Below are positions 1 through 64,000 of a stretch of DNA of 64,000 nucleotides, one piece after another. Origin of the DNA: a virus (lineage: Duplodnaviria; Caudoviricetes); IMG/VR virus record IMGVR_UViG_3300014208_000039, positions 1 to 64,000 of that record; one strand, given 5' to 3'. The notes under the pieces are model-generated. The model made no database searches. It saw only the letters and a program-made list of their open reading frames with translations, and was not told where the DNA came from. The translations under genes were made by a program, and so were the position numbers. Positions within the stretch are counted from its first letter, which is position 1. Every line of letters starts with the position of its first letter.

Positions 1-90
1 AAAAATATTTGATAATCAAGTACTTAATAATTTTGATTATCCTTTGCATTCTAAAGAAAAATTCATATATTTATTAAAAATAATAGATAT

Positions 91-1761
91 ATGGATTTTT
101 CTTTTTTTAGTATCGATAATAAATCTGGTTATAAAACCAGAGAAGTATGGTTTTCAAAAAACTATCCTAATGAATATTCTGAAATCATTAATTATTCAAA
201 AAAAATTAATCTTAATCTTTCATTTAAAGAAAAATTACTTTTCTATTTTAAAAACATGACAGAAAGGCCAAAATGTCTAACTTGTGGAAAAGAAATAAAA
301 TTTAGAGAAAGATTTGATACACCATATGGTGATTTCTGTTCGTTAAAATGTATTAATGAAAACAAAGAAGAAATGATTAAAAGACAAAAATCAACTTTTA
401 ATAAAAAATATGGTATTAATTTTTATCCTGAACATATAGATTTTATAACCAAACTAAGAAAAACTAAAAAAGAAAGATACGGTAATGAAAACTATAATAA
501 TTCGGAAAAAAATAAAAAGACAAGATTAGAAAGATATGGTAACGAAAATTATGTAAATATTAATAAATGTAAATCAACATCGTTTGATAAATATGGTTTT
601 ACAAATCCATCAAAAAATGAAAAAGTAAAAGAAAAAATTAAAAATACTAATATCTTCAGATATGGATATAATTCACCAACAGAAAATCCATTAATTAAAC
701 AAAAATTAAGACAAACCATTTTAAGTAAAATAAAAGAAAATTTTAGTGATAAAAGTTTTTTAAATTATAATTTTGAAACTAAAGAATATGAATTAAAGTG
801 TGTTAAATGTGAAAAAGAATTTAAAATAAGTATGCCGTTATATAATGAAAGAAAACGAAATAACACAACAATTTGTATTCATTGTAATCCAATAGGTATA
901 GAATCCAAATCACAAATGGAAATTGATTTAACTAATAATATAAAAGAAATATATTATAACGAAATACAAACTAACACTAGAAAAGTTATAAATGGTGAAA
1001 TTGATATTTATATTCCCGAAAAGAATTTAGCGATTGAGTTAAATGGAGTATACTGGCATAACGAATTATTTAATAACGAAGTATATCATTTAGATAAAAC
1101 AACACAATGTAATAATTTGGGAATACATTTAATTCATATTTTTGAAGATGAGTGGATAAATAAATCTAATATAGTTAAATCTATTATTAAAAATAATTTA
1201 GGATTAACAACAAGTAAAATATTTGCCAGAAAATGTAAAATAAAAGAAGTTCCCAATAATATAACTAAATTATTTTTAGAAAACAATCACATCCAAGGTA
1301 ATGTTAATTCAAAAATTCGATTAGGATTGTATTTTGAAGGTGAATTGGTTAGTTTAATGACATTTTCAAAAGGAAGAGTAATAATGGGTGGAAAAGAAAA
1401 TGAATGGGAATTAACAAGATTTTGTAATAAAATTGATACTAATGTAATTGGAGGAGCAAATAAATTATTTCAACAGTTTCTAAAATTATATAATCCAAAT
1501 AAAGTAATTTCATATTCTGACGTTAGATTATTTAAAGGAGAAATGTATGAAAAATTAGGATTTAAAAAAATCCACCAATCAAAACCTAGTTATTGGTATG
1601 TAATTAACGGGTTAAGATATTACCGATTTAATTTTAGAAAATCCATATTAGTAAAACAAGGTTTTGACCCTAATAAAACAGAAAAAGAAATAATGTTTGA
1701 ACGTAAAATCTATCGTATATACGATTGCGGAAACATTCGATGGGAGTTTAATAAGGTTTAA
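91..1761 (+). CDS. Hef-like free-standing homing endonuclease (ERYG-type repeats, PD-(D/E)XK/DUF559-like nuclease, C-terminal GNAT-like region)
   Basis: CxxC motifs; repeated KERYGNENY / KYGFTNPSK / RYGYNSPTE units; EIDIYIPEKNLAIELNGVYWH nuclease motif; C-terminal FARKC..NHIQG..WELTRFC..GGANKLF..ISYSD..YEKLGF..IYDCG pattern typical of phage Hef-like proteins. Confidence 0.7.
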   Translation: MDFSFFSIDNKSGYKTREVWFSKNYPNEYSEIINYSKKINLNLSFKEKLLFYFKNMTERPKCLTCGKEIKFRERFDTPYGDFCSLKCINENKEEMIKRQKSTFNKKYGINFYPEHIDFITKLRKTKKERYGNENYNNSEKNKKTRLERYGNENYVNINKCKSTSFDKYGFTNPSKNEKVKEKIKNTNIFRYGYNSPTENPLIKQKLRQTILSKIKENFSDKSFLNYNFETKEYELKCVKCEKEFKISMPLYNERKRNNTTICIHCNPIGIESKSQMEIDLTNNIKEIYYNEIQTNTRKVINGEIDIYIPEKNLAIELNGVYWHNELFNNEVYHLDKTTQCNNLGIHLIHIFEDEWINKSNIVKSIIKNNLGLTTSKIFARKCKIKEVPNNITKLFLENNHIQGNVNSKIRLGLYFEGELVSLMTFSKGRVIMGGKENEWELTRFCNKIDTNVIGGANKLFQQFLKLYNPNKVISYSDVRLFKGEMYEKLGFKKIHQSKPSYWYVINGLRYYRFNFRKSILVKQGFDPNKTEKEIMFERKIYRIYDCGNIRWEFNKV

Positions 1762-1798
1762 AATCAAAATTATTATAATTATATTTAAATAAAAAATT

Positions 1799-2117
1799 AT
1801 GAAAGATTTAGAAGTAGAAGAAATGGTTGAATTGTTATTTGAACAATTATTTGGTAAATTTTCAGTTTTAAATAAAACTGATATGGATAAGAAGGCAATT
1901 ATCAGGACGGTATTAACAAATCTAAAAAAATGAAATTAAGGATTACTTTTTGGAAAATATACCTGAAAGAACTTTTGTTATTGACGAAACAAATTTTTAT
2001 TTAAAATATTTTATAGGGTTAGATGGACAATTATATGAAAATTACGGTACAAAAGATAAACCAATATGGGAAGTAGTTTTTGATTGTGACTATGAAATAG
2101 AAATAATTACTAAATAA
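1799..2117 (+). pseudogene. Small hypothetical gene split by a frameshift at an A7 run (or a 44-aa ORF plus a start-less ORF)
   Basis: ATG 1799 reads MKDLEVEEM..TNLKK to TGA 1931-1933. The +1 frame is open 1926-2117 (NEIKDYFLENIPERTFVIDE..IITK) with no ATG. Removing one A from 1924-1930 fuses them into about 105 aa. Confidence 0.35.
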
Positions 2118-2118
2118 T

Positions 2119-2277
2119 ATGGAAAATTTAAAAATTACAATTACTATTAGTAGTAATGGATTGGAAATTAAATCAAGTAATATAAATGTTGATGATTATT
2201 TGAAAACCAAAGAATTACACGATATATCAATAGTTGATGAAATCACGTTAGAATTAATAAAATCAATTAAAAACTAA
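2119..2277 (+). CDS. Small hypothetical protein (52 aa)
   Basis: ATG 2119 to TAA 2277, MENLKITITISSNGLEIKSS..; fills the gap before the chaperone gene. Confidence 0.55.
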   Translation: MENLKITITISSNGLEIKSSNINVDDYLKTKELHDISIVDEITLELIKSIKN

Positions 2278-2282
2278 AGAAC

Positions 2283-3035
2283 ATGGAACAACATTTAACA
2301 ATCGACCCAAATACTGCGTATGACGTGGTAGAGCTACCAAGCCAAGGTATTTATTACACCAACAGAAAAAAATCAGTAAGAGTTGGGTATCTTACTGCAT
2401 CAGATGAAAATATTCTTTCATCACCTTCATTACTAGCTAATAATAAAGTAATAGAAGAAATCCTAAAAAGAAAAGTTTTAGATAAGGACTTCAATCTTGA
2501 TGAACTTGTTGAAGAAGATCAACAAGCAATCTTAATTTTCCTAAGAAATACCGCTTTCGGTTCAAATTATACTATTTCAGTCAACGATCCAAAAACAAAT
2601 GAACTGTTTACCTTTGAAACCGATTTATCAACTTTAAAGGTAAAAGATTTTAAATTAAAAGATGATGCAAACGGGGAATATTCATATTATTTAGAAAAGA
2701 GTAAAGAAAATCTTACATTCAAGTTCATTACAAAGGCTCAAATTAATGAATTGGAAGTAATGAAAGATACATGGAATGGTGTAGGGGTTGCACCAATTGT
2801 TACTAAACGAATGGAAATGATGATAAAATCAATTGGTGGAAATCGTGACCAATTATTCATTAGAAATTTTATTTTATCAATGCCAATCAAAGATTCACAA
2901 GACTTCAGAAAATTCGTTGCCGATAATAAACCAGGATTAGATTTAGTCCAACACGTAAAAACCCCGTCAGGAGATACAATCCAAGTTGAAATTGGTTTCG
3001 GGGTCGAATTTTTTCGCCCTTTCTACGGCTTATAG
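2283..3035 (+). CDS. Baseplate hub / tail assembly chaperone (T4 gp26-like)
   Basis: VELPSQG.YY, LTASDENIL, AILIFLRNTAFG, TFKFIT and terminal GVEFFRP motifs; lies directly upstream of the tape measure gene. Confidence 0.7.
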   Translation: MEQHLTIDPNTAYDVVELPSQGIYYTNRKKSVRVGYLTASDENILSSPSLLANNKVIEEILKRKVLDKDFNLDELVEEDQQAILIFLRNTAFGSNYTISVNDPKTNELFTFETDLSTLKVKDFKLKDDANGEYSYYLEKSKENLTFKFITKAQINELEVMKDTWNGVGVAPIVTKRMEMMIKSIGGNRDQLFIRNFILSMPIKDSQDFRKFVADNKPGLDLVQHVKTPSGDTIQVEIGFGVEFFRPFYGL

Positions 3036-3165
3036 TAAGGGGCAATTAGACGAAATATTATACTTAGTTAAAAGGGGATTTTCTTATGGGGATATTTTAA
3101 CTATGCCTGTTTATCTTAGAAGGTATTACGTTGGTTATTTATTAGAAATAGAAAAACAAAATTAA
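2986..3165 (+). CDS. Tail chaperone C-terminal extension (gp51-like / lambda gpT-like) in the +1 frame, probably reached by frameshifting
   Basis: Frame open 2959-3165 encoding ..STAYSKGQLDEILYLVKRGFSYGDILTMPVYLRRYYVGYLLEIEKQN. No ATG before the last 18 codons; overlaps the end of the chaperone ORF. Start coordinate is a possible TTG only. Confidence 0.6.
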   Translation: MKLVSGSNFFALSTAYSKGQLDEILYLVKRGFSYGDILTMPVYLRRYYVGYLLEIEKQN

Positions 3166-3167
3166 TC

Positions 3168-3175
3168 TATTTATA
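3168..3175 (+). promoter_or_regulatory. TATTTATA late-type motif (first of at least 11 copies upstream of gene starts)
   Basis: Exact copies at 3168, 4971, 15830, 25065, 25970, 28306, 36721, 37985, 50299, 51528 and 62400, each 3-18 nt before an ATG. Confidence 0.7.
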
Positions 3176-3192
3176 GTAATAGATTTATTAAT

Positions 3193-4956
3193 ATGGCTAC
3201 AGGTGACGTTTTAAGATTTTTAGGTGGTATAGCATCTTCATTAGGTAGTATATCTGGAAATGTTGCTTCAATTGCATCAAAAGGATGGGGAGCAAATGTT
3301 GCACAAACCAAAGGTTATTCAAAAGAAGAAGCCCTTGGTGTTGGTCAAATGATTGATATCATTGGAAATCCTTTACAAACTCCTCAAAAATTATATGATC
3401 AAGTTTTAAATCAACTTCAAAATGAAGCTCAATTAAGGGTTAAAATTAATGAAGAAACTGGGTTAACAGGAAAACTATCGGAAGATGTTAGGAGAAGTAT
3501 TTTAAACTCTTACCCTTCAGTTATTCAATTTGGATATGGTATGGAACAATTAAGCGGTTATTATACCACTATGATTGAAAAATCCGGAAGATGGAATATC
3601 CAAAATCAAGAATCACTTATAAGGAGTGCCGCAGTATCAAGAGCATTTGTTGGTGACTTATCTAAAATGGCTGAAATTCAAGCCAACATCGAAAAAATCG
3701 GTTTAGGCGCAGTTGATGCCGCAGATGCAATTGAAAAAGCGGGTATTCAATCAACATCACTTGGTTTAAGAGCAAAAAAGACTACCGAGGATATCAATAC
3801 TAGTATTCTTAAATTAAACGCATATGGGTTTAAAAACGGTATAGAAGGACTTGCAAAAATGTCAAGAATATCTGCCGAGTTTAGGATGAACATGGAAGAA
3901 ACGTTCAAAATTGCTGACAAGGTTTTAAGTCCTGAAGGAGCAATTGAATTATCATCTAACTTACAGGTAATTGGTGGTATTCTTGGTGACTTTAATGACC
4001 CGTTAAAACTTATGTATATGGCGACAAATAATGTGGAAGGGTTACAAACCGCATTAATTGAGGCCGCAGGAACATTAGCTACTTTTAACAATGAACAAGG
4101 TCGTTTTGAAATTACAGGAATTAATCTTAGGAAAGCCAAAGCAATGGCACAAGAACTTGGGGTTTCATATGATGAATTAGCTAAGGGGGCAATTGCTTCC
4201 GCAGAAAGGGTTCAAGCATCAACAGCTTTAATGTCAACAGGTCTTCAAATGGATAAAGAAGATAGGGAATTCATTACTAATTTATCACAGATGGAAGGTG
4301 GACAAATGGTTATTAAAGTTCCTGAATCTTTAATGGGAAAACTTACTGATGGATTAGGTAAAACAATCACAGGGGCAATTCCTTTAAATGAAATTACGCC
4401 ACCATTATTAAATGAACTTAAAAAAAATAGGGAAGACTTTAAAAAACAAGATGCTACTTCTATTGCTCAAAGTCAATTAACCCTTACCGAACAAATTGAT
4501 AGAAATGTTATGGCGATTACCGCTTCAATTAAGGTTAGAACGTCTCAAGCATTAAAAAGTGATTTTGACAATTTAAATTTAAGTTCACAAATGCAATTAT
4601 TATCATCCAATTTAGGTGTAAAAGTTGAAGAATTAGGTAACTTAGAAAAATTAAAGATTGTTCCTAAAATGGAAGAATGGGTTGGTAAAGTTAGAGGATT
4701 ATTAATAAGTAATTCAACCGACCAACAACAACAAGGAGCACAAATGGTTAAAGATGCACTTGAAAAAGCTAAGGAAGCACAGGTGGCAGAAAGAAAATCA
4801 CAAGTAGAAATAAGACACGTACATGAATATAACGCATCACCAACCCTTTTAGATAACATAGGTAGGTTTATTGCTAGAAGTCCTGAAACTTGGGATGAAA
4901 TGTATAGTTCAAATACACCTGAAGAAAGAGATTTTTTATATTCAGGAGGACGATAA
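3193..4956 (+). CDS. Tail tape measure protein
   Basis: Ala/Gly/Leu-rich helical protein (LAKMSRISAEFRMNM, GAIELSSNLQVIGG, DPLKLMYMA, LRKAKAMAQELG) between the chaperone and baseplate genes. Confidence 0.7.
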   Translation: MATGDVLRFLGGIASSLGSISGNVASIASKGWGANVAQTKGYSKEEALGVGQMIDIIGNPLQTPQKLYDQVLNQLQNEAQLRVKINEETGLTGKLSEDVRRSILNSYPSVIQFGYGMEQLSGYYTTMIEKSGRWNIQNQESLIRSAAVSRAFVGDLSKMAEIQANIEKIGLGAVDAADAIEKAGIQSTSLGLRAKKTTEDINTSILKLNAYGFKNGIEGLAKMSRISAEFRMNMEETFKIADKVLSPEGAIELSSNLQVIGGILGDFNDPLKLMYMATNNVEGLQTALIEAAGTLATFNNEQGRFEITGINLRKAKAMAQELGVSYDELAKGAIASAERVQASTALMSTGLQMDKEDREFITNLSQMEGGQMVIKVPESLMGKLTDGLGKTITGAIPLNEITPPLLNELKKNREDFKKQDATSIAQSQLTLTEQIDRNVMAITASIKVRTSQALKSDFDNLNLSSQMQLLSSNLGVKVEELGNLEKLKIVPKMEEWVGKVRGLLISNSTDQQQQGAQMVKDALEKAKEAQVAERKSQVEIRHVHEYNASPTLLDNIGRFIARSPETWDEMYSSNTPEERDFLYSGGR

Positions 4957-4993
4957 AATATCAATAACGCTATTTATAATATAAAATACAATA

Positions 4994-7900
4994 ATGCCGA
5001 GCAAATTAGATTTTAATAATACCAAAGAATTTAGGGATAAGATTTTAGCTAGAACTTTACCTGTTCAAAATGGTCCGATGTCACAAACTGCGGATACTTA
5101 TCGTATTAACAATACGACAGATTTTCCAAATATTGACCAACCGCCAGTTGATGCAAATAGAACGGAAGACTTAACTAACATTGCTAAGGTAAATTTATAT
5201 AAACCTAATGAATATTTCATAAGGGAAGAAATTAACACTTTACCAAGACGTGCTAACCTTTCTTTATATCCATATTTCACTGCCGAAAAACATACATATA
5301 TAGGTATTTTAACGAACGATAATTTTGATACAGAATCAGAATTAATGAAGTTTGCTGAATGGAACATTAAGGATAATCCTGAAGGACCGTTTTTTTCGAG
5401 AGTACAACAAAATATTGAAACATCAACAGTTGGTAGAATAAGATTAATTGACGCCTTAGAAGGTAATCTTGCTACGGCAACAAATATTGTAACAGGAAAA
5501 GAACCATTAGTTGAATCAAACAATAAAATTACCGTAGCTAAAACTTTAGTTGGTAAAGGTGTCGATTTTCTTCAAACTGTTACAGGGGTAGAATTCCCTT
5601 GGTCTGAAATTCCTGGCGATTATTTATCAAACCCAGAAAACCCAACAGTTAATAGACCAAACGCAAAAACAACATTAGGTCAATTAAATCAAGATATAAC
5701 AGGAGCATTAGGTTCTTTATTAGGTGTACAAAGAAGACCCAACATTAGTCAAAAACCGTCAGATTTATTCATTGAATATATGGGTTCGGGACAAAAACAA
5801 ACTTTATATGAAAATTTATCATATTCAAAATATGCCCCAAACTATACCACAACGGCAAGGTCACAAAATTCATCAAAAGTATTTAATTTCGTTGATAGTT
5901 TAGGTCAAAATATTAATAAGTTTTTTGGGTCAGACGCTCCAGATACTATTGCTTATATCGGTGATGATAGAGGTAACGATGTGAAATTTTCAATGTCTGA
6001 TTTTAATGGAAGACCAATAAGAAGTCCATATTATTTATCATTATTATTTGACCCTGTTCAAACAAGATTATTCCAAAGAGAAAGAAATATTTCAGAAAAT
6101 GGTCCAATTGGAGGAAAACTAACATGGATTAGTTCTGTTTCTAAAAATAAATTAGGAGCAAACAACAAAGAATGGGCTAATCAAAAGGGTGGATACGAAG
6201 ATAGTAAATCTACAAATTTTATTTACAGAGAAGATTCTATTTTAGGTAAAACCCAAGAAATTTTAGAATCAATGCCGACAAACGGAAGTGAGATGCGTTC
6301 ACATGTTGCTAACGTCATTGACCAAACGAGTAGAATTTTCAAAGACGGTGACACAGTTATGTCAAGAAGTTCGGCAATAAAATATGTTGATAAATTTGGT
6401 GAAGAATCAGGTGTAGAATATTGTAGAACGTTTACTAAAGACCGTTCATATATGAATTATTCTGACACGATGAAAAGAACGGCTACCATTAGAAAATTCG
6501 ACAGTAGTACATTATCAACACCTTGGAATCTTAATATTGCCCCAATGTCAAATGGTAATAAAACATTTGACGGGTCAACAAATATTTTCAAAAAAGGTGA
6601 CGGTTTTTATGCAAAAAAATACATGTTTTCAATTGAAAACTTAGCTTGGAAAACATCAAATATTCCCGGATTTACCTATAACGATTTACCTTATTGTGAA
6701 AGAGGTAATAATGGTGGTCGAGTTATGTGGTTTCCTCCATATGACTTGAAGATTCAAGAACAAAATGCAGCAAAATGGGACGCTAATACCTTTTTAGGTC
6801 GTCCTGAACCGATTTATACATACCAAAATACTGAAAGAAACGGAACGTTATCATTCAAAGTAATTGTGGATCATCCAAGTATCTTAAATTTACTTGTTAG
6901 AGAACATTTTAAAGGTATGAATGACGAAGAATCAGAAAATTACATTAATGCTTTCTTTGCGGGATGTGTGGATATTGATTTTTATGACTTAATCAGAAGA
7001 TATTCAATGTTAACATCAGATGATGTAAAATTACTTATTGATTATCTTAATGGTGGTAAAGATACAGACACAATTTCAAGAAATAAATACTATCTTGAAA
7101 GAGTTGAACAAAATCAACCTGAAATTACACCAGCAACAGGTATAGCAGATACTAAATTAAATGTAAATTTAAAGTTTCTTAACGATAGACCCGATAAAAA
7201 TGTATCTAAACCATATATTTCACCATCATCATACGATTCATATTATAATGAACTTATTGAACCTGGGTTAGTTACTGATCAAATGGGTAAATTAGGAGTT
7301 GAATTGAATAAAATGATTGTAAATTTTGATCCGTCTTCAACATATACTGAAATTTCTAAATATCACGATTTAGATGTTTTATTTGGTAATCATAATATGA
7401 CTGAAATCGGTACTTTAGTGACTGATCAAACAACACAATTAAACAAAATTATAACAGGAGCAACTGCAGCATATAATGAATTAAATGATCAGTTATCAAC
7501 AATGGTTGAAGATATTTCTTCTGGTAATGTAAGTGAAATTACAATTCATTTACTATCGTCAACATCTGCGGTAGCCGACAACGATTATAATAAAAATCTT
7601 TCATTAAGAAGAAGTCATAGTGTATTAAAACAAATTTTAGGAAAAATATCAACCCCTGATACAACTCCAGAAGATAGATGGAGTGTGGATGAAGTTCCAA
7701 TCATTTATGAATTTAAAGATTTAGGTTACACAGGTATTGAAGGTAAAGTAATATTCACTACTAAAAGTGAAGGTGAAACTTATACATTACAAGAAAATTC
7801 AAGATGTGGAGAATATCATTTTATAAATAAAACGTTAAAAGTGGTTGCCCCCGTGGCATACGAATGTAGACAAACACAAGTTGTTGTTATATACACTAAA

Positions 7901-9700
7901 AAACCACAGACAGTATTGGATGTTCCAAAAAATACATCTGATTCTAATTTAAGGGCTACGTCAAAACAAAACGATATTCCAAGTGAAGAAACAAATAGGT
8001 CAAGAAGTAAACCACCTCTTGACATGATGAAATACATTATTATGAAAACATTATCAGAATGTCACTATTTTCAAAAATTAGAAGAAACTGACCCTGTTGT
8101 TTTCGGTTCATTAAAAGAAAAGTTTAAATTCTTTCATCCAGGTTTTCATTCAATGACACCTGAAGGTTTAAATGCTAGATTAACTTTCTTAAATCAATGT
8201 GTTAGACCGGGTGACACAATCCCAATTAAAGGGGTTAATAGTTCGTTAGACCTTAGAGCTAGGAACACATCATTTGGCCCTCCACCAATTTGTGTATTAA
8301 GAGTTGGGGATTTTTATCATTCGAAAGTTATTGTAAGGGATGTTAATATCAATTTTGAAGAAAGTCCTTGGGATTTAAATCCTGAAGGCATTGGTATCCA
8401 ACCAATGATAGCTTCTGTACAGATGCAGATTAGTTTTATTGGTGGTCAAGGATTGGAAAAACCTGTAAATTGGTTACAAAATGCGTTAACGTCTAATTTC
8501 TATGCAAATACAGAAATGTATGACCCTCGTTCTATTCCAACAAATCAATTTATTGGAGGTGAAACGAGAGAAAAATTTACAAAAGAGTTTATAAATTCAT
8601 TAATGAGTGATACTGAAAAGAAACCTGATTATATTGAACCTGATACATCAGATAAAATTACAACTGGTCATTATATTGGTGAATTAGTTAATACCGCACT
8701 TAATTATAGAGCAGCGGTTGAAAGTGTATTTGTTGCGACAAACAAATATATATCAGGATATGATGGGTTTTATAATAATATTGTTCTGATTTATGGAAAA
8801 AACGTATCATCTATACTTTTATCCCCAAATTACAGAAAAAATAACAAATATAACGTTTATACTGTAACAAACGGATCTCCAACACCAATTGATTTATTTG
8901 GAATATATGAAAAGGGTAGGGATTTATTTATTTTAACATCGATGTTTGAAAATAAATTAAACGACACTTTATCAACAATTGACATCTTAAAAATGTTTAA
9001 TTTTGATAAAGAAATTCCCACAAATAAAGTATCTACGGCAACGAGATTTGTAAAAGAATATTTATCAACATTTATTCAGGATACAATTGATAAAATGAAT
9101 ACAGATACAAATTTAAAAAGTATTGAAGATTCGAGAAATGAATTAATATCAAGTTTAGATAAAGTGAATTTTGTTGTAAAATATGGTTATGATGCTAAGT
9201 TGAACGAAAATAAAAACGATGCATCACAAGGTCAATTATCAGGATTTACCTACCCTGATTTATATAACGATTATTCAAGTTGTATAGATTATATTACAAA
9301 AAATTCAACTCAATTCTATGAAAGTTTGGATAATAGTATTAATTATAGTAGTACAATTGAAAGTTTAACTGACGATGAATTTAGTAATATTATGGCAGAT
9401 TTATTATCAATTATTTCAAGCAATGAATTTATTAGCAAAACGTTTGGTAGGGATACAACTATTTTTGATATGAAACTAACACAAAAGTTAACAACTAGAT
9501 ATGAAAAATTTATTAATAAAACGGATGTAAAAAAATTCAAATTTAGTAAATTCAAAGAAAGAGCACGTGATATAGATTTAATGTATGAAATCATAACACC
9601 TGAACCGATAATTACTGATAGTAATATTATTAATGAATTAATAAGTATGAATAAGACACCTAATATTCCAATAAACGAACTAAATTATTATAGGGTATAA
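4994..9700 (+). CDS. Large baseplate / tail-tube initiator protein (gp48/gp54-like region) with an inserted OmpA-like domain
   Basis: RVMWFPPYDLKIQEQNAAKWDANTFLGRPEPIYTYQNTERNGTLSFKVIVDHP and later FGPPPICVLRVGDFYHSKVIV..WDLNPEGIGIQPM; insertion with SSTSAVADNDYNKNLSLRRSHSV. Confidence 0.6.
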   Translation: MPSKLDFNNTKEFRDKILARTLPVQNGPMSQTADTYRINNTTDFPNIDQPPVDANRTEDLTNIAKVNLYKPNEYFIREEINTLPRRANLSLYPYFTAEKHTYIGILTNDNFDTESELMKFAEWNIKDNPEGPFFSRVQQNIETSTVGRIRLIDALEGNLATATNIVTGKEPLVESNNKITVAKTLVGKGVDFLQTVTGVEFPWSEIPGDYLSNPENPTVNRPNAKTTLGQLNQDITGALGSLLGVQRRPNISQKPSDLFIEYMGSGQKQTLYENLSYSKYAPNYTTTARSQNSSKVFNFVDSLGQNINKFFGSDAPDTIAYIGDDRGNDVKFSMSDFNGRPIRSPYYLSLLFDPVQTRLFQRERNISENGPIGGKLTWISSVSKNKLGANNKEWANQKGGYEDSKSTNFIYREDSILGKTQEILESMPTNGSEMRSHVANVIDQTSRIFKDGDTVMSRSSAIKYVDKFGEESGVEYCRTFTKDRSYMNYSDTMKRTATIRKFDSSTLSTPWNLNIAPMSNGNKTFDGSTNIFKKGDGFYAKKYMFSIENLAWKTSNIPGFTYNDLPYCERGNNGGRVMWFPPYDLKIQEQNAAKWDANTFLGRPEPIYTYQNTERNGTLSFKVIVDHPSILNLLVREHFKGMNDEESENYINAFFAGCVDIDFYDLIRRYSMLTSDDVKLLIDYLNGGKDTDTISRNKYYLERVEQNQPEITPATGIADTKLNVNLKFLNDRPDKNVSKPYISPSSYDSYYNELIEPGLVTDQMGKLGVELNKMIVNFDPSSTYTEISKYHDLDVLFGNHNMTEIGTLVTDQTTQLNKIITGATAAYNELNDQLSTMVEDISSGNVSEITIHLLSSTSAVADNDYNKNLSLRRSHSVLKQILGKISTPDTTPEDRWSVDEVPIIYEFKDLGYTGIEGKVIFTTKSEGETYTLQENSRCGEYHFINKTLKVVAPVAYECRQTQVVVIYTKKPQTVLDVPKNTSDSNLRATSKQNDIPSEETNRSRSKPPLDMMKYIIMKTLSECHYFQKLEETDPVVFGSLKEKFKFFHPGFHSMTPEGLNARLTFLNQCVRPGDTIPIKGVNSSLDLRARNTSFGPPPICVLRVGDFYHSKVIVRDVNINFEESPWDLNPEGIGIQPMIASVQMQISFIGGQGLEKPVNWLQNALTSNFYANTEMYDPRSIPTNQFIGGETREKFTKEFINSLMSDTEKKPDYIEPDTSDKITTGHYIGELVNTALNYRAAVESVFVATNKYISGYDGFYNNIVLIYGKNVSSILLSPNYRKNNKYNVYTVTNGSPTPIDLFGIYEKGRDLFILTSMFENKLNDTLSTIDILKMFNFDKEIPTNKVSTATRFVKEYLSTFIQDTIDKMNTDTNLKSIEDSRNELISSLDKVNFVVKYGYDAKLNENKNDASQGQLSGFTYPDLYNDYSSCIDYITKNSTQFYESLDNSINYSSTIESLTDDEFSNIMADLLSIISSNEFISKTFGRDTTIFDMKLTQKLTTRYEKFINKTDVKKFKFSKFKERARDIDLMYEIITPEPIITDSNIINELISMNKTPNIPINELNYYRV

Positions 9701-10023
9701 TGAGTAGAGATTATTACGATAGATATCAATTTTTTATTGAAGATGGAGAATTTCAAATAGTTCCAGGGATTGAATTGCCAATAAAGGGAACTGATAAGTA
9801 TATCCAATATACTAGAGCTAAAGATAGGTTAGATAAATTTTCTCAAGAATATTATAATTCACCTACATTTGGTTGGTTAATCATGATGGCTAACCCTCAA
9901 GCGGGAACGAATGAATTCGAAATACCAAATAACTTCCTGTTAAGAATACCTTTTCCTTTGGTAAACACTTTACAAGATTACAGAAGAGGCGTAGAATTGT
10001 ATAAATTATATTATGGTGAGTAA
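9700..10023 (+). CDS. Small baseplate protein (LysM / tail X / gp53-like)
   Basis: DRLDKFSQEYYNSPTFGWLIMMANP..LRIPFP pattern; located between tube initiator and hub genes. Confidence 0.65.
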   Translation: MSRDYYDRYQFFIEDGEFQIVPGIELPIKGTDKYIQYTRAKDRLDKFSQEYYNSPTFGWLIMMANPQAGTNEFEIPNNFLLRIPFPLVNTLQDYRRGVELYKLYYGE

Positions 10024-13000
10024 AGATTTAAATAGTAGTCAAAAAATATTAGTAAAAGTTGATCAAAATAACTTAGTTTACATTGATCCTAATAGTGTTA
10101 TATCCGATGGACTTATTGAACCAAGAAACATTGACCAAGAAAAACTTGTGATGTATGTTAATTTGGAAGCAGATTTAGTGCCAAGGAGCTACTTACTTTC
10201 CGATACTGATCAAACAAGATTTGTATCTATTGTAAATAAGACATTTAATTTATTAACACCACAAACGGGAAGTGACTTAAATACTGATTGGACTGAATCA
10301 TATACACCTGAACCAAAAGAAAATTCAAACAAAGAACAAGTAATGTTTTTTGATAAATCCGATTTTAGTGATTCATCGGGTCAAGCGTTTGGTATTGATA
10401 GTATTAACATAACAATTAAAGGAGCTAATTTCATTCCACAGATTAATATCAATTTTATTGACGTTCGTGGTAAAACTTTATTTGAACAACCAACTAATTC
10501 ACCATATAATACATTCTTTCATTTACCGTGGCCAATTTTTTATCTTACAATTAAAGGTTATTATGGAAAAGCAATAAGATATAGATTACATTTAGTTAAA
10601 TTCTCAAGCAAATATAATGAAAGTAATGGTAATTTTGAAATTGCAACATCTTTTGTTGGTTCCACCTATGCGTATCTGAACGATATTCCTTGGGGAGGTA
10701 TTATTAATGCCCCTTATCTATATAATAATGCAACAGATGAAACAAAAAGATTTAACGAAGAAAAGGGAAGTTACGAACAGGAAGTTAAAAAATCATCAAA
10801 AGGATATATGATGTTAAAGTCTGTTTATGCGGAAATGATACAAAAAGGTATTCTACCAAAAGGGTTTGAAACTATTACATTAAGGGAAGTTGAATATTTG
10901 GCAATGGAAATGGATAAGACCCTTGAAAAGACTATTTTCAATGAAGTTCTTGATCCGAAAGCGTTGGCTAAGATTGAAGAATACAACAAAGCAGTTTCCG
11001 TTTTTTCAAGTCAAGTAAAAGGATGGGTGACTGAAAATTTAGCGTTATTTTATGACACTTATAATGAAATTAGATATTTCTATTTCAATCAAACTAAAAA
11101 CGCCTTAACGGATATTAAATTAAAGGGTTCAAATACACCTGGAACATTGGATTATATAATTACCACGAATAATAACATAATAAAAAAAATTGCAAAGGGT
11201 ATTAATGGTTTAACAATTAATAATTTAAATGATAATAGTAAAAAAAGAATTAAACCAAATTTTATTCTTAAAACCTTAAAAGATTCTTCGGAATATTATT
11301 CTCAACAACAAAACACCGATAAAGGTGGACAACTTCAATATGGGGTAAAAGTAGATGTTCTGTTTGCTGATATGGGTGATGTTCAAAACTTATTCTATGA
11401 AGAATCAAGTAGGATAATGAAAGAACTTGAAAAACAGATAAATGTTATTGTCCGTGATAAAAAATTGGGATTAGGGTTTGACCCAACTATAAAAAATTTG
11501 TTTGCAATCATAATGGCAAACGCTGAAGTTTATATCAGGTTATTAAAGGACGTACATGTTAGGGCATTTGATGCCGCAAATCAAAGAAAAGATTTATTAC
11601 AACCATTTGACAAAGAATCAAAAGGTGGTTCAATTTACCCATGGCCTGAAGTTAAAAAGGAAATTCCTGGCAGTAGAACACAAATTATAGCATATCCAGG
11701 TGATTTTCAGCTTAGAAAAAAGATTAAATCGGATAATAAACTTCTTTGGCCTGAAGTCGATTTCATCGAACAATATATTAAATTCGTAACAAAAGTAACA
11801 GGTGTTGATAAAGTAGATTATTTCTTCTCTAAAAGTGATGAAGATAAAAAATTGAAAAAAATATGTACTGTTTTTGATACACTAAGTATTACACCATATG
11901 GTAACAGAGTACTATCATCATTTTTATATGAAATTTTTGAAAGAGCAAAACAAATTACGTTAGTTGATTCGTTTAATTCTGAGGCTATCCAAGAGCTAGC
12001 TAAAGTTGAATTTGAAAATTTACAAATGACATTAGAAAATGATGTTGATGTTGTTGACGTGTTAAAAAATAAGGTGAGGTCTATCAATGATTTAATCGAT
12101 TTAATGTCTAGATTTTCACCATTTGAAAGATATCCATATTACAAAGATAGTATTCCTACTACGGAATATATTAGTGATAGTTTAGAAGCACCGTTCGATA
12201 TTACTAAATACGATGGTACATTAAATAAAATTGATATAGGTAGTTATCCAAAACTTGATAATAATATAAAAAATTATGAATTAGAAAGTTATAGGAAAAA
12301 TTTATACCCATTTTCATCTGACACCTATCTAGGATACATTAAATCGACAAACTATACTTTAAATAATTTTGATTATAGTAAAACCTTTACCCTTGAAACC
12401 GATCTTGGATTTATTACTTCACCCGTTGATGCAAATATGTGGGTAAAAGATAATTACAAATCAAATATTTTTAGACAAAAATTAAAAGTAGGAAACAACT
12501 ACACCAACATAATGAATACACCGTATTTCCATAAACAACTTTATTATGATTTTTCATATAAACCTGTTTTTGGAAGATATGCGGGTTCGTCATACTTGTT
12601 ATTAAATTCATTACCGTTTAAAGATTTGGAAGATTCAATTAATAATTCAAAATTAAGAATGGCATCAATGTTTAAAGAAATTGGTGCGACTCATTTTGTT
12701 CCTTATTTTTTAATTCTTAAATGGGGTTCGATGTATCATAGGTATAAAACGTACCTAACTGATAATATTGATATTTTACATGGAGATGATAATGGAGATG
12801 ACTATGGTTGCTTATCATTATCAGGAGTAACCTTACCTATTAGTGGAAAAACTTTCTTTGATGATGGTAATGATTGGTTCATTACACTTACAGGAAACAC
12901 CCAAGGTGATATAATTGTGAGTTATGATGGAAAGAACACTGGGTTACACCCATTTTATGATTCGATTTATCATAATATAATTAATGGTTATTTACATTTC

Positions 13001-15829
13001 AATATTGCGGAGCTACCTGAAGAATCTTTCGAAACAAATGTGGGGTTAAAAAAGATTAACTGTTATAATTCTGTAGTGAACAACCTTAATCAATGGACAT
13101 CTTATGTTGACAATTCATTATATGAATATACTGAAACTGACCCATTAAGAACTAAAAAAGGACACTATACAATTATGCCGTCTTATGGATTCAACCAACC
13201 TGATACTAAAATAACCCAAGAATTATTAGATTCTTATGGTATGAGGACCAGGGAAGAATATTTGAATTTTATTCGAACAAATCCTAAAAGTTTTGATGAT
13301 GAATTTCAAAATTCGTTTAGGGTTGTTCTGGAATCAGAAGAAATTGTTAATGTGTTTAGTGGTAAAACGTTTGCTGGTTTCAATGAATACGTAAAAAGTA
13401 TTAATAACGAATATTCAATTGATTCAAATAATAAAAAGGTGTTTGATTTAATCGGTACATTCAGTCCAGCAATTCTTGATCAATTTGAAGAAATTTTCTT
13501 ATATTTTGCGTCTGAAGAACTTAACGTACAAGTACCACAATATAGATTTGAAAATTTACCATACAATACGTTCCAAAGTGTATTGAAAGATATTGTAACT
13601 TTGGATTATTTTACATGGACAGATGTAAACGATTTACGTAAAAAATTATATGAAAATCAAAACACTAAATTAGGAAAGATTACTAATAAGATAGTAAATA
13701 ACAATAATTTACTGAAACTTACAATGGGTAATCCAAAAGAAATAAATTCATATTATATTGAAGGGTTTGCAAAAATTGCTCCTCAATCAACTTTAACTTT
13801 TAATCCTTATGATTCAAGTCAATTTACACAAAACGGATACTTGTTAGACCTTTATTTAGGTGAGTTTCCTGACAACGGAAATTTATATAAAGATTTTTTT
13901 GTTAATATGGATATTGAATTAAATGAAACGAATATATTAAATTTAAGGCCTTTAATTCTTATTTATGCTGGATATTGTAAAGGAAAAGTAAATCCCGTTT
14001 TATATACCGAATTTAAAGATTATATATCAACCAATATGTATGAAGGTGTTGGAAATAGTGTAATACCTAATGGTGCAAACCGTAGATTGAATTTATTTTT
14101 GGTTTCATTAATTGGTGAATTTACTAAACTTAGTTACACAAAAGATTCTGAAACAAACATAGAATTTTACGGTGGGTTTAATGATGACGGTTTAAAAATT
14201 GAATTATATAATTTCTTTAAATCATATAACGATAAATGGGCATCAGGAAATTCAATTGGACAACATTTATTAATGGAGGACTTTTTGTTCCTTGATAAAG
14301 CAAATAGGGATATTGGAAACAGAGGTTATATTAATTTGAATAGGTTCATTGATTTGATGGATACAAAAAATTTAAACACAAGTTTATATGGCGCTATTTC
14401 AATTTTACTACAAGGTAGTGGATTTGACATGAGGGCTTTACCAGCTTATGTGAATTTTTACGGTAAATCATTATCTACTAAAAGTAAAATATTACCTTCA
14501 GGTACAGTTGCTGAAAATTTATTTGGGACGTTCTTAGATGTAGATTATGAGGATTCATCACCTAAGATGGTTATTCAATATGTTGAAGGCCCTTTGTCTA
14601 AACATCCGGATATCACTAATAACAAATACAATAAATTTAATGATGATAGTTTTGATATGTCGGACAACAATAATAATCCGATTATCATTACAGACCCAAA
14701 CGCTTTTACTGTACAAAATTTATTAAAATCAAACAGAGCCGTTGCCTTTGAAGTAAGTTTTGGTGATCAAAACCAAGGAATTTTCAAAGGGGTAACATTA
14801 GATCAAAACACATTAAGAAACACCACCGAATCTTTTAGTGTTTTAGAAAATTTAGCCAGGTCAGAATCGGGAGCTGGTATCAGTAGCGTAGACACATCAT
14901 TATTCGATTATTATAGACAAGCATCATATTCTTGTGAAGTTTCTGCTATGGGTAACATGATGATTCAGCCGACAATGTTCTTTTATTTAAAAAATATTCC
15001 AATGTTTAAAGGTTCATTTTGGATAACAGAAGTATCTCACTCAATTAAAAATAATACCATTAATACTACGTTTAAAGGAACTAGAATCCCAAGAGCGGTT
15101 CTACCTGACCCAATGGATACATTTGTTGCTAGTTTTAGACCGATTATGGATAGAATTATTCAGAAGGCGTTGAATACTACAAAAAAAGATGTTATATCAT
15201 CTACGACCACTACAACGGAAAGAGGTATTGTTACGTCAGGTGGAAATCAATATTCAACAGATATGGGTATAATTTCAATACCCGGTGAAATATTACTTGA
15301 AACGCAAGCTGGAATTACATCATTTGGGTTACCTTATAATGGATGGGGTGGTGAAAAATATATTCAAAAGGTTAAATATAAAAATAATGATTGGTACAGA
15401 GCTGTTGTATGTAAAATGGTAAGTACAAATGAAAAAGGAGTTAATACAATAACTGATACGACTGATATGGTACTTTTAAGTGAAAATGATAACATTTCAG
15501 CAATGCCAGATAGAGTTAAATGGGAAGAATTAAAAAAATTAGGAAAAGATTATCATTTCTATACATCTAAATTTAGGCTAATAAGCGGTAGTAAAACAGC
15601 CACGTCGATATGTAGTTTAACAACCACATTTATGAATCCTAAAAATAATGATTTATCGATTGATGTTGTTCCAAGTTATCAATTAGATAGAAGAACAAAC
15701 CCATTAGAATCAACGGGGGCTGTAAGTATTGGACCTTTGGTTTCGGGTTATGGTGTAGCAATGTCTGAGAAATTAATGTATGATTTGGGAATACATGAAG
15801 GTGAAGTTGTTTATTTCAATTTTAAGTGA
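10013..15829 (+). CDS. Baseplate hub protein (gp27/VgrG-like), large multi-domain
   Basis: N-terminal FGIDSINI..IPQININFIDVRGKTLFE..FFHLPWPIFYLTIKGYYGKA; near the C-terminus YSCEVSAMGNMMIQPTMFFYLKNIPMFKGSFWITEVSHSI (late-control D / hub signature). Confidence 0.6.
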   Translation: MVSKDLNSSQKILVKVDQNNLVYIDPNSVISDGLIEPRNIDQEKLVMYVNLEADLVPRSYLLSDTDQTRFVSIVNKTFNLLTPQTGSDLNTDWTESYTPEPKENSNKEQVMFFDKSDFSDSSGQAFGIDSINITIKGANFIPQININFIDVRGKTLFEQPTNSPYNTFFHLPWPIFYLTIKGYYGKAIRYRLHLVKFSSKYNESNGNFEIATSFVGSTYAYLNDIPWGGIINAPYLYNNATDETKRFNEEKGSYEQEVKKSSKGYMMLKSVYAEMIQKGILPKGFETITLREVEYLAMEMDKTLEKTIFNEVLDPKALAKIEEYNKAVSVFSSQVKGWVTENLALFYDTYNEIRYFYFNQTKNALTDIKLKGSNTPGTLDYIITTNNNIIKKIAKGINGLTINNLNDNSKKRIKPNFILKTLKDSSEYYSQQQNTDKGGQLQYGVKVDVLFADMGDVQNLFYEESSRIMKELEKQINVIVRDKKLGLGFDPTIKNLFAIIMANAEVYIRLLKDVHVRAFDAANQRKDLLQPFDKESKGGSIYPWPEVKKEIPGSRTQIIAYPGDFQLRKKIKSDNKLLWPEVDFIEQYIKFVTKVTGVDKVDYFFSKSDEDKKLKKICTVFDTLSITPYGNRVLSSFLYEIFERAKQITLVDSFNSEAIQELAKVEFENLQMTLENDVDVVDVLKNKVRSINDLIDLMSRFSPFERYPYYKDSIPTTEYISDSLEAPFDITKYDGTLNKIDIGSYPKLDNNIKNYELESYRKNLYPFSSDTYLGYIKSTNYTLNNFDYSKTFTLETDLGFITSPVDANMWVKDNYKSNIFRQKLKVGNNYTNIMNTPYFHKQLYYDFSYKPVFGRYAGSSYLLLNSLPFKDLEDSINNSKLRMASMFKEIGATHFVPYFLILKWGSMYHRYKTYLTDNIDILHGDDNGDDYGCLSLSGVTLPISGKTFFDDGNDWFITLTGNTQGDIIVSYDGKNTGLHPFYDSIYHNIINGYLHFNIAELPEESFETNVGLKKINCYNSVVNNLNQWTSYVDNSLYEYTETDPLRTKKGHYTIMPSYGFNQPDTKITQELLDSYGMRTREEYLNFIRTNPKSFDDEFQNSFRVVLESEEIVNVFSGKTFAGFNEYVKSINNEYSIDSNNKKVFDLIGTFSPAILDQFEEIFLYFASEELNVQVPQYRFENLPYNTFQSVLKDIVTLDYFTWTDVNDLRKKLYENQNTKLGKITNKIVNNNNLLKLTMGNPKEINSYYIEGFAKIAPQSTLTFNPYDSSQFTQNGYLLDLYLGEFPDNGNLYKDFFVNMDIELNETNILNLRPLILIYAGYCKGKVNPVLYTEFKDYISTNMYEGVGNSVIPNGANRRLNLFLVSLIGEFTKLSYTKDSETNIEFYGGFNDDGLKIELYNFFKSYNDKWASGNSIGQHLLMEDFLFLDKANRDIGNRGYINLNRFIDLMDTKNLNTSLYGAISILLQGSGFDMRALPAYVNFYGKSLSTKSKILPSGTVAENLFGTFLDVDYEDSSPKMVIQYVEGPLSKHPDITNNKYNKFNDDSFDMSDNNNNPIIITDPNAFTVQNLLKSNRAVAFEVSFGDQNQGIFKGVTLDQNTLRNTTESFSVLENLARSESGAGISSVDTSLFDYYRQASYSCEVSAMGNMMIQPTMFFYLKNIPMFKGSFWITEVSHSIKNNTINTTFKGTRIPRAVLPDPMDTFVASFRPIMDRIIQKALNTTKKDVISSTTTTTERGIVTSGGNQYSTDMGIISIPGEILLETQAGITSFGLPYNGWGGEKYIQKVKYKNNDWYRAVVCKMVSTNEKGVNTITDTTDMVLLSENDNISAMPDRVKWEELKKLGKDYHFYTSKFRLISGSKTATSICSLTTTFMNPKNNDLSIDVVPSYQLDRRTNPLESTGAVSIGPLVSGYGVAMSEKLMYDLGIHEGEVVYFNFK

Positions 15830-15853
15830 TATTTATATAAAAATAAAACTGTT

Positions 15854-16057
15854 ATGAATGATATTAAATTAAAAAAAGGTTTGGACAACTATTTAAAACC
15901 AACGATAACAAAATCTGTTTCAGAAGATGGAATGGAATCTGAACAATGTGATTTAGAAACTGGCGAATGTTATACTATTCGTTCAGTAGATGGAATAGTA
16001 GAAAGAATAAATAAAAGATACATTACCGATGATGGTAGACAATTATTACAAGATTAA
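15854..16057 (+). CDS. Small hypothetical protein
   Basis: 67-aa ORF preceded by TATTTATA (15830); CDLETGEC motif. Confidence 0.65.
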   Translation: MNDIKLKKGLDNYLKPTITKSVSEDGMESEQCDLETGECYTIRSVDGIVERINKRYITDDGRQLLQD

Positions 16058-16059
16058 TT

Positions 16060-16731
16060 ATGTCAGAACTAGAAAAACAATTACAGGAAGAATTAAAGCG
16101 TTATAAACAAATTAATAGATACGCTAAGACATTGATAATGGAACAAGATGTTCCTGAAGACCCAAATGTGGCCGGTGCCGTTCCTCCAGCTGGAGATGTA
16201 CCTCCACCACCATCTGAAGCCAGCGCTGAGCCCGCTTTGGATGTACCGACACCTCCCGAAGATGTGACAACTCCATCAACAAATGATGTTTCAGGTGAAG
16301 AAGATTCAACTGAAGAAATCGATATTACCGATTTAGTTAATATGACTAAGAGTATTAAAAAAGACATAGAAAACAAACAATCAGATAATATTAACGTGGT
16401 GGCTAAGATGGACGATATTTTTACTAAATTAGATGACCTCGAATCAAAATTATCTGATATGGATTCAATTATTGATAGGATTGACCAACTTGGAAAAAAA
16501 GTTGAACTAATGAAAGAACCAACGCCAGTTGAAAAACTTGAAATGAGATCGCTCGACTCATATCCATTCAATAAAAATCCTGAACAATTTTTTCAAGAAA
16601 AAAGAGGGGAAATGGAAAGAAGTGGTAAAAATACTTACGAATTGAAGCCAAATGAAATAACAAATTATTCAAAGGATTTAATTAAACAAAGTTTTAATCC
16701 CGATGCTGATAAAAATGGAATGACTTACTAA
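16060..16731 (+). CDS. Hypothetical acidic coiled-coil protein (possible head-internal or scaffold-type)
   Basis: N-terminal LQEELKRYKQI motif, Pro/Asp/Glu-rich linker, heptad region LDDLESKLSDMDSIIDRIDQLGKKVE. Confidence 0.6.
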   Translation: MSELEKQLQEELKRYKQINRYAKTLIMEQDVPEDPNVAGAVPPAGDVPPPPSEASAEPALDVPTPPEDVTTPSTNDVSGEEDSTEEIDITDLVNMTKSIKKDIENKQSDNINVVAKMDDIFTKLDDLESKLSDMDSIIDRIDQLGKKVELMKEPTPVEKLEMRSLDSYPFNKNPEQFFQEKRGEMERSGKNTYELKPNEITNYSKDLIKQSFNPDADKNGMTY

Positions 16732-16761
16732 AGTTTAACATAAATATTTTAAAAATAATAT

Positions 16762-16790
16762 AAGCCGGACTTTTTATTTCGGCTTTTTTT
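16762..16790 (+). terminator. Rho-independent terminator ending the tail/hub operon
   Basis: Stem AAGCCGGA / TTCGGCTT followed by a T run. Confidence 0.75.
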
Positions 16791-16830
16791 ATGTATATTT
16801 TGAATATAAATAAATTTAAATTTTAGTTTT

Positions 16831-17694
16831 ATGAGTACACATTTATCAGTACTAGAACAGTACGAAAAGTCAAAACAGGCTACAAGTAGCAACAGTATTT
16901 CGCAAGAAGATCGACTAAAAAAGTATTTCACAACAGTTTTACCAAAAGGGGTTAGAAGTGCGGAAAAAAGAATCAGAATTTTACCAACAAAAGATGGATC
17001 ATCACCATTTATTGAAATTTATTTCCATGAAGTTCAAGTAGATGGAAAGTGGGTAAAATTATATGATCCAAAACAAGATGGTAATCCTTCACCTTTGAAT
17101 GATGTTTATGATGGACTTATGATGACAGGTATTGATGCTGATCGTGAGTTGGCTAGACAATACAGAGCACGTAAGTATTATATTGTAAAAGTTATCGATA
17201 GAGATAACGAAGCTGACGGAGTTAAATTTTGGAGATTCAAATACAGCTCGAAAGGAGATGGTATATTTGATAAAATTTACCCAATTTTCAAAAATAAAGG
17301 TGATATTACTGACATAGAAGAAGGACGTGACCTTATTGTCACATTAGGTTTAACTAAATCAAATAACGGAAAAGAATATACATCGGTAAGTTCTATTATT
17401 CCTGAAGATAAATCTAAACTTCACAATGATCCAGAAGTATTAAAGGAATGGGCTGAAAATGGATTGGTATGGTCTGATGTTTATGCTAAGAAACCATTTG
17501 AATATTTAGATATGGTAGCTAAGGGTGAAACTCCAAAGTGGAGTAATGAATCTAAAAAGTGGATTTCTGAATCAGACACACAATCTGATGAAACCATCGC
17601 ATCTAGTAAATCAGAATCGGCAGTAAAACAAAATATAATCGTTGATCCGCAAGCGGATGACGATGTTGCTGAAGATGACGATCTTCCCTTTTAA
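16831..17694 (+). CDS. Single-stranded DNA-binding protein (T4 gp32-like)
   Basis: IRILPTKDGSSPF, YYIVKVIDRDNEADGVKFWRF, DITDIEEGRDL, acidic tail ending DDDLPF. Confidence 0.85.
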   Translation: MSTHLSVLEQYEKSKQATSSNSISQEDRLKKYFTTVLPKGVRSAEKRIRILPTKDGSSPFIEIYFHEVQVDGKWVKLYDPKQDGNPSPLNDVYDGLMMTGIDADRELARQYRARKYYIVKVIDRDNEADGVKFWRFKYSSKGDGIFDKIYPIFKNKGDITDIEEGRDLIVTLGLTKSNNGKEYTSVSSIIPEDKSKLHNDPEVLKEWAENGLVWSDVYAKKPFEYLDMVAKGETPKWSNESKKWISESDTQSDETIASSKSESAVKQNIIVDPQADDDVAEDDDLPF

Positions 17695-17703
17695 AATGAT
17701 TAT

Positions 17704-17750
17704 AACGCATGGACAGACGCATAGTACTTTTGTCCATGCGTTTTATCTTT
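17704..17750 (+). terminator. Rho-independent terminator after ssb
   Basis: 12-bp stem AACGCATGGACA / TGTCCATGCGTT followed by a T-rich tract. Confidence 0.7.
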
Positions 17751-17795
17751 AAAAATTGTGGTTGTATAACCATTAAAAATTATTAAAAATAGAAA

Positions 17796-18785
17796 ATGGC
17801 AATAAAGAAAAAAGAGTTTGACTACAAAGCAAAGTATTCTACAAGTACAAAATATAAAGAAGAAAATTTTTATTATTGTGGTGAGGCGTTTTTAAATGCG
17901 TGTGGATTACCAGGTCCGATTATGGGTGGATTAAATATGTTTTTAGGACATAGTAATACGGCCAAAACAAATGCGCTAATTCTATCGGCGGTAGATGCAC
18001 AAAAGAAAGGACATTTACCTGTCTTTATTATAACTGAAAAGAAATGGAGTTGGAAACATGCCGTACAACTTGGATTACAAGCTACACAAGACGAAGACGG
18101 TGAGTGGGTAGGTGATTTCATCTTCAACGATGGATTTAAATACATTGAACAGGCGGCCGATTTCATTAATGAAATTTTATCTGAACAAGAAAAAGGTAAC
18201 ATTCCGAGAGATTTATTATTTTTATGGGACTCAGTCGGCTCTATTCCATGTAAGATGACTTATGACGGAAAAGGTGGAAAAATGGCAAATGCTAGCGTTC
18301 TTCAGGACACAATTGGGTTAGGAATTGCTGGACGTATTGCTGATTCAAAAAAAGAAGATTATCCATATTACAATACTTTATGTATAGTTAACCAACCTTG
18401 GGTAGATATGCCTGATAATCCATTTGGACAACCTGAAATTAAAGCAAAAGGTGGAACTTCGATTTGGTTAGCATCAGCGTTAGTTTTCTTGTTTGGTAAC
18501 CAAAAGAAAGCAGGTATCAATCATATTGATGCTGTTAAAGGTGGAAGAACAATTTCATATGCAATTAGAACTAAAATATCGGTTTTAAAGAATCATATTA
18601 ATGGATTAGCATTTAAGGACGGAAAAATCATTGCAGTTCATAATGGATTCATTGATGACACAAAAGAATCAATCGATAAATACAAGAAAGAATATTCAGA
18701 TTACTGGAATAAACTTATGGGTGGTGGAGATGGTGAAATTGTTTTAATCGAATCTCCTTCATCTGGATTTGAAGATTCTGAGTAA
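17796..18785 (+). CDS. uvsX: RecA/UvsX-like recombinase
   Basis: P-loop GHSNTAKT, IITEKK, Walker B FLWDSVGS, IVNQPW, KAKGG; sits next to ssb as in T4-like phages. Confidence 0.8.
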   Translation: MAIKKKEFDYKAKYSTSTKYKEENFYYCGEAFLNACGLPGPIMGGLNMFLGHSNTAKTNALILSAVDAQKKGHLPVFIITEKKWSWKHAVQLGLQATQDEDGEWVGDFIFNDGFKYIEQAADFINEILSEQEKGNIPRDLLFLWDSVGSIPCKMTYDGKGGKMANASVLQDTIGLGIAGRIADSKKEDYPYYNTLCIVNQPWVDMPDNPFGQPEIKAKGGTSIWLASALVFLFGNQKKAGINHIDAVKGGRTISYAIRTKISVLKNHINGLAFKDGKIIAVHNGFIDDTKESIDKYKKEYSDYWNKLMGGGDGEIVLIESPSSGFEDSE

Positions 18786-18826
18786 AATTATAGAAAGCAC
18801 GTTGTTTAACATAAAAATTTTGAAAA

Positions 18827-19846
18827 ATGGTTTTATTAGTAGATGGTGATAACTTACTCACTATCGGATTTTATGGAGTAAAAAACGCTTTTCATAAAGG
18901 GGTTCATATAGGTGGAATTTATCATTTCCTTAATACTTTAAGGAAAACGTTTGAAACCTATCACTTGGATAAGATTGTTGTTTTTTGGGACGGAAATGAT
19001 GGTTCTCGACAAAGGAAACTAATTTATGAACGTTACAAACAAGACAGAGGTGATCATAATCGTTCTGAAGAAGAACAAAACAATTTTGATTACCAAAGAT
19101 ATCGAATAAAACAATATTTGGAAGAAGTTTATGTTAGACAAGGTGAATATGAATTTTGTGAATCGGACGACTGTATATCTTACTATGTTCAGAACTCCCC
19201 CAACGAAAAGAAAATAATTTTCTCGTCCGATGGTGATTTAACACAACTTATATCCCCTAACACACAACTTTATCATCCGATGCATCACGTATTGTACTCT
19301 GAAGGTGACACTATCTTATATAAGAAAGAAGAAATGCTTGTAGATAATGTAAGGATAGCAAAAGTATTTTGCGGTGATCCTTCAGATAGTATTGCAGGCA
19401 TCAGCGGACTTGGTATTAAACGGTTATTAGCATTATTTCCTGAACTTAAAACAAGGAAGATGAATATAAATGAGATTATGGAACAAAGTAATGTCATTTT
19501 TGAAAGAGATAAACGTAATAATACAATAAATAACATTTTATCGGGTGTGACAAAATATGGTACTTTTGGTGACGAATTTTTGGAATTGAACGAAAAAATA
19601 GTTATATTAGATCATCCACTACTTACGGATGAAGCTAAAGACGAAATTGAATTATTAATCAACGACACCTTATCAACAGAAGGTAGATCATACAAAAACT
19701 GTATGAAAATGATGATGGAAGACGGTATATTTAACTTACTACCAAAATCAGATAGTGCGTGGATTAACTTTCTAAATCCGTTTTTAAGATTAACAAGAAA
19801 AGAAAAAAATAAAAAAACAATTATAAATATTAGAAATTATGAATAA
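18827..19846 (+). CDS. 5'-3' exonuclease / flap endonuclease (T4 RNase H, PolI N-terminal domain family)
   Basis: LLVDGDNL, VFWDG, CESDDCI, SSDGDLTQL and helix-hairpin GDPSDSIAGISGLGIK. Confidence 0.9.
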   Translation: MVLLVDGDNLLTIGFYGVKNAFHKGVHIGGIYHFLNTLRKTFETYHLDKIVVFWDGNDGSRQRKLIYERYKQDRGDHNRSEEEQNNFDYQRYRIKQYLEEVYVRQGEYEFCESDDCISYYVQNSPNEKKIIFSSDGDLTQLISPNTQLYHPMHHVLYSEGDTILYKKEEMLVDNVRIAKVFCGDPSDSIAGISGLGIKRLLALFPELKTRKMNINEIMEQSNVIFERDKRNNTINNILSGVTKYGTFGDEFLELNEKIVILDHPLLTDEAKDEIELLINDTLSTEGRSYKNCMKMMMEDGIFNLLPKSDSAWINFLNPFLRLTRKEKNKKTIINIRNYE

Positions 19847-20288
19847 TCAAGAATCAACTAAATTTGAATTTTTGTTAACTATGGATGGTAATATTGTAGT
19901 ACAAAGATTTTTCTTTGTAAAAGATTATAATCCGAATGTTAAAAAATCGTTAGATTTACATGAATGTGTATCGAATATTTGTATAGATATCGAAGACGAT
20001 CTAAGAAAAAAAACATTTGAATATCTTACCGAAAATCAAAACTTTTTATCATTTACAGATGGCGTGGAAGAAGAACGAGACACATCAACAGAACAATTTT
20101 TAATTGAAATTAAGCAAAATAACGATGTATTTATCCAGAGATCGTTTCCTGCTTATGTATATCATCCAAAAGTTAGGTATACTGTTGATATAAGGCCAAA
20201 AATTAAGGTAATATTATCATCATTAACCGACACTTTGTCACTTACTGAGCTTCAAACGTCATATTTACAATATGATTTAACAAAATAA
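19839..20288 (+). CDS. Hypothetical protein in the replication block
   Basis: 149-aa ORF tightly coupled to both neighbours; no motif recognised. Confidence 0.6.
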   Translation: MNNQESTKFEFLLTMDGNIVVQRFFFVKDYNPNVKKSLDLHECVSNICIDIEDDLRKKTFEYLTENQNFLSFTDGVEEERDTSTEQFLIEIKQNNDVFIQRSFPAYVYHPKVRYTVDIRPKIKVILSSLTDTLSLTELQTSYLQYDLTK

Positions 20289-20289
20289 T

Positions 20290-21711
20290 ATGAAAGAAAT
20301 TAATTTCGGATATTTAGGAACAACGTTTCAAGAAACATTAATTAAAGCGATAATTGAAGATAAAAAATTTGGTGACACTATTGTTGGTGTAATTGATAGT
20401 AAGTATTTTGATAATAATTCCTTTAGATATATAATGGAAAATATTAAAGAAATACATATGGACTACAATCGTATTCCAGATTATCTTGATATTTCACAGA
20501 AAATTATGTCGGAGGGTAAAGAAGTAAATTCAGGCCGAATCCATATTGATACCTTAGAAAATATAAAAAATAACGAACAAAATCCAGACACCGTAAAAGA
20601 TAGAGCCTTAAATTTTTGTAAACAACAAAATTTAAAGAAAGAGCTTAAAATTGTCCAAAGTATCATTGATAACGGTGAGTTTGAAGAATACGGAAAAATC
20701 GAAGGAATTATACAAAAGGCACTTCAAGTAGGTGTAATGGACGAAGACGCAACTGACGTTTTTTATGATATTGATTCTGCCTTAGAAAAAGACTTCAGAG
20801 AACCAATACCAACTGGTATTATTGGTTTAGATAATTTATTAAAAGGTGGGTTAGGTGTTGGTGAATTAGGTGTTGTCCTAGCCCCGACAGGAACTGGTAA
20901 GACAACATTATTAACTAAATTTGCAAATACAGCTTTTAATGTTGGTAAAAATGTCTTACAAATCTTCTTTGAAGACAATAAAGATGTTATTAAAAGAAAA
21001 CATTATACTATTTGGTCAGGTATTGCTCCAGATGATCAACCAGATAATAAGGATATTGTTAAGGAAAGAATTCATGATGCCGAGTCATCAACAAAAGGGG
21101 AATTAAGGTTATTAAAATTACCAAGTAGCAGTAAAACGGTTACCGATATTAAAACAATAATTAGAAAAATGAGATCCGAAGGATTTAAAATGGATTTAAT
21201 TCTTATTGATTATGTAGATTGTATTGTACCTGAAAGGAGTAGTTATGGCGAAGAATGGAAGGGAGAGGCATCAATTATGAGAACAATTGAAGCTATGACT
21301 GATGAATTTGGTGTTGGTATATGGGTGGCAACCCAAGGTAACAGGGAATCTATAGCATCTGAAGTTGTTACCACTGATCAAATGGGTGGTTCTATTAAGA
21401 AAGCTCAAATTGGTCATGTAATTGTATCTGTTGGTAAAACATTAGAACAAAAAGAACATAATTTAGCTACATTAACATTATTGAAATCACGTATTGGTAA
21501 AGATGGGGTTGTATTCTCCAATTGTACATTTAATAATGAATTTATTATTATTGATACCGATACTCAAAGCACACTACTTGGTATCAAGGAAGATAAGGCA
21601 AATGAAAAAGTTATTCGTCAACGTGAAGCTTACGAAAGAAGACAAAGGATGAACGGAAACCCTGCAAATGTTAATCCAAATCAAGGAATCGAACCAAATT
21701 TAAATGGGTAA
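20290..21711 (+). CDS. dnaB: Replicative DnaB-like helicase (T4 gp41-like)
   Basis: Walker A LAPTGTGKTT, LILIDYVD, WVATQGNR, LLKSRIG. Confidence 0.92.
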   Translation: MKEINFGYLGTTFQETLIKAIIEDKKFGDTIVGVIDSKYFDNNSFRYIMENIKEIHMDYNRIPDYLDISQKIMSEGKEVNSGRIHIDTLENIKNNEQNPDTVKDRALNFCKQQNLKKELKIVQSIIDNGEFEEYGKIEGIIQKALQVGVMDEDATDVFYDIDSALEKDFREPIPTGIIGLDNLLKGGLGVGELGVVLAPTGTGKTTLLTKFANTAFNVGKNVLQIFFEDNKDVIKRKHYTIWSGIAPDDQPDNKDIVKERIHDAESSTKGELRLLKLPSSSKTVTDIKTIIRKMRSEGFKMDLILIDYVDCIVPERSSYGEEWKGEASIMRTIEAMTDEFGVGIWVATQGNRESIASEVVTTDQMGGSIKKAQIGHVIVSVGKTLEQKEHNLATLTLLKSRIGKDGVVFSNCTFNNEFIIIDTDTQSTLLGIKEDKANEKVIRQREAYERRQRMNGNPANVNPNQGIEPNLNG

Positions 21712-21784
21712 TAAGAAAAATCTATTAACTAGTTATATTTTTTTCGAATTTTCGTATTATTTAAGTAAATAAAAATTATATTAT

Positions 21785-24700
21785 ATGGACGTATCACAAA
21801 AAATACTTTCAGATTTAACGGTGTATATGAAATATGCAAAGTATATTCCAGAACTGAACAGGAGAGAAACATGGGACGAAATCGTAACCCGAAACATGAA
21901 AATGCATATTAAGAAGTACCCACATATTGAGAATGAAATCAGAGAGGTATATAAGATGGTGTATGATAAAAAAATCCTACCATCAATGAGATCTATGCAA
22001 TTTGGTGGAAAATCAATTGAAATTAGTCCAAATAGGATTTATAATTGTGCTTACCAACCAATCGATCATATTGACGCATTTGGGGAAACTATGTTTCTTC
22101 TTCTAGGTGGAACTGGCGTTGGATATTCTGTACAAAAACATCATGTGGAAAAATTACCAGAAATAAGAAAACCTAGTTCAGCAAGGAATAGACGTTATCT
22201 TGTTAGTGATAATATCGAAGGATGGGCGGATGCTATTAAAGTTTTAATGAAATCTTATTTTGGATATTCATCATCAACACCTATTTTTGATTTATCAGAT
22301 ATTAGACCAAAAGGTGCATTATTGGTAACTTCAGGTGGTAAAGCACCTGGACCTCAACCGTTGAAGGATTGTATTCATCATATTGTAAAACTTTTGGAAA
22401 CTAAACAAGACGGGGAAAAACTCGAACCAATTGAAGTTCACGATATTATATGTTTTATTGCTGACGCAGTTTTAGCAGGCGGCATTCGTAGAGCAGCATT
22501 AATTTCATTATTCAGCGCCGATGACAATGAAATGATTGCATGTAAAAGTGGTCAATGGTGGGAAACAAATCCACAAAGAGGTAGAGCAAACAATTCGGCT
22601 GTCCTATTAAGACACAGAATTACCAAAGAATTCTTTATGGATATTTGGAATCGTGTTGAAGCATCAGGTGCAGGTGAACCTGGAATTTATCTTACTAACG
22701 ATAAAGATTACGGAACAAACCCATGTTGTGAAATTGCTTTAAGACCAAATCAATTCTGTAACCTATGTGAAGTAAATGTTTCAGACATCGAATCACAGGA
22801 AGAATTAAATGAAAGAGTTAGAGCAGCTGCATTTGTTGGAACATTACAAGCTGGTTATACTGACTTTCATTATTTAAGGGAAGTTTGGAAAAGAACAACA
22901 GAAAAAGAAGCGTTAATAGGTGTATCTTTAACAGGTATCGGTTCAGGTAGAATTTTAAACTTCGATACCAAACAAGCTGCTAAGATTGTAAAAGAAGAAA
23001 ATGCTCGTGTAGCTGAAATGATTGGTATAAATAAATCAGCAAGAACAACAACTGTTAAGCCTAGCGGATGCAGGCCTCATGATGCGTTAACAACCACAAA
23101 TGACGGTATTTATACTTTAGATGAATTATTTAATGATCATATAGACAATAAAACTTGGTGTGATTTTAATAAGAATGTTTCAGTTATTCAAGACAATAAA
23201 ATTAATAAAATTAATAAAACATTTAATAATGGTGAAGATGAAGTGTTTGGAATTGAATTAGAGGGACAATTATTATTAGAATCGACAAAAGACCATCCTT
23301 GGTTCATTAATAAAAATTATAAAAATAAAAAATACATTAATATTAATACGTTTGTAAAAACAAAAAATATAAAAAAAGGTGACATCGTTGATATTAAACT
23401 TGGCGTATACGACAAAGAAGAAAGTTTATCTCTTAAAAAAATCAATATGTTTAGATTTAAAATGAAACATAATACATTAAGAGAAATAACCCAGCCTGAA
23501 AAAGTTGATGAGGATTTAAGTTGGTTAATTGGTTATTTATGGGGTGATGGTTCATTATCAGAAAGTAAATATAGATTAAGTTTTGTCGATGAACATATTT
23601 TTAATTTAGAAAAAGCCCAAAGAATTATTAAAGAAAAATTTAATTTATTTAATAATATAATAAAATGTAAGGACAGAAACGCATATTCACTATCAATTTC
23701 ATCTGTCGAATTATATCATTGGTTATCATCTAACGATATTAGAAAATATTCAAATAATGGATTAGATTATATACCGTTAATTATTAGGCGTTCTAGTTGG
23801 AAAGATATAATCGCTTTTATTGCGGGATTTAGTGATGCTGATGGTTGTATTTCATTAAAATCAAATAAAATACATAAATCTGTAATCATATCTCAATCTG
23901 GAAATTCAGGATTTACAAGACATTTACAGAATGTTGCTTTATCAGTTGGTATTCATTTAAACCATTCTTATAATATTAAAGGAGATTCCTTTCAAAAAGA
24001 AAAAAATATTATACTAATGTCATCCACGCATTTCAGTTTAAAAAAATCAATGGATGTTTTTGATAAAAATTCTGAAAAGTCAAAAAGAAAATATCCTGAT
24101 CTAGAATTTGGTCATAATGAAAATGGTAAACCGAATCAAATTTTAGGTAAAGTAAAAAATGTTAAATTTTTAAGAAATGATAATACTTATGATATTGAAA
24201 TTGATAATGAACACTGGTATTATGCGGGAGCAATAAAATCTCATAATACCGCATCATTAGTTTTAGGAACAGCAAGTGGTATTCACGCTTGGCATAACGA
24301 TTATTATATTCGTAGAGTAAGGGTAGGTAAAAATGAATCAATTTACACATATTTGTCAATTTATCATCCTGAACTTTTAGAAGACGATTTTTTCAGACCA
24401 CATGACACTGCTATTATTTCTGTTCCACAGAAAGCACCTGAAGGCTCAATTTTAAGAACTGAAAGTCCGTTACATTTATTGGAACGTATTAAATATATTT
24501 CACAAAATTGGATTAAACCTGGTCATTCAAGTGGAGCAAATACACACAATGTATCAGCAACAGTAAGTTTAAGGCCCGAAGAATGGGATACTGTCGGTGA
24601 ATGGATGTGGGAAAACAGAAATTTCTACAATGGATTATCCGTTTTACCCTATGATACGGGGTCTTATAAGCAACCTCCTTTTTCTGACTGTACGGAAGAA

Positions 24701-24823
24701 GAGTTTAACGAATTAAGTTTAAAGTTGCATAATATCGATTTATCAAAAGTTATTGAAATGAATGATAATACCGATTTAAGAGGTGAATTAGCGTGCAGCG
24801 GAAATAATTGTCAGATTACATAA
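21785..24823 (+). CDS. nrdJ: Class II (adenosylcobalamin-dependent, monomeric type) ribonucleotide reductase containing an intein
   Basis: LPSMRSMQFGG, NCAY, GGTGVGYSV, GGIRRAALIS, TNPCCEI, FCNLCEV, TTVKPSG/TASL, C-terminal CSGNNC; no NrdB gene nearby. Confidence 0.88.
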   Translation: MDVSQKILSDLTVYMKYAKYIPELNRRETWDEIVTRNMKMHIKKYPHIENEIREVYKMVYDKKILPSMRSMQFGGKSIEISPNRIYNCAYQPIDHIDAFGETMFLLLGGTGVGYSVQKHHVEKLPEIRKPSSARNRRYLVSDNIEGWADAIKVLMKSYFGYSSSTPIFDLSDIRPKGALLVTSGGKAPGPQPLKDCIHHIVKLLETKQDGEKLEPIEVHDIICFIADAVLAGGIRRAALISLFSADDNEMIACKSGQWWETNPQRGRANNSAVLLRHRITKEFFMDIWNRVEASGAGEPGIYLTNDKDYGTNPCCEIALRPNQFCNLCEVNVSDIESQEELNERVRAAAFVGTLQAGYTDFHYLREVWKRTTEKEALIGVSLTGIGSGRILNFDTKQAAKIVKEENARVAEMIGINKSARTTTVKPSGCRPHDALTTTNDGIYTLDELFNDHIDNKTWCDFNKNVSVIQDNKINKINKTFNNGEDEVFGIELEGQLLLESTKDHPWFINKNYKNKKYININTFVKTKNIKKGDIVDIKLGVYDKEESLSLKKINMFRFKMKHNTLREITQPEKVDEDLSWLIGYLWGDGSLSESKYRLSFVDEHIFNLEKAQRIIKEKFNLFNNIIKCKDRNAYSLSISSVELYHWLSSNDIRKYSNNGLDYIPLIIRRSSWKDIIAFIAGFSDADGCISLKSNKIHKSVIISQSGNSGFTRHLQNVALSVGIHLNHSYNIKGDSFQKEKNIILMSSTHFSLKKSMDVFDKNSEKSKRKYPDLEFGHNENGKPNQILGKVKNVKFLRNDNTYDIEIDNEHWYYAGAIKSHNTASLVLGTASGIHAWHNDYYIRRVRVGKNESIYTYLSIYHPELLEDDFFRPHDTAIISVPQKAPEGSILRTESPLHLLERIKYISQNWIKPGHSSGANTHNVSATVSLRPEEWDTVGEWMWENRNFYNGLSVLPYDTGSYKQPPFSDCTEEEFNELSLKLHNIDLSKVIEMNDNTDLRGELACSGNNCQIT
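23069..24247 (+). mobile_element. Intein (393 aa) with LAGLIDADG homing endonuclease in nrdJ
   Basis: Inserted at KPSG|C...HN|T. Starts CRPHDAL; block B ESTKDHPW; LAGLIDADG motifs WLIGYLWGDGS and FIAGFSDADGC; ends YDIEIDNEHWYYAGAIKSHN. Confidence 0.93.
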
Positions 24824-25002
24824 CAATTAAAAATGGGTATATTAAATATAAATGTGGTGGATATACAGATGTTTTTGGAACACATTTAAGAGAAAACAAC
24901 CCAAATGAAATTTATAACGGAAATGTTGATGGATTTAAGTTTGGTATGAATGAAAAATATAGAAGTTAGTTAAAAATTCGTGATTCACGAATCTGGATGC
25001 CT

Positions 25003-25053
25003 ATCCGGACAATAATCAGGACATTGAGTCTCAATTATTGTCCGGATTTTTTT
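25003..25053 (+). terminator. Long-stem terminator-like hairpin after nrdJ
   Basis: 14-bp inverted repeat ATCCGGACAATAAT / ATTATTGTCCGGAT (right arm 25034-25047) followed by a T run. Confidence 0.65.
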
Positions 25054-25083
25054 ATTTAATAGAATATTTATAGTAAACCTTTT

Positions 25084-25932
25084 ATGAAAATCAATAAATC
25101 CTTAAATGAACAAATAGATAGAATAAAATCTATGATGGTTATCATTACCGAAAAAGTTTTTGATACTGATTATTATGATTCATCAATAACAAGTCGTCCA
25201 AATCCTAAATATAATTACGATGATAGGGATGTGGAACCTGAATATTTTGATGAATATGATGATGAAGAAGAAGATATTTTTGACGTTGTAGATGATGATG
25301 AAGAAGAAGATGATTATGACGCTGAAATGAGTATGTTTCGAGATTTAAATTATGGAGCAAAAAATGACGAACCAGATTTAAGAACTGACTATGAAAAAGA
25401 ATTAGAAAATAGAGTTGGTAAAAATGTTGAAAAAAACAAATATCTTAATATGGGTAAAAATTTTAATGACATTGAAATTGAACCTGAAGATAACAATAAG
25501 TCAGAAAAAAATAATTTAAGGAAAAAATATAATTTGAAATTATTAGATTTTTTTGTTTCATCTGAAAGGGCGACAATATATAGGTATATTATTAATGGAA
25601 ATGAAAAACTAATTAAAAAAATTAAACCCGAATCTTTAGAAGTTATAAAAAAATTTGTTCCATTTTTTGATAAAGAAAAAAACACAGATAATAACCCAAT
25701 CGACTCAATAAAGAGGTTAGACATAGAAAATGAATATCAATTAGAATTATTATATTTCATATTGTTAAACCAAAAATATAGAGAACCCATGTTACATCCT
25801 AACCAAAGACACATTTTAAAATTATTTAAACTTGCAACAAATATAAGTACAGGACAAACTGGGTTTAGAAAATCAACCCACCCAACTTTTGAACAGTTTA
25901 AAATGGTACTTAAAGCTCATCGTTTAATTTAA
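25084..25932 (+). CDS. Hypothetical protein with N-terminal LNEQIDRIKSMM motif and an acidic tract
   Basis: Preceded by TATTTATA (25065); Asp/Glu-rich stretch DEYDDEEEDIFDVVDDDEEEDDYD. Confidence 0.65.
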   Translation: MKINKSLNEQIDRIKSMMVIITEKVFDTDYYDSSITSRPNPKYNYDDRDVEPEYFDEYDDEEEDIFDVVDDDEEEDDYDAEMSMFRDLNYGAKNDEPDLRTDYEKELENRVGKNVEKNKYLNMGKNFNDIEIEPEDNNKSEKNNLRKKYNLKLLDFFVSSERATIYRYIINGNEKLIKKIKPESLEVIKKFVPFFDKEKNTDNNPIDSIKRLDIENEYQLELLYFILLNQKYREPMLHPNQRHILKLFKLATNISTGQTGFRKSTHPTFEQFKMVLKAHRLI

Positions 25933-25964
25933 AAAAAAATCTGGTTTAAAGCCAGATTTTTTTT
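25932..25964. terminator. Bidirectional-type intrinsic terminator
   Basis: AAAAAAAATCTGG-TTTAAAG-CCAGATTTTTTTT. Confidence 0.7.
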
Positions 25965-25980
25965 CTATATATTTATAGTT

Positions 25981-26430
25981 ATGGCAACATACGGTATAGA
26001 TTTCCCATTTAGGGATAGTTTAAAAGGAGACTTCCTTAATATGACTCAAACACCTGAAAGAGAGGTTCGAGCCGACTTAATACATTTACTTTTAACAAGA
26101 AAAGGAACAAGATATTTTTTACCCGATTTTGGTACAAGATTATATGAATATATTTTTGAACAAAATGATTCAGTTAGTTTTAGTTTAATTGAAGAAGAAA
26201 TCAGGGAAAGTATAAGAAAATACATTCCAAACTTGGATATAAACAGTATTGAAGTAATGTCAGCGGAAGACGATCCAGATGAGTCACAAAGTTTTTCACA
26301 GGATGAAGACGAAAGATTATTTAGGGTATCAGACGCTTCAACTAAACCATACACAGCTAAAGTAAAAATCGACTATACTGTTAATAACGGAGCATTTTCG
26401 TCTTCGGATTTTATAATAATAAACATTTAA
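25981..26430 (+). CDS. Baseplate wedge subunit gp25-like (GPW/gp25 family)
   Basis: GIDFPF..EVRADLIHLLLTRKGTRYFLPDFGTRLYEYIFE..IRESIRKYIP. Confidence 0.9.
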   Translation: MATYGIDFPFRDSLKGDFLNMTQTPEREVRADLIHLLLTRKGTRYFLPDFGTRLYEYIFEQNDSVSFSLIEEEIRESIRKYIPNLDINSIEVMSAEDDPDESQSFSQDEDERLFRVSDASTKPYTAKVKIDYTVNNGAFSSSDFIIINI

Positions 26431-26431
26431 T

Positions 26432-28264
26432 ATGAGTAAGAGAATTAGTTATTCGGTTAGAGATTTTGCGGGGTTAAGACAAGAACTTGTCAATATGACA
26501 AAGGAATATTATCCCGATTTGGTTAAAAATACCAATGATGCTTCAATATTTTCAGTATTATTAGACCTAAACGCTGCGGTTTCTGATAACTTACACTTTC
26601 ATATTGATAGGGTTTGGCAAGAAACTATGTTAGACTTTGCACAACAAAGACAATCATTGTTTCACATTGCAAAAACATATGGATTACGAATTCCTGGGTT
26701 AAGACCGTCAGTTGCGTTATGTGATTTTTCAATAAATGTGCCTGTTAGGGGGGATAAAGACGATATGCGTTATGAAGGTATTCTAAAAGCGGGGGGTCAA
26801 ATATCGGGCGGAGGGCAAACTTTTGAAACAATGGAAGATATTGACTTTGCCAATCCATTTAACAGTAAAGGCGAACCAAATAGATTGAAAATACCTAATT
26901 TTGATGTTAATAACAGGTTAATTTCATACACTATAACCAAAAGGGAAGCTGTAGTCAATGGTGTAACAAGAATTTACAGAAGGTCTATCAACGAACTTGA
27001 CCAGAAACCTTTTTTAAAAATTTATCTTCCTGAACAAAATGTGTTAGGTGTCACATCTATCATTCATAAAGACGGAACATCGTTTGGATCGAACCCAACA
27101 TCATCAGAATTCACTTCAACAACGAATAAATGGTATGAAGTTAAGTCATTGATACAAGATAAAGTATTCGTTCCTGATCCAACTAAAATTTCCGATAAAG
27201 AAAATTTTAAGCCAGGTACATATCTTGATGTGAACAATAAATTTATCACGGAGTACACTCCAGAAAATTACTTTTTAATTACTTTTGGATCAGGAACCGT
27301 TAATCCAATGGAAAATGTGGATAATTATATTACTGATAAATTAAAAGTAAATTTAGCATCTTATCTAAATAATATGTCCCTAGGTGCAATACCTAAAGCC
27401 AACACAACTTTGTTCATAAAATATAGAATTGGTGGTGGAAAATCTTCTAATTTAGGTGTAAATGTTATTAATAGTGTCGACAATATCGAGTTAAATATAA
27501 TGGGGCCGGTGCAAAATGTTAATTCTCAGGTGGTAAACTCAATTAGGGTATCAAATGTGACACCCGCTATAGGCGGAGCTGATCAACCTTCAATTGATGA
27601 TATTCGGGCAATGATTGGATACAATTTTGCTGCACAAAATAGAGCGGTTACGTTGAACGATTATAAATCCCTTATTGAAAATATGCCATCACAATTCGGA
27701 GCGCCAGCTAAAGTAAATGTAATGGAAGAAGATAATAAAATTAAAGTAAAAATGTTATCTTACGACGAAAATGGTAATTTAACTACGGTTGTGTCAAACA
27801 TTCTAAAAAACAATATTGTTGATTATTTATCAGAGTATCGTATGATAAATGACTATTTGGATATTGCCAGTGGTGAAGTTATTGATTTAGGATTTGAAAT
27901 TGATATAGTTTCAAATAGAAATGAAAACGACACAGAAATTATTAAAACTACAATTGACACAGTTATTAATTTAATGTCAATTAATAAAAGAAAAATGGGT
28001 GATCCATTATTTATTGGCGATATGTATAGAGAAATTGGTAATATTCCAGGAGTTGTGAACGTAGTGGATATTCGTGTGTTTAATAAAATTGGTGGAGAAT
28101 ATTCAACAAATGAATCGGCTCAGTCATATAGTAATGAAGAAACTAGACAGATTTTAGATCAAGATAAAATCATTTATATGAAGTCTAATCAGATATTCCA
28201 AGTTAGATTTCCTAATAAAGATATAAAGGTAAGGATAAAAAATTTGACTTCGACTACATTTTAA
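26432..28264 (+). CDS. Baseplate wedge subunit (T4 gp6 / baseplate J-like)
   Basis: RDFAGLRQEL, AQQRQSLFHIAKTYG, YRIGGGKSSN, AIGGADQPS, AQNRAVTLNDY. Confidence 0.88.
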   Translation: MSKRISYSVRDFAGLRQELVNMTKEYYPDLVKNTNDASIFSVLLDLNAAVSDNLHFHIDRVWQETMLDFAQQRQSLFHIAKTYGLRIPGLRPSVALCDFSINVPVRGDKDDMRYEGILKAGGQISGGGQTFETMEDIDFANPFNSKGEPNRLKIPNFDVNNRLISYTITKREAVVNGVTRIYRRSINELDQKPFLKIYLPEQNVLGVTSIIHKDGTSFGSNPTSSEFTSTTNKWYEVKSLIQDKVFVPDPTKISDKENFKPGTYLDVNNKFITEYTPENYFLITFGSGTVNPMENVDNYITDKLKVNLASYLNNMSLGAIPKANTTLFIKYRIGGGKSSNLGVNVINSVDNIELNIMGPVQNVNSQVVNSIRVSNVTPAIGGADQPSIDDIRAMIGYNFAAQNRAVTLNDYKSLIENMPSQFGAPAKVNVMEEDNKIKVKMLSYDENGNLTTVVSNILKNNIVDYLSEYRMINDYLDIASGEVIDLGFEIDIVSNRNENDTEIIKTTIDTVINLMSINKRKMGDPLFIGDMYREIGNIPGVVNVVDIRVFNKIGGEYSTNESAQSYSNEETRQILDQDKIIYMKSNQIFQVRFPNKDIKVRIKNLTSTTF

Positions 28265-28319
28265 ATAATTTTTTGCATATTTTTAAATGAAAATAGGTTA
28301 GATTCTATTTATATATAAT

Positions 28320-31300
28320 ATGCAAAAACACAGAATTTCGACCGATATAGGTAGGGATCAATTCGTAAAAGTTGAATTAAATCAAGATTTTGAATTGTTA
28401 GAAATACTATCGCTGAAGTTCACACAAAAAGAAGCTTACGCTTCATATTGTAGTGACTATGGGGTAGTTTGCGGAAGAATCAGTATAAATAACGGTTTAG
28501 GTGTTCCAAACGCTAAAGTGTCAATTTTTATTCCGTTGGATGATGTAGATTCAATTGATCCTCTAATTTCGACATTATACCCCTATACTTCCGTTACTGA
28601 CCGTGACGAAAATGGATATCGATATAATTTATTACCAAATAGAAAACAACATGGGGGACATGAGCCAACAGGGACGTTTCCTGACCAATCTGATATTCTA
28701 ACAAGGGAAGAAGTGTTAGAAATTTATGAGAAATATTATAAATTTACTGCAAAAACCAACAATTCTGGTGACTTTATGATTTGGGGTGTACCATTGGGTA
28801 CACAAACCATACATGTTGACGTTGATTTATCAGATATGGGTTGTTTTTCATTAAGACCCTATGATTTTTTAAGATTAGGTTATGGTGAAGATCAATTTAA
28901 AAGCTCATTTTCATTTAAAGCGTCGGAAGATATCGATTCATTACCACAAATTGTTAGGTTTGACAAAACAATTGAAGTTTATCCATTATGGGGTAATGAA
29001 AGTATTTGTGAAATAGGTTTAACTAGAACCGATTTTGATTTATCTAGCATTGGTGTTAAATTAGAGCCAAAGGCTTACCTTATCGGCGGGGTTTATACTG
29101 ACACAAATAAAAATTCAATCAATAAGAACTGTCAGGTAAGACGTAAAATGGGTCGTAAATGTGATTTAACGACCAAATCAGGAAAGATTGAAGCAATTAG
29201 GTTCACTCATAGGAAAGACGAAAATAAACGTCCCATACTTGAAAATTATACAATAAATGAAGATATACCAGAGGACGGAGGATTTGTTTTTCCTATTCCA
29301 ATGAACACAGAGTTTCTTTATACAAATGAATTTGGGGAAAATGAAATAACAAACGACCCGAACAAGGGTGTTCCAACCGCATCATGTTATCGATTCAGAT
29401 TTACGTTAGACGATAGTGGAAATGATAGGAGTAGAAAAACGGCATCTTATCTTGTACCTAATATAAGGGAACATCAAACATCTGAAGATGAGGTTGAAAA
29501 ATCATATACCTTTTCAACTAATTGGACAGATTACCCAACCGCATCCATCGATCTAAATAATGTTAATATTGATAAATTAGGTATATTATATAATGTTGAT
29601 GGACAATATATTCCCCAAGATTATTTTTATAGATTAACATATAATAAAGTTTATACTGTATCTTCATTTCATAGTATGTATTATCATAAATCTGATTTTA
29701 CAAATGATAGGTATGTTGGTATGAAAGAACTCGTACCGACTGAAGAAGAAGATTGTTCCGACAATGTAACACCCCCAGTTAATTATGGGACAAAAAATAA
29801 AACTTTTCAATTATTAATTGTTGAAGTTGTTTTGTTTATGGAACAGTTATTTAATATGGTTACATTACTGTTCTTTAATACTTTAGCAAAAATATTTCAT
29901 GCTTTTGCCAACGCGGTTAATTTTTGGCCAATTAGAAGATTATCGAGACTCATTAGAAAGTTTGCTTATAGATTTCAAAATTCAACTCAAAAACAATTAT
30001 TTTTAATTAACTATCCTGAATGTGATGAATGTAATGGGGATAATGAATATGGTATAGGTGTAAGTGATCCCGATTTAGGGTTTTGTGAGGTTGGAACTAT
30101 CATTATAACTGGATCAACTGACGAAACTGCAAGACAATTACGTATTGATGGTTTTAATAGTTCACCTATAACTTCAGATTGTACAGGCGCAACGCCAATT
30201 TTAAATATGGCGGATTTTGTTGCAAGACAAACATCATATATATTAACCGTAGAATCAATTGGTGTATCATTAACTGGAAGTCCAATAACATATAACACCG
30301 ACATTTCAGGATACGTTTTTAATGATATTGAACAAATCTTTCCTGACTCAGCCGAATATTTAGTAAAAATTAGGGATAAAAATGTCATATCAAATTCAAT
30401 TCCAACGGGTACAACACTTGAAGACGGATGTGGCTTATATGATGTTCCATATGACGAAAAATTGGTCAATGTATATTATACATGTAACACAGGTAATCGA
30501 TGTCCAACCAGCGTGTATACACCTGGTATGGATGTGGTAGCTTCTAATTTATCTGATACGTCAGATTATCGATTACCTTCAAGCTATGATGGGGATGTTT
30601 ATCAGCCGCTTACACCGTCAGGATATGTTGAGTTTTCAAATGGTATTTTTAATATAATTCCTGGTCCGTTAAGTAACGGAAGATTAATAAGAATTTTGGT
30701 TGAATACAGACGTAGAAAACGTGTAGGAAAATTATTTTGTGGAGGGATTGTGAATTATTCGTTCATTGATAATTGGTTATCAGGGTCATTATATTTTATT
30801 TTATTTAAAGGTAAAAAGGGTAAATATTGTTCCGATATAATTCGATATTCATCATCACAAGAAAAATATTATTACAGGTCATCAATTTATTCAGATAATA
30901 CATTTGGAACTGTGGATTGGGCGGGTGAAGTTGGAAATCCTACGAGATATTTAGGTAGACCAACTACAATAGTTGATTTAGGCCCAAGAGATGAATTTAT
31001 TAAGGAAATATGTACAGACCCAAGTTTAGACCCTAATTCTTCAGTTGCTAGGTCTATTGGATCGACATCGTTTCAATCTTTCGGAGAATTATTAGGTTTA
31101 GCTATAAATTATAGAATGGATGTAAGTAAAAGTGATTATGATATAAATCAATTTTTCGGAAATAATGGATTTAATTTACCAAATCAAAAAATTTTAGCCG
31201 GTGATATATTACAATTAATATCTATTAATAATGAAGTAGGAATTGAAGAATTTGATCTACAGAATGTAAAATATATTGGATATTCTTACCAATATCTTGA

Positions 31301-32009
31301 CCCTGATAATCCAATAACTAAAACGGTTTTTGTTGATTATAATGGAAATTATGGACCACTACCAATAACATTTTATTTGGACGAGGATGGTGAAAGAATA
31401 AGGGCATCTTTGAACGAACCTGGAAGGCTTAATGAGTCATCACAAAGGGTTCCATTTTTTTTATGGGATAAGAAAGGAACTGGATTTGGTGAATATACGA
31501 CTGATACATTTGACGATCAATCATGGTCATATTCTGTTCCACAAGTTCAACCATTACAGGGAATGACATACCATTATTTATATAATAACAATGATAAATA
31601 TCTTTTATTACCAATAACATATAATTTTAATGGATTAACTATACCAACGACAGGTAATACAACTAATGATGTTGATTTTGATATAATTGATTCAGGAATT
31701 GGAACTCATTTTCTATATGATAACAAATATCCCGGATTCACAGTCTTAGAAGTCACTAGTGGAACAACAGAAAATCCAATGGCAGGTAGGTTATATACTC
31801 GTGTTGGCGATGTGACAGGTTGGGTTCAAACAAGTTGGACATATTTAAATGATTTTGTAATTAGACCAACTCAAGATTATTATTACGGAAATAGACAAAT
31901 ATTGTCAACGCCATTTATGTTTTATTTTGGTTTAAAATCGGGAAAAACTGGGTTAGATAAATTTATAAAACATTTTGGAGATAAAAACGACTTCACAACT
32001 ATTGAATAA
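28320..32009 (+). CDS. Peripheral baseplate/virion protein with an N-terminal carboxypeptidase-regulatory-like beta-sandwich and an internal hydrophobic segment
   Basis: GVVCGRISINNGLGVPNAKVSIF..TAKTNNSGDFMIWGVPLGTQTIHVDVD; Cys-rich; preceded by TATTTATA. Confidence 0.5.
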   Translation: MQKHRISTDIGRDQFVKVELNQDFELLEILSLKFTQKEAYASYCSDYGVVCGRISINNGLGVPNAKVSIFIPLDDVDSIDPLISTLYPYTSVTDRDENGYRYNLLPNRKQHGGHEPTGTFPDQSDILTREEVLEIYEKYYKFTAKTNNSGDFMIWGVPLGTQTIHVDVDLSDMGCFSLRPYDFLRLGYGEDQFKSSFSFKASEDIDSLPQIVRFDKTIEVYPLWGNESICEIGLTRTDFDLSSIGVKLEPKAYLIGGVYTDTNKNSINKNCQVRRKMGRKCDLTTKSGKIEAIRFTHRKDENKRPILENYTINEDIPEDGGFVFPIPMNTEFLYTNEFGENEITNDPNKGVPTASCYRFRFTLDDSGNDRSRKTASYLVPNIREHQTSEDEVEKSYTFSTNWTDYPTASIDLNNVNIDKLGILYNVDGQYIPQDYFYRLTYNKVYTVSSFHSMYYHKSDFTNDRYVGMKELVPTEEEDCSDNVTPPVNYGTKNKTFQLLIVEVVLFMEQLFNMVTLLFFNTLAKIFHAFANAVNFWPIRRLSRLIRKFAYRFQNSTQKQLFLINYPECDECNGDNEYGIGVSDPDLGFCEVGTIIITGSTDETARQLRIDGFNSSPITSDCTGATPILNMADFVARQTSYILTVESIGVSLTGSPITYNTDISGYVFNDIEQIFPDSAEYLVKIRDKNVISNSIPTGTTLEDGCGLYDVPYDEKLVNVYYTCNTGNRCPTSVYTPGMDVVASNLSDTSDYRLPSSYDGDVYQPLTPSGYVEFSNGIFNIIPGPLSNGRLIRILVEYRRRKRVGKLFCGGIVNYSFIDNWLSGSLYFILFKGKKGKYCSDIIRYSSSQEKYYYRSSIYSDNTFGTVDWAGEVGNPTRYLGRPTTIVDLGPRDEFIKEICTDPSLDPNSSVARSIGSTSFQSFGELLGLAINYRMDVSKSDYDINQFFGNNGFNLPNQKILAGDILQLISINNEVGIEEFDLQNVKYIGYSYQYLDPDNPITKTVFVDYNGNYGPLPITFYLDEDGERIRASLNEPGRLNESSQRVPFFLWDKKGTGFGEYTTDTFDDQSWSYSVPQVQPLQGMTYHYLYNNNDKYLLLPITYNFNGLTIPTTGNTTNDVDFDIIDSGIGTHFLYDNKYPGFTVLEVTSGTTENPMAGRLYTRVGDVTGWVQTSWTYLNDFVIRPTQDYYYGNRQILSTPFMFYFGLKSGKTGLDKFIKHFGDKNDFTTIE

Positions 32010-33757
32010 TGAAAAAGAAGAAAATATTATTGCCAACGAAAAAATTTTTTAAATCAGAAGAAGAAGATTTAAATATTTCTTTAAATTTAGATACAAAAGA
32101 TAAACTATTAAGGGAAGGTGATAGAGATATTATATTAAATATTAGTGATTTATTTGATGATGAAAGAAATAATAGTAACAACTATAAGATTTATGGTAAA
32201 ATAAGGATGATTTACCGAAATATGTATTCAGGAACAACAACTTATTCGCCATTGGTTCGTCATTTATATGTATCAGATGAAAATAGTAGTTTAAATGAGG
32301 GGTTTTTATCTTATAATGAGTATGGTTTTATTAGAAACGACACATTACATGAAGTTAACAATATAACACATAGTTCAATTGTTCCGATAATCCCAATTGA
32401 CACAATGTTGAAAGGAACAGAATACACTGGACATACTGTGACTACTAATTTTACTGCGCCATATAAAAATTGGAACTTATACCTTAGTTATGTTTACGGC
32501 CAAGACGAAAATTACCCAATGACATACACTTTAACAGGTGGAACAAAATGTAACTTCGTTTCAGGAACAGGAATACCATTTAGGATTGAGCAAACAGGAA
32601 AGACTTATAAACTAACTTCACCTGTTGAACATGGGATGAGTGTTGGTGAATACATTGTATTGTCAGGTGATACATTATCAGGGTTAGAATCGGGTAGGAC
32701 ATTCAATATTTTAACCGTTGGGGATGAAACACATAATTCTGAAAAATATGTACTTGAAATTCCAAATGTTTACACAATAACGTCAACAATTGTGATAGGT
32801 AAAAGATGTTTAGACCCTAAAAATATTAGTGGTACTTCATCGAAATATTATGTTCATAAACATAAAACAATAAGTGACGTTGCCGACTATATAATTGACA
32901 ATGCAGGGTTTGAAAAATCAATTTGGGAAGAAGAAAGAAAGATATTATTTGAAAATGCTTTGAGTGAAACTGATGTTTTAGTTGAAAGAAACAGAATGGA
33001 ATCATTATTATATGATTTCAAAGAACCATTTGTTCTAAAAGACATTCTTAATAATTTAGGATACACCCCAACAGAGGTTTATGTAACAGTTATCAATAGA
33101 AACGGAAACGGATACTTCAATTATCCACCAAAAGTCGGTTATAAATTTAATTTTCATAACACATGGATGGACGAACATTTTAACGGCTCATCATCTGAAG
33201 AAACAACAATTGGAAAACAAGTAATAACAACCAATACAACTGGATATACTTTTACGGGTGGAACGGAATTGAATACAGGAACAACGTTAGTTGGAGCATT
33301 TGTAGAATATAATGAAAGTGAAATGAAAGAAAGAATTATTTCAGAATCGTTTCATAAAATAACTTTAAGACCTGATGTTTTCAATCATGGTCAAACTGGT
33401 AATGTTAATATGTTTACAGGTGCAACGCCAACAAATCCATTCGGGTTTTATTACCAAACACATTATAGGGTTAAATTAAGACAACTTTCTCCTTATATTG
33501 AAACATCGGATACGGATAACGTTTATAATTTACCTGAAAACACAAAATACAATGAATTAGAAAAGGTTTGGAAATGGAGAGATTTATACGATCATGGTTA
33601 TGTTGACCCTGATGGTTTTGGAACGAATTATCCCTTTACAAACAACACACACTATGTTAAAAACGACATAAATTTCTATTTCAGGAACGAAAGATATTTC
33701 ACCAACAAGAAAGATGGAATAACGAACTTCAATAATCGTAGATTAAAAATTTGTTAA
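32009..33757 (+). CDS. Putative virion structural protein
   Basis: In the baseplate operon, stop/start coupled, Thr/Gly-rich. Confidence 0.55.
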   Translation: MKKKKILLPTKKFFKSEEEDLNISLNLDTKDKLLREGDRDIILNISDLFDDERNNSNNYKIYGKIRMIYRNMYSGTTTYSPLVRHLYVSDENSSLNEGFLSYNEYGFIRNDTLHEVNNITHSSIVPIIPIDTMLKGTEYTGHTVTTNFTAPYKNWNLYLSYVYGQDENYPMTYTLTGGTKCNFVSGTGIPFRIEQTGKTYKLTSPVEHGMSVGEYIVLSGDTLSGLESGRTFNILTVGDETHNSEKYVLEIPNVYTITSTIVIGKRCLDPKNISGTSSKYYVHKHKTISDVADYIIDNAGFEKSIWEEERKILFENALSETDVLVERNRMESLLYDFKEPFVLKDILNNLGYTPTEVYVTVINRNGNGYFNYPPKVGYKFNFHNTWMDEHFNGSSSEETTIGKQVITTNTTGYTFTGGTELNTGTTLVGAFVEYNESEMKERIISESFHKITLRPDVFNHGQTGNVNMFTGATPTNPFGFYYQTHYRVKLRQLSPYIETSDTDNVYNLPENTKYNELEKVWKWRDLYDHGYVDPDGFGTNYPFTNNTHYVKNDINFYFRNERYFTNKKDGITNFNNRRLKIC

Positions 33758-34554
33758 TGGAAATTTTAAGAAGTAACGAAGATAAAAAAATAATCATAAA
33801 CCCTATACTTGATTTTAGTATTGATTTAGGTTGGGAAGAAAATTTTGCAGACTACGAAGACGAAGCTCTGAAGAAAGTTATTAACCCTGTTGAAAACTAT
33901 GAAACCGTTAGGTTTATTCATAAAGAATATCCTATCCCATTGTACAATAGTGAAAAACAATGTGATATATGGTACTATTTTTATTTTTTAACAGGTGGAA
34001 CTGGATATACACAAAACTATGAAACTGTGGGAATTTCTCTTAGTGAAAACGCTAAAATGTTAAAACAATCAACTGAAAGTTTCTTCAGATTAGAATTCTA
34101 TAAAACCCCAAATGGGGATTTGCCAAATAGAACAAATAGAAGATTGGTCATGACAAGAAATTTAACCCTTCCATTAGGTGAAAAGTATTTTGATACAACA
34201 ATTAATGATAATATATATATTCCTGTTTTTATGGGTTCAAACTTTAGAAATAAAGAAAATATGTATCAATTTTGGTTTAAAGACGACACTGCACTTGATG
34301 AAACTGAATTAACAGGTACGACATTTTGGATGACAGCTAAATTCTATAATGCGGATGACGGAAGTATAATTGATTTCGTTAATAAAAACGTAAATCTACC
34401 AACACCTGTCAATGAAAGGGTTGGAATGAGCGGAAAACCTATTTTATTTTATGAAAAAGGAATTTCTGGCTCTGAAGTTAATGAAACTGAAGATTTATAT
34501 TATAAGGTGATTATAGATAGAACCGATTATTCTTATAGGGTAGAAAGATTTTAA
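33757..34554 (+). CDS. Putative virion structural protein
   Basis: ATG 33757 overlaps the upstream TAA (track start 33751 is TTG); operon context. Confidence 0.55.
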   Translation: MEILRSNEDKKIIINPILDFSIDLGWEENFADYEDEALKKVINPVENYETVRFIHKEYPIPLYNSEKQCDIWYYFYFLTGGTGYTQNYETVGISLSENAKMLKQSTESFFRLEFYKTPNGDLPNRTNRRLVMTRNLTLPLGEKYFDTTINDNIYIPVFMGSNFRNKENMYQFWFKDDTALDETELTGTTFWMTAKFYNADDGSIIDFVNKNVNLPTPVNERVGMSGKPILFYEKGISGSEVNETEDLYYKVIIDRTDYSYRVERF

Positions 34555-34555
34555 A

Positions 34556-35659
34556 ATGGAAAAGAACAAATACGAAATATTACAAAAAAACATTCCTAAT
34601 GTTGAATTAGTTTCATTAACTAGTCAAAATTGGTATGATTATAATCATGACCTTTTTCCTTGGTCGGGAACAACTACTGCCCCAAATATAAACGATATTG
34701 TTTATAATGTAACTGGTAGTACGGCTACCGGATATTATAAATGGTTGGGTTCAACATGGACGGGAATCACTAAGAGTGAAGCATATGAAGATTTTGTAAT
34801 TCCGATTTATTTGGAAAACACAATAAAAGATTTAGGGGTTTTAGTTGGATGGGACGGTCAAATAGAACAAGTAGAACAACTATGCAACTTTACATATAGT
34901 GGCGCCACAGGGTCAACTACTGTTACCGTATCAAATGCTGTTAATCCGGATAAATTAAGAAAGATAGTTGACCAAAATTTTACGATAAATTGGGGTGATG
35001 GAACTACGGGAACAATTGGTTCAACAATGTTTTCACAAATATCACACCCATATCCCATTACTGGAGGAACATACGAAGTTTCTATATATTTGGAATCACC
35101 TTGGACAACACAAAAATTAACTAAAACAATTATAGTACCATTTATAGACCCAACTATTGTTGATAATGAATTTGGAACGTTTACGGGTTACACTATTACA
35201 GGTGGTACATTTGAACAGGATTATTTAAACGATTTAGACCTTAGCACAGGACAAACTTCGGGAACTACTTTTACTTATGTCGCAATAGGTGGAAGTAAAA
35301 TTGACCAAAAAATATTATACGGACAAACTTCGCCAACAGGAATAACAACGGGAACGACTGAAGGTTTATCATGGAGTGGATACACTATTGATGATTTTTA
35401 TTATAGGGACTATGCTGATGGTTACACAATGATAACAGGTTCAACGATAGGTGTTATAAAAGAAGAAATTCCTAATCTATGTTTAACAAGAAATGAACAC
35501 TTTATAGGGTTCATAGATGAGCCAACGGTTTATTCTGACATATTTGTTGAAAGGGGTAAACAAGGGGTTATGGAAAGAAATTTAAGATTAAGTGAAATTG
35601 ACAATATTGGTGAATTAGAAATATACGGAAACGGATATTTTAATATAAGAAAACAATAA
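34556..35659 (+). CDS. Putative virion structural protein with a PKD-like INWGDG motif
   Basis: FTINWGDGT..SHPY PKD-like signature; 14 [ST]GxT motifs. Confidence 0.55.
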   Translation: MEKNKYEILQKNIPNVELVSLTSQNWYDYNHDLFPWSGTTTAPNINDIVYNVTGSTATGYYKWLGSTWTGITKSEAYEDFVIPIYLENTIKDLGVLVGWDGQIEQVEQLCNFTYSGATGSTTVTVSNAVNPDKLRKIVDQNFTINWGDGTTGTIGSTMFSQISHPYPITGGTYEVSIYLESPWTTQKLTKTIIVPFIDPTIVDNEFGTFTGYTITGGTFEQDYLNDLDLSTGQTSGTTFTYVAIGGSKIDQKILYGQTSPTGITTGTTEGLSWSGYTIDDFYYRDYADGYTMITGSTIGVIKEEIPNLCLTRNEHFIGFIDEPTVYSDIFVERGKQGVMERNLRLSEIDNIGELEIYGNGYFNIRKQ

Positions 35660-35750
35660 CAAATGTATTTATTAAGTATGATCAAAGAAAATATAAAAAA
35701 GAGAACAAAATGCTCAATAAATAAAGAAGAATTATTAAAAATACAATAAA

Positions 35751-36674
35751 ATGGCACAGGGCAGTTATGGCAATATTAGACCAGCGGACGTATCACCAGC
35801 AGATTGTGAAATATTTTACTATTTTACATCTGGAAGAACAGCGTCTGCATTAACCACATCATTAAGGTTCAAGAAGTTATCATCAGAAGATGTGTTAACA
35901 CCTATTTTTTACGGTGATATGACTGAAAATGCAGAATTGCCAACTAACGAACTTATTGGTGGTTTATATAATTTAAAATTAACTTCTGATGATTTTTCTG
36001 ACTTAGGAATTTACACATTACATATTAGACCAAAACAAATCAGGGCTCAAATTACCGATTGTGGTATTTTGGCTTCGCTACCTTCAGTAAGAGGGTTGGT
36101 TATCGATTTATCACAAACAACGTTGAATGATGACCGTAATAAATTCGTTCCACAGGGTTTAGTGGGATATAGAATCGAATATCTTAACGATGATGGTACA
36201 AAGATACCTAATTTCTTTAGAATCGTTACATCGTCATTTTATTGTACTCCAATTATGACAAATTCAACGAGTACAACACAAAAGTCCATTAGATATCAAT
36301 ATACTAACAATACTACAAATTTAATGTTCTTAACATTAACACCATCGTCAGCACCGTCTAGTAAACCTAACACCGTTCCGTCTATCGGCCAACCAAATCA
36401 AAAAATCATATTCAGTAACACGTATTTTAATCCTGTTACCGTAGAAATTGAAATGGTAGAACATGACGCAACAACATTAGGTCACGCATTATATGGTAAC
36501 CAAAGTAAAGCGATTTCATCTGGTATTTATACTATCTACGATAACAATAACAATATCTATAAACAATACAATCTATACGAAATTAAAGATGAACTTAATG
36601 AAACTTTATTCGAAATTAGAGAAGAAAGAAATGATATTGATGAATCGTTAAACTTTACTGAAATAACACAATAA
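35751..36674 (+). CDS. Putative virion structural protein
   Basis: Operon context in the baseplate region; no catalytic motif recognised. Confidence 0.55.
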   Translation: MAQGSYGNIRPADVSPADCEIFYYFTSGRTASALTTSLRFKKLSSEDVLTPIFYGDMTENAELPTNELIGGLYNLKLTSDDFSDLGIYTLHIRPKQIRAQITDCGILASLPSVRGLVIDLSQTTLNDDRNKFVPQGLVGYRIEYLNDDGTKIPNFFRIVTSSFYCTPIMTNSTSTTQKSIRYQYTNNTTNLMFLTLTPSSAPSSKPNTVPSIGQPNQKIIFSNTYFNPVTVEIEMVEHDATTLGHALYGNQSKAISSGIYTIYDNNNNIYKQYNLYEIKDELNETLFEIREERNDIDESLNFTEITQ

Positions 36675-36681
36675 TTATTAA

Positions 36682-37970
36682 AAATAATATAGAAATTATA
36701 ACTTTTCTATATTATTTAGATATTTATAAATATGAAGTTAGTTGAACAACATATTTTCCATAAAACCAGTAATAGATTTAAATCTTTAGATAACATCTGT
36801 TTTTTATCAAAAAACTTATATAATTCGGCGTTATACAGAATAAAAAACGATTTCGATTCTAACGGAAAATGGTTAAGATATAATGAATTAGAAAAAGAAT
36901 TTAGAACATCGGATCAAAAAGATTATATTTCTTTACCTAACAATTCTTCGCAACAAATTCTAATGCTACTTGATTCAAACCTTAAATCCTATTTTAAGGG
37001 TTTAAAATCATTTAAAAAATCTAAAACATCTTTTAGTGGTTGTCCGAAATTTCCTTTTTATAAACATAAAACAAAAGGAAGAAATATAGTTGTTTTTACG
37101 TCAGTTCAATTTAGATTTAAAGATAATAAAATTTTCTTTCCAAAAAAATCAGGTATTTCGCCATTATCAACAAAATTATCCAAAGACAGTAAAATACAAC
37201 AAGTACGTGTTATACCTAAAAACGATTTATACGTAATTGAAATTGTTTATAATTTCCAAGAAAAAATTAATTTAAATAAAAATAATGAATATTTGTCCAT
37301 AGATTTAGGAATTAATAATTTAGCTTCATGTATAACAACGAAAGATGATATACCGTTTATTATAAACGGTAAACCGTTAAAATCAATAAATCAATATTAT
37401 AATAAAAAGAAGTCATATTATCAGAGTAAATTAGAATTAAATAATAAAAAGAAATGTAGTAAAAGAATCACAAAATTAACAAATAAAAGGAATAATAAAA
37501 TTAATGATTATTTACATAAGTCCAGTAAATTAATCATTAATTATTGTAAAGAAAACCAAATTGATAATTTGGTCTTAGGTAAAAATATAGGCTGGAAACA
37601 GGAAGTTAAATTGGGTAAGAAGAACAATCAGAATTTTGTTCAGATTCCGTTTAATAAGTTTGAGTCGTATCTAAGTTATAAGTGTATTAAGGAAGGAATA
37701 AACTTTTTATTAAGAGAAGAAAGTTATACATCAAAAGCAAGTTCATTGGATATGGATTTTATTCCAAATTTTGATTCAAAAGAAGATCATATTTTTTCGG
37801 GAAAAAGAATTAAAAGAGGGTTATATAAAACTTGTGATGGAACGTTACTTAATGCGGATATTAATGGAAGTATTAATATATTAAGAAAAGAAATTGGGGA
37901 CGATTGGTTAAAACCAATAATACTCAATAGAGGGTTCGTGGTTAACCCAATAAAGGTGTCACCTTTATAA
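36682..37970 (+). mobile_element. Non-autonomous IS1341-like element (tnpB with terminal hairpins)
   Basis: 14-bp left hairpin AAATAATATAGAAA / TTTCTATATTATTT (36682-36717); right hairpins GGGTT..AACCC (37932-37948) and ATAAAGGTG-T-CACCTTTAT (37950-37968). Exact ends uncertain. Confidence 0.6.
36732..37970 (+). CDS. tnpB: IS200/IS605-family TnpB RNA-guided endonuclease (no tnpA)
   Basis: LSKNLYNSALY, RuvC-I LSIDLGINNLA, INGKPLKSINQYYNK, DYLHKSSK, NFVQIPF, REESYTSKAS, RuvC-III LNADINGSINILRK. Confidence 0.92.
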   Translation: MKLVEQHIFHKTSNRFKSLDNICFLSKNLYNSALYRIKNDFDSNGKWLRYNELEKEFRTSDQKDYISLPNNSSQQILMLLDSNLKSYFKGLKSFKKSKTSFSGCPKFPFYKHKTKGRNIVVFTSVQFRFKDNKIFFPKKSGISPLSTKLSKDSKIQQVRVIPKNDLYVIEIVYNFQEKINLNKNNEYLSIDLGINNLASCITTKDDIPFIINGKPLKSINQYYNKKKSYYQSKLELNNKKKCSKRITKLTNKRNNKINDYLHKSSKLIINYCKENQIDNLVLGKNIGWKQEVKLGKKNNQNFVQIPFNKFESYLSYKCIKEGINFLLREESYTSKASSLDMDFIPNFDSKEDHIFSGKRIKRGLYKTCDGTLLNADINGSINILRKEIGDDWLKPIILNRGFVVNPIKVSPL

Positions 37971-38009
37971 AAATAAAATGAATATATTTATAAATAAGTT
38001 TTATTAATC

Positions 38010-41000
38010 ATGGTAGTAAGAAAAAAAGTTCCAAGTCAAGCGGCTAGTGGTGCAGATACTTTCAGCGACAGTTTAGTTGGTAGACAAGTAACGGACGGTA
38101 CTAGTGAGTTAACCAACACGAATTTTGAATTAGATAGGGTTTTCCCTGAAAAAGATAGCAAGAATTTTAGGTCTGCAGCTTTCTCGGAATTTTTAACGCT
38201 CGATGATTTAAAACTTGAAAGTGATGCTGTTAGTACGACTGACAACGAACAAGATGACAATAAAATCAAATTCAAACAATCCAAGGATAACGGAAGTAAA
38301 TCGATATTTGGTTCATTAAAAAGTAGAATCAATGTATCAATTAATCGAATCATTACCAAATTCCCTGCTGCGGTACTTGCCGACTCGGAAACGTCAGTTA
38401 GAACAAACATCTACACTGCGTCAGGAATTACATATGATATTGAATCAAATACAACTGAATTTTATTTAGAGTCGTCAATTCTTTATAACCCATTCGGAAT
38501 TTTATTAACAACACCTTCAGGTAATCCGGATATAAATTCGGATAATCCAATTAGAAATTTCTATTCTTCATATACAAAATATGTTATAGAAATCACAGGT
38601 AGTACATATGACGTTTTAGAATATACTGAACCTACCAGTTCAAACCTAATTAAATTAAAAGTTAAGGGTAATCCTTTTCAATCAAATACAACATATACTG
38701 AAAGTTATCTTATTAGACCTAATAACGGAATTTCAGAAGGATTTTTCAAAGGTTTAGATGACTTAGAACAGGTAATATTAAATAGGGATACAAATCCTAT
38801 ATACAATGCAACATTTAGAATTCCACAAGATAGTTTTGACCAATCTAAAACAAATTTAGTTGAAGTCAGGGTTAATTGGCCTGTTGCAAAAGATAATTGG
38901 AACATAAAAATACATGGTATCGACTATATCAATTATGTTGATAAAATCGGTAGTATTGCTGATGAAATTGATGATTATAAATCTAACTTATTCGTTAGGT
39001 TTATGACTGCACCCCAATTATTTGAATTTGATAGTGATGATCAAAAAGCTCAAGCTGTTTTTCAATTATATGGTCAAAGTTTTGATAGGGTAAAAAAATA
39101 TATTGATAATATTGCGTTTATGCGTAATGTTAGTTATGACGGTATTGAAAATTTACCAGATATTTTATTGAAAAATCTTTCAACAACATTAGGTTTTGAA
39201 ACTATTAATCTAACTGAAAACACAACTATTGACGATTTACTATATAAAAAACAGGATAATACCTTCTCAGGATTATCGATTGGTAGTAATATAATTGATG
39301 GCGAATATGAGTTTTACAGAAGATTATTAGTAAATTTGGCTTATCTGTATAAATCAAAAGGTACTCGTCAATCAATCGAATTTTTTTTACGTTTCATTGG
39401 TGCACCAGAACCGATGATAAAGTTTAATGAGTATACATATAAAATTAAATCGTACCCAAAATCATATAATCTTGAAAAAGACATTTATGATGTTATTGCG
39501 GGAACTAAATCAACCACAATAGCGGAGTTCAACCCAACAGGATACACATATAGCACGGTAACAACAACCACTTCAATAAATTTAACAAGGGAAGAATACC
39601 CTGTTATTGAATATACAAACACGCCAAGGTCATTTTATAGTAACACATATGAAATGTTCTTCCAAAAAGGAGCTGGATGGTATGAATCAACATTAGGCCA
39701 TCGTTCAAGTGATATTCTTGACGAAGAAAATTCGGTTCTTACTGGTAGAACTAAAACGTTAAAAACTAAATCAAGTGATTTTACATTTGGTGAAGATTAT
39801 TTTGACGCGTATAGGACTTTACCTGGGTTAGATACGGGTTATGAAATTGAATCATCGGTTGATAATATTAAAGGTATCGTTAGTGATATTATTCCTAACG
39901 ATATGTTTAATAGAAAAAATATTAGTGTGTATATTACATCGGCAAATGCTGTTGATTATGATATATATAGAAAATCTAGAGATTTATCGATATCCTTTGG
40001 ATCAGCAACTTTATTACCACAAACAGGTGTAACATTTGCTGAATATGCCGACAGAATTTTACATGAACAAATTACAAATTCTAATACGATAAAATACACA
40101 AAGAATTACATCAAATTAGAAGACATTTATAGGGATTATATCAATAGTACAGGATTTACACCATATTACTTAGGCGATCTTAATGAGTTTGTTAATTTAA
40201 TGGGGACAAATTGGTCAAAATTATTAGATCAAATTATTCCATCAAGTACTTTATGGACGGGTGGTAATCTTATCGAAAATAATAGATTTGGAAGACCAAA
40301 ATATCAATATCGTTTAGGTTGTCAACCAAAAGAATTTAATGAAGATGTTTATCCGGATTTTCAAACAACAATTGAAGAAGATATTGAAAATTTAGTTGGG
40401 GATATTAATAATTTTAGGGGATTATCTCAATTAACTGGAGTGAGCTTTTATCCTGTTATTGAAATTGATGGTGAAATTTATCCTAAAAGCGGTGATACAG
40501 ATAATTTTAAAATAAATATTACAAGCGGTGATCTATTCAATGGATTTTCGTTAAATACTTGTAATCCAGTCAATCAAGATAATCTTCCATTAGTGTGTGA
40601 TTATAAACTTACTTTGGATATCGATTATGATTTAATCAAATTACAATGGAAACAAAAATTAATAGATTTAATTGATTATATTAATAATATTACAACGGGT
40701 TATACTGCTGGGTATTATAATTATCAACCATTTTTAAATGCATCGGGTATCGGCCCAACAACATTAACACCAACTGGAATTCCTAAATTAAACTATGAAT
40801 TCTATACTGATATTAACGGTATAGAAAAAATTAAATTTACTTCTATCAAATATAGTACTAACGAATGTTCTGTTTTAGAATATTTTGATTATAGATTTAC
40901 TAGTGAATTCGATACAATTAAAAATGTGTGTTCAATTGACGCTACTATTCAATCTGAAGGTAGTCATTATTCGGGTGGAACAGGTAGTACATTATGTTTA

Positions 41001-44000
41001 TTAAATAATGATATCTATTTCAATTTTAACGGAGTTGGACCAATTACTATCTTTGGAACTTGTAACCCAACACCAAATCCTACAACCGTTTCAGGTAAAA
41101 CGTTGGATTATTATGGTTGTACGTTTGTTTTAAGAGACGTAAATGAAAATGATAAAATTGATTTATTATTTACCGATATAACCAATTGTGATTTAAAGAT
41201 AAAAGTTGAAGGATTAGGTATAAATTGGATAAATAGTGATGAATATGTTATAGTACCTAAAGTACAATATAGGCAATCTTATGATTACGGTTTAAAAAAC
41301 GACTCATATGTTTTAGTGAGTGGAATGACTATTACATCAAAGATGGTAGATCAATTAGTTGTGGGTGATGTTATTCTTATGTATGACTATAATAGTAATT
41401 ACATTAGTAACCAACTATTAAAAGATGGAATTACAAATAACGATTTATCGTTTATAAGACAATATGTACCGAAAACAATTTCAGACATAGATTGTTTAGC
41501 TTCAAACAAAAAATATATAATTAACGGAAATATTGAAGTTCTACCAACTAGTAAAATGTTTGTTTATACTAAACAATATGTAGATATAGATGGTAATGTT
41601 TCCGATAATGGTAGTTATTTCTTTGATTATAGATTTCCAGAATATTTAAAAATTAGAACAACAGGTACAACCGATAATTCATGTTGTGGTGAGAGTAATA
41701 TTAATAATGGGGATTATTTAATTGGTTCGGATGGTAAGATGATTGAAATTCTCACTTTGGAATTAGATTATTGTGATTCAGAACTTTATTATAATATTAA
41801 TGTAACCGACGATTCAGGTTTAGAATTTTTAACCGTATTTAACGGAATGATAACAGGTACAACAGTAATGATTGGACATAATTATGTACCATTTACTACA
41901 ATGGACGAAGAGTTATCACAAACATATGATAACGGTTCTTGTGTTGTTACTGATCCTGATAGAAATTATATAATTCCATGTACAGGTACACCTATTGTAA
42001 ATTGTGATATTGTCGGATTTGCACTATGGGTCGATAATGTCCCAACTCCTACACCGACTCACACTCCAACATTAACGCCAACATCAACCCCAACACCAAC
42101 ATCAACCCCAACTTCCACCCCTACATTGACACCAACATATACAACAACACCAACGTTAACTCCTACACATATTGTAAACTGTTTAATAGATGGTTATGCA
42201 GAATTTATGAACCCAACGCCAACACCTACCCCAACTATAACCACAACATCCACACCTACAATTACACCACAACCAACAGAAACAGCAACTCCGACTCCAA
42301 CGACAACATCAACAACAACATTAACACCAACGTCTACCCCTACATTGACGCCAACAAATACTCCGACTTTAACTCCAACTCAAACATATACACCTACTTT
42401 AACGCCAACGGTAACTGGCGCCCCTGTCTATACCTGTGACACCGAAATACCAACATGGATTGAAGGTGAAAATTACGGTAAAGTAATTGTTATTTTAGGC
42501 CCTGAAGAGGGTATGGTGACATTTGATTATGAACCTGTTATTATTAAAGATAATTTTATTATAACAGATGAAAATGGTAATTATTTAACTAGCACTGGAT
42601 TTGTTGGAGATAGTGGAACTACACAATTCTGTAAAACAAGTGGATATACATATGTGTTTGTGGAAGTATTACCAGAGGTACCAATTGGATCAATTTGGAA
42701 ATTTAAATTAAGTTGCCCAACTGGACCATGTACAACTGCAGCACCAGTACCAACACAAACTCAGACTCCAACATTAACAAATACACTTACACTTACCCCA
42801 ACATTAACGCCAACAAATACGCCTACTGTAACTAGTACTCCTACCCCTACGCCAACATTAACAGCAACACAAACTCCAACATTAACACAAACCTTAACAT
42901 CAACCTTAACATCAACGCCAACCCCAACAAATACACTTACGTCAACTTTAACGTCGACCCCAACTCCAACTCTAACATCTACGCCAACTCTAACATCTAC
43001 ACCTACTCTAACATCTACACCTACGCCAACATTAACGCCAACGCCAACACTAACTCCAACATTGACACAAACCCTTACACAAACCCATACACAAACAAGT
43101 ACGAGAACACCCACTCACACATCTACGCCAACCAGGACAAGTACTTCAACGTTAACTGCCACTCATACTCCAACATTAACGCCCACGTTAACTCTTACAT
43201 CTACTCCAACATTAACGGCTACATTAACTTCAACGCTCACACAAACAATTACAGGTGGACTAACACCCACACCAACTTCAACTCCTACAATTACGCCGAC
43301 TTTAACTGAAACGCCAACATCTACACCAACATTGACGTCAACATCTACACCAACTATGACGCCAACTATGACGCCAACTTTAACATCAACAAATACGTCA
43401 ACATTAACGCCAACAAATACACCTACTGTAACTAGTACTCCTACCCCTACGCCAACATTAACAGCAACACAAACTCCAACGTTAACGCAAACCTTAACAT
43501 CAACCTTAACATCAACGCCAACACAAACTATTACAGAAGGATTAACACCTACGCCTACATCAACACCAACGACTACGCCAACTCTAACGCCTACTTTAAC
43601 ATCTACCCCCACACTAACAATTACCGCGACAAACACATCTACCACAACACCTACTTTAACACCAACCCTAACACCTACTTTAACACCAACTCAAACATAT
43701 ACCCCAACAAGAACTGGAACGCCAACACCCACGCCAACAAGAACAAGTACTCAAACACCAACGTTAACGCCTACCCTTACACCTACCCTTACACCTTCAG
43801 CCACAGCAGTAATAGAATTTTTGGCGGCATTTGCCCTCGATAGTCTTACATGTGAAACTACAGATATAGCGGATGATCCACCAACGATTGTTTTGAATTC
43901 AGTAACAAATAGTGGATATAATTATATGGAATCAGTAAGTGAAATAACATATAATGGCGACCCAACTGAAATATTATCAAGAGGTATTTATCTTGGAACA

Positions 44001-44453
44001 AATAATCCGCCAACTGAAAGTGATAGAGTAACAACCGATGGTTCGGGTCCTGGTAAATATAATAGTAAAATAAATGATTTAGCATGTAACACTAAGTATT
44101 ATGTTAGAGCATATGCAATTACCGCATCGTATGATACAATAGTTTCAAATATTATGACCTTTACTACGCCGGCAGCAACAATATTTATTCCAGAAGCATT
44201 TTCACCAAATGGTGATAACATTCACGATACTTGGATGGTTTATGGCTTAAGTAGTTATTGTAATAATAACAATGAAATGTTTATATTCAACCAACCTGGC
44301 GAACAAGTATTCCATTCAACATCTTATCATCTTAATTGGTGGAACGGTAAAGTAAATAATACAGGATCATTGGTTCCAGTAGGAACATATTATTATGTGT
44401 TCTATCTTAACGGATCAAGATATAAATCGGCAACGGTATTCGTTAGTTATTAA
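38010..44453 (+). CDS. Giant baseplate wedge/fibre protein: wedge (gp7 / P2 gpI-like) region, Hint-like domain, Thr/Pro stalk, FN3, type IX secretion type B C-terminal domain
   Basis: [39 protein letters not shown] wedge motif; Hint-like 41289-41882; T/P tracts about 42040-43805; FN3 43878-44168; [29 protein letters not shown] 44181-44450. Confidence 0.75.
42040..43805 (+). repeat. Thr/Pro low-complexity tandem repeats ([12 protein letters not shown]), including a 124-bp direct repeat
   Basis: Three T/P tracts. 42799-42922 and 43399-43522 are identical except for 3 synonymous A/G differences; offset exactly 600 bp. Confidence 0.95.
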
Positions 44454-44464
44454 AAATAAAGATT

Positions 44465-45358
44465 ATGGCATATTTTAAAACAGGAAAAAAAAGATCATTA
44501 ACAGTTACAATTACCAAAAAGTCAAATGGTGATATAGTAAGTGGATACCCAAAAGTTTATTCAGGAACAACTACATTTACTTGGGATGGTGTTATTTACC
44601 CAACATTAACTGGAACTACATTTGAAGAGTTGTCATATGAAGATTACTTAACAAGATTAGAAGATTTTAAACAATATGTTCAAAGCCTTGAATCAGGCTT
44701 AGATATTGACAGAGATTTAGATCCAAATTATCCACCTACAAGTATAGGTGATGTTGCTCAATGCTCACCTGAACCATCTCAATGTACAACAACATTTATA
44801 GTAAGTAAACTGACATCTGGCGCCAGCGGTTATATAGAAAATAATGGCGATGAAATATATTTAATTTCAGGAATAGAAGGAACGTTATTAAATATAACTG
44901 GTACTACGACTAACGGAACGGTAATAGTTGGATGGTCTGAAGATAGTTATGGTAATAATTTATTATCTACAGGTTCAACATTTAACATACCGCTAAGTTG
45001 TGGAAAAACATATTATTTTGTTATAAGACAAAATGCGGTCGCAATTAAAAGATTCTGTTATTATCCTCCGTCAACTATTCTTGATGAAATATGTACTTCT
45101 TGTAACGAATCAGTAGATGTTTATTTTGATTATTTAGATATGATAGCGAATGGGTTTGAAAATATTACATGGTATAGTGATTTTGACTTAACAATTGAAT
45201 TACCAGATGGTTTTTATAAATTATCGGAAATTACAGCAAGTTATCGAGGTTCAATTATTGTTACTGTTTTGAATTTCCCACCTATATATACAATTGTTAA
45301 TGGTCTTGTAACGGAAAAAGGATTTTGTGATCCCGATTTACTATACTGTTGTATTTAA
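44465..45358 (+). CDS. Putative virion protein, Cys-rich
   Basis: Directly follows the giant wedge gene; several Cys motifs and [ST]GxT motifs. Confidence 0.5.
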   Translation: MAYFKTGKKRSLTVTITKKSNGDIVSGYPKVYSGTTTFTWDGVIYPTLTGTTFEELSYEDYLTRLEDFKQYVQSLESGLDIDRDLDPNYPPTSIGDVAQCSPEPSQCTTTFIVSKLTSGASGYIENNGDEIYLISGIEGTLLNITGTTTNGTVIVGWSEDSYGNNLLSTGSTFNIPLSCGKTYYFVIRQNAVAIKRFCYYPPSTILDEICTSCNESVDVYFDYLDMIANGFENITWYSDFDLTIELPDGFYKLSEITASYRGSIIVTVLNFPPIYTIVNGLVTEKGFCDPDLLYCCI

Positions 45359-45390
45359 TTATATAATTTTTTTAACTATATTTAATATAT

Positions 45391-48300
45391 ATGTCAAGTG
45401 TAACGATAAATTTAAATAGTACTGATTATAATTCAACTAAACCTAGTTATGGTTCAGTAGGACAATATGCCACAAATCTTAGATTTGCTAATAAATCCAA
45501 AGCATTGAAATTTACTAATGCCGATTATGGAATTGCAACCGTAACAATAAGTTTTACTGGATCAATAGATTATGGATCGGTATATTTTTCTGATCCAAAT
45601 GGCGGGGATGTGTCGGTATCAAAAAACATTGATGGAATTTATATGGTTAGTAATGAAATAGCCAAAATTGAAAATATTTTTTATCAAAACGGAACAGGTG
45701 GCACCACTACTTATTATGTTATTATTAATTCAAATACTTCATTAAAATCAGCCGAATTAAATGTATCAGTTGCACTTGGAAAATACAATACAAAACCTTC
45801 AGGAACTAGTTTTACTATAAATTGCTCTTGCCAAGACCCAATTTATACATACACAACTGGATTACACACATATTCACCTTATGATGCTAAAAGTGATTTA
45901 TCAAAACTTACAACTATTTTATATTCACGAGTTCCAATAGGATCGTGGACACCTGGTACTAAAGTTTATTGTACTAATACATTTAGTCATCCAGCTTTGC
46001 CATATTTTTATGGATACGGGGCAAATGTTTATCAAGTCGGTGATGAAATCGATAGATCATATGGTACTAAAAAACAATATACGGTTAAGAAAAAAATATT
46101 CGGTAAGCCTAAAACAACTGAGCAAACAATAATAGGAAATACATTCAATTTAACCAATCAAACGTCAGAAGCGTGTGTTGTTCCATCAATGAGTAGAGTT
46201 GGACAAATAACGAACATATTATCCGCATCTTCATTAATACAACCATCACAATATAGATATTATTTAGGATATAATTCTACAAATAAACAACAATCAAATG
46301 ATAGCGTGTTTACTACATATGATTTTGGAACAAAACAACATAATCCGATAACTGGCGCACTTCATGCGTTAGAGAAAGTGACGCAAGGGGTTATTGTTGG
46401 TTACAATACAACTTGGGACCCAAATATTTGGTCTGCCGTTGCAGGTGGTGCTTTAGGATTAGGAGCAGTAATAGCACTGGCTGAGGGTACTGCAATTAAT
46501 GCAGCTGCGGGTTTATTATTGGACTATTTAATAGGTATATTATCCGATACATGGATTGGCGCAGCAATTACCGCCGCACAAGGAATTCCAGTATGGGGTC
46601 AAATTGCTTTTTTAGTTGTTGCATTACTTGCATTATTATGGGGTATACTTAGAACTAAAACAACTGTTTATAGGGAAGACTGTAAATTATTTTTACATCA
46701 TTTTACCGATACACCGTATATCGAATTAACAAGTAAATTATATAGGGATGAAGATTTAACTGTTCAAAATAATGGGTATTATTGTGATGGAGTTTATTTC
46801 TTTGAACAAACAGGTATTGGAACAGGTAAAACTATAACATCGAAAGAATTATCTTCATGTTACACAACTATTTCAACAAACCCAACTAAATATGGAACAT
46901 TATATTCATTACAAGCCGATAACCCAACGTTAGTGACAAATTTTCAAAAGCTAATTGTTTTATTATATGAATCGGGTAAACCGTCACCTTATTGTGGTGG
47001 GGATAATGTATATTATAGTAGTTATATGTCGCAATACGTAACAGGAAAAACTTGTTGTGATTTGGAGGTTTGTAATTCATATTTAATTGAGTTTGACGCT
47101 GGATTAGAATGGAGTTGTATTAGTGTTGCTGACGCAAATAGTAAAGTTACACCTAAGTTTAATGCTGCAGCATCTTATGCGCAAAGTCAAGGAAATTTTA
47201 ATACATTATTAACAGACGCCGACTTAGGTGAGTTACCATCATATTTTACACATGAATTAAAGGTAGAAAACACACCAACTCAAACAAGCTTTTATTATGA
47301 TAAAAGAATAAATACTAATCCAGATGTCGGTATGTCAATATATTACGATCCTTGTGGATGTACTAAAGTATTAGACGGTTATTATGGTATAACAGGTATA
47401 ACATATTATAGAACATTTTATCATACTACTAATGGAGCTATCGATGGAATTTATTACATGTCCACGTCAGGAAGTACTACTACCACTACTTTAGAACCAA
47501 TTATATTAACAAATTTAAATTATACAAGTAATTGGTTTTTAAAAGGCTCAAATAATGTACTTTTACAATATTATACAGATAATATTGAATTGGATAGGTT
47601 ATTTAATCCAAATTCCTTGTATACTAATCCGATGCTGGTTAAAGGGTTTATTAATGATCTAACAAGTTTAGATGATTTTAAAAGATATACGGGAACAACT
47701 GAATCACAAAGTACTGAAGCCGATACGGGTTGGTATAGGCCATTAATCGACTGGATTGAACCGTTACCGTTCTATTACAATAAAACACAAACGATAACAT
47801 TGAATACTGAAGAAGTATGTGATTTTATGGTTAGTGGATCAACACTTAGAGGATTTAATATTGTTGGGGTTGACGCTGATTTATTAGAAACGCCAACACA
47901 TAATGTAGTTAACTTAACAGTTAATGTGTATAGTAATACAGGATTAACTGCGACATATATTTGTGATACTTTACCTTCAGATTCAAAAACATTTATTCCG
48001 TTTGATGTACAAGTTGGATCAACTGAAGATGTTACAGGTATTACAATTTCATCAATCAATTCAACTAATCCCATAAATAAAACCACATACGCAATCGGTA
48101 CGTTTACTGATTGCGATTTAACAGAATATAATTTACCGACAGTAACAATTAGTTCACCACTAACATTTGTATCAGAGGCAATGGCCACCGCAACGGGTAA
48201 TGTAACAAATGATGGTGGTGCCGTTGTAACAGACAGAGGATTTGTTTGGGGGACAAACAGTGGAGTGACATTATCCGACTCATTTACTAATTCAGGTAAC

Positions 48301-50154
48301 GGAACAGGAATTTTTTCAGGTAACATAACACAATTATCTGGAAATACAACATATTATGTAAGGTCGTACGCCACAAACATTAAAGGTACATCATATAGTA
48401 ACGAAATTACATATGTATATAATATTCCGACTCCTACACCGACATCAACTCTTACATCTACGCCAACATTAACACCTACATTAACATCAACACCCACAAC
48501 ATCAGTTTGTATTGAAGAAGTTGTTGTATACGGAGCTTTGTATAATTTTTATGCAGTTCTTGATTCTAGGAATATAGCAAATATAGGATGGCATATTTCT
48601 GCCTATGCCGATTTGCAGACAATGGTTGCTTATTTAGGGTCTACTACTGCCGGACAAAAAACTAAAGAATCCGGAACATTACATTGGCAGTCTCCAAATA
48701 CAGGGACAAACATAGCCTTATTTAATGCAAGAGGGGCTGGAACAAGGGCTACAGATGGTACCTTTGGTAGTTTGTTACAGTATTTCCAAATATGGCATTC
48801 TACAGCATATGATGCAAGTCATGGGGCCACTTCGTGGTGGACTTCTGGTAGTAATTCTATTACGTCGGCTATTAATTTTGCTGGATATCCGTATAAGCAA
48901 GGTATGAGTTTGCGTCTTGTCAAAGATTTTACAACCTTATCTGATGGTCAAACTGGAACTTATATAGGTAATAATGGTAAAGTTTACAGGACTATTTGTA
49001 TAGGTACACAGGAATGGTTAGCGGACAGCCTAAACGAGACTAAATACCAAAATGGAGATTGGATCACTGGATATGATGGAGGAGTTTATACTCCAATCTC
49101 GAACGCAACTTGGGCCGCACTAACTACAGGAGCTATGTCCTATTATAATGATGATGTAAATAATGGAAGTATATTGCAACCTTGTCCTACACCTACACCC
49201 ACGCCAACTTTAACGGCTACATCTACGTTAACACCCACTTTAACAAACACACCTACGTTAACTGAAACTCCCACATTAACGCCAACGTTAACCCTAACAG
49301 CAACTCCAACGTCAACTCAAACACCTACGTCAACTCAAACTAGTACTCCAACATCAACTCTTACATCTACGCCTACTCCTACAATGATATCACAATGTTT
49401 TAATATTGGAACCGGATTTAGTAGTACTGTTTATTCAATAGATGTTCAAACCGATGGTAAGATATTGGTTGGAGGATCTTTTACATCGTATTCAGGTGTA
49501 ACATCAAATTATATAATAAGGTTAAATAGTGATGGATCAATTGATACTGGATTTACAATTGGAACAGGATTTAGTTCAACAACACTATCTATATATGTTC
49601 AGCCAGATGGTAAGATATTGATTGGAGGGAACTTCATAACATATTCTGGCGTAACATCAAATTATATAATAAGGTTAAATAGTGATGGATCAATCGATAC
49701 TGGATTTACAATTGGAACAGGATTTAATGCTGCCGCACGTTCTATATATGTTCAGTCTGATGGTAAGATATTGGTTGGAGGATCTTTTACATCGTATTCA
49801 GGTGTAACATCAAATAGGATAATAAGGTTAAATAGTGATGGATCAATTGATACTGGATTTACAATTGGAACAGGATTTAGTTCAACAACATATTCTATAT
49901 ATGTTCAGTCTGATGGTAAGATATTGGTTGGAGGGAACTTCACAACATACTCAGGTGTAACATCAAATTATATAATAAGGTTAAATAGTGATGGATCAAT
50001 CGATACTGGATTTACAATTGGAACAGTAATTACTAATAGTGTTTCTTCTCTTAGAATTCAGACAGATAATAAGATATTGGCTGTTGGTGTGTTCACAACA
50101 CCAAATAGGATAATAAGATTAAATAGTGATGGAACTACTGATAATTGCATATAA
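45391..50154 (+). CDS. Tail fibre / adhesin-like protein: hydrophobic segment, FN3, T/P linker, permuted FISUMP domain, T/P linker, delta-60 (DUF5122) repeats
   Basis: FN3 LPTVT..DGGAVVTDRGFVW..TTYYVRSYATN (48133-48420); FISUMP halves YGALYNFYAV..SLRLVKD and GKVYRTICIGTQEWLA..YYNDD (48529-49155); VQTDGKILVGGSF..IIRLNSDGSIDTGF repeats. Confidence 0.75.
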   Translation: MSSVTINLNSTDYNSTKPSYGSVGQYATNLRFANKSKALKFTNADYGIATVTISFTGSIDYGSVYFSDPNGGDVSVSKNIDGIYMVSNEIAKIENIFYQNGTGGTTTYYVIINSNTSLKSAELNVSVALGKYNTKPSGTSFTINCSCQDPIYTYTTGLHTYSPYDAKSDLSKLTTILYSRVPIGSWTPGTKVYCTNTFSHPALPYFYGYGANVYQVGDEIDRSYGTKKQYTVKKKIFGKPKTTEQTIIGNTFNLTNQTSEACVVPSMSRVGQITNILSASSLIQPSQYRYYLGYNSTNKQQSNDSVFTTYDFGTKQHNPITGALHALEKVTQGVIVGYNTTWDPNIWSAVAGGALGLGAVIALAEGTAINAAAGLLLDYLIGILSDTWIGAAITAAQGIPVWGQIAFLVVALLALLWGILRTKTTVYREDCKLFLHHFTDTPYIELTSKLYRDEDLTVQNNGYYCDGVYFFEQTGIGTGKTITSKELSSCYTTISTNPTKYGTLYSLQADNPTLVTNFQKLIVLLYESGKPSPYCGGDNVYYSSYMSQYVTGKTCCDLEVCNSYLIEFDAGLEWSCISVADANSKVTPKFNAAASYAQSQGNFNTLLTDADLGELPSYFTHELKVENTPTQTSFYYDKRINTNPDVGMSIYYDPCGCTKVLDGYYGITGITYYRTFYHTTNGAIDGIYYMSTSGSTTTTTLEPIILTNLNYTSNWFLKGSNNVLLQYYTDNIELDRLFNPNSLYTNPMLVKGFINDLTSLDDFKRYTGTTESQSTEADTGWYRPLIDWIEPLPFYYNKTQTITLNTEEVCDFMVSGSTLRGFNIVGVDADLLETPTHNVVNLTVNVYSNTGLTATYICDTLPSDSKTFIPFDVQVGSTEDVTGITISSINSTNPINKTTYAIGTFTDCDLTEYNLPTVTISSPLTFVSEAMATATGNVTNDGGAVVTDRGFVWGTNSGVTLSDSFTNSGNGTGIFSGNITQLSGNTTYYVRSYATNIKGTSYSNEITYVYNIPTPTPTSTLTSTPTLTPTLTSTPTTSVCIEEVVVYGALYNFYAVLDSRNIANIGWHISAYADLQTMVAYLGSTTAGQKTKESGTLHWQSPNTGTNIALFNARGAGTRATDGTFGSLLQYFQIWHSTAYDASHGATSWWTSGSNSITSAINFAGYPYKQGMSLRLVKDFTTLSDGQTGTYIGNNGKVYRTICIGTQEWLADSLNETKYQNGDWITGYDGGVYTPISNATWAALTTGAMSYYNDDVNNGSILQPCPTPTPTPTLTATSTLTPTLTNTPTLTETPTLTPTLTLTATPTSTQTPTSTQTSTPTSTLTSTPTPTMISQCFNIGTGFSSTVYSIDVQTDGKILVGGSFTSYSGVTSNYIIRLNSDGSIDTGFTIGTGFSSTTLSIYVQPDGKILIGGNFITYSGVTSNYIIRLNSDGSIDTGFTIGTGFNAAARSIYVQSDGKILVGGSFTSYSGVTSNRIIRLNSDGSIDTGFTIGTGFSSTTYSIYVQSDGKILVGGNFTTYSGVTSNYIIRLNSDGSIDTGFTIGTVITNSVSSLRIQTDNKILAVGVFTTPNRIIRLNSDGTTDNCI
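49408..50142 (+). repeat. Delta-60 beta-propeller repeats, 153-bp period, four full units plus one partial
   Basis: Units start at 49408, 49561, 49714, 49867 and 50020; near-identical at DNA level. Confidence 0.92.
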
Positions 50155-50281
50155 TGGCAGTACGTTTGTTGTCGCAGGTACTGGAGATAATACTTTGGCG
50201 TATTCAAGTAATGGAACATCTTGGGCCGGGTTAGGAATATCAGTATTCAGTACGAACGGGCGTACCATATGTTCAAAATAA
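50129..50281 (+). pseudogene. Out-of-frame remnant of a different beta-propeller repeat
   Basis: The +1 frame reads IIAYNGSTFVVAGTGDNTLAYSSNGTSWAGLGISVFSTNGRTICSK, overlapping the stop of the 1587-aa ORF. Confidence 0.55.
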
Positions 50282-50309
50282 TTAAATTTTTATATGTATA
50301 TTTATAATT

Positions 50310-51281
50310 ATGGGGTTTTTAAAAATTAATATATCTAACATAATATCAATAAATGACTTTATCATATCTTATAAAAGTGGAGAAAGTGTTGGTAATTTAA
50401 ATACAGGATTTACACGTTATCCAGATGTTAATACTGTATTTTCTGGAGGAACAACTGATATTTTTATATCAGGAATTACTTTAAATTATGGTGAACAATA
50501 CTGGTTTAAAATTGAAGAATATAATACAGGAAGGACAGATAATCCGTTTATTATAGAAAACATTAATATGCATTATGAAGAATATTTTACATATTATTGT
50601 CCAGAATCAACTCCAACACCTACGCCAACAAGAACACCAACACTCACTCCTACAATCGGCCAAACGCCAACGCCTACATCCACTCCTACTTCTACACCAA
50701 CATTAACATCCACGCCTACGTTAACTGCCACAGATGGTACATTACCTGATCCAACGGCAACTCCTACATTAACACCGACATTAACTCCTACATTAACGCC
50801 AACTGGCATTAAAACAATAAATTTAACTTGGGACTATACTGATAGTTCAGATGGCGGTACTAAAGATAGTCCATATTCAACTACTTATTGGAATTTAGTT
50901 CTTAGTACTCCTCTCGAAGGAGATGAATCAATTACATTAACCATACAGTATGATCTTAATAATCAAGCTATAAATGCTTCACAACAAAGATCAATTTATT
51001 CATTATCTGAGGGAGTAACATCAGGTAACATAATTGGAATAGGAAATATTGATCAAGACGCATTATTAACGACTTTTCCAAATGAAAAATCTGGTACATT
51101 CTATCATACGTTAACAGCATCAAATCAACTATTAAGATTGGGTCTTTCGACATCAATTGATGGTGATAAAGATACAACAGGAACAGTATCAGCTAGTATT
51201 AATAATTTTAATGTAACAGGATATATTGTTAATCCTGTTTATGATGGTGTTAATCCATCAATAAGCGTGACATCAAATTAA
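50310..51281 (+). CDS. Putative virion protein with a central Thr/Pro linker
   Basis: Two beta-rich regions separated by [18 protein letters not shown]..; TATTTATA upstream. Confidence 0.6.
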   Translation: MGFLKINISNIISINDFIISYKSGESVGNLNTGFTRYPDVNTVFSGGTTDIFISGITLNYGEQYWFKIEEYNTGRTDNPFIIENINMHYEEYFTYYCPESTPTPTPTRTPTLTPTIGQTPTPTSTPTSTPTLTSTPTLTATDGTLPDPTATPTLTPTLTPTLTPTGIKTINLTWDYTDSSDGGTKDSPYSTTYWNLVLSTPLEGDESITLTIQYDLNNQAINASQQRSIYSLSEGVTSGNIIGIGNIDQDALLTTFPNEKSGTFYHTLTASNQLLRLGLSTSIDGDKDTTGTVSASINNFNVTGYIVNPVYDGVNPSISVTSN

Positions 51282-51288
51282 AAAATAA

Positions 51289-51522
51289 ATGAATGTATAT
51301 ATTAAATTAGACGGTTCAACAGGAATAGATGCAGATAATTTCAGTTTCTCATCTGATATTGATTACAATTTTATTTTACAAACTGGTATATCAAGAGCAA
51401 TTTTAGTGTCTACTGGATACACATTAACAAACGTACAAGATGGAGCAACAATTATCAGAATAAAATCGAATACGACTTCGTGTACAAACACGATTGATTT
51501 TAATATTGGTGGTTTACCATAA
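51289..51522 (+). CDS. Small putative virion protein (Ig-like)
   Basis: 77 aa, GISRAILVSTGYTL..DGATIIRIKS..CTN pattern. Confidence 0.55.
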   Translation: MNVYIKLDGSTGIDADNFSFSSDIDYNFILQTGISRAILVSTGYTLTNVQDGATIIRIKSNTTSCTNTIDFNIGGLP

Positions 51523-51552
51523 TCAACTATTTATATAAAATAAATAAAAGAA

Positions 51553-53640
51553 ATGAGTTTTCTAAGTATAAATAATTCAGAATTTTTATCAGCAAGAATA
51601 ACACAAAAAGGTAGGAACGCTATAGCTAAAGGTAGTTTCAATATCAATTATTTTCAAATCGGTGATTCAGAGTATGATTATAATTTAATTTTTTCTGGAT
51701 TAACAGGAAACACAAATCATCAAATGGTTATGTCCCCTTTTGACAGGGAAGCTGGAATAAAATACCCATATAAAATTGATTCATCAACAAGTGGAACAAC
51801 ATATGGAGTTCCTGTAAATAATAATCTTTCCCCAGAATCTATTAGAAATGTTATAGGGCCAGCAGGTTTTGTTACAGAATCCGATACATCTATTATTAAA
51901 ACTTATACTGAGTTACATCCATTAACAACAATAACAGGAGGAACTTTAATTCCGGTAACATCCGGTAATAGTTTTAATGAAACCGATACCATAACCATTG
52001 CATTTACAACGTTTGGCGGAGAAGATATAAATAATCCGGTAATAACAGGTAATTCAACAAGTTTAGTTTATAAAATAATTGGTATCACTGGAAACACAAT
52101 TGAAGTTGATAGGGAGTTACCAACATTCCCTTCTCCACAATTTGATAATTATAATTTTCAAATAGTGGCTAACTATGCAGAATTAGAATATCCTCTTACA
52201 GGAACAACATGTCCACAACCAACCATTGACAATTTACATCAACATAATCCTTGGACGTTGGATGTTGTATGGGATAATTTAAGACCAATAGGAACAAATA
52301 ATACGGGTAGTGAAAATAGTATTTCAGGATATACAAGTAATAAACATTTATCAACAAAAGAATACTTAGGATATAGTACAAATTCGGCTCAAACATTTAC
52401 CGACTTAACTGGAGGAACAGTAACCTACCCGACATCATATAAAAATTCATTTGATGAAATTATAAATGTTACTCCTGAAGAACAAAGGTCAATTGCAATC
52501 ATTCATTATTCTGAATTGGGTGATTTAATCAATGATCCTGAAAGATTTTATAAATATGACGATTATATCAGTACATTAACTACTAACCCAATTTATTTGG
52601 ACGCTGATGAAAATGAGGTAACTGATGCCGAATATTTTGAAGTTTATATTCCATTTGTTCATTACCACAGGCATATACATACAGGTTCAACTATCGGAGC
52701 ATTGTTCACTATGGATTCAACAGATTACTATGTTAATTCAACAATTAATAGTAGGTATAAACTTTTGTTTAGATATTTGTTAGACTTGGAAGGTAATAGA
52801 GTTGGAAAGGTATTTCCAAACAATAAAATAGTTGTTTTTGATGACCAAGAATTAGTTGCTATTCTTGATTTTAGAAGTAATAGAAGATACACATTACCGG
52901 CCCCAAAACTTAGTTTAATAAATAGTGACACCAACACTGCATTATTTGAAACTACGGGTCAAACATTATGGTTTACATATGCGTTATCAAATCAAAACGA
53001 TACCATTAACGGATTACCATGTAACTATTATTCTAAAATTGATTCAACATCCACGCCATCAAATATTGGATTCAAATTTAATGGTGATGAATTCCATTTT
53101 ATAGGTGACGACTTTACAGATTTCACAACAGGATTTACTGTACAAAATTTTTATATTTTATTACAGATAACTAATACTGGTGATTTACCGTCATCTGAAT
53201 TGTGGAGTTACATTGATTATACAGATAGAGTTGGAGGGGATGGGATTTCATATATTAACCCAACTGGATTAACAGGAACTACATTTACGATTACGTATGA
53301 AGATTATGAGGGGCCAGGCAGAATTCCGTTCAATCTTGATGATATTATGGGAGTAAATTATACTTCATTATCCAATATACAATTTGGGGAGGAACAAACT
53401 TTTCCTGGTAGTATCAGATTGGTGAGATCATCAGACATAGAAACGTTAAATTTCTTAGTAAATTTACCATCTACTCAATTTACTGAAACACAAAATCCTA
53501 CATACGTACCAACGGCCGAAAAAAGGATAACGGAAATTGCATTATTGGATACTAATAAAGAGGTGTTAGTAATTGCAAAGACGCCTATTCCAATAAAAAG
53601 GATAGGAACTCAAGTTTTCTCTTTAAAATTAGATTTTTAA
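51553..53640 (+). CDS. Virion structural protein (tail collar / baseplate-periphery type)
   Basis: N-terminal ARITQKGRNAIAKG..YFQIGDSEYDY; C-terminal ITEIALLD..LVIAKTPIPIK..LKLDF. Confidence 0.6.
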   Translation: MSFLSINNSEFLSARITQKGRNAIAKGSFNINYFQIGDSEYDYNLIFSGLTGNTNHQMVMSPFDREAGIKYPYKIDSSTSGTTYGVPVNNNLSPESIRNVIGPAGFVTESDTSIIKTYTELHPLTTITGGTLIPVTSGNSFNETDTITIAFTTFGGEDINNPVITGNSTSLVYKIIGITGNTIEVDRELPTFPSPQFDNYNFQIVANYAELEYPLTGTTCPQPTIDNLHQHNPWTLDVVWDNLRPIGTNNTGSENSISGYTSNKHLSTKEYLGYSTNSAQTFTDLTGGTVTYPTSYKNSFDEIINVTPEEQRSIAIIHYSELGDLINDPERFYKYDDYISTLTTNPIYLDADENEVTDAEYFEVYIPFVHYHRHIHTGSTIGALFTMDSTDYYVNSTINSRYKLLFRYLLDLEGNRVGKVFPNNKIVVFDDQELVAILDFRSNRRYTLPAPKLSLINSDTNTALFETTGQTLWFTYALSNQNDTINGLPCNYYSKIDSTSTPSNIGFKFNGDEFHFIGDDFTDFTTGFTVQNFYILLQITNTGDLPSSELWSYIDYTDRVGGDGISYINPTGLTGTTFTITYEDYEGPGRIPFNLDDIMGVNYTSLSNIQFGEEQTFPGSIRLVRSSDIETLNFLVNLPSTQFTETQNPTYVPTAEKRITEIALLDTNKEVLVIAKTPIPIKRIGTQVFSLKLDF

Positions 53641-53691
53641 TCTTTATCTTTAATTAATAAATAATATTGGCTTGTATATTTTTACCAAATA

Positions 53692-54309
53692 ATGAATATG
53701 AAAATAAATAAATTAAAAAATAGTCCAAAAATTTTGGGACTTGATGTGAGTACGAAATGTACGGGCTTTGCTTTATTTGATATTAATGGTTCTGAATTAT
53801 TAGAATTAACTCATTTTTCCCCGAAAATAAAACCACAACCTGAAGATAAAATTGAGGAATTATTGAAAAAAGCCGAAGCTTTCCGAAAACATCTTGAAAA
53901 TTACAAAGATATGGGTATAATAAAAGTAATTATTGAAGAACCTCTTTTAAATTCCAATAATGCTTACACCATTGGAACATTATTAAGATATAATTCAATA
54001 ATTCTGAAATGTTGTTATGACGTTTTAGATGTAGTTCCAACATTTATTTCCACATATAATGCTAGAAGATATGCTTTTCCCGATTTGGTTGGTAAAAATA
54101 AAAACGGTAAAGAAGTACTGTTTGGCGGATATCCAAAGGATATTGATAAAAAACAAGTTATTTGGGATCATGTAAATACCTTATTTCCTGAAATTGATTG
54201 GCCTCGTGATAAAACAAAAAAAATTAAAAAGGAATCATTTGATATGAGTGATAGTGTATGTTGTGTCATTGGTTACATTAATATGACAAAAGTAAACAAT
54301 ATTCTATAA
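53692..54309 (+). CDS. ruvC: RuvC-like Holliday junction resolvase
   Basis: ILGLDVSTKCTGFA, VIIEEP, FDMSDSVCC acidic residue pattern. Confidence 0.75.
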   Translation: MNMKINKLKNSPKILGLDVSTKCTGFALFDINGSELLELTHFSPKIKPQPEDKIEELLKKAEAFRKHLENYKDMGIIKVIIEEPLLNSNNAYTIGTLLRYNSIILKCCYDVLDVVPTFISTYNARRYAFPDLVGKNKNGKEVLFGGYPKDIDKKQVIWDHVNTLFPEIDWPRDKTKKIKKESFDMSDSVCCVIGYINMTKVNNIL

Positions 54310-54381
54310 ATTTTTTTATAACATAGATTTTTTTTCGTATATTTTGAATAAATAAGACGATTAGAAATTTTTCTATTTATT

Positions 54382-54421
54382 ATCCCCTAAGATATGGTGT
54401 ATTCTTAGGGGATTTTTTTTT
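54382..54421 (+). terminator. Rho-independent terminator
   Basis: 11-bp stem ATCCCCTAAGA / TCTTAGGGGAT followed by a T run. Confidence 0.75.
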
Positions 54422-54448
54422 ATAAAAAAAAATCCTTATATTTTTAAT

Positions 54449-55384
54449 ATGAAAGACGAAAGTTATAATGGTATAATTGATATTTTAATTGAAATTTTGG
54501 GGGAGCCTAGAGATCATAATGAATATAGTGGTCAAATGTCATTCAACTGTCCTGTTTGTTCATATGATATTAAAAGTTTAGATGATGGAGATGGAAAATA
54601 TAATCTAGAAGTTAATTATAAATTAGGGGTTCAAAAATGTTGGGTTTGTTGCGATACTCATAATACTCATGGGTCAATTAAGAAGTTAATCAGACAATAC
54701 GGTAACAAAAAACAATTAAGAAGATATGAAATATTAAAGCCAGATGATGATGGTGATAATCCAAAAAAACAATACAAAAGGGTAATGTTACCTAAAGATT
54801 ATATTCCATTTGAAACTGTGTCTGCCGGATTAAAAATGACTCCACAATATAGGCAAGCTTGGAATTACATTAGAAAACGAAATATAACTGAAGAACAAAT
54901 ACAAAAATATAAAATAGGTTTCTGTTATCAAGGAGAATATGAAAATAGAATCATTATTCCATCATATAATAAAGAAGGTAATTTAAATTATTTCATAGCT
55001 AGATCGTATTTGTTATATAGTAAGATGAAATATAAAAATCCTGAGGCTGAAAAAGAAATTATCATTTTTAATGAAAATTTAATAGATTGGAATAAACCGA
55101 TTTATATTGTTGAGGGGGCTTTTGATTCCATATTTTTATCAAATTCAATTCCAATGTTAGGTAAGCATATGGGGGATTTTTTGTTCAATTATCTTTATGA
55201 CCATGCAAAGGAATTAATTATAGTATTGGACGGGGACGCCTATGAAAATGCTATTAAGTTATATCATAGGTTAAATTGCGGAAAGTTATTTAACAAAGTA
55301 TGGATAGTTCAATTAGATGTAGATAAAGATATTGCGGATTTATGCGGAAATTTAACAAATTATGAAATAAAAAAATTAGATTGA
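54449..55384 (+). CDS. dnaG: DNA primase (Zn-binding domain plus TOPRIM)
   Basis: FNCPVC..KCWVC zinc region; RIIIPSY..YFIARS; TOPRIM IVEGAFDS and VLDGDA. Confidence 0.85.
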   Translation: MKDESYNGIIDILIEILGEPRDHNEYSGQMSFNCPVCSYDIKSLDDGDGKYNLEVNYKLGVQKCWVCCDTHNTHGSIKKLIRQYGNKKQLRRYEILKPDDDGDNPKKQYKRVMLPKDYIPFETVSAGLKMTPQYRQAWNYIRKRNITEEQIQKYKIGFCYQGEYENRIIIPSYNKEGNLNYFIARSYLLYSKMKYKNPEAEKEIIIFNENLIDWNKPIYIVEGAFDSIFLSNSIPMLGKHMGDFLFNYLYDHAKELIIVLDGDAYENAIKLYHRLNCGKLFNKVWIVQLDVDKDIADLCGNLTNYEIKKLD

Positions 55385-55385
55385 T

Positions 55386-55736
55386 ATGAGAAATAATGAA
55401 TTAAATTTATTTTTTAAAACAGTGTCTTTTATACAAGATAAAGATGGGTTCTTTGTCGGACATGGGCAAAATAATATGAAAGGAACGGATTTTAAAATAG
55501 CAATATTTGATCAAAAAATTGCTTGTTTTCAAAATAATGAAATTCTATTTCAAATTCCACTTTGGTTTGATTTAGGAACATTTTTAGTTTTAGCACAAGA
55601 TGTTGGAATTATAAATGAAATGTTTATATATAAATCAGTTGAAGATATCAAAGATATATATCTTGAATCTGAAGAAGAATCTTTCTTTGATATTGATGAA
55701 ATACTTGAAGAAAGAAAAAAGAAAAAAATAAAATAA
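55386..55736 (+). CDS. Hypothetical protein
   Basis: 116-aa ORF coupled to the primase gene. Confidence 0.55.
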   Translation: MRNNELNLFFKTVSFIQDKDGFFVGHGQNNMKGTDFKIAIFDQKIACFQNNEILFQIPLWFDLGTFLVLAQDVGIINEMFIYKSVEDIKDIYLESEEESFFDIDEILEERKKKKIK

Positions 55737-55738
55737 TT

Positions 55739-56602
55739 ATGAATATAGATTTAAAAGAAGTTTCTAAAGAAATTAATGATTTACTAGAACAAAGAAGAAA
55801 AGAATTAAGATTAAGTTTCGTTGAGGCTAAGCACATTTATTATATGCTTGACCCTAAGACCAACAAAATAAGGTCAAACTATCCGTCCGTATCTAAAGTT
55901 ATGAAGAAATTTTTCGAGCCGTTTGACGCCGAAGGTATTTCTTTAAGAATGGCTAAGGGTGACCGGGCACAACAAAAATTAATTTTGGAAGAATGGAGAC
56001 AAGCAGGGGATTATTCAACAAATATGGGTAGTCGGGTTCACTATGAATTAGAAGTTGATTTAATTGCAAGAAACGGTGATTATAAGAAGGTAAGACAACC
56101 TATTTACACTATCAATGAAGAACAGACAATTAAAAGTGATAAGATGATAATTGCAGGAAAAGAATATCTCGATTTAATGGAAGAAAGAGGTGCTGTTCTT
56201 ATTGATACAGAAATAGTTCTTGGTGATCCGAAATTAGGGTATACAGGTCAGCCAGATAAGGGTTGGTTGATGTTTAATAAATTAAAAACAGATTTTGGAT
56301 TAGTAATTTCCGACTGGAAAAGTAATCAACCAAAAAATTTTGAAATTAATACATTCACCAAAGGAATGTATCCACCATTTCAGCAACATCCAAATAATGC
56401 ATTGGGTCACTACTACCTTCAAATACCTTTATATGCAAGGTTATTAAAGGAAATGTTAAAGGGAAGTAAATATGCCAACCTTAATTTTTTAGGTGGCGTA
56501 ATCGTATTGTTAAAAGAAGACGAAACATTTGTTGAATATAAAGTTCCAAATGATGTTAACAACGCATTAATGACGATGGATTTATCAAATTACGTTAAAT
56601 AA
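55739..56602 (+). CDS. PD-(D/E)XK exonuclease (RecB/Cas4-like phage exonuclease)
   Basis: YPSVSKVM, GSRVHYELE, GYTGQPD, ISDWKS, HYYLQIPLYAR. Confidence 0.8.
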   Translation: MNIDLKEVSKEINDLLEQRRKELRLSFVEAKHIYYMLDPKTNKIRSNYPSVSKVMKKFFEPFDAEGISLRMAKGDRAQQKLILEEWRQAGDYSTNMGSRVHYELEVDLIARNGDYKKVRQPIYTINEEQTIKSDKMIIAGKEYLDLMEERGAVLIDTEIVLGDPKLGYTGQPDKGWLMFNKLKTDFGLVISDWKSNQPKNFEINTFTKGMYPPFQQHPNNALGHYYLQIPLYARLLKEMLKGSKYANLNFLGGVIVLLKEDETFVEYKVPNDVNNALMTMDLSNYVK

Positions 56603-57012
56603 TGAACTGTTTAAACGATGTTAAAAAGATAATTGATTCTTACAATTTAGAGCCAATTAAATTACCTGAAGGGTTTAAAAATATATATCAGTTAATTGAC
56701 CACGTTCCTGAAATAAAGGAAAACTTTAAATCTGAAAAGGATGATATGTTCTTAATAAATAAATACAGAGAATATATATCCAAAGGACATTACGGATTTT
56801 CAATTGGAACGCCAACCAATCCAAAATGGAATGACCTTATTGATAAAATTTTGGAATATTTTATATCAATAGACCCCACTTTCGAAATACAACAAATAAA
56901 AATCAAATTCGGATTTATGTGTTTTTATGTTACCTCTAACGTCATTGAGGATATCCAAGATATAGAAGTTTTAATTATGAGAACGTTATCCGATAAATCA
57001 TTAATTTATTAG
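56602..57012 (+). CDS. Hypothetical phage protein
   Basis: QQIKIKFGFMCFYV resembles the QxKEKFGxLRFY motif of small phage proteins. Confidence 0.55.
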   Translation: MNCLNDVKKIIDSYNLEPIKLPEGFKNIYQLIDHVPEIKENFKSEKDDMFLINKYREYISKGHYGFSIGTPTNPKWNDLIDKILEYFISIDPTFEIQQIKIKFGFMCFYVTSNVIEDIQDIEVLIMRTLSDKSLIY

Positions 57013-57016
57013 TACA

Positions 57017-57193
57017 ATGGAAAAAAATTGTAATAAATGCTTTATTAAAAGAGAAATTGACGAATTTGATAAAAGAAAGGATAGTAAAGATGGATATAGG
57101 AACGAATGTAAAGTTTGTAGAAGAAAAATAAAAAACAATTATACTGATAGAAATAAAGATAATATTTTAAAAAGTGCAATAAAATATGATTAA
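57017..57193 (+). pseudogene. Truncated homing-endonuclease-type zinc-binding N-terminus (58 aa)
   Basis: MEKNCNKCFIKREIDEFDKRKDSKDGYRNECKVC: the CxxC..F..DG..CKxC module that normally precedes HNH/endonuclease VII domains; no nuclease domain follows. Confidence 0.5.
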
Positions 57194-57989
57194 AAAAATT
57201 ATTCATTTAAGTGACATTCATGTAAGAACGTTCCAATTACATGATTTATATAAAAACCAATTTCAAATATTTTTAAATGAAATAAGATTTGTAACTAAAG
57301 ATTTATCAATAGATGAACTCAGAATAGTTATTACTGGAGACCTTGTTCATAATAAAATTAATATATCTAACGAACAGATGTTGTTGATCGCTTGGTTTCT
57401 GACAGAACTATCAAAAATTGGAATAGTTGTTATAATTCCCGGAAATCACGATTTTTTGGAAAATAATCCCGAAAGGATGGATAGTATTACCCCAATTATT
57501 GAAATGTTAAATAACTCAAATATTAAGTTTTATAAAGATTGGGGTGTATATCCTGATGAAAATATAAAATGGGTTGTTTATTCGTTATATCAGCACAATC
57601 AAAGGCCAACATTCAATAATACCGATGATAGTCTTTATATTGGGTTATTTCATGGACAAGTTCAGGGAGTATCGACTGACTTGGGGTTTACTTTTGATGA
57701 TGGTTACGATAGATTAAATTTTCTAAATTTAGATATTTTACTATGTGGAGATATTCATAAGAGACAATCGTTTGATATTCAAGGGACTCCAAAGGGTTTT
57801 ATGGTAGGAAGTTTTATACAGCAAGATCATGGTGAAACAATTAAACATCATGGATATGGTGTATATGATGTTGAATCAAATAAATACACGTTCCATGATC
57901 TACCGAATGATCAACCATTTTTACATTTCCTAATAACAGACATTAAAGATTTGGACAATGGAAAAGAAATTCTCGTTAATCTTGGATAA
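57186..57989 (+). CDS. sbcD: Metallophosphoesterase, SbcD/Mre11/gp47-like nuclease subunit
   Basis: HLSDIH, ITGDLVH, PGNHD, LFHG, CGDIHKRQ. Confidence 0.85.
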   Translation: MIKKIIHLSDIHVRTFQLHDLYKNQFQIFLNEIRFVTKDLSIDELRIVITGDLVHNKINISNEQMLLIAWFLTELSKIGIVVIIPGNHDFLENNPERMDSITPIIEMLNNSNIKFYKDWGVYPDENIKWVVYSLYQHNQRPTFNNTDDSLYIGLFHGQVQGVSTDLGFTFDDGYDRLNFLNLDILLCGDIHKRQSFDIQGTPKGFMVGSFIQQDHGETIKHHGYGVYDVESNKYTFHDLPNDQPFLHFLITDIKDLDNGKEILVNLG

Positions 57990-58209
57990 AGATTTTGTTG
58001 ATTATTGTACATTAAATAAAATAGAAGATATTGAAAAATATGCAAAGGATGTTTTCAATAGAGGGTTTAATTTGGTAAAATATGGTAATAGTCCGTTTGG
58101 TTCTTTTACTGCGACTCCAACATCTACGCCATTACCAAAAGAAAAAATAACTGAGGTGATAGAAAAAACTAATGAAAAGATAAAAAACAATAATTTATAT
58201 GACGAATAA
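57958..58209 (+). CDS. Small hypothetical protein
   Basis: 83-aa ORF overlapping the sbcD end. Confidence 0.5.
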   Translation: MEKKFSLILDKDFVDYCTLNKIEDIEKYAKDVFNRGFNLVKYGNSPFGSFTATPTSTPLPKEKITEVIEKTNEKIKNNNLYDE

Positions 58210-58210
58210 A

Positions 58211-58242
58211 TTTCGTAATTTATCTTTTTTTACATATATTTG
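58211..58242 (+). promoter_or_regulatory. Bacteroidota-type sigma-A promoter
   Basis: TTTCGTAATT then TATATTTG (58235-58242), matching the TAnnTTTG -7 consensus; same layout as the promoter at 61629. Confidence 0.6.
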
Positions 58243-58259
58243 GATAAAATAAAAACATT

Positions 58260-58571
58260 ATGAGTTTGTTAATTTTTTGGTCATTTATTGCGTATGGAAT
58301 GATGACAATTATTGTTTACGGGTCAATATTTGAAAAATCGAGGGAGTGGATAAAAAGTCATTCACATTTTTTCGGTGAGCTAGTTAGTTGTCCGTTATGC
58401 ACTAGTACTTGGATAGGATTTATTATGTCATTGACATTAGGAAGTATATCGTCAGTATATTTTAGTACCTTTTACCCAATTAATGTATTTGTGGATGGAA
58501 TGTTCACCGCAGGAGCCGTATGGGCTATAAACTCTATAATCGAGTTCTTCGAGGAGAGTAGGATAAAATAA
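58260..58571 (+). CDS. Small membrane protein (DUF1360-like)
   Basis: Hydrophobic helices flanking ELVSCPLCTSTWIG. Confidence 0.65.
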   Translation: MSLLIFWSFIAYGMMTIIVYGSIFEKSREWIKSHSHFFGELVSCPLCTSTWIGFIMSLTLGSISSVYFSTFYPINVFVDGMFTAGAVWAINSIIEFFEESRIK

Positions 58572-58576
58572 TTAAA

Positions 58577-59248
58577 ATGTCATTCAAATTTATTAGAATT
58601 GAAAATGGTGAAGTAAAAAGTGTTTATGATGATGCGTTAATGAGAAGTATAGGTATTACTGTATTTGAACAAGCATTCGATTTGAAATTTAAAAATGGTA
58701 CTGAAACAGGTATCGATTTAGTATTAATTGACGACCCTTCAATTGGTGCTGAAGGAGAAGATGGAAGTTGGGACGGAGATAGATGGGTCGGAGGACAAAA
58801 AGACATTTTTAGTTTAGGCGTGGGAACTTTAAACATCCAAGACAGAAAATGGCATTTTTGGAATTTACAGGAATTATCTGAAAAACCTGGAGCTAAAAGA
58901 TATTGGGGTAAAAAAACAATTGGATGGGAAAAAAATTTTTATTTTCGTTTGAATAGACAAGGTGATCAGATGTGTATTGTTGATGCTGAAACTATTTTAG
59001 ATGACAAAAAAAGATTATTTGCTTTAAATAGAAAAGTTAGCAATAATGACGAAGCCGAAGATTGGATATGTATTCCTGAAAAATATGTATTTACCTTTAA
59101 TTTACAACCGTCAGGTATTTGGGAATTAAATGGTAAATATTGGGGCCCCGATCAGATAGAATGTAGAAGAATTCGTTTTGAAATTGATAAACAGAAAAAA
59201 GAATATCAAAAGAAAAGATTACAAGAGTTAGCATCAGGACTAACTTAA
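58577..59248 (+). CDS. Hypothetical protein, possibly with a restriction-endonuclease-like fold
   Basis: GIDLVL..GAEGE acidic motif and YFRLN..CIV; weak resemblance only. Confidence 0.4.
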   Translation: MSFKFIRIENGEVKSVYDDALMRSIGITVFEQAFDLKFKNGTETGIDLVLIDDPSIGAEGEDGSWDGDRWVGGQKDIFSLGVGTLNIQDRKWHFWNLQELSEKPGAKRYWGKKTIGWEKNFYFRLNRQGDQMCIVDAETILDDKKRLFALNRKVSNNDEAEDWICIPEKYVFTFNLQPSGIWELNGKYWGPDQIECRRIRFEIDKQKKEYQKKRLQELASGLT

Positions 59249-59293
59249 AAAAAAAAGGAACAAGTACATCAAAAGTTAAAGGAAATATTTAAT

Positions 59294-61636
59294 ATGACAT
59301 ACAATAACCCGATTATTAAGGTGACATGGGAAGACGTACCGCAGAATTTTACTAAAGAAAGAATAAGAAGTGTTAGAACTTACTTTCAAAACAAGTATAA
59401 TAGTAAGAATATCAAAATTATAACAAAATCATTGATTAGTACTAATTCCACGACGCTTAAATCATTAGAAGTTTCGGAAAGCATTACCGATTATCAATAT
59501 CAGAAAAAGTTATTAAAAGAGTTCATTAAACAAAACGAACTTGAACTTGACATGGGTAAAATTGATAGGTTGGATAATAAAGTTAATGAAGAAATTGACA
59601 AAGTAAACACAAACAAAGTCAAATACAATAAGTGGTTCATCAAGAAAATAGAATTTTCAAATTTTCTTTCCTTTGGTCAGAACAATGTTATTGATTTTGA
59701 AGATTTAGACGGTATTACAGTTATCGAATCAACACCTAAGAATTTCGGGGGTAAGAGTACAGTTTCAATCGACCTTCTGTTATTTTTATTTTTCGGTACA
59801 ACCACAAAAACTAAACTTAACATTGATATCTTCAACAAATTTACTGAAGAAGATACGGTTTACGTAAAAGGAGAAATTGTTATTGATGGGGATGATTATA
59901 TTATTGAACGTAGTGCCACAAGAAAATTAAATAAAAGTGGCGAATATAAAGTAACCAATGTTTTGAATTATAGAATGAAAGTTGAAGATCCTGAAAAGGG
60001 AAACCAAAATGGGGAACAAAAACGTGATACCGAAAAGTTCATCATGTCAGCCATAGGATCTGAAGAAGATTTCTTAGCAACAATTCTTTCGACTGGTAAT
60101 AATTTAGAAGAATTGATAGAATCTAAACCAACGGCAAGGGGACAAACCCTTACTAAATTTTTAGGACTTGAAAATTTGAAGGTTAAAGAAGAAATTGCAA
60201 AGAGTATGTACCTTAATTGGAGTAAAACTCTTGTTAGTAACACATATAATAAAGTACAATTAAATATCGACAATGAAACATACACTTTATCCATCCAAAC
60301 GTCTGATGAGGAAATAGTACGTTTAAAAAATGAATTAGAAAATTCTGAAAAAGAAGTTAAACATCTTGGAGAAGAAAGGGATGAATTAAATCGTTTAAAA
60401 AGTAATGATGTTGATATGGATTTGGTTAAGACAAATCCAGAAACATTAAGAAGGGAAGTTGCCGAGTTAAAATTAAGACAGATGACTTCGAAAAATTTGT
60501 TTGAAAATACTAATGTGACTGAGCCTTCAAAATATTATGTTGAAGAAGAACATAATGTGTTAAAAAATCAAATCAATGATTTAGTTGTTGATGGAAAAAT
60601 GATTGATAGCCAAATAATAAGTCAAGAAAAATTGGTGAAGCAATTAGAAACAGGATCAATTTGTCCAACATGTAAAAGGTCGTTAGAAGATGTTGACCAT
60701 ACTGAAGAAATTAATAAATTGAAAAATGATATTGATTATAAAGGTAAGGAAAAATTAGATATTTTGGCTAAAATAGAGGAATTCAAAGAAAAGGAAAAGA
60801 AATTTATTGAAATCAAAAAAGAATACGATACCTATGAGAACAACAAATTGATTAAAGCTAAATATGAATTGGATGTTGAGCAAAAACAATTACAAATTGT
60901 CTCTAAGGAATTGAAATTAACACAATACGATTCAAATAAGAGGAAATTAGAAGAAAACACACAAATTGATTCGAAATTATCTGTTTTAAAGACCAAAATT
61001 GACACTTTAAACGGTTTTATTCGTCAAACTGATACCAACATCAATAAACACGTCAACAACATTACAAACTCGAAGGAAAAGATAAATTCTAATAAAGAAT
61101 TGATTAAGAAAATTGAATCAGAAGAAGAATATGCAAACATTTTCAAAATTTATCTAAATATTTTTGGTAAAAATGGTATTTCTAAAATAATAATGAAAGA
61201 TATGATTCCGTTATTAAATCAAGAATTGTATCGTTTGTTAGTGGATAGTTGTCATTTTATATTAGAGTTAAATGTAAATGAAAAAAATGAAGTTGAATTT
61301 ATTATGATTGATACCGAAACTAGGGTTACTAAATCGTTGGAATCCGGTTCAGGTTACGAAAAGACAATTTCTTCATTAGCTTTAAGAAGTGTATTAACTA
61401 AAATTTCATCATTACCTAAACCAAACGTGGTTGTAATGGATGAAGTTTTCGGTAAAATTGCTGATGAAAACCTTGAAATGGTTGGGGAATTCTTTAAAAA
61501 GATAAAAAATTATTTTGACCACATTTTAGTAATTTCTCATAACCCATTGATTAGGAACTGGTCTGACAATATTATTATGTTGAAGAAAGAAAATAATGTA
61601 TCTTCCATTGATTTTATTACCACAAAAATTTCGTAA
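59294..61636 (+). CDS. sbcC: SbcC/Rad50/gp46-like ABC ATPase with an N-terminal extension
   Basis: IKKIEFSNFLSFG, Walker A NFGGKST, zinc hook CPTC, signature-like SGSGYE, Walker B VVMDE, H-loop ISH. Confidence 0.9.
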   Translation: MTYNNPIIKVTWEDVPQNFTKERIRSVRTYFQNKYNSKNIKIITKSLISTNSTTLKSLEVSESITDYQYQKKLLKEFIKQNELELDMGKIDRLDNKVNEEIDKVNTNKVKYNKWFIKKIEFSNFLSFGQNNVIDFEDLDGITVIESTPKNFGGKSTVSIDLLLFLFFGTTTKTKLNIDIFNKFTEEDTVYVKGEIVIDGDDYIIERSATRKLNKSGEYKVTNVLNYRMKVEDPEKGNQNGEQKRDTEKFIMSAIGSEEDFLATILSTGNNLEELIESKPTARGQTLTKFLGLENLKVKEEIAKSMYLNWSKTLVSNTYNKVQLNIDNETYTLSIQTSDEEIVRLKNELENSEKEVKHLGEERDELNRLKSNDVDMDLVKTNPETLRREVAELKLRQMTSKNLFENTNVTEPSKYYVEEEHNVLKNQINDLVVDGKMIDSQIISQEKLVKQLETGSICPTCKRSLEDVDHTEEINKLKNDIDYKGKEKLDILAKIEEFKEKEKKFIEIKKEYDTYENNKLIKAKYELDVEQKQLQIVSKELKLTQYDSNKRKLEENTQIDSKLSVLKTKIDTLNGFIRQTDTNINKHVNNITNSKEKINSNKELIKKIESEEEYANIFKIYLNIFGKNGISKIIMKDMIPLLNQELYRLLVDSCHFILELNVNEKNEVEFIMIDTETRVTKSLESGSGYEKTISSLALRSVLTKISSLPKPNVVVMDEVFGKIADENLEMVGEFFKKIKNYFDHILVISHNPLIRNWSDNIIMLKKENNVSSIDFITTKIS

Positions 61637-61659
61637 TTCGAAAAAAAGCATTATCTTTG
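61629..61659 (+). promoter_or_regulatory. Bacteroidota-type sigma-A promoter upstream of clpP
   Basis: TTTCGTAATT then TATCTTTG (61652-61659), an exact TAnnTTTG. Confidence 0.65.
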
Positions 61660-61683
61660 TCTTATAATTTAAAAAAGAAATTT

Positions 61684-62358
61684 ATGAACGAAATTAAAGA
61701 TTTTAGTTTATATGCCAAAGATAGGGGCATAAGTAGTTTAAATTTACATCGTTACAACAAAGGGCTTGAATCAAGTTTGACTCCTTACATCCTTGAAGAA
61801 CGACAAATGAACGTTGCCCAAATGGACGTTTTTTCTCGTTTAATGATGGAACGGATTATTTGGGTAGCCGGTGTGGTTAACGATTACATGTCAACAATCG
61901 TACAGGCACAACTTATGTTTTTGGACAGTGTCGATAGTAATGACATTACGATGCACATCGACAGTCCCGGTGGTAGTGTTAAATCAGGGTTATCAATGGT
62001 AGATGTTATGGATTACATTCATTCCGACATCAGGACTATCAACACAGGAATGGCCGCTTCAATGGGTTCAATATTACTTGGAGCAGGAACAAAAGGAAAA
62101 CGAAGTTCTTTACGTTTTTCAAAAACCATGTTACATCAATCAAGTGGAGGTTTCGAAGGAAATATTCAGGATGCGACTATTTCTATGGCCGAATGGAATA
62201 AAACCAATGATCTTCTTTTCGAATTGTTGGGTGGATATTGTGGAAAAACAGCCGAACAAGTTAAACAAGACGCTCAAAGGGATTTTTGGTTGAGCGCACA
62301 GGAAGCTGTTAATTATGGTATCATTGACGAAGTTGTAGTTAAAAAGTCACTATTATAA
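61684..62358 (+). CDS. clpP: ATP-dependent Clp protease proteolytic subunit
   Basis: DVFSRLMMERII, IDSPGGSV, catalytic AASMG, MLHQ, RDFWLSAQEAVNYGIID. ATG 61684 is preferred over the track start 61657, which lies in the promoter. Confidence 0.93.
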   Translation: MNEIKDFSLYAKDRGISSLNLHRYNKGLESSLTPYILEERQMNVAQMDVFSRLMMERIIWVAGVVNDYMSTIVQAQLMFLDSVDSNDITMHIDSPGGSVKSGLSMVDVMDYIHSDIRTINTGMAASMGSILLGAGTKGKRSSLRFSKTMLHQSSGGFEGNIQDATISMAEWNKTNDLLFELLGGYCGKTAEQVKQDAQRDFWLSAQEAVNYGIIDEVVVKKSLL

Positions 62359-62382
62359 AAAAAGGGTACGCCCCTTTTTTTT
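62357..62382 (+). terminator. Intrinsic terminator after clpP
   Basis: AAAAAAAGGG-TACGC-CCCTTTTTTT. Confidence 0.6.
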
Positions 62383-62425
62383 ATCGTTTTTTTTCGTTAT
62401 ATTTATATACTTATATATAATAACG

Positions 62426-63169
62426 ATGAAAAACATTAATTACAAAGTAGCAATTCCATATGTCTTAGTAGTACTTTTAATAGCCGTAGGAGCATATTAT
62501 TTTCACAGAGTAAACAAGTTAGAAATTAGTTTACAGTCTGAAACTAATCTAAGATTAGCATTAGTTGACACAGTTGGTTATTATAGAAACCAAAGGAATG
62601 AATTGGTCGCCGAAAAGCGTACCTTACAGTTCAAACTTAACGATAAAGAGTTTGAAAACAAAGATTTAGTTAAACGAATTAAAGAAACTGAGAAAAAGAA
62701 CGCAACGTTAGAAAAAAAGGTAACTGTATTTGCTGCTGCGTTAATTGAATCACAAGTAACAATCGATTCTTTACAAAAAAGCAAAGTGTTTGTATCCGAA
62801 AGGGATTCAAGTGTGTTATTCACATTTAAAAGTCTGGATTTAGAATACACATTCAAAGTTAAACCTGTCTACACATTTCCAAAGCAACCGCCACTATTAA
62901 CGTTCGTTGATTTCAAAATTCCAAATAAACAGTACATTGAATTTCATTGGAGGAATAATCCGAAGGAAGGGTATCCTATTAGTTTTAGTGTAACTAATAC
63001 GAATCCTTACTTTAAGACAGTTAATATTGAAAGTTATGCTATTCCTGAAATTTATAAACCAGACATTAAACCTACTTTCTGGAAGAAGGTCGGTAATGGT
63101 ATAAAATCAGGTAGTAAGAACTTAATATATGTTGGTGTAGGAGCGGCGTTGGTATTATTATTGAAATAA
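62426..63169 (+). CDS. Membrane-anchored coiled-coil protein (possible spanin or lysis accessory)
   Basis: N-terminal TM helix, coiled coil, hydrophobic C-terminus (LIYVGVGAALVLLLK); TATTTATA upstream at 62400. Confidence 0.45.
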   Translation: MKNINYKVAIPYVLVVLLIAVGAYYFHRVNKLEISLQSETNLRLALVDTVGYYRNQRNELVAEKRTLQFKLNDKEFENKDLVKRIKETEKKNATLEKKVTVFAAALIESQVTIDSLQKSKVFVSERDSSVLFTFKSLDLEYTFKVKPVYTFPKQPPLLTFVDFKIPNKQYIEFHWRNNPKEGYPISFSVTNTNPYFKTVNIESYAIPEIYKPDIKPTFWKKVGNGIKSGSKNLIYVGVGAALVLLLK

Positions 63170-63612
63170 TGGAAACTTACATATTATTTTTTAGTGGTAA
63201 TTTTAAAACCAGAAAGGATTTAGAATTATTTACCGCTGGATCGTTTATTACAATGCCCAGTATTTTTTCTATAAAGTTTATCATTGAGAAGAGTGAATCA
63301 ATTATAGTTATTTTCAATTCTGAATTAGATACGGAACAATTAAAAGATAATCTACGTGTATTTCTTGAAAATGAGACAATAAAATTTTATTTTTTATTTA
63401 ACCTAAAATCTATTATAGATCAAAAATTACCGGAAGAAATAATGAATATGATATATAATGAAACCCCAAAAGATTCTGTTTTCTTTATTGAAGTTTTTAA
63501 TAAGGATATATCCGATTTTGACATTGATGAAATTCTTGAAAAAATTGAAAAAAATGGTATTGAAAGTTTAAGTAAGGCAGAAAAATATTTCCTTGATCAC
63601 TTTAAAAAGTGA
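63169..63612 (+). CDS. Hypothetical protein with a C-terminal DUF6576-like helix pair
   Basis: [26 protein letters not shown]. Confidence 0.55.
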
Positions 63613-63661
63613 AGAAAAATGCGTATATTATACAGTTTATCAAATAAAAAATAACATTCAT

Positions 63662-64000
63662 ATGAAAAAATCTATTATTATTAACTCTGATGAAATTCAG
63701 CACTACATTAAAGACATTCGTAAAATTCCTGTTATTACACATAAAAGACAGGATGAAATTTTTGAAAAATTAAATTCTAAAGATACAACTGAGGCCGAAA
63801 GGTTTAAATTAAAAGAGGAATTGGTCACCGGCAATTTACGGTTTGTGATTTCTATTGCTAAAGGTTATCAAAGTCAAGGATTGGACTTAATGGATTTAAT
63901 ATCTGAGGGTAACATTGGTTTAATTAAAGCTTCCGAAGAGTTTGATCCAAGCAGAGGATTAAAATTTATTTCATATGCCGTATGGTGGATTAGACAATCG
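63662..64000 (+). CDS. RNA polymerase sigma-70 family factor (truncated by the window end)
   Basis: Not in the ORF track. ATG 63662 reads [83 protein letters not shown] (regions 1.2 and 2). Confidence 0.93.

Follow-up and report, generated by a model that had tools for sequence, protein, structure and literature searches.

To our knowledge, almost all that is known of Hint domains concerns enzymes that process themselves in a single turnover, namely inteins, BIL domains, hedgehog proteins and pretoxin-HINT domains. The chemistry of inteins is performed by a Cys or Ser at position 1, a Thr at B:7, a His at B:10, an Asp at F:4 (Cys in class 3), a His at F:13, a His at G:6, an Asn at G:7 and the nucleophile at position +1 (PMC4031507). 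In some inteins, the Asn is cyclised without His F:13 or His G:6, and a Tyr is present at +1 in a Magnetospirillum BIL domain (PMC4031507). The BIL domains keep Cys1 and the TxxH motif, to which type A adds a His-Asn, and they cleave or splice (PMC4031507). In polymorphic toxins, HINT is listed among the releasing proteases (PMC3482391).

We have analyzed a window of 64 kb, the first part of a 74.8-kb virus record in IMG/VR with an estimated completeness of 22%, in which a giant open reading frame encodes a protein of 2147 amino acids with a predicted Hint fold (Table 1). The window has a GC content of about 30%. Relatives of the protein were found in a viral-contig scan on contigs of 245-334 kb, which marks the source as an uncultured jumbo phage; its host probably belongs to the Bacteroidota. 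The gp25-like and Baseplate_J/gp6-like genes upstream and the DUF5122/Fib_succ_major gene downstream place the open reading frame in a baseplate/tail-fibre module. As read from gene position, a baseplate role for the protein is putative, and the term “wedge” used for it in the initial annotation is unproven. Several open reading frames without family assignment are also located upstream of the giant gene. The protein is colinear with homologues of 1396-2895 aa, to which it shows 44-47% identity. Residues 1-1040 gave no matches in Pfam, PHROGs or NCBIfam. A look-up of the N-terminal core in the ESM Atlas yielded a sub-threshold lead only (0.89 to PF23786), and an AlphaFold2 model of aa 250-760 of this core had a mean pLDDT of 40.6, which is too low for a structure search.

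Table 1. Positions in the 64-kb window of the tail-protein gene, its domains and the genes and intein discussed in the text; residues are numbered in the 2147-aa protein, except for the intein, which is numbered in its own host protein.
Feature	Nucleotides	Strand	Residues	Basis or remark
RNR intein, in class II ribonucleotide reductase ORF (21785-24823)	23069-24247		429-821	Canonical class 1
gp25-like gene	25981-26430			Upstream of the 2147-aa ORF
Baseplate_J/gp6-like wedge gene	26432-28264			Upstream of the 2147-aa ORF
TnpB/OrfB_IS605 gene	36732-37970			Upstream of the 2147-aa ORF
Giant tail-module ORF P0001	38010..44453	+	2147 aa	Stop-free translation; conserved core (aa 1-~1340), then variable C-terminal cassette
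Beta-hairpin region ahead of Hint fold	41127..41288	+	1040-1093	Three strands, pLDDT 81-85; fold matches all Z <=2.8
Predicted Hint-fold domain	41289..41882	+	1094-1291 (C-terminal limit +-1 residue)	AlphaFold2 model and structure searches
Position 1 (nucleophile site)	41289..41291	+	Gly1094	Gly in 24/24 distant and 41/41 close homologues (65/65)
Block-B equivalent, LPTSKM	41541..41558	+	1178-1183	Thr (B:7-like) kept; His (B:10) replaced by Met
His-Asn-Tyr (CAT AAT TAT)	41877..41885	+	1290-1292	His and Tyr kept; middle residue hypervariable
Conserved Cys-containing tail	41883..42041	+	1292-~1344	Alignments; pLDDT 34-44
Variable cassette	42042..44450	+		Thr/Pro stalks with small Cys spacers, phrog_15511 region, CHU_C domain
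phrog_15511 region			1876-2055	
CHU_C / T9SS type-B domain			2059-2140	
Gene for 1587-aa protein				DUF5122 propeller repeats and Fib_succ_major; downstream of the 2147-aa ORF

The initial annotation had placed a Hint-like domain at aa 1094-1291, and both the quoted sequence and the fold were borne out by our analysis. An AlphaFold2 model of aa 1040-1345, built from an alignment of 29 homologues, has a mean pLDDT of 82 and a pTM of 0.75, and the five models are alike in confidence. The pLDDT values are 86-97 across most of the domain, with a dip to 58 in the loop at Cys1224-Cys1225, and the tail after residue ~1300 is disordered in the model. A Foldseek search against the PDB recovered BIL domains, inteins and hedgehog domains at E-values of 3e-5 to 1e-2 and practically nothing else. 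In VIA-align, the best match was the BIL2 domain of Tetrahymena (6y75_B; Z 14.1, rmsd 2.5 A, 137/150 residues), followed by a BIL domain of C. thermocellum (2lwy; Z 13.8) and by many mini-inteins and the hedgehog Hint domain at Z 12-13. Likewise, in a search independent of Foldseek against 48,161 representative PDB chains, ranks 1-32 were all Hint folds (Z 13.9 to 4.5), comprising intein, BIL, hedgehog and Vint domains, and rank 33, with a Z of 2.8, spanned only the preceding hairpin region. The resemblance to the Hint blocks exceeds chance, and only Hint structures match the model. We conclude that aa 1094-1291 are predicted with high confidence to adopt a Hint fold, a reading that refers to a predicted rather than a solved structure. 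The domain is about 60 aa longer than the mini-inteins, with an extra helix at aa ~1134-1143 and a Cys-Cys loop of low confidence at aa ~1209-1235.

The boundaries proposed in the initial annotation are right to within one residue, as judged by structural superposition with inteins. Residue 1 of the inteins superposes on model residue 55, which is Gly1094, in more than 15 rows of the structural alignment. At the other end, the last intein residue superposes on model residue 251 (His1290) in most rows, among them Mtu RecA (440), Ssp DnaE (159), Npu DnaE (137), gp41-1 (125) and PI-PfuI (454), and on residue 252 (Asn1291) in few. The C-terminal register of the model is therefore given to within one residue, and it may be that His1290, not Asn1291, occupies the position of the terminal Asn.

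At the level of sequence, no method detected the domain. Searches with the segment and with the whole protein gave no match to Hint or intein profiles in Pfam, NCBIfam and the PDB by phmmer (E<=10) or in PHROGs (E<=1). None of the curated profiles by which membership in these families is defined (Hint, Hint_2, Intein_splicing, PT-HINT and the NCBIfam intein models) recognized the domain, including PF07591, the PT-HINT profile named in the initial annotation, even at E<=10. Pfam detected no Hint family in 29 family members, and an hmmsearch with profiles of the family against PDB sequences retrieved no Hint chain, the only matches being low-complexity Thr/Pro segments in one search. This lack of profile support at any threshold, together with an identity of only 8-17% to solved Hint domains, could mean that the Hint assignment is wrong and that the resemblance is a prediction artefact or a case of convergence on a common beta fold. 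We consider this extremely improbable, given that most of the domain has pLDDT values above 90 in models of similar confidence, that the run of consecutive Hint matches is followed by a drop in Z from 4.5 to 2.8 and that both termini of the domain coincide with intein termini.

How the catalytic residues have fared can be followed in the relatives of the protein. A word-indexed search retrieved two full-length relatives and an exhaustive HMMER search 30 representatives; when viral contigs were scanned with the alignment of the N-terminal core, at least 234 related loci were identified, and we retained 80 of these. The same scan with the Hint segment alone found zero relatives, and tblastn against 50,697 deposited phage genomes gave no match. 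For the comparisons we used a distant set of 25 representatives with at most 50% mutual identity, and a close set of 41 unique sequences from viral loci with domain matches above 250 bits, after removal of duplicates. The genomic context of the homologues was taken from the IMG/VR loci.

The replacement of Cys1 by Gly, the loss of the block-B His and the Tyr at +1 had all been noticed in the initial annotation and are real in the sequence, and the Gly at position 1 is invariant in both sets (Table 1). Within blocks B and F, where positions were assigned from the motifs and the order of the strands rather than by superposing residues, the B:7-like Thr1180 is mostly Thr in both sets. At the B:10-like Met1183, His is found in none of the 28 + 41 sequences (Leu, Ile, Val, Phe or Tyr in the distant set, Leu or Val in the close set). 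The F:4-like Asn1262 is N, H, Q, R, T or S in the distant homologues and N, S or H in the close ones, but never Asp or Cys, and the F:13-like Leu1274 belongs to a hydrophobic column in the close set (L27, V8, I3). The G:6-like His1290 is His in 39/39 close and 12/25 distant sequences, and the Tyr at +1 (Tyr1292) follows the same pattern with 39/39 and 11/25. The G:7-like residue 1291, situated between them, is the most variable column of its strand, and an Asn is found there in none of the 25 distant and in three of the 39 close sequences, the remainder in the close set being K10, T7, R5, Q3, E3 and L2, plus P, F, S, Y, D and V. Within the core, 8.4% of the residues are Asn, and the frequency of Asn in this column is close to that background; the codon is AAT, and Lys (AAA/AAG), the commonest alternative, is one third-position change away. 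Three cysteines, at positions 1162, 1225 and 1255, are near-invariant, and Cys1255 sits in a loop 7 residues upstream of the F:4-like Asn1262.

We have also asked which of the described classes could accommodate the domain. A class 1 intein can be dismissed on account of the Gly at position 1, the loss of the Thr-x-x-His motif in block B, the lack of conservation of the terminal Asn and the Tyr at +1, and no homologue represents an intein-free allele with contiguous exteins, every one that spans the region carrying the domain. A class 3 intein, with an alternative Cys nucleophile, is out because Cys1255 is not at F:4 in the motif-based mapping. A type A BIL domain would be expected to lack the +1 nucleophile, as is the case here, but also to have Cys1, which is missing, together with a conserved His-Asn, of which the Asn varies.

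These patterns bear directly on the suggestion in the initial annotation that the domain cleaves itself after Asn1291 and thereby releases the C-terminal cassette. The length of that cassette was correctly given as 856 aa (2147-1291 = 856), but its release by autocleavage is largely unsupported, with an Asn rarely present at the cleavage position, His B:10 and Asp F:4 missing and His F:13 probably missing as well. A more restricted version of the suggestion concerns the subclade of the query and its relatives L002 (core identity 91%) and L003 (72%), in which Asn1291 could cyclise with the aid of His1290, the chain would be cut before Tyr1292, and the cassette, with its stalk, FN3-like and T9SS-CTD parts, would be released or loosened, much like in type-A BIL domains or in inteins with the C1A mutation. 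The HN/Y sequence is found in these three proteins and independently in L080, all four of which run into Thr/Pro linkers, and the nine residues LGHNYVPFT are identical in the query and L003 although the identity of the domain is only 57%. The fold ends at HN/Y to within one residue, and the precedents cited above for a Tyr at +1 and for Asn cyclisation, which is possible without the N-terminal chemistry, would lend the idea some plausibility (PMC4031507). However, uncatalysed cyclisation of Asn results in deamidation, not cleavage (PMC4031507), and the residues that would be needed for catalysis at B:10, F:4 and F:13 are missing. Furthermore, the Asn at this column is no more frequent than the background among 64 homologues, and most structural alignments set the intein Asn on His1290. 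Conservation also runs on for about 50 residues past HN/Y, with a Q-Y-Y motif and a conserved Cys and Pro, so that the conserved core does not stop at the proposed cut, and it is not obvious what a virion protein would gain from the loss of its distal binding modules. Taken together, we regard cleavage in this subclade as quite improbable. If true, a dead Hint domain would have kept or regained cleavage by Asn cyclisation, leaving the Thr/Pro stalk with its T9SS-type tip freed from the baseplate core or held on it non-covalently, and the phage tail would thus mature by a step based on a Hint domain.

The organization of the family around the domain provides a second line of evidence. The layout described in the initial annotation, with a conserved N-terminal core, a Hint domain and a variable C-terminal cassette, holds across the family. 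The segment at 42001-44000 has a GC content of 0.41 and a GC skew of -0.47. In the long forms of the protein, which are 2033-2895 aa, the cassettes vary by phage and include Laminin_G_3, F5_F8_type_C, LRR_5 and Fib_succ_major domains, all of them modules for binding rather than toxins; that of locus L059 contains DUF5122-like repeats, in common with the neighbouring gene in our window. Ten complete short forms, of about 1407-1420 aa, stop about 55 aa after the Hint domain, and they retain Gly1 and the His-x-Tyr motif, where x is K, R, Q, T or D. Most of the short forms end precisely where the long forms enter the Thr/Pro linker, and at most of these loci the next gene, about 100 nt downstream, encodes a conserved Cys-containing domain of 65 aa followed by a very long Thr/Pro stalk. 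When the giant open reading frames downstream of the short forms were compared with the tails of the long forms, with the Thr/Pro stalks masked as low complexity, only L027/28/32 and L005/6 had a module in common. A complex prediction that paired the Hint domain and tail of the short form L060 with the stalk protein from the next gene, represented by its 68-aa N-terminal domain, gave an ipSAE of 0.00, which is uninformative either way. The Hint domain thus coincides with the end of the invariant core and with the site of fusion, fission and module exchange. Since the domain is kept unchanged with or without a downstream cassette, these forms argue against cassette release as its selected function.

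The window itself offers a positive control in the form of the intein in the ribonucleotide reductase, the splicing motifs of which were read from the sequence after a Pfam match (LAGLIDADG_3 above the cut-off; Intein_splicing below, with 28.4 vs 35.8 bits). This intein starts with Cys-Arg-Pro, which provides Cys1, and continues with TKDH and with a block F that reads Tyr-Asp-Ile and has a His further downstream; it ends in Ser-His-Asn, followed by Thr. The tail domain shares the fold and, by superposition, the N- and C-terminal boundaries with the class 1 inteins, including this one. However, of the features present in the ribonucleotide reductase intein, which are Cys1, TKDH, Asp F:4, His F:13, SHN/Thr and a LAGLIDADG endonuclease, the tail domain has only the His-Asn, and BLASTP found no similarity between the two.

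The BIL domains are among the closest in structure (2lwy and the BIL2 domain of Tetrahymena BUBL, 6y75/6tmm), with Z 13.5-14.1 and rmsd 2.5-3.1 A over 134-143 residues. The tail domain resembles them in that it is no mobile insertion, has no +1 nucleophile and precedes the variable C-terminal region of a surface-type protein, but it differs in the invariant Gly1, the loss of the block-B His and the unconserved Asn and has no similarity to them in sequence profiles. Likewise, the pretoxin-HINT proteins (PF07591) have the same architecture of a long structural or repeat-containing N-terminus, a Hint domain and a variable C-terminal cassette. The analogy to these toxins drawn in the initial annotation nevertheless breaks down; the catalytic residues are absent, there is no evident immunity gene, and only phrog_15511 and CHU_C were matched downstream of the domain, with no toxin domain, in a cassette that consists of a Thr/Pro stalk with binding-type modules. 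Yet another autoprocessing-type domain in phage tail appendage proteins is the self-cleaving intramolecular chaperone domain of tail fibres and spikes, of the Peptidase_S74 type, which uses a Ser-Lys dyad and differs from Hint in both fold and chemistry. Domains of this type lie at the very C-terminal end and are the part that is discarded, and the tail protein has no such match in Pfam. Finally, phage proteins in BFVD match the model in Foldseek searches (E 1e-7 to 1e-3), such as A0A6J5MFV5, labeled “Fibronectin type III,” A0A6J5QMR4, labeled “Collagen triple helix repeat,” and A0A1C3NF88, with PASTA also among the labels. These are uncharacterised proteins with annotations of the adhesin or fibre type, not typical intein hosts, and the likeness is one of predicted fold only; no sequence relationship to the tail-protein family was found.

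We think it likely that aa 1094-1291 represent a genuine but catalytically dead Hint fold that has been kept as a structural module, with the chain intact at residue 1291. With the catalytic set gone across the family, a structural module is likelier than a self-cutting release switch, and a role in release would not explain why short forms without a cassette still keep the domain. According to this hypothesis, the catalytic residues would have been lost before the protein family diversified, and the domain would cap the conserved core of ~1340 aa in a giant protein of the baseplate/tail-fibre module. Just past the domain, the relatives either stop, with the stalk in the next gene, or continue via a Thr/Pro linker into swappable binding modules. 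The protein would not be cleaved at HN/Y, and the domain would provide the distal stalk with a rigid end-piece or a junction. Gly1094, Thr1180, His1290, Tyr1292 and the three cysteines would be structural; all but the Gly may stabilize the fold via disulfides, a metal or core packing, and the same conserved residues could also form a docking surface.

The invariance of His1290 in the close clade, in a protein in which His accounts for only 0.37% of the residues, hints at selection on part of the old active-site pocket, and this counts against a purely structural module. One hypothesis is that the pocket, with Thr1180, His1290, Tyr1292, Cys1162, Cys1225 and Cys1255, has been remodelled for a new non-proteolytic activity, such as the binding of a metal or ligand or the docking of a separate stalk protein or another baseplate component. 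Such a role would fit the near-invariance of these residues in a domain that has lost its catalytic ones, and the existence of split and fused forms implies that, in phages with the split form, the stalk protein is held in place by some component. Plain structural roles, such as disulfides and core packing, would, however, equally lead one to expect conservation of Cys, His and Tyr, and we find a new activity of the pocket improbable.

Our searches of the open-access literature did not turn up any account of an inactive Hint domain in a tail or baseplate protein of a phage. The fold itself is known, and what appears to be new is a catalytically inert version that is undetectable by sequence, in a family of virion proteins. 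A structural module derived from a Hint domain would clearly exemplify the exaptation of a self-splicing fold for the building of a virion, and it would do so in a large family of tail proteins from jumbo phages. The presence of the tail-protein domain and the ribonucleotide reductase intein in one genome offers a natural pair of an inactive and an active Hint domain. Our findings also call for caution, in that autoproteolysis should not be inferred from the fact that a Hint-like fold terminates in an “HN” dipeptide. As suggested by the predicted structures in BFVD, Hint-fold modules may be commoner in phage appendage proteins than has been recognized. In the family studied here, the Hint domain also marks the point of recombination, fusion and fission at which phages swap their host-binding modules.

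The structural module is interrupted directly upstream of the giant tail gene by a TnpB/OrfB_IS605 gene. Within the 2147-aa product of the giant gene, the N-terminal core (aa 250-760) shows 57-91% identity across 80 of the 234 related viral loci and contains many invariant residues, including those of a K-S-K-G-T motif. This segment matched no profile, and an AlphaFold2 model built with 17 homologues gave no usable fold (pLDDT 41).

Three cysteines in the predicted Hint fold, Cys1162, Cys1225 and Cys1255, were retained in 22/25, 22/22 and 24/25 sequences, respectively, among distant representatives sharing at most 50% identity, and in 40/41, 39/39 and 38/39 of the unique sequences from the close set. 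None of the three coincides with a known intein catalytic position, and they could possibly form a disulfide or a metal site. A canonical class 1 intein lies elsewhere in the window, with the motifs Cys1, TKDH, Asp F:4 and SHN followed by Thr; it includes a LAGLIDADG_3 homing-endonuclease domain and scored 28.4 bits against Pfam Intein_splicing, below the cut-off of 35.8.

Features discussed in the text, with their coordinates
Feature	Location	Strand	Remarks
TnpB/OrfB_IS605 gene	window 36732-37970	+	phrog_506, E 3e-49; Cas12f1-like TNB domain
Core, aa 250-760 of giant ORF	window 38757-40289	+	best-conserved part of the family
Cys 1162, 1225, 1255 of giant ORF	window ~41493-41774	+	near-invariant in the family
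Class II (B12-type) ribonucleotide reductase (RNR) ORF	window 21785-24823	+	hosts intein
Class 1 intein, 393 aa	window 23069-24247	+	aa 429-821 of RNR ORF
2895-aa homologue of giant ORF	L059:9248-17932		compared with window 45391-50154
Split giant protein	L060:9239-13492 (core); L060:13589-21535 (next gene)		

The split arrangement of L060 recurs in the related loci L052, L055, L075, L079, L033 and L074. In these relatives, the core protein ends directly after the Hint domain and its Cys-containing tail, and the gene that follows codes for a protein of its own, at least 2649 aa long, in which a conserved 65-aa Cys-containing N-terminal domain precedes an enormous Thr/Pro stalk. In other relatives, the stalk is fused to the core at the same point where the split forms end.

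The ACN and CCN codons of the Thr/Pro stalk fully explain the shift in base composition at window positions 42001-44000, where the GC content is 0.41 and the GC skew -0.47, as compared to about 0.30 and a positive skew elsewhere. The minus-strand ORFs at 42761-43114 and 43163-43645 are spurious products of the repeats in this stalk.

The C-terminal cassette of the L059/L061 homologue contains repeated modules that share about 50% identity with the DUF5122 propeller region encoded by the neighbouring 1587-aa tail gene in the window. This resemblance indicates that binding modules are transferred between neighbouring tail genes.

Follow-up and report, generated by a model that had tools for sequence, protein, structure and literature searches.

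Introduction

[quoted passage not shown] To our knowledge, the C-terminal domains (CTDs) of type B substrates are known solely as signals for the export and anchoring of surface proteins in Bacteroidota. The substrates remain bound to the dedicated carrier at the cell surface (PMC12635249; PMC9143113), and thus the CTD-binding site faces outward. According to Paillat et al. 2025 (PMC12618676), the T9SS accepts only periplasmic substrates, which are delivered by a Sec signal peptide; carrier-dependent secretion in F. johnsoniae depends on all five CTD motifs (A to E), and for carrier specificity these motifs, though necessary, do not suffice. Flavobacterium mutants in the T9SS or in gliding resist phages broadly, and SprB and RemA are believed to serve as phage receptors (PMC9804748). 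Phage-encoded T9SS cargo with a CTD of type A has been reported once, from genes of "Cryophage" (Bellas et al. 2020, PMC7468147). In the literature that we searched, we found no description of a CTD on a phage structural protein.

Here we analyze a 64-kb stretch of viral DNA (the window), in which an earlier note, written from the sequence, had proposed that a giant tail protein ends in a type B CTD. We asked what the domain is, how the protein that carries it is built, and which explanation best accounts for the two being joined.

Results

The window belongs to an uncultured jumbo myophage

The window is the start of a 74,826-bp linear IMG/VR record with a CheckV completeness of about 22%. 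Relatives of the record's genes sit on contigs of 320-336 kb, some of which are rated 100% complete and one of which has terminal repeats. From these relatives, we conclude that the record is a piece of an uncultured jumbo myophage genome of about 330 kb. The long ORFs are all on the plus strand, the GC content is about 30%, and replication genes were also found in the record using PHROGs. The viral nature of the contig is supported by the IMG/VR record together with the gp25-like and gp6-like baseplate genes. For the gp6-like protein, the closest cultured relative was in Flavobacterium phage immuto, at 25% identity. A search of 50,697 GenBank phages by whole-protein tblastn and 20-kb megablast gave no match, and none of these phages is close.

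The gene of the giant tail protein lies about 10 kb downstream of the gp25-like and gp6-like genes, inside a conserved syntenic block. Naming each gene by the length of its product, the order 1229-582-267-367-307-core is shared with two 335-kb relatives (L012 and L005), and it is partly kept, as 367-307-core, in the more distant phages G005 and G006 of 321-322 kb. Flavobacterium phage immuto has tail fibre and spike genes at the equivalent relative position. The two genes that follow the giant ORF are variable (Table 1), and the product of the second, of 1587 aa, combines an FN3-like domain, FISUMP and a delta-60/DUF5122 beta-propeller. Further downstream, genes for products of 695 and 205 aa are 51-72% identical to their counterparts in L012 and L005.

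A PorP/SprF carrier (PF11751) was unmatched in the whole 74.8-kb record, which is itself only about 22% of the genome. We considered the 297-aa gene as a possible phage-borne carrier and rejected it, as the product matched no family, lacks a signal peptide and, being rich in Cys, does not look like a barrel.

The giant protein has a core, a stalk and a C-terminal payload

The ORF of 2,147 aa can be divided into six parts, for which coordinates and basis are collected in Table 1. A composition scan found Thr/Pro/Ser-rich segments at aa 1341-1390, 1401-1470 and 1571-1930, so that the whole Thr/Pro stalk region covers about 600 aa and is interrupted by one small beta-rich domain.

Table 1. Features of the tail module in the window, with the basis for each
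Feature	Position	Strand	Basis or remark
gp25-like and gp6-like baseplate wedge genes	25981..28264	+	phrog_261/43, phrog_219/6; open the tail/baseplate module
gp25-like gene	25981-26430		PHROGs
gp6-like baseplate wedge gene	26432-28264		PHROGs
Giant tail-module ORF, 2,147 aa	38010..44453	+	ORF present as described earlier
N-terminal core, aa 1-1340, presumed virion-attachment or body part	38010..42029	+	Conserved homologues and synteny
First Thr/Pro-rich linkers, aa 1341-1470	42030..42419	+	Composition scan; tandem 12-30-bp repeats; layout alike in L002
Small beta-rich middle domain in the stalk, aa 1471-1570	42420..42719	+	Conserved in L002; no Pfam family above threshold
Long Thr/Pro stalk, aa 1571-1930	42720..43799	+	Repetitive DNA, GC 0.43, strong C-over-G skew
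FN3-like/Ig-like domain, homology at aa ~1957-2057	43800..44180	+	Preceded by a short hydrophobic segment
Type B T9SS CTD (CHU_C), aa 2058-2147 and stop codon	44181..44453	+	Pfam, NCBIfam and six-frame matches
Downstream 297-aa gene (no family) and 1587-aa gene	44465..50154	+	Variable, not kept in relatives

Between the stalk and the CTD, phrog_15511 spans aa 1876-2055 and the N-terminal domain of NF049889 spans aa 1957-2057. This domain is widespread, with 22,382 library proteins matching at E <= 0.001, and it occurs as a tandem repeat of up to 34 copies in giant surface proteins that bear signal peptides. The earlier note had placed an FN3 domain and a long Thr/Pro stalk before the CTD. The stalk was borne out by the composition scan. 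The FN3 identity was not: Pfam FN3 models gave no match to the domain at aa ~1957-2057, and the fold prediction, made without an alignment, was poor. We keep the label "FN3-like" as the word of that first description and for the Ig-like repeat character of the domain.

The C-terminus is a type B T9SS sorting domain

The last ~90 aa had been read as a type B CTD of the CHU_C/TIGR04131 kind, and the family models agree with that reading. Pfam CHU_C (PF13585) matched aa 2059-2140 with 65.7 bits against a cut-off of 27 (E 4.2e-18), and NCBIfam TIGR04131, the "T9SS type B sorting domain", matched aa 2060-2137 with 37.8 bits against a cut-off of 35. Both matches lie at the extreme end of the protein, and the motifs quoted in the earlier note are present. 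A six-frame search of the record placed the CHU_C match at 44184-44432, inside the noted 44181-44453, with 71.2 bits, and a local HMM built from 39 bacterial CTDs gave the domain 99 bits. Between the end of the domain and the stop codon are 7-11 residues; the corresponding distance to the C-terminus in the 39 bacterial proteins is 0-40 residues and mostly 5-21.

An AF2 model of the CTD, made from an alignment of 57 CTDs, was a CTD-like beta-sandwich with pLDDT of 74-97. Among the best matches in VIA-align was 8glk_D, the NucA CTD (Z 8.9, rmsd 2.1 over 74 aa), with 8gl8_D, 8glj_D and 8gl6_D as further neighbours, although Z values of 8-9 only moderately exceed background. All four are T9SS substrate CTDs caught in SprA-PorV complexes. 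Z values were 7-8 to the CTDs of RemZ, FspA, RemA, PorU, PorZ and mirolase and 6.0 to that of RgpB. The solved CTDs matched by the phage domain are, we assume, mostly type A.

In the alignments, the phage CTD retains PxAFSPNGDxxxD, W-x-G, G-T-Y-Y-Y and the terminal strand. Two near-invariant positions are changed (G to N and N to H) in the phage CTD and in the bacterial CTDs of its subtype alike. We mapped the five motifs A-E of Paillat et al. 2025 onto the phage CTD through our own alignment, in which the NRWG-type motif (motif B) reads NQPG. The scores against both family models confirm that a true type B T9SS CTD closes the ORF.

The protein has no Sec signal peptide

The N-terminal 20 residues lack a hydrophobic core, and the best 10-residue hydropathy was 0.3, compared with 2.2-3.6 in nearly all complete CHU_C proteins of viral contigs. 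The start of the protein is fixed, as relatives are conserved from residue 1. These observations uphold the earlier statement that there is no Sec signal peptide. Without one, the protein cannot be ordinary T9SS cargo, also as had been proposed, and the CTD does not act as a secretion signal here. We also looked for an internal start that would give the FN3-CTD part a signal peptide of its own, and the sequence has no Met followed by a hydrophobic segment. A Hint-like domain considered at aa 1094-1291 had no Pfam match even at E <= 10.

The CTD subtype is that of SprB-repeat adhesins encoded beside PorP/SprF genes

The phage CTD carries a signature made up of a 14-residue stretch at its start and VFVSY at its end. 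The long proteins with the closest CTDs are bacterial and annotated as "gliding motility-associated", with 36-46% identity, and those with intact N-termini have signal peptides. P0277, a bacterial protein of 3,472 aa with a signal peptide and SprB repeats, shows the signature of the phage CTD, as do giant proteins from metagenome-assembled genomes (MAGs) of Prolixibacteraceae and other Bacteroidota. The bacterial proteins of this subtype are SprB-repeat/cadherin adhesins. The next gene was of the PorP/SprF family in all eight subtype adhesins tested, with scores of 127-160 bits. This adjacency makes a proposed docking partner of the phage CTD concrete and strengthens PorP/SprF carriers as the candidates.

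The similarity between the phage protein and the adhesins is confined to aa 2058-2147 and begins exactly at the CTD boundary, which argues that the upstream FN3-like domain was not acquired together with the CTD from the same kind of gene. Of 53 alignment columns with hardly any variation among bacterial members of the subtype, the phage CTD retains 30, and the 14 residues of loop motif A are identical to those of P0277 despite an overall identity of 40%. The phage domain is trimmed, lacking two loops (one of about 9 residues, the other of about 6) as well as the two cysteines conserved in the subtype. The same phage-type traits, including the trimmed form, were found in P0311, a 98-aa metagenomic fragment on a 609-bp contig, with an intact CTD 67% identical to that of the phage. 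A scan of JGI metagenomes returned 261 relatives, none above 47% identity. A search of representative proteins was dominated by the repeated FN3-like domain, and its best 150 matches were without CHU_C.

The GC content at third codon positions (GC3) is 0.233 in the CTD and 0.14-0.24 in neighbouring phage genes, and we conclude that the codon composition of the CTD is phage-like. The CTD subtype points to Prolixibacteraceae-like Bacteroidia; an identity of 38-42% is too weak to name a host from it.

A conserved core carries unrelated tips, and the CTD fusion is unique among the relatives retrieved

More than 180 homologues of the first 1,300 aa occur in metagenomes and viral contigs, with 43-52% identity over the full length. 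The homologues are 1272-2857 aa long, and the shortest, of about 1,400 aa, mark the extent of the core. The closest relative, L002, is 87% identical and shares the linker layout, the middle domain and the stalk, within which its contig stops.

The earlier note had called the N-terminus baseplate wedge-like. Gene order is what speaks for this; sequence and profile searches were negative. PHROGs, Pfam, a PDB profile search and the ESM Atlas gave no match for the core, and hhalign comparison with T4 gp6, gp7, gp8, gp9, gp10, gp11, gp12, gp53 and wac gave none, with probabilities below 1% for every T4 wedge protein. Foldseek found no core match in the PDB at E <= 0.001 with an AF2 model of low confidence (mean pLDDT 58). 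BFVD matches to the core were uncharacterised myovirus proteins only.

Beyond the core, the C-terminal extensions differ entirely among relatives, many of which have T/P linkers followed by unrelated end domains. The tips include F5/8 type C, BspA-type LRR, DUF285, SprB repeat with cadherin, a DUF5122 propeller and many unnamed domains. Judged from the sequences, this is the pattern of a receptor-binding locus, with a fixed anchor and variable tips.

A survey of related phages for core-CTD fusions, suggested with the original proposal, found none: single-sequence and sensitive local HMM searches detected CHU_C in 0 of the 120 core relatives that we retrieved (of more than 180). Four related genomes, one of them complete and three as fragments, likewise had no CHU_C at all. 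In the opposite direction, neither the phage core nor its neighbours occurred at any of 160 bacterial or metagenome loci bearing the CTD subtype of the phage, and exact-word scans of viral and genome contigs found no close relatives of the FN3-CTD segment. The fusion is known from one complete example only.

Other viral contigs encode CHU_C proteins with signal peptides

At least 70 IMG/VR contigs encode CHU_C by the strict FxPNGDGxND pattern, all of them verified by HMM and several by Pfam. The complete proteins are nearly all 100-900 aa long with classical signal peptides, and some have SprB, PKD or Ig_7 domains. Because of the signal peptides, these viral-contig proteins resemble real T9SS cargo. 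The complete jumbo phages G005 and G006 both have a distant homologue of the core and, as a separate gene, a cargo-type CHU_C protein of 610 aa. PorP/SprF genes were found in none of G001, G005, G006, G007 and G009, in a search in which the control genomes gave no match either.

Discussion

We propose that the borrowed CTD is the distal tip of a receptor-binding fibre, re-used after module shuffling, and we put the probability of this reading at roughly 55%. The gene product would be a giant, peripheral, fibre-like tail protein of a jumbo myophage. Its conserved core of 1,340 aa would anchor it on the virion, and the Thr/Pro stalk of about 600 aa would hold a variable payload away from the particle. 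In the phage studied here, the payload would be the FN3-like domain followed by the type B CTD. The CTD may have been captured by module shuffling, its source being either an SprB-like adhesin gene of the host or a CHU_C cargo gene of related phages. Made in the cytoplasm and lacking a Sec signal, the protein would then use the CTD as the distal beta-sandwich of the fibre. The trimming of two loops and the cysteine pair would fit such re-use, and the loss is compatible with a domain that now folds in the cytoplasm. As part of the same explanation, the phage likely infects a T9SS-bearing member of the Bacteroidota. We infer the presence of the protein in the virion, the contact of its tip with the host and the binding partner of the tip.

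Because the tip position is hypervariable in the family and the CTD is without two loops and its conserved cysteines, ordinary shuffling of tip modules would suffice to explain the architecture without invoking the T9SS, and it is the simplest account of the family-wide pattern. The claim that the locus is a candidate for an undescribed system goes further than the sequence evidence. Two observations sit uneasily with the fibre-tip reading. For the core, we detected no homology with characterised fibre or baseplate proteins. Further, motif A and the VFVSY end are kept beyond what a generic scaffold would need, which hints that the original binding may have been retained.

That strict retention favours a different function for the same tip, in which the CTD, from outside the cell, would bind a host PorP/SprF-type carrier or a carrier-loaded translocon. 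Adsorption would then take place at the anchor of an SprB-like adhesin, and the virion might ride the gliding track. We consider both this docking and its detail plausible but unlikely, with evidence on each side. The subtype ends SprB-repeat/cadherin adhesins that had a PorP/SprF gene next to them in every one of the eight cases tested, the CTD-binding site of the carrier is outward-facing (PMC12635249; PMC9143113), and the phage record has no carrier of its own. The phage CTD keeps motifs A, C, D and E as well as the subtype-specific N- and C-terminal signatures, and in F. johnsoniae carrier-dependent secretion calls for all five motifs (PMC12618676). The phage resistance of Flavobacterium T9SS and gliding mutants (PMC9804748) would also be expected. 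However, motif B is altered from the NRWG type to NQPG, and the two loops and both subtype cysteines are missing, any of which could belong to the carrier interface. The motifs are, moreover, insufficient for carrier specificity (Paillat et al.). Carriers get loaded during export, and empty ones may or may not be accessible at the surface. Unrelated domains fill the tip position in all 120 relatives retrieved.

The CTD could instead have no role of its own and have arrived as a passenger with the FN3-like module or the end of the stalk, which we regard as improbable. The uniqueness of the fusion among the 120 relatives would fit a passenger, as would the repetitive, recombination-prone DNA of the T/P linkers and the drift of several conserved CTD positions. 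Nevertheless, the CTD is wholly phage-like in codon composition, it retains an unbroken reading frame and every fold-defining motif, and its model is confident. A copy 67% identical, P0311, has the same trimmed form, and the start of the bacterial homology at the CTD boundary speaks against the FN3-like domain having come from such genes with the CTD. The repetitive stalk also raises the question of an assembly artefact, in which foreign DNA would have been joined to the phage contig through the Thr/Pro repeat; the closest relative's contig stops inside the stalk, where assemblies break. We judge this very improbable, as the CTD lies between conserved phage genes, with the 695- and 205-aa genes (51-72% identity) on its downstream side, and GC3 is uniform. 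The FN3-CTD segment, which lacks a start codon and a signal peptide, is in frame with the stalk, so even a join between strains would leave a stalked protein of this phage group with the CTD as its last domain. On these grounds, we consider a chimera with non-phage DNA unlikely. Genuine use of the T9SS, with the protein or a C-terminal fragment reaching the periplasm by an unconventional route and then being exported or blocking the translocon, seems to us scarcely credible. Related and unrelated viral contigs do encode cargo-type CHU_C proteins, but the protein studied here has no signal peptide, no internal Met with a hydrophobic segment and no match to a Hint family (E <= 10), and the T9SS draws its substrates from the periplasm only (PMC12618676).

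Under the fibre-tip reading, phages would draw on the sorting domains of host adhesins too, beyond the adhesive repeats. If the CTD is only a re-used scaffold, the case is one of neat but ordinary fibre-tip shuffling. If docking is true, this would be the first virus to recognise its host by mimicking the sorting domain of a secretion substrate, and it would offer a molecular reason for the broad phage resistance of Bacteroidota T9SS and gliding mutants. If carrier binding is retained, the domain could serve as a probe for the engagement of type B CTDs with their carriers and for the surface exposure of empty carriers. The candidate partner class is defined, namely the carriers encoded beside adhesins of the same CTD subtype. 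Separately, the dozens of viral contigs with signal-peptide-bearing CHU_C cargo, complete jumbo phages among them, bear on the remodelling of host surfaces.

Comparison with known systems

The phage protein resembles type B T9SS substrates in that a CHU_C/TIGR04131 domain with a predicted CTD-like beta-sandwich ends a giant multi-domain protein, and in that its subtype is common to SprB-repeat adhesins encoded beside PorP/SprF genes. It differs from them in having no Sec signal, no adjacent carrier and cytoplasmic synthesis, in its phage-specific core, and in a CTD that is shortened and has lost the conserved cysteines. It is like modular tail fibres, such as those of the T-even distal type, in that the N-terminal body is conserved while the C-terminal payload is hypervariable, and in that its gene stands in the tail/baseplate block beside further variable fibre genes. 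In contrast to these fibres, it has no sequence or fold homology to a characterised fibre, its stalk is mucin-like and rich in Thr and Pro, and its tip is a sorting and anchoring domain of a secretion system.

The Cryophage cargo with a type A CTD (PMC7468147) is alike in that a Bacteroidota phage encodes a T9SS CTD. The Cryophage proteins and the roughly 70 CHU_C proteins of IMG/VR are small to mid-size, and the complete IMG/VR ones nearly all have signal peptides, so that export by the host T9SS is presumed for them, whereas the protein studied here has no signal peptide and its CTD is fused to the core of a structural module. We regard the arrangement as a case of a known type, the modular phage fibre with a host-derived tip, in which the tip is for the first time a T9SS anchoring domain.

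Variation around the giant gene

A solo gene of the TnpB family of RNA-guided endonucleases separates the giant gene, which encodes the 2,147-aa protein, from a conserved gene coding for a 307-aa product. In five relatives (contigs L002, L012, L005, L092 and L093) these two genes adjoin directly with nothing between them, making the TnpB gene a recent insertion in the tail operon. The second giant variable tail-module protein shares an FN3-like module (phrog_15511) with the 2,147-aa protein and additionally carries a FISUMP (Fib_succ_major) domain as well as a delta-60/DUF5122 beta-propeller. Each of these three modules is typical of Bacteroidota surface proteins, and the protein itself is not kept among relatives. 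We also found that P0102, a 2,568-aa relative of the giant-protein core, has a C-terminal extension with SprB repeats and cadherin domains, and despite these it lacks the type B T9SS C-terminal domain (CTD). SprB-like adhesins have therefore served this phage family as a source on more than one occasion.

Within the giant protein, residues 1094-1291 form a beta-rich region in the AF2 model, with moderate confidence. A search of residues 1-1340 against Pfam returned no Hint-family match, even at E <= 10. In the ribonucleotide reductase (RNR) ORF, the RNR PHROG match is confined to residues 6-429 and residues 436-541 match a terminase-associated PHROG, and because of this an intein or homing-endonuclease insertion may be present.

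Features discussed in this section, with coordinates
Feature	Location	Strand	Detail
RNR ORF	window 21785-24823	+	1,012 aa; RNR PHROG
TnpB gene	window 36732-37970	+	NF040570, 186.6 bits
Beta-rich region	window 41289-41882		giant protein
Phage CTD	window 44181-44450		region compared
Second giant protein	window 45391-50154	+	1,587 aa
CHU_C-encoding viral loci (examples)	L051:1681-3507; L050:1698-4391; L044:1107-3734; L047:913-2805
CTD variant	L020:9185-10258		357 aa

The phage CTD and CHU_C proteins on viral contigs

We compared the phage CTD with the bacterial CTD subtype at loci L097-L108. Relative to that subtype, both the phage CTD and P0311, a metagenomic CTD fragment, lack two loops and both conserved cysteines (..RDC.. 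and ..IYC..), losses that adaptation of a periplasmic or extracellular domain to cytoplasmic folding would predict. Separately, a protein on the IMG/VR 'GVMAG' contig L020 carries a GDNxHDTW-variant CTD that shares 43% identity with the phage CTD, and no signal peptide is evident at the protein's called start. This contig carries a giant-virus MAG label and may be bacterial DNA binned in error.

CHU_C (type B CTD) proteins are encoded on at least 70 viral contigs in IMG/VR, complete jumbo phages of 200-385 kb among them (examples tabulated; about 65 further loci lie within L022-L091). Nearly all complete proteins have signal peptides, some have SprB, PKD or Ig_7 domains, and a version of ~554-610 aa is shared by at least six contigs (L030, L032, L051, L068, L077 and L080). 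A search of five jumbo phage genomes, three of them from the CHU_C-encoding set, turned up no PorP/SprF gene, and control genomes likewise gave no match. These proteins look like phage-encoded type B T9SS cargo; phage-encoded T9SS cargo has been reported to date for type A CTDs only (PMC7468147).
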